Shown: positions 1 to 25,356 of the stretch, piece by piece | How the letters are laid out: each line of letters opens with the position of its first letter | Numbering within the stretch: position 1 is the stretch's first letter | Source: a virus | Taxonomy: Duplodnaviria > Caudoviricetes | Reading direction: 5' to 3' (one strand) | Length of the DNA stretch: 25,356 nucleotides | IMG/VR virus record: IMGVR_UViG_3300011443_000052 | Coordinates: 1 to 25,356 of that record | The notes under the pieces: model-generated | The model's input: the letters and a program-made list of their open reading frames with translations, nothing else | The model's database searches: none | Told to the model about the DNA's origin: nothing | Translations under genes and position numbers: made by a program

Positions 1-547
1 AGGTCACGCCGCCGTCGAACGTCACCAGCTCGACGACGTCCTGCGCCCCGACGGCCGTGAACAGCGTCGGCGCCGCGCCGCCGCCGGTGCCGTCGGTGTC
101 CTGCCAGTCCACGGTCCCGGGCCACGTCACGGTGAACGAGCCCGCCCCGCCCTGCCGCAGGACGATGGTCAGCACGCCGGCCGTCTGGTCGGTGGGCGGG
201 TTCGTGATGGACAGCGTGCACGCGGCGGTGAGGGTGATGTCCCACCACATCGCCACGTCGCAGTCGATGGTGACCGCAGCCCCGGAGATGGCGACCGTCT
301 CGACGGGCTCTTCCGATGGGGTCGAACCTCCGGGCGCCGCGATCCACGTATCCGTTCCGGCGTCCCATGTCAGGACATCGCCGTCGGTCGGGGTCGGGGC
401 ATCGACGTCGGACAGGCCATCGAGCGGCAGCGGGCTATCGGGGCCGGTCGGCCAGTCAACGTCCTCGCCAGAGACGTCGCCGGGTGCTTCGAGGCTCGTC
501 GGGAGCGGGGTCGCGGGCGTCTCGCGGGTGACCTTCAGGCCGCTCAT
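1..547 (-). CDS. Tail fibre / receptor-binding-like virion protein, 3' end outside the window
   Basis: Not in the ORF track. ATG at 547 overlaps the upstream TGA. Manual translation MSGLKVTRETPATPLPTSLEAPG...LDGLSDVDAPTPTDGDVLTWDAGTDTW...TLSITNPP...LTIVLRQGGAGSFTVTWPGTVDW...APTLFTAVGAQDVVELVTFDGG; the LSDV...DGDVLxWD and TWP..V.W...AP motifs recur in phage fibre proteins. Confidence 0.75.
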   Translation of the reverse strand, partial: MSGLKVTRETPATPLPTSLEAPGDVSGEDVDWPTGPDSPLPLDGLSDVDAPTPTDGDVLTWDAGTDTWIAAPGGSTPSEEPVETVAISGAAVTIDCDVAMWWDITLTAACTLSITNPPTDQTAGVLTIVLRQGGAGSFTVTWPGTVDWQDTDGTGGGAAPTLFTAVGAQDVVELVTFDGGVT

Positions 548-2229
548 CAGGGACCCTCGAACACGAGCGTCATGTCATCGTAGAACTGGCCGCGGCCTAC
601 CTGGAGGAACGTCGTGTTGATGCCCGATGTGCCCCAGTGCTCCACGCCCGTAGCCGCGACCACGTCCCCAGCGGCGAGCGTGTAGTCGCGGAGGTCAACC
701 TCCAGTGTCCACGCGGAGAACCCGCCGACCACCGCTGAGTCCGTCCCGACAACGACGCTATTGACGGTGACGTTGAGCGTCACGGTCTTGTCGGGGATGT
801 AGACCCCGGAGCCTTGGCCGATGCAGCGGATGCGGACCACCATGTCCGCCGACACGGTGATCGAGTGGAACGGCTGCGACCCCTCGTCGAGCGCGATCGG
901 CCCCGTCGTGTCCACGGTGTTCCAGCCGGGGAACTCCAGTCCAGACTCGTAGGCACCGTCCCATTGGATGTTGCCCGTGCCGCCGCCCACCGAGTTGTCG
1001 GAGTCGCTGCGCTGGAGGCCCGCGAACACGTCGCCCTCGAACGGGGGCGGAGGCGGACCATCCACCACGCCGTCGGGGCCGGGGTCGATGACCTGGAGCT
1101 CCATCGGGATGTCCCACACGATTCCCGGACCGAAGGGGCGCGGCTCGGCGGTGAGGATGCGGCAGAGGTGCCAGTCATCGACGCTCGGCCACCAGTGGGT
1201 GCCCTTGACCTTGATGAACATGCCCGCCTTGCACAGCGTGACGCGCTCTTGGAGGATGCCCGACAGCGTCGTCTTGATGCGCACGTCCTGGTCCTGCACG
1301 TCCAGCAGGACGCGATCGGCTCGGGCCTTGAGCTTCGTGAGGGTCTTGACGAGCGGCCGGTTGGCCGTCATGTCCCGGTGCTGGTTGGGCTGCGAGCCCG
1401 AGATGAGGGTGTGCGTCGTCGCGTTGTGGCGGTACGTGGCGCCGGCCGCGTCCGCGCCGGTCATGTAGCAGCCGCAGTATTGCCTCTCGGGACTCTGGGT
1501 CATCGTGGCGTCGTCCGACAGCGGCCACACGACGGCAGTGCCGTCATCGACCAACGCCCTTGTGATCTCGTCGAGGTCGTTGGTCAGGTACATCTCGGAG
1601 TCGTAGATGTCACGGAAGTCGCGGGCGTACCAGATCGTCAGGATGCGGGAGGCACCGACCTTCTGGAAGAAGGCGAAGTGGTTCTTGCCCGACTGCTCGG
1701 CGCAGTCGCCGATGATCTGGCCGAAGTAGGTGCCCCGGTACGACGCGGCGTCCATGTTCACCGGACCCGCACTGCCGAAGTACGTGGTCACGTCCCCGAT
1801 GGCGTCGGCCTCGTCCGTCGAGAGCAGCCACGTCATGCGCTCGACGTCCGTCTCGGCCGGCCGCTCGGTGTCCGAGCCCTTCATCACGATCCGGGCGAGA
1901 TAAGAGTTGGCGTCATACAGCTCGACCTGGATGACCCGCGCGAGCGGACCGACGACCCGGTGCGCGTCGCCCTGCATCCGGGCGATGGTCTGCGCTCCGG
2001 TGAAGCCGCCCCAGATGATGTCGTCCTCCGACTCCGACGCGTCGTCCTCGATGAACCACTGCCGGTGGCCGGCGAGGTCCAGCTCGCCGTCCGGGTCGTC
2101 GAGGACGACGGACCACGACCCGACGGCGCTCTCCTCCGCGCGTGACTGCGTCGTGATGTACCGCGGCGCGTACGCCGACATGTCCACCAGCGACCCGTCC
2201 GTCTCCCGGTAGTAGTGGTGGAGCGTCAT
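547..2229 (-). CDS. Minor tail / tail-tip (hub-like) protein, 560 aa
   Basis: Directly follows the tape measure gene (ATGA overlap); beta-rich body, GPPPPP linker, then a beta-sandwich-like C-terminal domain. Confidence 0.75.
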   Translation of the reverse strand: MTLHHYYRETDGSLVDMSAYAPRYITTQSRAEESAVGSWSVVLDDPDGELDLAGHRQWFIEDDASESEDDIIWGGFTGAQTIARMQGDAHRVVGPLARVIQVELYDANSYLARIVMKGSDTERPAETDVERMTWLLSTDEADAIGDVTTYFGSAGPVNMDAASYRGTYFGQIIGDCAEQSGKNHFAFFQKVGASRILTIWYARDFRDIYDSEMYLTNDLDEITRALVDDGTAVVWPLSDDATMTQSPERQYCGCYMTGADAAGATYRHNATTHTLISGSQPNQHRDMTANRPLVKTLTKLKARADRVLLDVQDQDVRIKTTLSGILQERVTLCKAGMFIKVKGTHWWPSVDDWHLCRILTAEPRPFGPGIVWDIPMELQVIDPGPDGVVDGPPPPPFEGDVFAGLQRSDSDNSVGGGTGNIQWDGAYESGLEFPGWNTVDTTGPIALDEGSQPFHSITVSADMVVRIRCIGQGSGVYIPDKTVTLNVTVNSVVVGTDSAVVGGFSAWTLEVDLRDYTLAAGDVVAATGVEHWGTSGINTTFLQVGRGQFYDDMTLVFEGP

Positions 2230-4487
2230 CCAGCGATGCTCCCGCCGCCGCCGTGGCCGCTGCCGCCTCCGCCAGCCGAGCCGTTGATGGGGCCGTAGCG
2301 CGTCGAGGTCGTCGTCTGCTTCTGGACGTTCGTCGGGGTCACGTTCACTTCGACGGTGGTGGTGACGATGGGGCGGTTGGAGGAGATGGCACTCGTGATC
2401 CGAGAGGCCGCGCTGTTGACCGCCCCGGTTGTACCCGCCAGCCCGGACCGTGCCGTGCTGTCAACGCCACGGGTCGCCTGCCTGACGGCCTCCGTCGCGG
2501 TTTCCTGCGCGTTGCTCGACTCGCGGAGGATGGTCCCGGTGGTCGAACCCGTCTCGCGGATGGCCGTGACCTGGGCCAGCTTCGCCGCCTCGATGGCGCG
2601 GATGCCGGGCTCGGAGAAGCCGGTCGGCCCACCGGTCGGACCGGTGAGCATCCCGGGCTTCGGGTGGTAGTTAGCCCCGAGGAGGTCGCCGAGATCGCCG
2701 AGGAAGTCGGGGTGCGGGGTACTCAGGAAGGTGGACACCTGACCGAGTGCGTCGTTGGTCCGGTCCATCGTGCCGTTGAAGTCGAACACCAGCAGCCGCA
2801 GCGACTCAAGGAACCCGAACGACTGCGTCCGGCTGCGGTCCGCGGCCTGCTGGATGTCGTCGCGCAGGAGGCCCGTGGCCGCGCTGATCGGCCCGACGAT
2901 GGCATCGCCGAGTTGCTTGATGCCCTGTGCGGCTCCGATGCCGAGCAGGGTGGCGATGCCACCCTGGACGAGGTTCGTGAGGTTGAACCCGCCCGGTCCG
3001 CTGGGCGTGGGCCCGCCGCCGGCCACGGGACCGTTGACGTGGACGATGCCAGCGTTGATGCCGAGGACGCCCTTGATCAGGCCCTTGCCTAGCTCGCCGA
3101 CGATGTCGGTGAGTGCGCCGCCCGTGAGCTTGTTCAGCCCCCAGCCGGTGATGACGGCCGTTTGCACCCATGACGGCATCCCGAGGAACGCCTCGACTAG
3201 GCCCTTGGCGAACCCGGCCGCAGCCTGAAGTGAGGCAGTGATGGCTCCCCAGTTCAGGCCCTTGAGCCATCCGACGGCATCCTTGAACCCCGTCGCGAGA
3301 TCCTGCGCGAACCTCTTGATCTCGGGTTGGTGCGCCGACACGAAGTCGGTCATCTCGGACGCGAGGTCTGCCAGCGGCGGGAGAAGCTCCGCGCCGATGG
3401 TGATGGCGGCGTCGTTCAAGTTCGTCTGCAACCGGCCGAGGGCGAACGCGAAGCCCTTGGTGCGCTCGGCCATCTGGCGAGCGGCCTCGCCGCCGTTCTC
3501 GCTGGACTTGTTGACCTTGTCCAGCTCGGCCTCGTACTTGGCGAGGGCCGGACCGGACACCTGGGCCGCGAACAGCACGGCCTCCAGCCGACCGGTCAGC
3601 TTCCCCATCGGGATGCCGAGCGCCTTGGCCTTCTTGCTGATGACGTCGTATGCCTTGGCGAGGCCGTTCTTCTTGGCGAAGGTCTCGAAGTTGATGCCGA
3701 CCTTCTTCTGGAACGCAACCATCGCGGCGTTCGGCTTCTGGAGCGCGACGATCGCGGCTCGGATCTGCGTCATCGCCTCCGCGGCTGGCGTACCCTGCGC
3801 CGTCATGACGCCGAGCGACGCCGCGATCTGGTTGACGCCGACACCGAACTTCGCGGCGATCGGACCCACCTGAGCGAACGACGCGGCGATCTCCGCGGCG
3901 GTGACCTTGCCCGCGGCGATGGCCTCGGCGAACATGTTGGCGTACTTGGTCGCCTTGGTGGCGTCACCGCCGTAGGAGTTGATCGCCGTGGTGAGGAGAT
4001 CCACGGCCTCGGCCGTCGTGGACAGGCCACCGATGGCGAGCGTGTTCGCCGCGACGAGCACCTTCTGCGAGTCAGCGGCCGAGATGCCCGCGGACACGAG
4101 GTCGTAGTACGCCTGCGTCAGGTCTTCCGTCGAGGTGCCGGTGTCCCGCGCCAGCTGACGGATGCGGTCGCCGATGCCCCCGAGTTCGCCCGTGAACGCG
4201 TCGCCCGTCTTCTTGGCGACGGTGTTGATGATGTTCATCTGCGCTTCGAAGTCGCTGGCCTGCTTCGTCGCGTAGATGAGGGCACCACCAGCCGCGAGCG
4301 CACCCAGCTCGATGCCGCGGCCGATGTTGCGGCCCGCGTTGGACGCGCCCTTGCTGATGCTCTTGTTGAGGTTCCCGAACTTCTTGTCGAGCTTGTTGAC
4401 CGAGGCCGTGGCCGTCCTGACGCCCGCGGACAACTTGTCCTTGAGCGTCAGTTCGGCAACCAGCCGCGCCGTATCAGCGGTGGCCAC
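2226..4487 (-). CDS. Tail tape measure protein (TP901-like core), 753 aa
   Basis: Ala/Gly-rich helical protein with ASDFEAQMNIINTV...EDLTQAYYDLVSAG...AVDLLTTAINSYG core; follows the tail chaperone. Confidence 0.93.
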   Translation of the reverse strand: MATADTARLVAELTLKDKLSAGVRTATASVNKLDKKFGNLNKSISKGASNAGRNIGRGIELGALAAGGALIYATKQASDFEAQMNIINTVAKKTGDAFTGELGGIGDRIRQLARDTGTSTEDLTQAYYDLVSAGISAADSQKVLVAANTLAIGGLSTTAEAVDLLTTAINSYGGDATKATKYANMFAEAIAAGKVTAAEIAASFAQVGPIAAKFGVGVNQIAASLGVMTAQGTPAAEAMTQIRAAIVALQKPNAAMVAFQKKVGINFETFAKKNGLAKAYDVISKKAKALGIPMGKLTGRLEAVLFAAQVSGPALAKYEAELDKVNKSSENGGEAARQMAERTKGFAFALGRLQTNLNDAAITIGAELLPPLADLASEMTDFVSAHQPEIKRFAQDLATGFKDAVGWLKGLNWGAITASLQAAAGFAKGLVEAFLGMPSWVQTAVITGWGLNKLTGGALTDIVGELGKGLIKGVLGINAGIVHVNGPVAGGGPTPSGPGGFNLTNLVQGGIATLLGIGAAQGIKQLGDAIVGPISAATGLLRDDIQQAADRSRTQSFGFLESLRLLVFDFNGTMDRTNDALGQVSTFLSTPHPDFLGDLGDLLGANYHPKPGMLTGPTGGPTGFSEPGIRAIEAAKLAQVTAIRETGSTTGTILRESSNAQETATEAVRQATRGVDSTARSGLAGTTGAVNSAASRITSAISSNRPIVTTTVEVNVTPTNVQKQTTTSTRYGPINGSAGGGGSGHGGGGSIAG

Positions 4488-4749
4488 GCGATACCGCCTT
4501 CAGCTTGCGCACGCTCTGATCCTGCTGCCTGCCCTGTTGACGGACTAGGCTGCCGACGTCGAGCTCTGCGAGGACCTGGAGCCTCCACCGGGCCGTGACG
4601 TAGTCGTCGCGGTGTCGTCCGTCGGGATAGTGGAGATCGAGGATCGCCTGGATGGCTTCGGGGGCTGCGTCAGCGACGGCTGGCTCGGAGATGTCGATGC
4701 GTCGGTCGGCGTAGGCCGCGACGACGTCGAGGCCCTCGCGAGCAAAGGG
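4474..4749 (-). CDS. -1 frameshift extension of the tail chaperone (gpGT-like)
   Basis: Slippery heptamer C CCT TTG (XXXYYYZ; + strand 4743-4749) leads into the -1 frame PFAREGLDVVAAY...RWRLQVLAELDVG, which ends overlapping the tape measure start. Confidence 0.75.
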   Translation of the reverse strand, partial: PFAREGLDVVAAYADRRIDISEPAVADAAPEAIQAILDLHYPDGRHRDDYVTARWRLQVLAELDVGSLVRQQGRQQDQSVRKLKAVSRGHR

Positions 4750-5081
4750 AGCATCACCGCCGATGCATACGCCTCGTCGGCCGCGTCCGCGAGGACGGAT
4801 GCGACTTCCCAATTGGCGAGGATGAGCCGGCGGATGTTCGCCCTCGTGACCGGCAGCGCCTTGCCGGCCTCCTTGAGCGACCACGACTCGATGCCGTAGA
4901 GGATGTACCCCTCCGTCAGGATGGCGAGGATCTCGCCCGTCTCCAGGTCGTCGCCCGACTCGGCCCGCCGGATGGCGATGCCGTTTCGGATGGCCGACGC
5001 CTCGACGAACCCGAGCCGCTCCCGAAGCGTGATGGTGTCCTCGTCATGACTCCCGCAGACGCACGGGATCGTGACCTTCAT
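4545..5081 (-). CDS. Tail assembly chaperone (gpG-like), 178 aa
   Basis: ATG at 5081 overlaps the tail tube stop; MKVTIPCVCG...YGIESWSL...VMLPL followed by a Ser/Thr-rich tail; canonical position. Confidence 0.8.
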   Translation of the reverse strand: MKVTIPCVCGSHDEDTITLRERLGFVEASAIRNGIAIRRAESGDDLETGEILAILTEGYILYGIESWSLKEAGKALPVTRANIRRLILANWEVASVLADAADEAYASAVMLPLLARASTSSRPTPTDASTSPSQPSLTQPPKPSRRSSISTIPTDDTATTTSRPGGGSRSSQSSTSAA

Positions 5082-6172
5082 CAGGAGCCCATCTCGCCGA
5101 GTTCGGCGTCGGTCAGGGTGCAGACGACGGTGGACTCCAGCACGCCCGCAGCGCCGGAACCGGAGCCGAGGCCGTTGGGATCGTAGAAGGCGTGACCGGT
5201 AAGGACAATGACGGTGTTGCCGCCGACCTCGCCCTCGGTCCGGGTGTAGTACCGGCACGGCGCCGTCGTGACCCACGAGTACGGCTCGCCCGTGTCCGCA
5301 TCGACGAGCGACGCGAAGGAGAAGCGGACGTACCGATCGACGGCCTGGTCGCTCATCCACGCGTCCGACTCGGAGCCCGAGCCGACGGTGTCGTCCGTCT
5401 TGGCGAAGGTGAACTCGAACTCGATGGAGCGGGTCGCCGTGGCGTACGCCTGCACGTCGAACGACTGCGTGCCGTTGGCGTACCGCTTCTCGTCGATCTC
5501 GCGGGTGAACCGGATGACGCCCATGTGCAGCGCGTCGAGGATCTGGTTCATCGCCAGCGTGTCGGGGTCGCTGCTGATGTAGATGCTCAGGTCCTTGCCG
5601 TAGACCAGCGTCGGGTTCGTATCGACCGCGAGGTCTTCAGGGACGCCCGGGTCGGCCGGCATGTCCGTCGAACCCGTGGAGGCCACGGAGCCGAAGCGCC
5701 ACGTATCCGACACGGTGACGGGGCCGAGGCCCTCGGGGATCGTGAACTCGACGGACTCCAGGATGCCGTCGCCGAACTGATACCAGTCGGTCAGGACGTC
5801 GTCGCCGAAGTTGTAGGTGAACGCGTCCATCGGGTCCACGGTCACGGAGGCGGGCTGGTAGAGCCACTCCAGCGCGTCACCGCTGACGACGGTCGGCTCG
5901 ACGTCGCCGCCGAAAAACCCCGAGAGGCGCAGCGGGATGTTGTTGTAGGCGAGCTGGTCATCGGTGAGATCCGCCGACAGCGTCGGGATGTCACGGTGCG
6001 GCGCGACGGTCGGATCGAGCGAGCCGGTATCGACGTCCGGGTCCGTCCAGTTCAGCTCGACGGACGGGACACCCTTGAACGGATAGGCTCGGGTGGCAGG
6101 GACCTTGGTGCCGAAGACGGCCTGACGGCCGAACAGGTGGCGGCGAAGACGGACGAGGCCCTGAACAGGCAT
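5081..6172 (-). CDS. Major tail (tube) protein, 363 aa
   Basis: Acidic, beta-rich; strong SD GAGAGGAG; lies between the tail terminator and the chaperone. Confidence 0.85.
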   Translation of the reverse strand: MPVQGLVRLRRHLFGRQAVFGTKVPATRAYPFKGVPSVELNWTDPDVDTGSLDPTVAPHRDIPTLSADLTDDQLAYNNIPLRLSGFFGGDVEPTVVSGDALEWLYQPASVTVDPMDAFTYNFGDDVLTDWYQFGDGILESVEFTIPEGLGPVTVSDTWRFGSVASTGSTDMPADPGVPEDLAVDTNPTLVYGKDLSIYISSDPDTLAMNQILDALHMGVIRFTREIDEKRYANGTQSFDVQAYATATRSIEFEFTFAKTDDTVGSGSESDAWMSDQAVDRYVRFSFASLVDADTGEPYSWVTTAPCRYYTRTEGEVGGNTVIVLTGHAFYDPNGLGSGSGAAGVLESTVVCTLTDAELGEMGS

Positions 6173-6232
6173 GGTGCTCCTCTCAATGTGATGCGAGCCC
6201 TACAGACCGGGCTCCGGTCATGGAGCAGGGAA

Positions 6233-6691
6233 CTAGCCGCCGGCAAAGCCCTCCAGCGTGATCCGGGTTGCGTAGTAGGTCTGCGAGGCGGCGTCCCGGT
6301 TGGCGGGTCGCCAGTCGGGCTCCCACGCGGGGATGTCCTCGATGCCTGAGACGCGGATGAGGGTGTTCGCCCCGGCCGCGTGGTAGTTGTCGGTCACCCA
6401 GTCGAGGAACTCGTCGGCGAAGTCGTCGGCCTGCGTCACCGCTTCGAGCGAGTCGAACAGGCCATGCACCAGCAGAACCTCGACAGATAGCGTCCGCTGG
6501 GTCAGGCGCACCGTGAACGAGTCGTCCGTCTCGGGCATCCGGTCCACGAACGCCGTCGGCGGGAACAGGCTCGCGGGACGGCCGGGGTAGACCTGGAGCT
6601 TGACGCCAGCCGCTAGGGCGTAGGCCTTGAGCATCGTCACGGCTGCGGCACGGGCGTCCCGTCGGAGTCGGCTGCGGGTGATGGTGACCAT
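6233..6691 (-). CDS. Tail terminator / tail completion protein
   Basis: VQVYPGRP-like motif (LQVYPGRPASLFPPTAFV), size and position upstream of the tail tube. Confidence 0.7.
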   Translation of the reverse strand: MVTITRSRLRRDARAAAVTMLKAYALAAGVKLQVYPGRPASLFPPTAFVDRMPETDDSFTVRLTQRTLSVEVLLVHGLFDSLEAVTQADDFADEFLDWVTDNYHAAGANTLIRVSGIEDIPAWEPDWRPANRDAASQTYYATRITLEGFAGG

Positions 6692-7095
6692 CAGGCCGCG
6701 TCATTCCACTGCTTGACGAGCTGGTCGAGCGGCGGCTGTCGCCGCAGCGCCTCGTGCGCCATCCGGGCCCGCCACGGCCGCGCCTTGTAGCCGGGGTGCA
6801 TCTTCTTGCTGAAGATCGTCCCGACGCGGTGCGGCTTGACGCCCGCATCGATGAAGTAGCCGGTGTAGTGCGCGGCGATGACGGCCTTGGTCTGGGTCGC
6901 CGTCTTGCGGCGGATGGAGTCGTGCAGCCGTCCAGGTGCGTGCCCGTCGCCCGCCTTCATGGAGGAGGGACGGACTGGCAGCATCGGACGGCCGATGACG
7001 ACGCCCTCGTCGGCCCACGCCTTGCCGATCGGCTTGAACGCGAGCTTCAGCGACTTGAGCCGCTTCTTGAGGTCGTCGGCACCTTGCAGGCTCAC
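6691..7095 (-). CDS. Neck protein (HK97 gp10-like)
   Basis: LQGADDLKKRL...PGRLHDSI...YTGYFIDAGVKPH...HPGYKARPW pattern; basic protein. Confidence 0.75.
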   Translation of the reverse strand: MSLQGADDLKKRLKSLKLAFKPIGKAWADEGVVIGRPMLPVRPSSMKAGDGHAPGRLHDSIRRKTATQTKAVIAAHYTGYFIDAGVKPHRVGTIFSKKMHPGYKARPWRARMAHEALRRQPPLDQLVKQWNDAA

Positions 7096-7256
7096 GACTC
7101 GGGGATCTCCACCATCTCGGGCTCGGGCGGGAGTTCGGTGTGCTGCTCATGCGTGAACGGGTGCCCGGTCGGAGCCGGCTTCTTCTTCTTGGTGACGGGC
7201 GGCTCGGGCTCGGGCTGCTTCTCCCGGGCGCGGATGCGCTCTGCCGTTCGTGACAT
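7092..7256 (-). CDS. Small Pro/Glu/Lys-rich hypothetical protein, 54 aa
   Basis: Below the ORF-track cutoff; MSRTAERIRAREKQPEPEPPVTKKKKPAPTGHPFTHEQHTELPPEPEMVEIPES fills the gap exactly (ATG abuts the upstream TAG, GTGA overlap downstream). Confidence 0.7.
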   Translation of the reverse strand: MSRTAERIRAREKQPEPEPPVTKKKKPAPTGHPFTHEQHTELPPEPEMVEIPES

Positions 7257-7571
7257 CTAGGCCACTCCGAACTTCCGCCGATGCCCGCGCATCAGGCGTT
7301 CGAGGGTCGGGTCGGTGATGGTTTCGGTTGCGGCCTCGGGTCGCAGGCTGATGAGCTCCGCGAGCCGGAGCGCGTACTGCGCGAGGGCGCAGTCCGGTTC
7401 GTCCAGGAACTCGTCCCAGTCCCCGACCCGAAGTTTCGTCTCGAAGATGGCGGACTCCAGCACGCGCTCGGCCGTCACTTCCCAGTCATCGGAAGTGATG
7501 TCTAGCACTTGCTTGAGTTCGTCAAGCGTCGGCCAGTCGCAGACGGCCGTGCCCGAGCCAGAGCCCGCCAT
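7257..7571 (-). CDS. Head-tail connector / adaptor (HK97 gp6 / SPP1 gp15-like)
   Basis: WPTLDELKQVL...ALAQYALRLAELISLRP...DPTLERLM pattern; first gene after the capsid. Confidence 0.8.
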   Translation of the reverse strand: MAGSGSGTAVCDWPTLDELKQVLDITSDDWEVTAERVLESAIFETKLRVGDWDEFLDEPDCALAQYALRLAELISLRPEAATETITDPTLERLMRGHRRKFGVA

Positions 7572-7576
7572 GTCGA

Positions 7577-9220
7577 TCAGCTCCCGCTAAGTGCGAAGCT
7601 GGTGAACGCGCTGGGGTACAGGGGGGCGAACCAGAGGATGCCCACCAGCGCCACGTCGCGGCCTGCCTTCGAGGGAACGTCCACCTGGAGGGTGTACGTG
7701 CCATCTTCGGCCCACGCGAAGCCCTCGGACGGCCCGATCAAGACGTCGGTGCCGGTCGAGTTGAGCGCGGGGACGTGGACCGGTCGGAGGCCCGAGATGG
7801 AACCGCCGAGCCCGCCCGCGGCCGTGATGTCGGCCCGGAGGTTCGACCACAGCGGTGCGTTCGTGCCCGACGCCTTGGCGTCGATGAACGCCCCGACTGC
7901 CGCCGAGGACAGCCAGATGGTGTCCGGTGCGGAGAACATCGCGCCGTAGCCCGAGATCCACGCATCGCCGAGCCCGGTCGGGTCGGACGGGTCGAATGAG
8001 CCACCGTCGTTGACGATGTTGCTGCCCGAGCCCGAGCCGAGCAGGGCCTCGACGGCCTCCACTTCGGACTCGATGGCGTAGGCCTCGCCGAGGAGGTTCA
8101 GGTACAGCTCAAGGAACGACGGCGACGACCGCTTGAGGAGTTGGAGGGAGATGTCGCCCGTCCCGCCCTTGGTCACGGCCTCGAAGGTCACCGTATCGAT
8201 GGCCGTCTTGTCGCTCTGAAGGACGTCCTTCTCCTCCATCTGCTGCGCGACTGTCGGCCGGGTCACGATGCGCGGGACGATCAGGTTGAGGCCCGAGTCG
8301 GGCGTCGAGATGTGGGTGGTCGTCTCCATGAACGGCCGGCGCTTGTTGATCTTGCCGATGAGGATGTTGGAGTACGTCGGCGGAACGACGCCGATGTTCT
8401 CCTCGGTCACGAGGTCCTGGAGCTCGCGCATCTGCGCGTCGGGGATGCGGTCGCCGGACAGCATCTTGAGCACGGTTGATGCCCATGAGCCGATGGACGG
8501 GGCGTCCTTCTCCTGGGGCGCGGACGGGATGCCGAACTGCGCCCGGTTGCGCTCCTCCATCGCGGCGAAGCGGTCGTCGAACGACGTCCGCATCTCGGTG
8601 ATCTGCGCCGTCACGGGCGAGAGGTCAAGGATCGGAGCCGCCGGGGTCGGGGCCTCCTGCTCTGCCATTGGTTCGGGTCCCTTCTCGTCCGTTCGGACGC
8701 TGATGACTTCGGCCTCGCGGTAGGCGGGCTTGTAGGTCGTGCTTGCGCCGGTGAGGTTCACGCGGTTATGGACGCGGGTGCGCCGACCGCTGATCGTCTC
8801 GACGGACGTGCCGCCGGGGATCTCGGTGAACTCGATGGAGATGCCCTTGACGATGCCCTCGTTGGCGAGCTCAAGGATCTCGTCGCCCGCCTGCGTCTTC
8901 GCGACGCGCATCGTGGCGTAGCCGCCATCGGGTGCGCTCCAGAGGCGGATGGCCTTGCCCGACGGGCGTCGGGTGAGGGTCGGCCGGCTGGCCTGATCGA
9001 GGCCGAGGTGGGCCTCGTGGTTCATACCCATCAGGAGCACGGCCCCGGGCTCGATGCCGTCGAAGGCACCAGCGCGGAACATCTCCGGGCCCTGGACGGT
9101 GTTGATCGCCGTGTCCCACGGCACGAGTCGGACGTCGATCTCGCGCTTCGACAGGTCGCGGACTTGGACGTCGGCCTCGCTGACCAACGCCTGCAACTCG
9201 GGGATGAGTTCGTCTGCCAA
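7577..9220 (-). CDS. Prohead protease-major capsid protein fusion (HK97 fold), 547 aa
   Basis: N-terminal protease-like domain (EMFRAGAF, NHE, GDEILELANEGIVKGISIEF), Pro/Ala linker, then capsid domain (GVVPPTY, QQMEEKD, DISLQLLKRSSPSF); TTG start with SD TAGGAGG. Confidence 0.9.
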   Translation of the reverse strand: MADELIPELQALVSEADVQVRDLSKREIDVRLVPWDTAINTVQGPEMFRAGAFDGIEPGAVLLMGMNHEAHLGLDQASRPTLTRRPSGKAIRLWSAPDGGYATMRVAKTQAGDEILELANEGIVKGISIEFTEIPGGTSVETISGRRTRVHNRVNLTGASTTYKPAYREAEVISVRTDEKGPEPMAEQEAPTPAAPILDLSPVTAQITEMRTSFDDRFAAMEERNRAQFGIPSAPQEKDAPSIGSWASTVLKMLSGDRIPDAQMRELQDLVTEENIGVVPPTYSNILIGKINKRRPFMETTTHISTPDSGLNLIVPRIVTRPTVAQQMEEKDVLQSDKTAIDTVTFEAVTKGGTGDISLQLLKRSSPSFLELYLNLLGEAYAIESEVEAVEALLGSGSGSNIVNDGGSFDPSDPTGLGDAWISGYGAMFSAPDTIWLSSAAVGAFIDAKASGTNAPLWSNLRADITAAGGLGGSISGLRPVHVPALNSTGTDVLIGPSEGFAWAEDGTYTLQVDVPSKAGRDVALVGILWFAPLYPSAFTSFALSGS

Positions 9221-9302
9221 AGGAATGACCTCCTACGCTGCGCTCATGGGCACTTGCGCGGAGGCCACTTCAACGGCGGGGCACTGAGGCCACTGTGCCG
9301 TC
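9221..9302 (-). promoter_or_regulatory. Structured 5' leader of the capsid gene with a duplicated AGTGGCCTC/AGTGCCC motif and an SD-sequestering stem
   Basis: Minus strand AGTGGCCTC-AGTGCCC (9294-9279) and AGTGGCCTC-cgcgca-AGTGCCC (9269-9248); AGUGGCCUCC (9269-9260) pairs over 10 bp, including two G-U, with GGAGGUCAUU (9233-9224). Confidence 0.7.
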
Positions 9303-9320
9303 GGTATTCGTCTGGCGCGG

Positions 9321-9348
9321 ATGCTACCACGCCGCGTGACGCCGTCTA
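9321..9348 (-). promoter_or_regulatory. Putative promoter for the capsid operon
   Basis: TAGACG-16 nt-TAGCAT with an extended -10 TG. Confidence 0.45.
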
Positions 9349-9963
9349 GCGGTTCATGACGCGTCCACCGTGCCACGTATGCGGCGGGTCGTACCAGCGG
9401 ATCGCGACGCCGTGCTTCTCGGCGTAGTACTTCGCCTGGACCGAGGCATGGCGGTAGCCGCGGTTGCTGCCGCCGTTGGGCGCGGCTCGGCGGTAGTCAT
9501 TCCGGGTGTAGGCGTCGTGACCGACCATGAGGATGGAGGTACAGCCCATCCAGTCCGCGAGCAGAGCTGCGACCGGTGCCGACATCGACGACCACGGCAG
9601 GCCGAAGTCGCCCTCGACGTCGATGACGAACCGAGGGCGGTGGTTGGGGTAGCAGTCTGGCGACTCAGCGGCCGAGAAGATCGCCGTCTCGCCGCGCAGC
9701 AGCGGCACGAGGCGATCGGATGGGCAGGCGCACGACAGCGGCACGTCGGCTTGTCCGTTGTGCGGCATGCAGCCGTCCTTCTGCATGACGTAGAGCGGGT
9801 TCGGAAGGTGGAGCGAGCGGACGGTCAGGATGGCGTGGTTGAGCGTGATGACGGGTCCCGGCGGGAAGTCACGGGCCCTGAGCCGCAGCAGCGACGGGCC
9901 CATGCCGACGATCGTGGCCGTCTGGCCGCGGTGCTTGCGGAACAGGGGCGCGATGGTCGTCAC
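9346..9963 (-). CDS. Maf/DUF115-like (sialyltransferase-related fold) putative glycosyltransferase, 205 aa
   Basis: GTG start overlapping the upstream stop; motifs ATIVGMGPSL, VITLNHA, SAPVAALLADWMGCTSILMVGHD. Confidence 0.65.
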   Translation of the reverse strand: MTTIAPLFRKHRGQTATIVGMGPSLLRLRARDFPPGPVITLNHAILTVRSLHLPNPLYVMQKDGCMPHNGQADVPLSCACPSDRLVPLLRGETAIFSAAESPDCYPNHRPRFVIDVEGDFGLPWSSMSAPVAALLADWMGCTSILMVGHDAYTRNDYRRAAPNGGSNRGYRHASVQAKYYAEKHGVAIRWYDPPHTWHGGRVMNR

Positions 9964-10697
9964 TCGAAGCCACGCTCGATGACGTCCCAGTCCACGGGGA
10001 AGGCCCGTCGCATCCTGCTGTCGATGGGGTACGGGCCTGTCTCCCTGCGTCCCTCCTCCATCGTCTGGCGTCCGACGTTGACGCTGCTGCGGGTGGAGGC
10101 GTGGCGCACCCAGAGCCATGCCGGCGAGTTCGATACAGGCATGAGCGGGGCGAGGCGGGCGACGCCAACGTGGTTGACCTCGTAGATGGTCCGCATCCGG
10201 CCGCGCGGCATGTGGAGCGTGCCGAACTGCGCCCACGGCCAGGTGATGCGCCATGCCTCGGAGCCGACAGTCCGCCATCCCACGGGCAGCGTCCAGACGA
10301 TGGGCTGCCGCCGCCGCTCGGCCGATGCCGCTGCCTGGACGCGGGCCATCGCCCACGGCGCGAGGGCGTCGTCATCATCGAGGCGGGTCGTCAGGGTCTC
10401 GTCGCCCCACTTGATGTACCGCTTCCAGTCGGCGTAGGGGCGGTCATGCGGGGAAGACCGCTCTAGCCTGCCTGGAGGTGCGAACACGACCGGCAGGCCC
10501 GCAGACGCGATGGCTGCCTTGCGCTCGGCCAGCAGCGGGTCGGCGGCATCGACCATGACCAGCCATGTCATCCCGCGGCACGTCTGGGCCCGGAGCGATG
10601 CCGCGGTGACGTCGCGCAGCAGCTCCAACCGCTGCCGGTTCACGTCGAGCGGCACGGACGGAGCGTAGGCGGAGCGCGTCAGGATGTAGTGGCGCAC
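9960..10697 (-). CDS. GT-A fold glycosyltransferase (putative rhamnosyl transferase-like), 245 aa
   Basis: HYILTR...RLELLRDVTAASLRAQT...WLVMVD...TTRLDDDDAL (DxD motif)...WLWVRH. Confidence 0.8.
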   Translation of the reverse strand: MRHYILTRSAYAPSVPLDVNRQRLELLRDVTAASLRAQTCRGMTWLVMVDAADPLLAERKAAIASAGLPVVFAPPGRLERSSPHDRPYADWKRYIKWGDETLTTRLDDDDALAPWAMARVQAAASAERRRQPIVWTLPVGWRTVGSEAWRITWPWAQFGTLHMPRGRMRTIYEVNHVGVARLAPLMPVSNSPAWLWVRHASTRSSVNVGRQTMEEGRRETGPYPIDSRMRRAFPVDWDVIERGFE

Positions 10698-11647
10698 CAG
10701 TCCACCAGCACGTCGGCGGCTCGTTGCGCGGCACCCGGGCGTCGGTCGTAGACGAGATCCAGCGCAGCCTCGCGGGCGGCGATCTGGGGAGGACACTCCT
10801 CCAGCGCCTCGTGAACCGCTTCGACGAGCGAGCCTTGCGGCGTCACCTGGACGCCAACGGTGGCGGCATCCCAGAAGCGGAGCCCGTGGTTGATGTTGCG
10901 CCTGTACCACGGCGGGTTCATGACGACGACGGGGCGGCCCGTGCTGGCGAACTCGAACAGGGTGGAGCTTGCGTCGTTGATGTAGACGTCGGCGCGTCGG
11001 CAGACCTCCTCCCACGGCTTCACGACCTCGATGCCGTGCAGCCTGTAGGACGAGGCGAGCTTGTCGATGATCCGCGGGTGCCCCGTGCCGATGACCTCCA
11101 TCCGGTCTGTGAGCTGGTTCAGCATCCGGCCGAACTCCATGTGGGCCGAGCGCGTCTCCCGGCAGACGCGGCAGTCCCAGTGGAACCCGATGGCGACGAC
11201 GGGGGTCCGACCGCGCTTCTTGCGCGGCAGCGTGTCGAGCTTCGCGCAGCCCACCACCTCGACTCGCGCGGCAGGATAGGCGCGACGGTCACGACCGGCA
11301 GGATGCGGTCCTGGATGGAGGAACAGTTGCGCGTCCCGGTTGCGGCCCCCGGCATAGGAGGAGTGCGTCGCGGACTTCGGGTCGCCGCCGAAGGACTGGC
11401 CGCAGCCGTGCTCCATGATGGCCGTCGGTCGGCGGAGGTGGCGGGCCCGGATAAGGTCGCCCGCCGATGCGACGAGGGTGTGCTTCGACTCCGACGGCTT
11501 GGGGAGGTCGCGCCGCCAGCCGGGGAGATCCCGGTCATGCCCACGGCCGATGTAGTGGAAGGCCCCGCGCTGCTCCTCGGGCAGCGCGAGCCATACCGGT
11601 GCGAGGTGATCGACGAAGTGACCCTCCGCCGCGAGGACGTCGATCAC
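10679..11647 (-). CDS. GT-B fold transferase (CDP-glycerol glycerophosphotransferase TagB/TagF-like), 322 aa
   Basis: GTG at 11647 overlaps the portal stop; EHG, VVGCAKLD, GHPR, ADVYINDASSTLFEFASTGRPVVVMN, GAAQRAAD motifs. Confidence 0.8.
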   Translation of the reverse strand: MIDVLAAEGHFVDHLAPVWLALPEEQRGAFHYIGRGHDRDLPGWRRDLPKPSESKHTLVASAGDLIRARHLRRPTAIMEHGCGQSFGGDPKSATHSSYAGGRNRDAQLFLHPGPHPAGRDRRAYPAARVEVVGCAKLDTLPRKKRGRTPVVAIGFHWDCRVCRETRSAHMEFGRMLNQLTDRMEVIGTGHPRIIDKLASSYRLHGIEVVKPWEEVCRRADVYINDASSTLFEFASTGRPVVVMNPPWYRRNINHGLRFWDAATVGVQVTPQGSLVEAVHEALEECPPQIAAREAALDLVYDRRPGAAQRAADVLVDWCATTS

Positions 11648-13026
11648 GCGGTCTCGGACAGGCCGTAGGACTTCTTGCAGCGCGGACAGGTGCCGGCGAA
11701 CGGACCCGCCTCGGCCAGCAGCCGGTTGCACTTCCGTGATGCCCCGCGGATGACCACGACGCCGCTACAGCGCGTGGGCCCCGCCATCCGGGTGGATGGC
11801 GTTCCGATGGGGAAGGGGATCGACGACGGCACCGACGCGGGCGGCGTGGGCTTGACCGGCGACAGCTCCGGGCTACCGGGGATGAGTCCCTCCATCTCCT
11901 GCGCGTTCTCCGGGGTCAGGACACCCGACTCGATGCCCGTCTTGTAGACGTCGTAACGGGTCTTGATGTCGGCTCGGAGGAGGCCTTGCGTGTAGAACTC
12001 AAGGTGGATGGAGCGCGGCTGGAGGTCGGAGAACGCCTGCTCGATGGGCTCCAGGTAGTTCGGGATCAGGCAGCCCTTGGCGAACGACGTCCAGACCTCG
12101 GTGATGTTCTGGTAGGTCAGGCTGGAGCCGGGGGAGTTGTACTCCATGAGCATGCCGGGGATGCCGTACAGGCGGGCGGCATCGCCGTTGTTGTACTCGC
12201 GGGCGGTGAGCATCTGCGCGCCGTGCTCGTTGATCGGGTGGTCCTTGACCTCCAAGTCGCCCGTGGTGACCTGGACCATGTTCGCCTCGCGTGCCGTCCA
12301 CTGGTCCAGCAGCGCCTCGGACTCGTTCTCGTCGAGGTCCATCCCGGTATGCAGCTCGGTGGTCGGACGCCCGCCCTGCGCGTAGAACCGTGCCGCCCAT
12401 TCCTGCGCCTCGACGGCCACGGACGCCGCCGCGCCGGCCATCTGCAAGGGCCCCATGCCGCGGAGCGCACCCGGCTCCTTGAGGTAGGTGATGTGGACGA
12501 ACTGGCCGTCAGGGGTGGCGGGCGAGTAGCGGGTGGACGTGATGTTGCCCCAGGTGTAGATCGGGCGCAGCCGGTTGCGCGTGTTCTCCTCGACGTTGAG
12601 CTCGTTGAGCGGCACCAGCATCAGCGCCGCCGCGGTGCCATCGGGGTCGCGCTTGGCGATCCAGAGCACCGTCTCGCCACGGCTCGCCATCTGGTAGGCC
12701 ATGTCGCGGTAGGCATCGCGCGGCGTGGTGTACGGGTCCGGGCGGGCGATCACTTGCGGCGTCGGGTCCAGGAGTGCGCCATTGCGGAACGCCTGCATCG
12801 GCAGGGACCCGACGGTGTTGCTGATGAGCGTCACGGCCCGCTGGATCGACGGCACGCCCATCGCCTGCGCGACGGACGGCAGGCGGTAGGCCGGCCCCTT
12901 CTTGTGCAGCCTCGCGAGCTGCTCCTCCATCGATGGGAAGACCTCGAAGTCGTAGGCACCGCGGGTCTGCACGGGCTGCATCGGCTGGAGGGACAGGAAG
13001 TCGGCGATCCGTGACAGGGCGCTCAT
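11644..13026 (-). CDS. HK97-family portal protein with a C-terminal Com-like zinc ribbon, 460 aa
   Basis: VPSIQRAVTLISNTVGSLP, GMGPL, FYAQGGRP, ARLYGIPGMLM, LTYQN, YLEPIEQAFS, LLRADIKTRY, LTPENAQEMEGL; extension RC-x12-CNRLLAE...TCPRCK. Confidence 0.93.
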   Translation of the reverse strand: MSALSRIADFLSLQPMQPVQTRGAYDFEVFPSMEEQLARLHKKGPAYRLPSVAQAMGVPSIQRAVTLISNTVGSLPMQAFRNGALLDPTPQVIARPDPYTTPRDAYRDMAYQMASRGETVLWIAKRDPDGTAAALMLVPLNELNVEENTRNRLRPIYTWGNITSTRYSPATPDGQFVHITYLKEPGALRGMGPLQMAGAAASVAVEAQEWAARFYAQGGRPTTELHTGMDLDENESEALLDQWTAREANMVQVTTGDLEVKDHPINEHGAQMLTAREYNNGDAARLYGIPGMLMEYNSPGSSLTYQNITEVWTSFAKGCLIPNYLEPIEQAFSDLQPRSIHLEFYTQGLLRADIKTRYDVYKTGIESGVLTPENAQEMEGLIPGSPELSPVKPTPPASVPSSIPFPIGTPSTRMAGPTRCSGVVVIRGASRKCNRLLAEAGPFAGTCPRCKKSYGLSETA

Positions 13027-14459
13027 CGGGCATACACCTTCGGGACGGGGGGCCGGGGCCCGGATGCGAGCCATACGGCCCGGATGGCTGCGAGGACGGC
13101 GGTGATCGGTCGGTCGTCACGGGCCCGGACGGCCTCGAACGAACCGCGCTCGTCGTTCTGCTTGCGGGCGGTGAACGTCAGGTCATCCGTCACGGCATCG
13201 ACGTCCTGCCAGCGGAGGCGGGTCCCTTCGATGGCGTTGACGAACTGCGGCGCGGCCTGTCCCGACTTGTTGCCGCCCACGGGCTCCGCGCCGAGGACGT
13301 GCTTCGCCACGCCCTGATCGGTGAGCGGGTCGAACCCCACCTTCCTCGCCCCGTGCTTCGCCTGGAGCGCCTTGACCTCCCTGCCGAACTCGTCCGCGCT
13401 CATGGCCGTGCCACGCCCGTCGATGAGGAGGCGCAGCCCGATCTGGTCGCCCATCGGCCACGCCGCAGCCAGGGCAGCCCGGCTTCCCGACGGGTCCCAC
13501 GCGATGCCGAACGACGGGTGTCGGCCAGTCGGCATCGGCTCCTGGGCCTCGCAGCGCGTCCATGCGAAGGCGTCCACCATGCGTTCGCGGACGCTCGGGA
13601 CCCATCGGCAGAGGTCTTCCGTCTCGAACAGGCTCATCGTGCCGGCGAGCTGGTGGCGGGTGTAGTCGCGCTCCAACGAGTCGAGGACTTGCGGGTAGTG
13701 GCCGAGCGCCGGGTTCGCGGCGTACCAGCCTTCCTTGTCCGACGCTTCGAGCTCGGGCGGAGCGGACCATTCGAGGTAGGCGAGGCTCGGGTCTTTGCCG
13801 GCGCGGTCGCGGACCGAGTTCAGGACGACGCTGTTGTCGAACCCGGCATTGGACAGGTAGACCATCTGCCCCTCAGTGGACATCCGCAGCGTCGGCTCGG
13901 CCGAGGCGATGACGTCGAAGCTGTCCATCTCGCGCAACTCGTCGATGACCACGATGTCGTTCGACCAGCCGCGGGCGCTGCCCCGTCCTGACGCGGCGAT
14001 GCGGTAGGTGCCGCCGTTGGACAGGACGATCTCCTCCTGGCCCGACCCGAACCGCGGCCAGATGACCTTGCCCCGCCGCCTCGGGAACAGGTCGGGCGTC
14101 TGGGACAGCGCGTCCGCGATGACCCGGAACATCGTTCGCGGGAGCTCGCGGTTCTGCGCGATGTGCATGACCTTGAGGCCCGACTTCAACGCGCCGACGA
14201 TGTACGGCTGCATCAGCGTCGTCTTGCCCTGCTGCCTCGCGACGACGATGCACACCTCCTTGTAGAGCGGACCGTCCTTGCCGCGGGCCGTCAGGAACCG
14301 GGACGCGTACTCCTGCCACGGCATCAGTGCGAGGCCCATCGCCTCGGCCTGCTCCTTGAACTTGACGGCCTCATGACGGACGGGTGTCGGTGGCGAGATC
14401 CGCGGGCGGGCAGAGCCGTGCCGCGGGCGACCGGCGTGCCTCGGGGCGAGATCAACCAC
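13023..14459 (-). CDS. Terminase large subunit, about 478 aa
   Basis: LMPWQ, Walker A VARQQGKTT, RGWSND, Walker B VVIDE, YLSNAG coupling motif, WYAANPALG; GTG start inferred at 14459. Confidence 0.93.
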   Translation of the reverse strand: MVDLAPRHAGRPRHGSARPRISPPTPVRHEAVKFKEQAEAMGLALMPWQEYASRFLTARGKDGPLYKEVCIVVARQQGKTTLMQPYIVGALKSGLKVMHIAQNRELPRTMFRVIADALSQTPDLFPRRRGKVIWPRFGSGQEEIVLSNGGTYRIAASGRGSARGWSNDIVVIDELREMDSFDVIASAEPTLRMSTEGQMVYLSNAGFDNSVVLNSVRDRAGKDPSLAYLEWSAPPELEASDKEGWYAANPALGHYPQVLDSLERDYTRHQLAGTMSLFETEDLCRWVPSVRERMVDAFAWTRCEAQEPMPTGRHPSFGIAWDPSGSRAALAAAWPMGDQIGLRLLIDGRGTAMSADEFGREVKALQAKHGARKVGFDPLTDQGVAKHVLGAEPVGGNKSGQAAPQFVNAIEGTRLRWQDVDAVTDDLTFTARKQNDERGSFEAVRARDDRPITAVLAAIRAVWLASGPRPPVPKVYAR

Positions 14460-14742
14460 GGCGGGAGTAGTCGCGGACGAGCGTGCCGCCGCCGTAGGAG
14501 AACCGGGGTCGGGGAGCGGCACCGTGCTCCAGGTTCCGACGTACGTGGCAGTGGTGGCAGACGGACCGGAGGTTGTCCAGGTCATCCGACCCGCCGGCGA
14601 CTCTCGGGAGGATGTGATCCACCTCGGTGGCGTCGATGGTGCAGTCGGGAAGGCGGATCTGGCACCGCCGCGAGTCGCGGGCGAGCACCCTGACGCGGAC
14701 CTTGCTCCACGTCCACCGGTCCCGTTCGATCAGCGACGACAC
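14452..14742 (-). CDS. HNH endonuclease (HK97 gp74-like, packaging-associated)
   Basis: WSKVRVRVLARD...CQIRLPDC...EVDHILP...GGSDDLDNLRSVCHHCH; overlaps the TerL start. Confidence 0.9.
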   Translation of the reverse strand: MSSLIERDRWTWSKVRVRVLARDSRRCQIRLPDCTIDATEVDHILPRVAGGSDDLDNLRSVCHHCHVRRNLEHGAAPRPRFSYGGGTLVRDYSRRG

Positions 14743-14980
14743 GGTCTATGCACCCGCCCGTATCGTGCGAATATCGCAGGAAGAACGCTCGAAAGCGCCG
14801 TAAAGCGCGCTCTTGTGTATGTAGAGGGTGCGGAGCGGCATCAAGAGCACCGCACCACGCTAAAGAACGCCCCTACTTTATGCACGCGAGTAGGCAGTCT
14901 TGTACCGGACCCCTTCTCTAAAGAACGGCCCTCTGCTGTGCCCCGTTCACGCTCACCACTGGACACGTTGTGTCCTCTGC
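14743..14980. other. Candidate packaging (cos-like) region
   Basis: Visibly lower GC gap before HNH/terL; direct repeat CTAAAGAACG(C/G)CCCT at 14860-14874 and 14918-14932; inverted repeats TGCGA-ata-TCGCA (14766-14778) and GGACAC-gtt-GTGTCC (14961-14975). Confidence 0.45.
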
Positions 14981-15048
14981 ACGGGATGCGAAGCGCGAGC
15001 TCCGTCCATCGGTGCGTGCGATAGCGCGGTGCTGCCGTAGGAGGTCAC
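14841..15048 (-). pseudogene. Possible internally deleted HNH remnant
   Basis: Frame after the holin stop reads PRYRTHRWTELALRI-PCRGHNVSSG, resembling the N- and C-terminal ends of gp74-like HNHs with the middle missing; the coupled GTG at 15048 is out of frame. Confidence 0.35.
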
Positions 15049-15341
15049 GGGGTGCGCGTCTCCGCGACGTGGGTCACCGTCGAGTACACGCCTACTGCCG
15101 CAGTGGCGCAGGTGAGCCAGGCGACGAACACGGCGAACCATGCTTCGAGCGAGCCGGCCCCTGTGCTGATCCCGGAGAGGACGTACAGGACCAGGGTGAT
15201 GACGAAGGCCATCAGCGCACCCGACACCTTCGCGTTGAGGGGCGGGAACACGGACTTGAGCAGGGCCACGATGCCGGTGGTGAGCGCAGCCGCAGCGGCG
15301 ATGCCCGCCACCTCGAGCAGCGATGCGAGTGTCAGCGTCAT
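15045..15341 (-). CDS. Holin-like protein, 3 predicted TM helices, 98 aa
   Basis: ATGA overlap with the endolysin stop, SD GGAGGAAGG; MTLTLASLLEVAGIAAAAALTTGIVALLK...AVGVYSTV. Confidence 0.75.
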   Translation of the reverse strand: MTLTLASLLEVAGIAAAAALTTGIVALLKSVFPPLNAKVSGALMAFVITLVLYVLSGISTGAGSLEAWFAVFVAWLTCATAAVGVYSTVTHVAETRTP

Positions 15342-16138
15342 CCTTCCTCCTTGTGCGCGAAGTCCGCGCTGACCAGCCATCCGTTGCGCGGCCTGTTGAG
15401 CAGGATCAGGCGCACCAGTGCCCGGTCCGGCTGGCCGAGTCCCTGGTACACCTTCGGGGCCGTGCAAGGGACGTTCATCCCCTCGGTCTGGCGCATGGTC
15501 GCGCCGATGATCCGGCCCTTGGTGTCGAGGTGGAACTGCCGGAATCCCCGCACCGTGGCGGGCGGGTTCGGCCGGCACGTCCACTTCCAGACCGAGGACG
15601 GGGCCGGGACCGGGTTGAGGAACGCGCCGAACTGGATCGTGGGGCGCAGCTTCTCGGCGTACTTCCGCAGGACGGTCCCTCGCTCCCACCGCCCGGTCGG
15701 ACAGATGGGGTCGTCGATCCACCACCAGGTGACCCGGTTCTCCACCTTGGAGCGAGGCCAGATACCGACGCAGTGGTCGCCGTCGAACGCACCCGAGCAC
15801 GTCGCGTTGCCGAACTGGTCGCTATCGCCCTGGAGCGCGACGTAGTGGCCGCTCTTGAGCTGACTGATGAGCGCCGTCCAGCCCTTGCCACCGTGGTCTA
15901 CGAACCCGACGCCGTACCGGCCCATGGCCTTCGCGAGGTCCGCGAGGCTCCACCCGGGCGTCTGCGGGTTCGTCTCCTCGGTCCGCTTGACGAGGGCGTG
16001 GATCTGGTCCGGCGTCGGGTCGTGCCGGCCGCCGGTCGTGGCGTAGATGCCGTTCGCGCCCGAGGTCCACGTACAGCCTGACTGGCGCGTGATCGCGGAG
16101 CAGCCGGGGTCGTACTGCGACTGGTGGTTCAGCGTCAC
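15338..16138 (-). CDS. Endolysin candidate, peptidase C39-like (papain fold) with an unrecognised C-terminal domain
   Basis: SQ...SGCTWTS (Gln, catalytic Cys), GDHCVGI (His), WIDDP (Asp); flanked by membrane protein genes. Confidence 0.75.
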   Translation of the reverse strand: MTLNHQSQYDPGCSAITRQSGCTWTSGANGIYATTGGRHDPTPDQIHALVKRTEETNPQTPGWSLADLAKAMGRYGVGFVDHGGKGWTALISQLKSGHYVALQGDSDQFGNATCSGAFDGDHCVGIWPRSKVENRVTWWWIDDPICPTGRWERGTVLRKYAEKLRPTIQFGAFLNPVPAPSSVWKWTCRPNPPATVRGFRQFHLDTKGRIIGATMRQTEGMNVPCTAPKVYQGLGQPDRALVRLILLNRPRNGWLVSADFAHKEEG

Positions 16139-16443
16139 TGCTCGTCACCCAGGCGGTTGGTCAGGTACAGCCCGAGCCAGACGACCGGGATCAGCAGGAA
16201 CGCGAACAGGGAGAGCCGGAACAGGGCGCGGGCCAGGTCGTTGGCGAACAGCGCCCAGCCGGAGTCGGTGTTGAACACGAGGACGACGCACACGGTCCCG
16301 AACGCCGACAGGACGACCGCGATGATGGCCCGCTCGACCAGGGCGCCGATGCGCGGCGGCTGCCGTGCGGCGCGGACGAGCAGGAACGTCGAGGCCCATG
16401 ACGCAACCGTCAGGGCGATCAACGCGATGGACAGCCAGTTCAA
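16135..16443 (-). CDS. Membrane protein, 3 predicted TM helices (holin-like)
   Basis: Three hydrophobic segments; TTGA and GTGA overlaps with its neighbours. Confidence 0.75.
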   Translation of the reverse strand: MNWLSIALIALTVASWASTFLLVRAARQPPRIGALVERAIIAVVLSAFGTVCVVLVFNTDSGWALFANDLARALFRLSLFAFLLIPVVWLGLYLTNRLGDEQ

Positions 16444-16655
16444 CGGTCAAGACCGTTGCCGTAGGCGCGGTAGGCCGACCGAATGCGCTCTGCGCCCCTC
16501 GAGTGCGACAACTCGATCCGACGCTCCACCTCCTGCCGGATCGCGATGGAGCGCTCGTGGATGTACCGGGTGCGCTCGTCGTGGCGAGCCTCGGCCGCCC
16601 GGTCGTACCAGGGGAGCAGGTCCTCGATGACACGCCGGACCCTAGTCGGGATCAT
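16440..16655 (-). CDS. Small charged helical protein in the lysis cassette, 71 aa
   Basis: MIPTRVRRVIEDLLPWYDRAAEARHDER...; fills the gap and overlaps both neighbours. Confidence 0.65.
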   Translation of the reverse strand: MIPTRVRRVIEDLLPWYDRAAEARHDERTRYIHERSIAIRQEVERRIELSHSRGAERIRSAYRAYGNGLDR

Positions 16656-16914
16656 GGATGGACGCCGGCTGCTCGGCCGGACGCTTGCGGACGGGCCGTT
16701 CACCGGTCACGGCCCTCGCCAGCTTCTCGAGGGCCTCGCCGTTGCGGACTGCCTGGATCTCGGCGGTGATCCGCGACTGGCGCTCCTGCCGGTAGACCCA
16801 CCCGGGCACCCACCATTGGCGGTACAAGCCAACGGCCGCGACGATGACGAAGAGCAGGAAGAGTGCGAACCCACCGAGGTCCGCAAGCGACTGAGCGAAC
16901 TCGGGTGACAGCAC
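16642..16914 (-). CDS. Single-TM membrane protein, first gene of the lysis cassette
   Basis: LGGFALFLLFVIVAAVGLY followed by WWVPGW and a charged helical tail. Confidence 0.7.
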   Translation of the reverse strand: MLSPEFAQSLADLGGFALFLLFVIVAAVGLYRQWWVPGWVYRQERQSRITAEIQAVRNGEALEKLARAVTGERPVRKRPAEQPASIHDPD

Positions 16915-16918
16915 TCAC

Positions 16919-16954
16919 GGGGCCCGTCGGAAGGAGGGTCTACCGACGGACCCC
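16919..16954 (-). promoter_or_regulatory. 12-bp stem-loop just upstream of the first lysis gene
   Basis: Minus strand GGGGTCCGTCGG-tagaccctcctt-CCGACGGGCCCC, ending 4 nt before the GTG at 16914. Confidence 0.55.
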
Positions 16955-16985
16955 GAGGTTCGCCCGCCGCACATCACGGCTCTCA

Positions 16986-17014
16986 ATGATGGGGCGCGAC
17001 AACGATCGTGACAA
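16986..17014 (-). promoter_or_regulatory. Putative lysis/late promoter overlapping integrase arm-type sites
   Basis: TTGTCA-17 nt-CATCAT. Confidence 0.4.
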
Positions 17015-17163
17015 CGAGCGGGCGGTGTCTGTGGGGGTCTGTGGGGGTCTGCGCGTGCCTACCGGGCACTTGCCCGAATGGACCGCGCCAGCGAGGCGTT
17101 AAGTGCACGTTGACTGGGATCGTGCGCCGAAGGGCCGATCGACAACGATCGCGCCCACGATCT
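16998..17163. other. attP (phage attachment site)
   Basis: Immediately downstream of int. Core GTTAA-GTGCACG-TTGAC (17098-17114, imperfect inverted repeat around 7 bp). Arm-type direct repeats GACAACGATCG (16998), GACAACGAGCG (17010), GACAACGATCG (17141), degenerate GCCCACGATCT (17153). Confidence 0.75.
17027..17051 (+). repeat. 10-bp tandem repeat (GTCTGTGGGG x2.5), candidate Xis-binding sites
   Basis: GTCTGTGGGG GTCTGTGGGG GTCTG between the left arm sites and the core; period of about one helical turn. Confidence 0.6.
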
Positions 17164-18262
17164 AGCCCGTCAACGCCCTCCCGAGGCCGTCCGCCGCCAC
17201 CCTGTCCTGCACCTCCGATGCACCCGCGTAGCCGCGCTGCGTGCCCTTCGTCTCATGCCCGGCGCGGGCCATGCGGATGTCCTCGGGCGTGCCGAGGTCG
17301 TGGAGGAACCGGAGGTTGCTGTGGCGGAGGTCGTGGACCCGACGCGGCTCCAGCCCAGCCCGCTCGCATGCCGCCTGGAACTCCCGCAGCACGTCCCGGA
17401 GGTGGTACGGGTTGCCCGACGGGGTGACGAACACGAGCCCGTGGTATGGCCAATCGGGGGTGCGCTCGCTCGCCATCCTGCGGCGGTGGGCCTCGAGCGC
17501 CGCCACGGTGCCGTGGTCGATGGCGATGCGATCCACGGCCCGCTCTACCTTCGGGGGTGCCGTGACCCACTCGCCGTCCATGCGGAGGAGCTGCGCGCGG
17601 ATCTCCACCCAGCCCGGACCCACGGCGTCCCACGCCAGCCCGCGCAGCTCGCCCGAGCGCATCCCCGTGACCAGGGCGAGGCGCCACATCGGGCCGAGCC
17701 TGTCCCCTGCCGTGACCTCGATGAGCCGGCGGGCCTCGTCCAGCGTCAGGGGCTTCGCCACCCGGCTGCGCTCGCGCTCGGGGAGGTCGACGCCCGAGGC
17801 CGGGTTCCACGCGAGGATCCGCTTCTTGACCGCGCGGGTGAGTGCGATGTTCAGGACGCTGTGGTAGTAGCGGGCCGACGCTGCGTCGAGGTCGTCGAAC
17901 CAGTCCTGGACGTGCTGCGCCCGCAGGGCTACGAGCTTGCGCCCGGCGAGGGGCTCCATCTTCGCCACGGCGTACGAGTAGGCGCGCAGCGTGTTGTCAC
18001 GTACCCGCCTCCCCTTCCGGAGCCCCGCGATCCACGAAGCGAGGTACTCCCCGACCGTCTGCCGGGTGGGGTCGAGGTCGAGTTCGCGCGCCTCGACGAG
18101 CTGCTTGCGGATTCGCTCGGCCTCCTTCGGGCTGGCCGCTCGTCGGTACACCCGCCGGCCGTCGGCCATGGTCACCGCCACCCGCCACCGCTTCTGTCCG
18201 GTCGGGGTCGGCTTGTCGGGGACGATCGAGCCCGTGCCCTTCGGTCGCGCCATCGGCGGCAT
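17162..18262 (-). CDS. int: Tyrosine integrase (start at 18262 or 18253)
   Basis: ARPKGTGSI N-terminus; catalytic R (TGMRSGEL), K (PPK), HxxR (HDLRH), H (AGH), Y (QRGY). Confidence 0.95.
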   Translation of the reverse strand: MPPMARPKGTGSIVPDKPTPTGQKRWRVAVTMADGRRVYRRAASPKEAERIRKQLVEARELDLDPTRQTVGEYLASWIAGLRKGRRVRDNTLRAYSYAVAKMEPLAGRKLVALRAQHVQDWFDDLDAASARYYHSVLNIALTRAVKKRILAWNPASGVDLPERERSRVAKPLTLDEARRLIEVTAGDRLGPMWRLALVTGMRSGELRGLAWDAVGPGWVEIRAQLLRMDGEWVTAPPKVERAVDRIAIDHGTVAALEAHRRRMASERTPDWPYHGLVFVTPSGNPYHLRDVLREFQAACERAGLEPRRVHDLRHSNLRFLHDLGTPEDIRMARAGHETKGTQRGYAGASEVQDRVAADGLGRALTG

Positions 18263-18428
18263 TATGGACTCCCGTCAACCAGCGTTCGACCGACCAGCGA
18301 GCGAGCAGGCCCCGCTCCACCTTGACCAGCGTCCGGTCGGACACGCGGCGCTTCACGGTCTCGACGGACACTCGGCCGAGGTCCGCCGCCTCGGCGTAGG
18401 TCAGGGGCCGGATGTCGTCGTCGGTCAC
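17997..18428 (-). CDS. xis: Excisionase-like HTH protein; its C-terminal tail overlaps int out of frame
   Basis: GTG coupled to the upstream stop; PLTYAEAADLGRVSVETVKRRVSDRTL...LARWSVERWL; directly upstream of int. Confidence 0.75.
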   Translation of the reverse strand: MTDDDIRPLTYAEAADLGRVSVETVKRRVSDRTLVKVERGLLARWSVERWLTGVHNAADGATEGHGLDRPRQADPDRTEAVAGGGDHGRRPAGVPTSGQPEGGRANPQAARRGARTRPRPHPADGRGVPRFVDRGAPEGEAGT

Positions 18429-18916
18429 CGGTCGGTGCTCGGCGGCGTGACCGTCACGCCCTCCACCCGGACCCGGACGACCCCGGCCATCAGCGGCGCC
18501 AGCCGGGCGAACGCATCGTCGGAGAGGTCCACCAGGCGCTCGCGGTTCTCGCCGCGGTAGCACTGGCACCAGTCGGTCAGCCGGACGACCACGCAGTCGC
18601 CGGCGCAGACCCGGACGCGGGTCCCACGCCAGCCCGGACCGAGGCTCCGGCGGAGCTCCGGGCCCGCCGCGGCGATGAGCCCGGCCGCCGGGTACCAGGA
18701 GGCCCGGCCGCTTAGGGGCCCCGGGCTCTGCGCTGCATCGGTCCCGCTCGACGGACGGGGAGCCACTCCACCAAGAGCTTGCTCCAGGCGGGACCCGTCG
18801 GCGGGGATGACCAACAGCGCAGAGCTCGGGGCCCCTGGGAGGACGAACGGGGCGGCCGTCACCTCCACGAACCAGATCCATGTTCCGAAGAGGATCGCCT
18901 GGAGGAGGCGGATCAC
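18425..18916 (-). CDS. RlpA-like double-psi beta-barrel protein with an N-terminal hydrophobic segment, 163 aa
   Basis: SGRASWY...AAAGP...GTRVRVC...VVVRLTDWC...RLVDLSDDAFARLAPLMAGVVRVRVE. Confidence 0.85.
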   Translation of the reverse strand: MIRLLQAILFGTWIWFVEVTAAPFVLPGAPSSALLVIPADGSRLEQALGGVAPRPSSGTDAAQSPGPLSGRASWYPAAGLIAAAGPELRRSLGPGWRGTRVRVCAGDCVVVRLTDWCQCYRGENRERLVDLSDDAFARLAPLMAGVVRVRVEGVTVTPPSTDR

Positions 18917-19266
18917 TGCCGACGGCTCTGACGGCCACGGACGAAGCACACCGAGCACGGGCAGGACCGCCGATGGCCCTTCGGGACGACGGGCAGCGGG
19001 CGGAACCGGGCGAGGTAGCGATCGGCCCGACTCAGGCTGGCGAACTGGAGCGCCCACAGGACGAGCACGGCCCGGCTGGGCGCGCCGACCCGCTCCTGGG
19101 CGGCGCGGATGTAGTGCGTCACGGATGGCCGCCCGATGCCCAGCAGCCTCGCGATGACCGCCGTGGAGCGGCCGTCCACGAGGTATGCAAGCACCTGTGC
19201 CTGGCGCGGCGTCAGGTCCGCCGGCGTCACTCGGGGCAGGACCGGCGAGACAGTGTGAGCGACCAC
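18913..19266 (-). CDS. LuxR-type HTH regulator with a C-terminal HxxxCPCxxC motif
   Basis: LTPRQAQVLAYLVDGRSTAVIARLLGIGRPSVTHYIRAAQERVGAPSRAVLV; GAGGGG upstream of GTG 19266 (start could be 19230). Confidence 0.85.
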   Translation of the reverse strand: MVAHTVSPVLPRVTPADLTPRQAQVLAYLVDGRSTAVIARLLGIGRPSVTHYIRAAQERVGAPSRAVLVLWALQFASLSRADRYLARFRPLPVVPKGHRRSCPCSVCFVRGRQSRRQ

Positions 19267-19310
19267 TGACTGTCGCCCCTCGATGGGGTCCGGTCCTGCC
19301 CCGAGGGGCG

Positions 19311-19409
19311 TCACCGCGTCACCGCCCACGCCACCACGGCCCAGAACAGGGCTGCGAACGGGAGGGCTACCAGGCAGCCGCGCCAGAAGCGGAGCGGGTC
19401 GTCAGGCAT
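19311..19409 (-). CDS. Small single-TM protein, 32 aa
   Basis: Manual translation MPDDPLRFWRGCLVALPFAALFWAVVAWAVTR; GGAG upstream. Confidence 0.55.
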   Translation of the reverse strand: MPDDPLRFWRGCLVALPFAALFWAVVAWAVTR

Positions 19410-19436
19410 CGGGCTGCTCCGCGTAGGCGCGGGCGA

Positions 19437-19895
19437 TCACCGCTTCCTCCCGGTCGCGCGGTCCTTCGCGATCTGCCACTCGGTGCGGCACCTACGGCAG
19501 CTCCGGTAGCCGCGACGGTCCACGCGGACGTTGTCGCCCGACAGCGGGTGCCCCTTGACGCAGTGGGTCTGGCGGGCGCGGCGGGCGGTTGGGCCTTCGC
19601 CCCGGAGCACGTTCTCGCGGTTGGTCACGAGGTCCAGGTGAGTCGGGTTTACGCAGGCCCGGTTTCGACACAGGTGGTCGAGCTGCATCTCATTCGGGAT
19701 GCGTCCGTAGTGGAGCCGCCACGCGACGCGGTGCGCCCGCAGGCGGTCTGGGCCGATGCTGAACACGCCGTAGCCGTCCGCGTTGATCTGCCCACGCCAC
19801 TCCCAACAGGCGCTATCGAGCCGGTGTACGTAGCCGCCGACTTGGACGCGCTCCCAGAACCGGAGCGGCATCGGCAGGGCGGTGTGCTGGTTCAC
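19437..19895 (-). CDS. HNH homing-type endonuclease with a C-terminal Cys/His motif
   Basis: RFWERV...CWEWRG...DGYG...AHRVAW...LDHLCRNRACVNPTHL...NREN...THCVKGH...RSCRRC. Confidence 0.92.
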   Translation of the reverse strand: MNQHTALPMPLRFWERVQVGGYVHRLDSACWEWRGQINADGYGVFSIGPDRLRAHRVAWRLHYGRIPNEMQLDHLCRNRACVNPTHLDLVTNRENVLRGEGPTARRARQTHCVKGHPLSGDNVRVDRRGYRSCRRCRTEWQIAKDRATGRKR

Positions 19896-20149
19896 GCCTC
19901 GTCCTCCACGTCCAGCGGCTCCGGGGCGGGGACGGGCTGGGAGGCGAGGTGGCGATCCGCCATGAGGCGCGCCGCCTCCGTTGCCAGGTCAACCGCCTTC
20001 GCCCACCCGGCCATCGCCTCATCGAACGCCTCGCGACACGAGGCATGGCTGGGCGGGATCACGTCGAGATCGACCGAGGCGAGGAACCGACGCATGGCCT
20101 CTGCCGTGCCCTCGTCCCGGTCTCCGGAGGGAGGCTGGGAGGTGCTCAT
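19892..20149 (-). CDS. Hypothetical protein, 85 aa
   Basis: Coupled on both sides by 4-nt start/stop overlaps. Confidence 0.65.
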   Translation of the reverse strand: MSTSQPPSGDRDEGTAEAMRRFLASVDLDVIPPSHASCREAFDEAMAGWAKAVDLATEAARLMADRHLASQPVPAPEPLDVEDEA

Positions 20150-20679
20150 GACTCGCCCGCCGCAGCAGCTCTACGGAGGATGTCGTGGACGCTCGACGGC
20201 ATCCCGGCCCGCTTCTCGGCCTCACGCTTCTGGCGAGGTGCGGTTCCGTTCGCTCGAGGGTTGGTTCCGAGTGCCCTCGGGTTCGTCCCGTCGATCCTTC
20301 GCCCCTCGAGAGGGGGAGGGGTAGTAGTTGGTTTGGTATGGTCTGGTTTGGTAGGCATTGCGATCGCATTGCCCTCCGCATTGCGTTCGCTCTGCCATCG
20401 CACTGCGGCACCTCGTGCGCCCGCATTGCTAAGGCGATTGCGGAGCGCATCGAGTCCGCGGATCGTGTAGGCGCCGTCGGCGGTCAGGACGAGCCCCTCC
20501 TCGACCAGGCGCGCCAGCACCCGGCGCGGTACGGCGCGGGGGATCGGGGGGTGCATCGGCCACGACGCATCGGCCACGTCCAGCAGCCGCGTCCACCACG
20601 CAAGGAGGTGGTCGTCGGCGTAGACGGCCGGGAACTCCAGCTGGAACCGGTGGTACAGGCGGGCATACCGCTCGCTCAT
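20146..20679 (-). CDS. Putative replication initiator, 177 aa
   Basis: Winged-helix-like N-terminus (VLARLVEEGLV), SNAGARGAAVRW motif, PTKPDHTKP linker; contains internal DNA repeats. Confidence 0.65.
   Translation of the reverse strand: MSERYARLYHRFQLEFPAVYADDHLLAWWTRLLDVADASWPMHPPIPRAVPRRVLARLVEEGLVLTADGAYTIRGLDALRNRLSNAGARGAAVRWQSERNAEGNAIAMPTKPDHTKPTTTPPPLEGRRIDGTNPRALGTNPRANGTAPRQKREAEKRAGMPSSVHDILRRAAAAGES
20321..20429 (+). repeat. Iteron-like repeats, candidate replication origin
   Basis: GCATTGC at 20355, 20366, 20378, 20423 and GCACTGC at 20400, next to a strand-skewed TGGTN pentamer run (20321-20354). Confidence 0.55.
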
Positions 20680-20918
20680 CGAGGCACCAGCCGTCCCCGC
20701 GGATGCCGCTGGACCGGACGCACCCGTCGGACCCGGGACACGTCACCGGAGCCGTCGCGGGCCGTGGGGTCGAACGCCGTCCGCGGGGACCACGTCGTGA
20801 GATCGGACCAGGCGCGGTGCAGGGGGGTCGCGTTGTGCTCCCTGACGCCCGGGACCGGGTCATCGAGGAGGGCGGTCACGGTGCCGCCACAGGCGCAGGG
20901 GCGGCGGACGGCGCTCAT
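20676..20918 (-). CDS. Hypothetical protein with CxC...H...H motif, 80 aa
   Basis: MSAVRRPCACGG...EHNATPLHRAW; ATGA overlaps on both sides. Confidence 0.6.
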   Translation of the reverse strand: MSAVRRPCACGGTVTALLDDPVPGVREHNATPLHRAWSDLTTWSPRTAFDPTARDGSGDVSRVRRVRPVQRHPRGRLVPR

Positions 20919-21031
20919 CGGTTGCGCCGGCGGGCGTCCCACCGCTCCGGCTCGCCGAGCGCGTCGGCGATGGCCGCCATGACGGCGAACGCCATGAGGA
21001 CGAACGCGCAGGCGAGGACGAACTCGATCAC
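20915..21031 (-). CDS. Small single-TM protein, 38 aa
   Basis: MIEFVLACAFVLMAFAVMAAIADALGEPERWDARRRNR; GTGA overlap, GGAGG upstream. Confidence 0.6.
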   Translation of the reverse strand: MIEFVLACAFVLMAFAVMAAIADALGEPERWDARRRNR

Positions 21032-21327
21032 GACACGGCCTCCAGGTACGCGAGCAGATCGGGACGCAGGGCCTTGCCGTTCAGCGTCTTCACCCGGTGG
21101 CACTCGGCGCACAGGGCGACCAGGTTGTCGACGGTGGTGCGGGACTTCATCCCGACCCCACCGGATGCCCGGACGTGGTCCAACTCGAGCCGCGAGGTGT
21201 GCGGGCCCACCCACCCGAGGCGCTGGCCCACGCAGCCGTTGTCACGGAGGTGGACGGCGAGCCGGATGTCGGCGGGGATCTGCGTGCCACGCGACGACTT
21301 CAGCGGCGAGAAGCGACGGAGCGTCAC
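21028..21327 (-). CDS. HNH endonuclease, 99 aa
   Basis: RLAVHLRDNGC...LELDHV...DNLVALCAECHRVKT. Confidence 0.85.
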   Translation of the reverse strand: MTLRRFSPLKSSRGTQIPADIRLAVHLRDNGCVGQRLGWVGPHTSRLELDHVRASGGVGMKSRTTVDNLVALCAECHRVKTLNGKALRPDLLAYLEAVS

Positions 21328-22238
21328 GCGAGCACCGCGTCTAGGGCTGCATCCACGGCCGCCTGCTCGTCGGTGGAGAACAGGGGCAGCGACTCGGCCT
21401 CGGCCGGGATCGTGAAGTCGACGCCCTTGATCCGGGAGACGACGAGGCGCGCTCGCGGTCGGCGGCCCGCCTGTTCGATGCGGTAGGCCTCGCCCTCGAC
21501 ATCCACCGTCGACCCCAGCAGCTCCGCGATCGGCACGCCGACGAACATCGCCTCGCCGATCGGGCCAGTGCAGAGCACCTCGTGGACGGCCGAGCCGCCC
21601 TCGATGTTGAGCCGGAACCCGATCAGGTGGCCGCTCGGCGTCTGGTGGTACTCGACGTCGTTGAACTGGCCGTCACCCTTCGCCACCGTGCCCGTGTAGG
21701 CCTTGTGGCCCTGCGAGACGTACTCGGGGGCCTCCGGCTTCTCGGCGGGCTCCTGGGCCGTCCCTGCGCGGCTACGGCGGGCCTGACGGTCGGAGGTGTC
21801 GGCCTGCTCTGGGTCATCGCCCGTCGAGAGTAGGAACCCCATGAGCAGGGCGTACTTCATGGCGTTCGTCTGGGCCTTCGGGCTGTACTTGTCGCCCGCG
21901 TCCGCGCCGGTGCCGAGACTCTGGATCGTCGCCGTCTCGCCGGACTCTGCGTCCACGAGGGTCCACGTCGTTCGGACGGTGATGGTGGTCATCGTCCCGC
22001 CGCTCTTCGTCTCGTGCTCCGACTGCTCGATCAGCTCGACGGAGGACGGCAGCATCGACACCTTCCGGGTCGCGAGCGCCGTGCGGATGACGTCGGCGGC
22101 GTCGCCGACCTGGACGAACATGAAGTGCCCGTACTCACCCGGCTTCTTGAAGCTGCCGTTCTTGGGGATCCGGCCGGCCTCGCCCATGACCTCGGCGAGC
22201 TTCGCGTGGAGCCCCTTCTTCAGAACAGCGGCCGTCAC
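21324..22238 (-). CDS. ERF-family single-strand annealing protein with an extra C-terminal domain, 304 aa
   Basis: LHAKLAEVM...IPKNG...LVDAESGE...GTGADAGDKYSPKAQTNAMKYALLMGFLLSTGDDPE; GTG start at 22238. Confidence 0.85.
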   Translation of the reverse strand: MTAAVLKKGLHAKLAEVMGEAGRIPKNGSFKKPGEYGHFMFVQVGDAADVIRTALATRKVSMLPSSVELIEQSEHETKSGGTMTTITVRTTWTLVDAESGETATIQSLGTGADAGDKYSPKAQTNAMKYALLMGFLLSTGDDPEQADTSDRQARRSRAGTAQEPAEKPEAPEYVSQGHKAYTGTVAKGDGQFNDVEYHQTPSGHLIGFRLNIEGGSAVHEVLCTGPIGEAMFVGVPIAELLGSTVDVEGEAYRIEQAGRRPRARLVVSRIKGVDFTIPAEAESLPLFSTDEQAAVDAALDAVLA

Positions 22239-22489
22239 GACAGGACGCTCACGATCTCGGGCGCGTCCCACTGGTTCGCAGCTGCGCGGAACGCATCGAT
22301 GGGCCGGCCCACGGCGGTGGTGTTCACCACCCGCAGCGCGACCCCGGACAGCGCAGCCCGGTAGACCTTCGGGCGGTCGTACGCGATGACGGCGCGGACG
22401 CCCTGGTGATCCCAGAGCCAGCGCACGATCTCCGCGCGCTCCTCGGGGTTGAGACGGGCGCGGACGAGGGACGTGGTCGTGAGGCTCAC
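22235..22489 (-). CDS. Hypothetical protein, 84 aa
   Basis: GTG with GAGGG upstream; stop overlaps the ERF start. Confidence 0.6.
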   Translation of the reverse strand: MSLTTTSLVRARLNPEERAEIVRWLWDHQGVRAVIAYDRPKVYRAALSGVALRVVNTTAVGRPIDAFRAAANQWDAPEIVSVLS

Positions 22490-22497
22490 ACCAACCC

Positions 22498-22833
22498 TCA
22501 CGACCGGCCGGCGAAGTGGTCGCCCGCGTCGGCGAGCGGCACGTCGGGGAGGTAGATGTACCGTCCCACCGACACGGACTCGGACCACTCGGCGGCTTCG
22601 TGCGCCGCGCGGATCTCGAGGACGCGCCGCTCCATGTCGCGCTGGGTGTTGATGGCCTGTCGACGGACGCGGAGCAGCTCACGCAGTGCGACGACGTTCT
22701 CGCGCTCGAGGTCGGCCCACTGGTAGACCGACCGGTTCTGGCGGTACCAGGCGCGGTCCTTCCACCGCGACCGGATGTTGGCCTCCAGTGCGAAGCCGAT
22801 GTATTCCTGTCGGGCAGCGGTGGCGAGCGACAT
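22498..22833 (-). CDS. Hypothetical protein, 111 aa
   Basis: MSLATAARQEYIGFALEANIRSRW...; GAGGG upstream; protein-like composition. Confidence 0.65.
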   Translation of the reverse strand: MSLATAARQEYIGFALEANIRSRWKDRAWYRQNRSVYQWADLERENVVALRELLRVRRQAINTQRDMERRVLEIRAAHEAAEWSESVSVGRYIYLPDVPLADAGDHFAGRS

Positions 22834-22910
22834 GACGAACCCTCGTGACGGCGTGACGGCGAGTTGGTGCGGCGCCCGGCCAGCCGTCACTCCGGCCGGG
22901 CGCCCTGCGC

Positions 22911-23102
22911 TCAGGCCGCGGGGGGACGTCCTGAGGCGGCGACCCTCCGGTCGCCAGCGGGGCGCAGGAGTACGAGCAGGGCACCGCCCGGTGCCTGCGC
23001 CCCGCTGGTCAACCTGAGGTGGTCGGAGCAGACGGCGAACTGGATCCCGGAGGCGGTCGGTGCGCGGCGGGCCCGCCGACATCCGCTGGCGTTACAGGTC
23101 AC
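22911..23102 (-). CDS. Small hypothetical protein with C-x4-C...C-x2-H motif
   Basis: GTGA-coupled; MTCNASGC...AVCSDH. Confidence 0.5.
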   Translation of the reverse strand: MTCNASGCRRARRAPTASGIQFAVCSDHLRLTSGAQAPGGALLVLLRPAGDRRVAASGRPPAA

Positions 23103-23353
23103 AGCCCGAGCCCGTCCTGTGACCCGGCGATCGGCGCGAACACCGGCCGCTCGCGGAGGAAGTAGCGGGCGATGCGGGCGCCCATCGGCGTCCGCTCGGA
23201 CACGGACTCGATGTCGTAGCCGGCGGCCCGCAGCTCGTAAACGCGGGCCGCCAGGCGGTCACACGCGAGGGCGGTGCGGGCCTCGGCCGGGGTGGCGCCG
23301 TCAGCGCCGCGCGCCCGGAGGAACGCGAGGACGTGCGCCGTGGCGGGCTTCAC
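23099..23353 (-). CDS. Winged HTH DNA-binding protein, 84 aa
   Basis: VLAFLRARG...TPAEA...CDRLAARVYELRAAGYDIES...ARYFL. Confidence 0.8.
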   Translation of the reverse strand: MKPATAHVLAFLRARGADGATPAEARTALACDRLAARVYELRAAGYDIESVSERTPMGARIARYFLRERPVFAPIAGSQDGLGL

Positions 23354-23487
23354 CCGAGGGCCCTCGCCAACTGCTCGATGGTCGTCGCGGATCGGGACAG
23401 GAGCGAGTAGACGACGCTGCCCCCGACGACGAGCAGGAACGCGAGGAACGCGAGGGTCGTGACGAGGCCGGCGAGCGTGCTGTTCAT
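23350..23487 (-). CDS. Small single-TM protein, 45 aa
   Basis: MNSTLAGLVTTLAFLAFLLVVGGSVVYSLL...; ATGA overlap with cro, GAGG upstream. Confidence 0.65.
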   Translation of the reverse strand: MNSTLAGLVTTLAFLAFLLVVGGSVVYSLLSRSATTIEQLARALG

Positions 23488-23678
23488 GCGGTGACCTCTC
23501 TCCCCAGAGCTGCACCTGCCTTCGCGAGCCAGGCGGCCGACGCGGTCCGCTGCCCACACGAGTAGGCGTAGATCGTTCGGGCCGGTGTCTGGGTCGCGAC
23601 GGCGAGCCATTTGATGGACCGTCCCTGTGCGAGCAGGGTGGCCTTCCAGTGGTGTGTCTGCGCTGTCGACTGTTCCAT
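23484..23678 (-). CDS. Cro-like HTH protein, 64 aa
   Basis: LLAQGRSIKWLAVATQTPARTIYAYSCGQRTASAAWLAKAGAALG; divergent from the repressor; first gene of the early operon. Confidence 0.8.
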   Translation of the reverse strand: MEQSTAQTHHWKATLLAQGRSIKWLAVATQTPARTIYAYSCGQRTASAAWLAKAGAALGREVTA

Positions 23679-23688
23679 GTGCACAGCG

Positions 23689-23717
23689 ATATTGGCACCG
23701 CGCCCATTGCGTGTCAA
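23689..23717 (-). promoter_or_regulatory. Early lytic promoter (cro)
   Basis: TTGACA-17 nt-CAATAT with an extended -10 TG; ATG only 10 nt downstream and no SD. Confidence 0.75.
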
Positions 23718-23721
23718 CCCC

Positions 23722-23750
23722 TTTACACCGACCATCGGACCGTGCAAGAT
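23722..23750 (+). promoter_or_regulatory. Repressor promoter
   Basis: TTTACA-17 nt-CAAGAT, back to back with the cro promoter. Confidence 0.6.
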
Positions 23751-23801
23751 GTGCGGTCCGGAGGACGTGGTGCGCGCAAGCACCGCAAAGAGGGGTCCGA
23801 C

Positions 23802-24191
23802 GTGCTCGCCCAGAACGAGCTCGCCCGGGCAACACGGGGTGAGGACTTCAAGCGCCTGGTTCGGGCTGCCGCCGCGCTAGTCGGGATCTACGACGACAAG
23901 GCCCTCGCGGAGGCCGTCGGGCGCCAGCGGAACACCGTCGCCGGATGGTGGAGGGGCGCGAAGCCCGAGCCCGACACGATCCAGCCCCTCGGCAGGGTTA
24001 CCCGCCTGGATGCCGACGAGCTGTACCGCTACCTGTACCTGGGCGGCCCGGTGCCGCGTCTCGCGCAGCCGGGTTCGCCTGCGGATCGGGCGCTCCAAGA
24101 AGGACTGCAGCGGGGTCTGCCACCCCCGCCCGACGAAGGTCCTGAGCAGCCCGGGCCGTTGCCTCCGCAACGGCCTGGCGGAACCGATTGA
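23802..24191 (+). CDS. Immunity repressor (XRE-type HTH), 129 aa
   Basis: GTG with AAAGAGGGG upstream; DKALAEAVGRQRNTVAGWWRGAKPEPDTIQPLGRVTRL; divergent from cro; no recognisable S24 peptidase domain. Confidence 0.8.
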   Translation: MLAQNELARATRGEDFKRLVRAAAALVGIYDDKALAEAVGRQRNTVAGWWRGAKPEPDTIQPLGRVTRLDADELYRYLYLGGPVPRLAQPGSPADRALQEGLQRGLPPPPDEGPEQPGPLPPQRPGGTD

Positions 24192-24330
24192 GGATGGCCT
24201 CCTCGGTGGGCATCTGGGTCCCCGCGCCGTCGTCGACCCGGCGATGGTCGGCCGGCGGGCTGCTCGCCTCGAGCGGTTGAGCATCCACCCGATGGCGGCC
24301 CGTGTCATCCCCGAAGTTGTGTCAGCTTCG

Positions 24331-25320
24331 ATGACAACGGCCCGTCGGCTGTCCACCGGGTATCCACAGTCCGGGACCTACGCGCTCGCGGTCCTGCTCG
24401 TCGCGTTCGCCTCCGCCCAGGCATCGCTCGCGACCGTCTCCCGCATGCTCACCAACATCGGGATCCACGGGACGCCGTTCTCCGACTGGCAGCACTACGC
24501 CATGTCGTGGAACCGGGTGGCCTCCGGCGGCCCGCTCTACGACCCGGCGCAGCTCGCGGGTCCATTCCACTTCCCCGACATGCTGTTCACCGGGTGGGCG
24601 TACTCGCCGCCCTCCGTGATCCTGTGGGCGCCGTTCGCCTGGTGGCCGGGCGGGTACGTCTTGTGGACGGTCGTCAACGTCGGGCTGCTGCTGACGGCCC
24701 TGTGGGCGGCGAGCTCCCGCCAGTGGCGCGCACACCGGCTGATCGCGTTCGGCGTGATCCTCCTGGTCCTCGGTCTGTACCCGCCGTTCATCGAGGCGGC
24801 GTCACTCGGCAACCCGGACCTCGCGCTCGCGGGGCTGCTCATGTGGGCGTGGCTGAGTCCGCGGTGGGCCGTCGCCGCCGGGGTGCTCGGCGGGCTGGCG
24901 AAGCTCGCTCCCGCCGCGATCCTGCTCTGGGTCAGCCGGGACGGCCGGCGGTACACCGTCGCGGGCTTCGCCATCCTTGCGGGGGTGTCGCTCCTGCTGC
25001 TGCCGCTGTCGGGGGCATGGCTGGACTTCGCGACGACGCTGCGCCTCGCGCAGGCGCCCTGCGGCGGGGAGAACGTGGCGGTGGCGTGCCTGTTCCCCGA
25101 CCCGGTCGTCGGGCGGACAGTGGGCATCCTGCTCGCGGGGACGATGTCCGTGGCGTCGGCGTTCGTCCCGTCCCGCTGGTTCGGGTTCGCCCTCGCCTGT
25201 CTCGCGTACCCGGTCGCGAACCCGGATCTCCGCGGCCACACGTTCCTGCCGCTCGTCCCAGTCGTGGTCGCCGGGGCGATGGAGATCACACGCCGTCGAT
25301 GGTCAGGTTGTACTGCTTGA
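24331..25320 (+). CDS. GT87-like (GT-C fold) polytopic membrane glycosyltransferase, probable lysogenic conversion gene
   Basis: DWQHY...GGPLYDP...AYSPP..ILWAPF...LWTVVN...GNPD...LAKLAP with many TM segments; start codon uncertain. Confidence 0.85.
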   Translation: MTTARRLSTGYPQSGTYALAVLLVAFASAQASLATVSRMLTNIGIHGTPFSDWQHYAMSWNRVASGGPLYDPAQLAGPFHFPDMLFTGWAYSPPSVILWAPFAWWPGGYVLWTVVNVGLLLTALWAASSRQWRAHRLIAFGVILLVLGLYPPFIEAASLGNPDLALAGLLMWAWLSPRWAVAAGVLGGLAKLAPAAILLWVSRDGRRYTVAGFAILAGVSLLLLPLSGAWLDFATTLRLAQAPCGGENVAVACLFPDPVVGRTVGILLAGTMSVASAFVPSRWFGFALACLAYPVANPDLRGHTFLPLVPVVVAGAMEITRRRWSGCTA

Positions 25321-25356
25321 GGTCCGCGGCGAGAAAGGTGCCGGCGTCGTCCACCG

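Follow-up and report, generated by a model that had tools for sequence, protein, structure and literature searches.

A Com-like zinc ribbon on a phage portal protein and a conserved RNA leader as a candidate translational ON switch for the head operon

The leader of a phage head operon carries two small RNA boxes and a stem that is predicted to hide the ribosome-binding site of a protease-capsid gene, and the portal protein of the same phage ends in a zinc ribbon related to Com of phage Mu. Ribbon and leader recur across a large set of uncultured phages. We put the probability that they act together on the head operon as a translational ON switch of the Com/mom kind at about 60%. That the portal ribbon binds the leader boxes at all seems highly probable from the comparisons below, and the portal likely switches on capsid production in this way. 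The leader itself is a real, conserved element. A Com/mom-like switch had been proposed in a preliminary description of this DNA; comparison with relatives sustains the proposal with regard to the Com-related ribbon, the Mu-type RNA pattern, compensatory changes, co-occurrence and co-variation, but at one locus (L264) the ribbon has a stand-alone gene and is not part of the portal.

The DNA analysed, called the window in the following, corresponds to a linear virus record 25,356 bases long with nearly all genes on the minus strand, among them genes for an integrase, an HNH protein, terminase, portal and head and tail proteins. The HK97-type portal protein (460 aa; 11644..13026, minus strand; PF04860, E 2.4e-46; phrog_12) ends in a proline-rich linker and the zinc ribbon; its ATG overlaps the terminase stop. 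The presumed controlled gene (7577..9220, minus strand, TTG start) had been described as a capsid gene. It does contain the capsid, but its 547-aa product is a prohead protease-scaffold-major capsid fusion, with a weak match to PF04586 at residues 93-175 and a match to phrog_2263 (major head, E 2.8e-42). Portal and leader are separated by about 2.3 kb in the window by three inserted genes (9346..11647, minus strand; glycerophosphotransferase-like, rhamnosyltransferase-like and weakly MptE-like) which lie outside the switch. Among 79 loci this distance is below 300 nt in 31 and above 1000 nt in 39.

Leader, boxes, Shine-Dalgarno sequence (SD) and controlled gene all lie on the minus strand. The bipartite word AGTGGCCTC-N(0-8)-AGTGCCC, reported earlier as duplicated, has exactly two copies in the window (9294-9279 and 9269-9248), and two matches occurred in none of 100 shuffles (mean 0.00). 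Folding of positions 9302-9218 reproduced both of the hairpins described. One has the stem GACGGC/GCCGUU; the other has the 10-bp stem AGUGGCCUCC/GGAGGUCAUU, which GCGC/GCGU lengthens. The 85-nt fold has a z score of -3.60, with none of 200 shuffles equally stable; on the plus strand of the leader region the fold was unremarkable (z 0.62). The predicted OFF stem-loop (9224..9269, minus strand) covers the SD GGAGG (9229..9233, minus strand), which is followed by a pyrimidine-rich spacer. The burial of the SD, likewise part of the earlier claim, holds in the prediction, with GGAGG (9233-9229) paired at a probability of 1.0; opening would cost 13.8 kcal/mol for the SD and 17.8 kcal/mol for the whole ribosome footprint. 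The start codon is a TTG at 9220, 8 nt past the SD. A weak UUG start is common in relatives as well, but it does not define the system and is ruled out as an essential part of the switch: 90 thinned leaders, including a few wrong picks, begin with ATG in 47, TTG in 38 and GTG in 5 cases.

Two copies of a conserved unit are thus real in the window, but the unit is not the word of nine plus seven letters. It has the form G[U/A/C]-stem-C...G[U/A/C]-stem'-C, in which the stem letters vary freely. Box 1 (9279..9293, minus strand) is predicted to consist of GU, GGC, the loop CUCAGU, GCC and C. It is presented by a carrier stem, P1 (9271..9303, minus strand), which is taken from the folds and is variable in sequence among relatives. 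Box 2 (9248..9268, minus strand) would form an ON helix GGC/GCC with a 12-nt loop. Its 5' arm doubles as the anti-SD strand, and box 2 and the SD stem are therefore mutually exclusive. In the computed fold the closing C is paired with the flanking G and a U is bulged out, and a cross-loop C-G pair with a flipped A has been proposed for the Mu site (PMC6483171). From these two we infer for each box a helix of 3-4 bp with a C-G pair closing both ends and one bulged U or A; such a two-fold symmetric helix with two bulged bases would offer two symmetric half-sites. The box pattern by itself is loose, with 48 matches on the minus strand of the window; the weight lies on the fixed position.

Related loci were taken from viral, metagenome and genome scans (best 80 of each, the window's own record excluded), and outgroup loci without a ribbon came from a portal scan (A4). 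Scanning viral contigs with the single capsid-fusion protein gave no match, and alignments were needed for finding relatives. A leader profile built from 48 pattern-picked leaders matched at most once per locus, always on the gene strand and ahead of the head genes, which rules out further copies elsewhere in the loci. To the leader set, 11 divergent members were added by hand. Of the 90 thinned leaders, 58 have a full capsid fusion as the first gene behind them. In the remaining 32, short basic ORFs mostly precede the capsid fusion; two cut capsid ORFs and some wrong picks also belong to this group. The leader therefore heads the operon and not the capsid gene as such. Of 111 leaders, 82 gave a parse for box 1 (10.9 expected from shuffles) and 98 for box 2 (30.3 expected); the parser is strict and misses some boxes, and it takes box 1 for box 2 in a number of leaders (e.g. 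L028, L063, L072, L096, L142, L215, L257). Three of 114 leaders lacked the anchor and were excluded.

The pairing is retained while the letters change. Among 68 parsed leaders 26 different box 1 stems were found, and in an unfitted alignment of 48 leaders 85% of the box 1 cells are paired; at the three pairs of the box, both sides have changed in 6, 19 and 8 cases. The box 2 helix is paired in 92% (middle pair GC in 34, AU in 7 and GU in 3 of the 48 leaders) and the SD stem in 91%. In the latter, co-variation is limited to the outer pairs, as the central CCUCC/GGAGG pairs had no both-side change in the 48 leaders. Compensatory change exceeded all 500 shuffles and all slid controls. RNAalifold on the raw alignment retained the five anti-SD pairs alone because the variable parts align poorly. 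The median cost of opening the SD is 12.0 kcal/mol in 109 leaders compared with 4.9 kcal/mol at 64 control starts from the same loci; neither set is made up of independent sequences, and the leaders had been picked partly on a near-perfect SD in the 3' arm. At the gathering score no Rfam family was found in a set of 12 loci or in a set of five, and the sole Rfam match in window positions 8900-9700 was a chance miRNA on the opposite strand.

Directly behind the SD stem many leaders are rich in U, with a mean of 4.6 U in the following 8 nt in 109 leaders compared with 1.6 at the 64 control starts, and a U fraction of 0.63-0.86 at three positions directly after it. The stem may thus double as a terminator, and in some relatives it may also end transcription. 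Taken further, stem and U-rich tail could constitute an intrinsic terminator, read through when the ribbon sits on box 2, with control at the level of transcription attenuation. A d'Aubenton-Carafa-type score is positive in 23 of 90 leaders and TTG starts are enriched (38 of 90, compared with 5 of the 64 control starts), which would fit such an arrangement. However, the median score is -8.2 and that of the window -18.5 (the score is derived from E. coli, was re-coded for this analysis and is rough for a GC-rich host), a terminator scan of the window gave no match at the leader stem, and base pairing with the flank of the box is possible for the first U's. The 3' arm is a near-perfect SD with a start codon 8-9 nt away in 73 of the 90 thinned leaders, so that read-through RNA would still be blocked. 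We regard attenuation as the main mode of control as rather unlikely.

The Com-like ribbon of the window portal (11671..11772, minus strand) has four cysteines, Cys420, 433, 447 and 450, and a 10-residue insert between the first two which forms a beta-hairpin in a structure model (pLDDT 80.6, strands 15-18 and 21-24). Such a ribbon is present in 110 of the 120 portal homologues listed, out of 480 found. Its relation to Com (PF10122) is seen in the family as a whole: the window ribbon scores 12.9 bits (E 0.077), below the Pfam cut-off of 22.9, and 2 of 12 ribbon pieces tested pass that cut-off (L091, L074), but PF10122 is the family with the largest number of members matching it (21 of 81 ribbons at E<=0.01). 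Mu Com, translated from AF083977, matches the profile of the 81 ribbons at 97% (E 1.2e-10); the alignment has a 10-residue insert between Cys1 and Cys2. In a model-based proposal the RNA surface of Com consists of Arg, Asn-Lys and Arg (PMC6483171). The corresponding positions are held by R before Cys1 in 78 of 81 ribbons, K/R after Asn/Gly in 69 and Cx[RK]C in 76; the window ribbon has R, N-R and R. In further searches, PDB sequences yielded generic ribbons only (best E 0.008), a fold search with a 52-residue ribbon model yielded one uninformative match (Z 2.2), and in the ESM Atlas a Com cluster appeared at rank 6 with a score of 0.89, a lead.

Searching from the RNA side leads back to the ribbon. 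When viral contigs were scanned for nothing but the box-2 motif, 19 loci were found, 18 of them with a ribbon; the 19th is the contig of L007, whose ribbon-bearing portal lies beyond the flank. In five of these loci the portal belongs to a second clade (43-79% identical within the clade) that cannot be aligned with the window portal (best E 0.011) and yet ends in a ribbon. These portals lie ahead of S78-capsid fusions or S49 proteases. At L264 a stand-alone ribbon ORF of about 40 residues ends 32 nt before a leader that has box 2 only. Six-frame translation of loci L003-L258 revealed no stand-alone ribbon.

As we picture the switch, the leader stem hides the ribosome-binding site of the protease-capsid gene until the portal ribbon binds the two matching RNA boxes and holds the site open, and head proteins would likely be made only after portal protein is present. 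In simulated nascent RNA of the window, box 1 is formed throughout (pair probability 0.96-0.98). Box 2 reaches 0.43-0.44 while the 3' end is at 9248-9244 and is then gone; once the 3' end is at 9228 the SD stem has formed in full. For most relatives the probability of box 2 without protein is close to zero, a rough estimate in that the nascent folds partly include untranscribed promoter sequence. We therefore prefer capture during transcription, with several ribbons of a ring contributing, to melting of the finished stem. The low probability of box 2 and the 14-18 kcal/mol that the ON state costs at equilibrium count against the proposed switch. Box 1, which folds unaided, would act as the loading site; box 2 would be short-lived in the growing RNA, and neighbouring ribbons, probably from one portal ring, would capture it ahead of SD stem formation. 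Expression of the genes that are coupled behind the first start would follow.

The same features might instead serve to hold the capsid mRNA at the portal ring, or the ribbon might repress, with the SD stem being opened by other means. Ribbons fused to the portal C-terminus in two unalignable portal clades speak for this, four half-sites per leader would suit a ring, box 1 lies outside the switch helix, and the high opening cost would be hard to pay for one small domain. Yet most leaders have box 2 and the anti-SD strand overlapping, and box 2 shows co-variation as a helix of its own, which favours opening on binding; the stand-alone ribbon of L264 goes with box 2 only. Tethering or repression is an unlikely reading on this evidence.

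Returning to activation by the ribbon, we asked how closely ribbon and leader are tied. Among 98 distinct loci with both a portal end and a capsid start, ribbon and leader occur together in all 81 ribbon-bearing loci, six of which have a shortened CCCH ribbon, and neither occurs in the 17 ribbon-less ones. In most of the latter, by eye, the next gene begins at or across the portal stop. A motif equally common in phages with no Com-like domain had been named beforehand as counting against the switch; the leader is present in 0 of 17 such loci, although these reflect one tree event. Since presence and absence of ribbon and leader amount to a single change on the portal tree, the co-occurrence carries no statistical weight. 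Ten further portal homologues, outside the 98, form a nested clade that has lost the ribbon.

Within the family, the box class goes with ribbon residues in several lineages. Reading the flanking dinucleotide by hand, we classed 25 loci as GA and 53 as GU (78 in total; three ties excluded). A Glu three residues before Cys3 is present in 22 GA and 2 GU loci and lacking in 3 GA and 51 GU loci. For this trait 5.5 of 7 independent pairs were concordant and none opposite (median p 0.03, starred branches), and for an Arg/Lys six residues after Cys2 the count was 5.7 of 9 pairs (p 0.03). A Gly five residues after Cys2 and a Gly two before Cys3 gave p 0.125 each; the length of the Cys1-Cys2 insert was rejected as a determinant (p 0.375). 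These are uncorrected p-values for five traits chosen post hoc, on a FastTree tree. In Mu Com both the Glu and the Lys are present, and its site is of the GA class. Exchange of ribbon and leader as a cassette could mimic such residue-RNA co-variation. A one-residue code fails in L267 and L269, for which the two best traits predict GA while the boxes are GU, and there is therefore no simple residue-to-base code.

These data also bear on the view that ribbon and leader are simply co-inherited, the leader working independently of the protein or under host control and the ribbon being a structural appendage of the portal. The single tree event, the lack of a clean code and the retention of a full leader in the six loci with a CCCH ribbon speak in its favour. 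However, it would have to account for a match to the Mu protein and to the Mu RNA site at once, for recurrence of the pair in a portal clade unrelated to the first, next to S78 as well as S49 proteases, and in one case with a ribbon gene that stands free, and for co-variation in independent pairs; we consider it quite improbable.

Upstream of the leader we predict a promoter (9321..9348, minus strand) with a -35-like TAGACG (9348-9343), a spacer of 16 nt and a -10-like TAGCAT (9326-9321); with 8 of 12 consensus matches it is under the threshold of the promoter scan, which found none. A -10-like hexamer occurs in the same position in 53 of the 90 thinned leaders, and the -35 spacing in these 53 is two-peaked (8 nt in 13, 18 nt in 19). 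Near the inferred transcription start lies a conserved unpaired 5' segment (9304..9313, minus strand), whose GAA is invariant in 48 aligned leaders and whose fuller motif is found in 54 of 90. P2 Ogr and P4 Delta are DNA-acting zinc-finger activators with a dyad site upstream of the -35. That the ribbon acts likewise on this promoter, with the hairpins merely tuning translation, might be read from the promoter-like element with its odd spacing and from the inverted repeat in each box, but is very improbable, given that the inferred start lies upstream of the boxes, that these retain G-U pairs and stay paired while their stem letters change, and that Com is the best family, with no Ogr/Delta model among the 25 listed of 36 Pfam families matched by the ribbons.

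If the ribbon does open the leader, a wider role is conceivable. Portal C-termini face the capsid interior. As a tentative extension, which we think rather less probable than not, the portal ring would act as a sensor of the assembly state: free rings, each with twelve ribbons, would grip the nascent head-operon RNA and license capsid translation, while in rings already built in the ribbons would face inward and be clipped off by the prohead protease at R-(S/A/T) in the linker, so that capsid is metered per unused portal. Portal-fused switches would then have arisen at least twice, with ribbon and RNA co-evolving via one bulged base. Of 81 portals, 63 have R-(S/A/T) at a distance of 3-14 residues ahead of the ribbon, compared with 0.127 per background window, and similar motifs are found at the portal N-terminus in 58 of 120 homologues and at two junctions of the head fusion. 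Their placement suggests a prohead-protease site, although the window linker has R-M, so the motif is not universal. In tailed phages, the matching of hundreds of capsid subunits to a single portal ring and the avoidance of portal-less shells are usually explained by protein-protein nucleation. Limiting portal-less shells, the purpose first proposed for the switch, is something we can only infer; the fusion may do no more than place head synthesis later than the terminase-portal operon, an effect that the free gene of L264 would have as well.

As read here, the element works like Com/mom but departs from it in the fusion, the target and, in the window, the GAG core. Both have a CCCC ribbon alignable to Com, a short hairpin whose loop reads C-N(2-3)-G-x and which is flanked by G-x and C, and an adjoining stem that hides the initiation signals (predicted here, with co-variation at the outer pairs). 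The Mu Com site fits the box pattern with GA for GU and is the sole match within Mu 960-1170. Its exact core, CC(N)2-3GAG, is shared with the GA-class relatives (25 of the 78 classed), whereas the window boxes read CC(N)3GUG, the same geometry with U for A; GU also stands in place of GA in 53 of the 78. Mu Com is a free protein of 62 aa, in contrast to the C-terminal domain of a 460-aa portal with, in the window, a 10-residue insert. The Mu site lies inside com before mom, a DNA modification gene, whereas the leader lies before a head operon up to 6.7 kb off and has its own predicted promoter. Mu has one box, compared with two here, and the Mu box overlaps the blocking stem by the 3' arm of the box, whereas box 2 does so by its 5' arm.

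Other phage systems are more distant. The phi29 pRNA is a separate, structured non-coding RNA of the packaging motor at the portal vertex. Association of a structured RNA with the portal vertex is the shared feature, but here the RNA is a 5' leader that holds the SD of the next gene and matched no Rfam family. In P22, free scaffolding protein represses translation of its own gene. There too a head-assembly protein controls translation and ties synthesis to the state of assembly; the difference is that scaffold represses itself, whereas we propose activation in trans by the portal via a Com-type domain. Translational autoregulation by the P22 scaffold is mentioned in bioRxiv 10.1101/2022.12.13.520362. 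In Pseudomonas, com-like genes precede L-type bacteriocin, tailocin cargo and levansucrase genes and tie Com-family ribbons to genes other than mom (PMC6240691). They are stand-alone and encode about 60 aa, and the accessible text of that article names no RNA site, portal fusion or capsid target and calls the general role of com-like genes unexplored. PMC11556095, in its accessible part, lists a com-like gene and adds nothing further. In the literature searched, with subscription journals and supplements of RNA-motif surveys mostly outside the search, no portal-fused Com domain or leader of this kind is described.

If the switch operates as proposed, a portal that acts as an mRNA-binding activator would add direct control of synthesis to head assembly. 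A domain of 35-45 residues and a leader of 100 nt make a compact, testable pair. In addition, the structure of a Com-RNA complex is still undetermined according to PMC6483171, and the family, with its dozens of ribbons and cognate leaders of both the GA and the GU class, offers natural pairs as a route to Com-RNA recognition; they could also be a route to compact orthogonal translation switches.

In the portal, identity to the nearest annotated phages is about 30%. The name of one capsid homologue refers to a Ca. Limnocylindrales MAG, and a 2.69-Mb contig of a Chloroflexia MAG contains one related locus; a host of the phylum Chloroflexota is therefore likely but unproven. Four other related loci are on short contigs binned to other taxa, and in four public sequencing runs relatives were present as short contig pieces only.

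A second clade of portal genes with a C-terminal ribbon, the Com-like zinc domain, was found at loci L265, L267, L269, L270 and L277. The leader, the conserved RNA before the capsid genes, is nearly identical in this clade to that of the window's portal family, and the partner protease belongs to the protease families S78 or S49. The recurrence of ribbon and leader together with S78 or S49 partners suggests a cassette exchange between unrelated head modules. The ribbon also occurs separately from the portal: at L264 a stand-alone Com-like ORF (7054-7180, minus strand) adjoins a one-box leader, which precedes the protease and capsid genes, and a portal-like gene is located downstream of the capsid gene.

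Within the portal genes the ribbon and the sequence around it vary. One clade (L047, L048, L052, L053, L055, L056, L058) has a shortened ribbon with a Cys-x4-His end and nevertheless retains the full GU leader. Many portals (P0004-P0006, P0010-P0012 and others) extend beyond the ribbon in a low-complexity tail of 60-190 residues. Ten portal homologues are ribbon-less; they end before the position of the ribbon or retain the low-complexity tail only. In a Chloroflexia MAG (G001:C1 17821-19174; L218, L225) the portal gene is broken across several frames, reflecting either a sequencing error or a decaying prophage; both ribbon and leader are present. A (Q/E)-x-R-(S/A/T) motif, repeated at the portal linker, the portal N-terminus and the junctions of the protease-capsid head fusion, is a candidate prohead-protease cleavage site. 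If the linker motif were cleaved, the ribbon would come off the portal.

Ahead of the leader a promoter-like pair of -35-like and -10-like hexamers is predicted (window 9348-9321, minus strand), which is present also in relatives. Among 53 leaders with the -10-like hexamer at a fixed place the spacing between the hexamers is two-peaked, with 8 nt in 13 and 18 nt in 19 leaders (examples are L095, L106 and L206 versus L047 and L090). The two spacings differ by one helical turn, and the shorter one, 8 nt, is at odds with a sigma-70 promoter. Directly after the inferred transcription start lies a conserved unpaired segment (window 9313-9304, minus strand), found in 54 of 90 leaders, which may function in pausing or as a promoter element.

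Approximately one third of the loci (e.g. L026, L046, L063, L129) contain short basic ORFs between leader and capsid gene, abutting or overlapping the next gene and kept in ribbon-less phages too. These ORFs possess a KRGRP motif or terminate in a helix-extension-helix-like segment, and possibly encode internal DNA-binding proteins. Between portal and head genes the window contains three inserted sugar- or phosphate-transferase-like genes (11647-9346, minus strand), and the same spot in relatives holds inserts of up to 6.7 kb. A GT87 glycosyltransferase is encoded at window 24010-25320 on the plus strand.

Follow-up and report, generated by a model that had tools for sequence, protein, structure and literature searches.

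Introduction

In tailed phages, one portal ring is built per several hundred coat subunits, and the portal is needed when the shell nucleates. The order in which portal and coat are supplied is mostly credited to operon order and ribosome-binding strength. Com, a regulator of phage Mu, is to our knowledge known only from mom-type control.

Three described systems come closest to the locus reported here. HK97-family portals (PF04860, phrog_12, TIGR01537; PDB 8fql and 8cez) share with it the core sequence, the fold and the order terminase–portal–protease/capsid. Com of the Mu com/mom system (PF10122 Zn_ribbon_Com; PHROG 13819 and 6417) is a Cys4 ribbon of the same family as the tail of our portal. 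The Com SELEX motif is GAG(N)2CC, present twice and symmetric around a 3–4-bp stem, beside a translation-inhibition hairpin (PMC6483171). Mu Com activates by remodelling its RNA, and the same is predicted for the portal ribbon. RAZR has in common with the portal tail a Cys4 zinc-ribbon-like domain, which contacts portal rings (PMC13017515).

Here we describe a phage portal that carries a Com-type ribbon at its C-terminus and a conserved RNA leader in front of the protease–capsid gene of the same block.

Results

A portal gene with a four-Cys tail

The window (the whole stretch of DNA analysed, 25,356 nucleotides) is the 25-kb virus record IMGVR_UViG_3300011443_000052. It has a GC content of ~69% and encodes an integrase, and its host is likely a member of the Chloroflexota. 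The head–tail block lies on the minus strand in the order HNH, large terminase, portal, three accessory genes, protease–capsid fusion and tail genes (Table 1). Accessory genes 1–3 are joined to the portal via overlapping stop and start codons; the first is replaced or missing in many relatives, and the −35 element of a predicted promoter takes its first three bases from the stop codon of the third. All three lie upstream of the leader described below and thus are not under its control, which rules out a mom-like target among them.

Table 1. Features of the portal and protease–capsid region, in window coordinates
Feature	Position	Strand	Basis or remark
Portal gene, 460 aa, HK97-type with Com-type zinc ribbon	11644..13026	-	Single open frame; domain and Foldseek matches
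Portal core, residues 60–380	11887..12849	-	PF04860, E 2.1e-46
Pro-rich flexible linker, residues 381–419	11770..11886	-	Sequence; pLDDT 63–74, without secondary structure
Arg413, candidate prohead-protease site	11788..11790	-	Inferred; conserved Arg before ribbon
Com-type Cys4 ribbon, C420–C450, β-hairpin insert at 421–432	11677..11769	-	Cys pattern, profiles, AlphaFold2
Accessory gene 1, glycerophosphotransferase-like	10679..11647	-	PF04464; start overlaps portal stop
Accessory gene 2, rhamnosyltransferase-like	9960..10697	-	PF11316; start read from sequence
Accessory gene 3	9346..9963	-	Weak MptE-like match, below cut-off
Predicted sigma70-type promoter	9321..9348	-	−35 at 9348–9343, 16-nt spacer, −10 at 9326–9321; 8/12 matches
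Conserved two-hairpin 5' leader	9210..9313	-	84.4 bits with leader model; window itself in training set
Hairpin 1 of leader	9272–9302	-	Box 1 at its tip
Com box 1: GU, 3-bp stem, C-N3-GU loop	9280..9293	-	Tip of hairpin 1
Hairpin 2, predicted OFF fold	9224..9269	-	Masks GGAGG 9229–9233; U-rich spacer follows
Com box 2, alternative helix, 5' half = anti-Shine-Dalgarno strand	9249..9268	-	Box search, folding
Prohead protease–major capsid fusion, 547 aa, TTG start	7577..9220	-	Gene behind leader

The preliminary description of this DNA had read the portal gene as a portal followed by a Pro-rich linker and a four-Cys tail with a widened first Cys pair. Both points held: a single frame runs 13026→11644 with PF04860 at residues 60–380, and the first pair is C-x12-C (C420, C433). 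The PF04860 match scored 159 bits against a cut-off of 39.1, phrog_12 matched as well, and the gene sits behind the large terminase. The best Foldseek match of the core was the HK97 portal 8fql (E 3.5e-17). TIGR01537 gave 87.6 bits, under its cut-off of 112. The peptide cited in the preliminary description as the portal end lies just upstream of position 11880, which it gave as the boundary of the tail. One contig of a possible source run spans 11146–13100; it is not independent of the window.

The tail Cys residues, at 420, 433, 447 and 450, form two pairs in the pattern C-x12-C-x13-C-x2-C, which suggests that the tail binds zinc. AlphaFold2 modelled residues 421–450 as a β-ribbon at pLDDT 91–94; in this model the 12 inserted residues form a β-hairpin, and the linker has no structure.

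We then surveyed related portals for the same tail. At E≤1e-20 we obtained 474 homologues, and ribbon counts were taken from the best 120 of them. The ribbon was kept in 110 of these 120: a four-Cys ribbon in 103 and a C-x2-H/C-x2-C form in 7, with none in the other 10. Among the 103 four-Cys homologues, the first pair was spaced by x12 in 51, by x16 in 38 and by x2 in 6. The single frame and the presence of the ribbon in 110/120 best-listed homologues rule out a frameshift, an assembly slip or a chance fusion. No cultured phage bearing the portal–ribbon fusion was found among the matches listed.

Related portals occurred in MAGs labelled Chloroflexia (one within a 2.69-Mb contig), Limnocylindria and Anaerolineaceae, and also on short contigs labelled Deltaproteobacteria and Actinomycetota. 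The Chloroflexia and Limnocylindria genomes with related portals were both in one class sample.

Kinship of the portal ribbon with Com

The tail had also been called Com-like, a claim that stood for the family of portal ribbons and failed for the window tail on its own score. The window tail gave 12.7 and 13.1 bits with the Pfam Com family (PF10122), whose gathering cut-off is 22.9, and this score was level with that of a generic ribbon family. Com was nevertheless the commonest Pfam family for 63 portal ribbons (30 match at E≤0.5), and the PF10122 cut-off was reached by 4 ribbons in a mostly short-spaced set from 21 relatives. Conversely, a profile made from the 63 portal ribbons matched 426 proteins at E≤0.001. 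Those listed included 146 new proteins, 113 of them small and without a portal match. When the 40 top-ranked small stand-alone matches were tested, 35 reached the PF10122 cut-off, and the annotated gpCom of phage Chuche scored 39.6 bits on the portal-ribbon profile. Because profiles match in both directions at family level, the portal tail can be classed, at that level, as a Com-family ribbon with an inserted hairpin. A widened first Cys pair was present in 19 of 112 small Met-starting profile matches, some of which are possibly portal fragments.

Other searches were less informative. Sequence searches of the PDB with the ribbon returned generic ribbons only, with no Com structure among the matches. 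VIA-align gave two rows for the ribbon (Z 2.2, over 43 residues only), again with no Com structure among the matches. A single-sequence scan of viral proteins with the window portal yielded nothing useful. An Atlas feature search, which we treat as a lead only, had a best score of 0.83 and placed a Com cluster at 0.80.

A structured leader in front of the protease–capsid gene

The RNA stretch 9302–9218, singled out in the preliminary description as RNA to assay with the isolated domain, turned out to belong to a conserved structured leader, 2.3 kb downstream of the window portal. Related loci have a common layout: a TTGAC-type promoter, two hairpins and a U-rich spacer, all upstream of the protease–capsid gene. 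The leader is followed directly by the protease–capsid fusion itself or by a small gene ahead of it. In hairpin 2 of the relatives, a CCUCC-like strand is paired to the GGAGG Shine-Dalgarno sequence. In 52 of 74 leaders TTGAC occurs no farther than 48 nt upstream, versus 2.1% of 13,703 background windows; a simple promoter scanner missed the window copy of the promoter. Four or more U are present in the U-rich spacer of 56 of 63 leaders, versus 1 of 169 control spacers. Rfam, at its gathering score, gave 0 matches over the whole window.

We asked how far the pairings are conserved as structure. In the model-fitted leader alignment, 83% of cells pair, versus 68% in shuffled and 41–51% in slid alignments, and compensatory changes occur at 16 of 19 pairs, a count from an alignment whose fitting favours structure. 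G·U wobbles are found at two pairs of the Shine-Dalgarno helix, in 15/60 and 21/60 sequences. RNAalifold on the raw leader alignment recovered just 7 pairs. Two mis-cut leaders (L036 and L071) were left out of the training alignment. The computed cost of opening the window Shine-Dalgarno was ~15 kcal/mol, versus 1.9–9.5 kcal/mol at 14 other window starts. The predicted fold and the covariation thus point to a hairpin over the start signals of the capsid gene.

Com-type boxes in the leader

We compared the leaders with the Com site. The exact SELEX string is present in hairpin 1 of 3/53 leaders (0.015 in shuffled sequences), and the published all-A form of the box in 7/53 (shuffled, 1.2). The relaxed shape GW-stem-C N2-3 GW-stem, in which the U-for-A relaxation was chosen after the data had been seen, occurs in 45/53 leaders versus a shuffle mean of 4.6 and a background of 9.5%. 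The window boxes are of the U form; they have the shape of a Com site and not the exact Mu letters. The loop-only Mu motif was not enriched (17/53 leaders versus 12.2 shuffled).

Box 2 is present in 51/53 leaders with six stem types. The anti-Shine-Dalgarno strand serves as its 5' half, and its 3' half is found ahead of the Shine-Dalgarno. The two halves of a given box are Watson-Crick-matched in 49/52 cases versus 18 when permuted, a figure inflated by relatedness. Forcing box 2 made the Shine-Dalgarno cheaper to open in 43/51 leaders (median 11.4→5.5 kcal/mol; window 15.0→9.0); in the other 8/51, opening was eased by no more than 1 kcal/mol. Formation of box 2 itself has a computed median cost of 11.6 kcal/mol at equilibrium; at ~11 kcal/mol, a model of activation has to invoke kinetic trapping or else multivalent binding. 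The flanking G and C also pair when box 2 is forced, which makes the box a symmetric helix in which each strand bulges out a single base. Such a helix would explain how box-2 loops can range from 5 to 21 nt: most leaders have a loop of 11–21 nt, versus the 5–6-nt Com loop.

Ribbon and leader occur together

We scored the joint occurrence of ribbon and leader in 91 distinct loci with both a portal end and a capsid gene, 33 of which had been used for training. The leader was found in 33 of 35 non-training ribbon loci (24 strong matches; 9 weak ones in the right place, with the same anatomy as judged by eye; 2 without any) and in 0 of 23 ribbon-less loci, which amount to about one outgroup clade. 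The count was made without repeat contigs and without L146, whose portal is 100% identical; L016 and L085, both strong leader matches, were left out as duplicates. A nested ribbon-losing clade of 10 proteins, for which a search turned up no downstream DNA, lies outside the leader count; L120 and L128 stop inside the portal. The tree used here was a quick tree with 10 short cores left out. Two loci, L058 and L095, have a ribbon and no leader match, and five loci without the fourth Cys still have the leader. The leader is absent from L179, L209/L210 and three cultured phages, all of them ribbon-less lineages in which the next gene is coupled directly to the portal.

The reverse test, which started from the RNA, is stronger than the forward count. 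Matches to a DNA pattern built on hairpin 2 fell on 9 viral contigs, and in 9/9 the leader stands behind a ribbon portal. Five of these contigs were already known and 4 were new, all 4 behind ribbon portals; three of the four new portals had no significant BLAST match to the window portal. We fetched two cultured relatives of these unrelated-lineage portals (43–48% identity), and both were without ribbon and leader. P0263 represents a third lineage of portals that bears the tail. An RNA-first scan for A-type boxes found known contigs only. Ribbon and leader could be travelling together as one recombination block.

Ribbon residues and box bases

Where a ribbon has Gly at C2+5 together with Glu at C3−3, as in L021 and L086, the boxes were A-type in 11/12 cases versus 6/46 for the others (Fisher 6e-7), a rule chosen post hoc, after the data had been seen. 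The automatic box parser used for this test misread at least L116, L055 and L030 and left many box-2 blanks; 13 rows were dropped. On the portal tree the Gly/Glu trait is scattered, with 8 changes, and ~7/7 independent pairs agree (median p 0.016). The capsid tree showed the same trend, not significantly (median p 0.125). Of eight loci found later and read by eye, 7 followed the rule and 1 was a tie. The window ribbon has Ala/Ala at the two positions and its boxes carry four U. The gpCom of Chuche breaks the rule, with Ala/Glu beside an A-type motif.

Possible trimming before the ribbon

The portal C-terminus points to the capsid interior. Of 111 ribbon portals, 100 have an Arg among the final 12 residues of the linker, and in 67 the residue after it is Ser/Thr; elsewhere in the linker, Arg makes up 23/2105 residues (~1%). 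Five short ribbon-less portals stop at about that Arg/Lys. Similar Arg motifs are found at the portal N-terminus and at protease–capsid junctions. We infer that the Arg-Ser/Thr motifs are prohead-protease sites, and the motif fits the option, raised in the preliminary description, that a cleaved tail of the portal is active.

Discussion

At the level of sequence comparison, our analysis documents the fusion, its Com kinship, the leader with two boxes, the covarying pairings and the joint occurrence. We propose that the portal-borne Com ribbon binds the leader boxes and that a captured box 2 prevents the Shine-Dalgarno-masking hairpin, so that capsid would be made only once portal is present; we put the probability of this reading at roughly 0.68. 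The leader would be transcribed from a host sigma70-type promoter. Left unliganded, it would fold into hairpin 2 and hide the Shine-Dalgarno, and the U-rich tail may also terminate transcription. Since the two halves of box 2 are both located 5' of the Shine-Dalgarno, the ribbon could trap box 2 co-transcriptionally: seizing the nascent box during transcription, it would keep the anti-Shine-Dalgarno strand occupied, with box 1 captured too. Each two-fold symmetric box would suit a pair of ribbons, and a portal ring, with its flexible linkers, would present several of them. Once the portal is built into proheads, the ribbon would be hidden and probably cut at Arg413, and the signal would fall. 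A fuller version, to which we would give even odds, makes the portal a sequence-specific switch of capsid synthesis: ring-borne Com ribbons would trap a strand-swap RNA that is both attenuator and translation lock, assembly and trimming would remove the activator, and the cassette, with a simple residue-to-base code, would have been transferred to two or more portal lineages that are unrelated.

The same binding could in principle have the opposite sign. Free portal might stabilise the closed fold, or block initiation from box 1, as negative feedback; evidence of the binding type is blind to direction, box 1 exists in the closed fold, and box 2 is costly to form. Yet masking of the Shine-Dalgarno needs no protein (15 kcal/mol), which leaves little to repress, box 2 is kept by compensatory change though it excludes the closed helix, and Mu Com is an activator (PMC6483171). 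We consider repression unlikely. A reading that matches our proposal, except that the active form is in every case a small released protein, produced by a cut at Arg413 or by a restart in the linker, with the fusion only linking amount and timing to the synthesis of portal, draws on the conserved Arg-Ser/Thr before the ribbon (Arg in 100/111), on the short ribbon-less portals that end at about that residue, on the occurrence of the same motif at protease–capsid junctions, and on Met414 directly after Arg413 in the window. But the protease gene is itself behind the leader, which means that an initial activation could not rely on its product, and Met follows the Arg in just 4/100 relatives. We regard this version as very unlikely.

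Two further readings take the RNA away from the ribbon. The ribbon might be a DNA-binding transcription factor acting on repeats behind the promoter, the hairpins being incidental: the repeats are directly downstream of a conserved promoter, and zinc ribbons often bind DNA. Stem bases, however, show compensatory changes around a constant bulged GW, and the Shine-Dalgarno helix retains G·U wobbles, a signature of RNA structure; Com, moreover, binds hairpin RNA (PMC6483171). We regard DNA binding as highly improbable. The tail could instead be structural or serve counter-defence, through contact with packaging DNA or as a RAZR-type decoy, while the leader answers another factor such as a capsid precursor. 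RAZR does sense portal rings via its Cys4 domain (PMC13017515), autoregulation of capsid genes through leaders has general precedent, and two ribbon loci are without a leader match. This distinctly unlikely arrangement has to contend with Com as the nearest family of the tail, with the Com-site shape of the leader boxes, with the recurrence of ribbon and leader together on unrelated portals, and with a box base that tracks ribbon residues over 7–8 changes, on portal and capsid trees.

If activation by the portal-borne ribbon is the true reading, the portal would be an RNA-binding activator of the capsid operon with a built-in shut-off on assembly, and the role of Com would widen from mom-type control to regulation of morphogenesis. 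With dozens of natural ribbon–leader pairs that differ in their bulged bases, the still unsolved recognition code of Com could be tested using a 45-residue peptide and a 100-nt RNA, with no need to grow the host. We found no report of a portal–Com fusion or of the leader in searches of the open-access literature.

Comparison with the known systems sets the locus apart from each of them. The cultured HK97-type relatives (best 15 listed) match the window portal up to residue 418 only, at ~30% identity; in the three that we fetched, the last 120 residues hold no Cys, the portal gene abuts or overlaps the protease gene, and there is no leader. RAZR combines a host sensor with a HEPN RNase in one fusion (PMC13017515) and is likened to the tail by description, whereas the best family of the tail is Com. 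With Mu com/mom the locus shares a bipartite hairpin site with a C-N2-3-G-W loop, beside a hairpin that hides the start (PMC6483171). The leader differs from the Mu site in that its bulged base is mostly U, that it has two boxes, one of which is the anti-Shine-Dalgarno strand, and that it ends in a U-rich tail. Mu Com is a free 62-aa protein with Cys 6, 9, 26 and 29 (PMC3299994), whereas the portal ribbon is a C-terminal fusion. The first pair of Mu Com is C-x2-C (Cys6/Cys9, PMC3299994); that of the window is C-x12-C, and most portal ribbons carry a hairpin insert of 10–18 residues. The target of Mu Com is a DNA-modification gene in its own operon, whereas here it would be the protease–capsid operon, which lies from under 0.1 to ~6.7 kb away. 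Judged from their sequences, the portal–ribbon fusion and its leader are real and conserved; they would work like Mu Com and mom, from which they depart in Cys spacing, in the Pfam score of the ribbon itself, in the lack of a free-standing form and in target.

Ribbon variants and their leaders

A divergent subtype of the Com-type zinc ribbon at the portal C-terminus occurs together with leaders in which the halves of box 2, the second Com-type site, start with AC and not GW (related loci L141, positions 1422-1524, L147, L170, and L177). Divergent ribbons and AC-type leaders are an additional natural pair on which specificity could be tested. The portal ends of L037–L046 lack the fourth Cys of the ribbon and carry a His a few residues further; their leader is intact. 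The leader model also gave a single antisense match (26 bits) in the head-completion region of locus L092 (6987-7103, minus strand).

Some portals bear an extra Pro/Val-rich C-terminal extension of 60–200 residues. Among the 120 best-listed of 474 homologues, it was found in 26 of the 103 four-Cys portals and in 5 of the 10 without a ribbon. It terminates in a common Arg/Asp/Gly-Arg-Ile motif, and a family search with the extension matched no family. Carriers include the homologues P0006, P0013, P0031, P0059, and P0104 and the portals of loci L002, L015, and L054.

Genes around the leader

The portal-to-leader interval of the window contains glycosyltransferase-like genes (see table), whose role, we would guess, is virion or DNA glycosylation. 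The same interval in relatives holds variable cargo of 0–7 kb, often drawn from these families but arranged differently. A literature search yielded nothing on this.

Small basic proteins (55–95 aa) are encoded ahead of the protease–capsid gene whether the leader is present or absent. Their gene is the first after the leader in L028, L050, L054, L055, L085, L097, L116, and L141 and follows the portal in L101–L113. Their motif appears similar to SAP/HeH helix pairs.

Further features of the window
Feature	Position	Strand	Location
Three glycosyltransferase-like genes	9346–11647	−	Portal-to-leader interval, coupled to portal
Peptidase C39-like ORF (weak match)	15338–16138	−	Lysis region
ORF with long hydrophobic, membrane-protein part	24010–25320	+	Near right end

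Ribbons and possible ribbons elsewhere

P0263 (479 aa) is a canonical HK97-like portal with 23% identity to that of the window and a Com-like ribbon at its end. Judged by its protein sequence, it represents a third portal lineage with such a ribbon. In a prophage on a 2.69-Mb contig (L087:8001-9345), both ribbon and leader are present and the portal frame is broken, which reflects either a true frameshift or misassembly of the contig. Tblastn with a short-spaced ribbon query returned weak matches (E 0.05–0.8; H34–H41 and H48–H52) in Arthrobacter phages including LiSara, Salgado, and Laroye, mostly in unannotated DNA. These similarities may possibly reflect overlooked Com genes in cultured phages.
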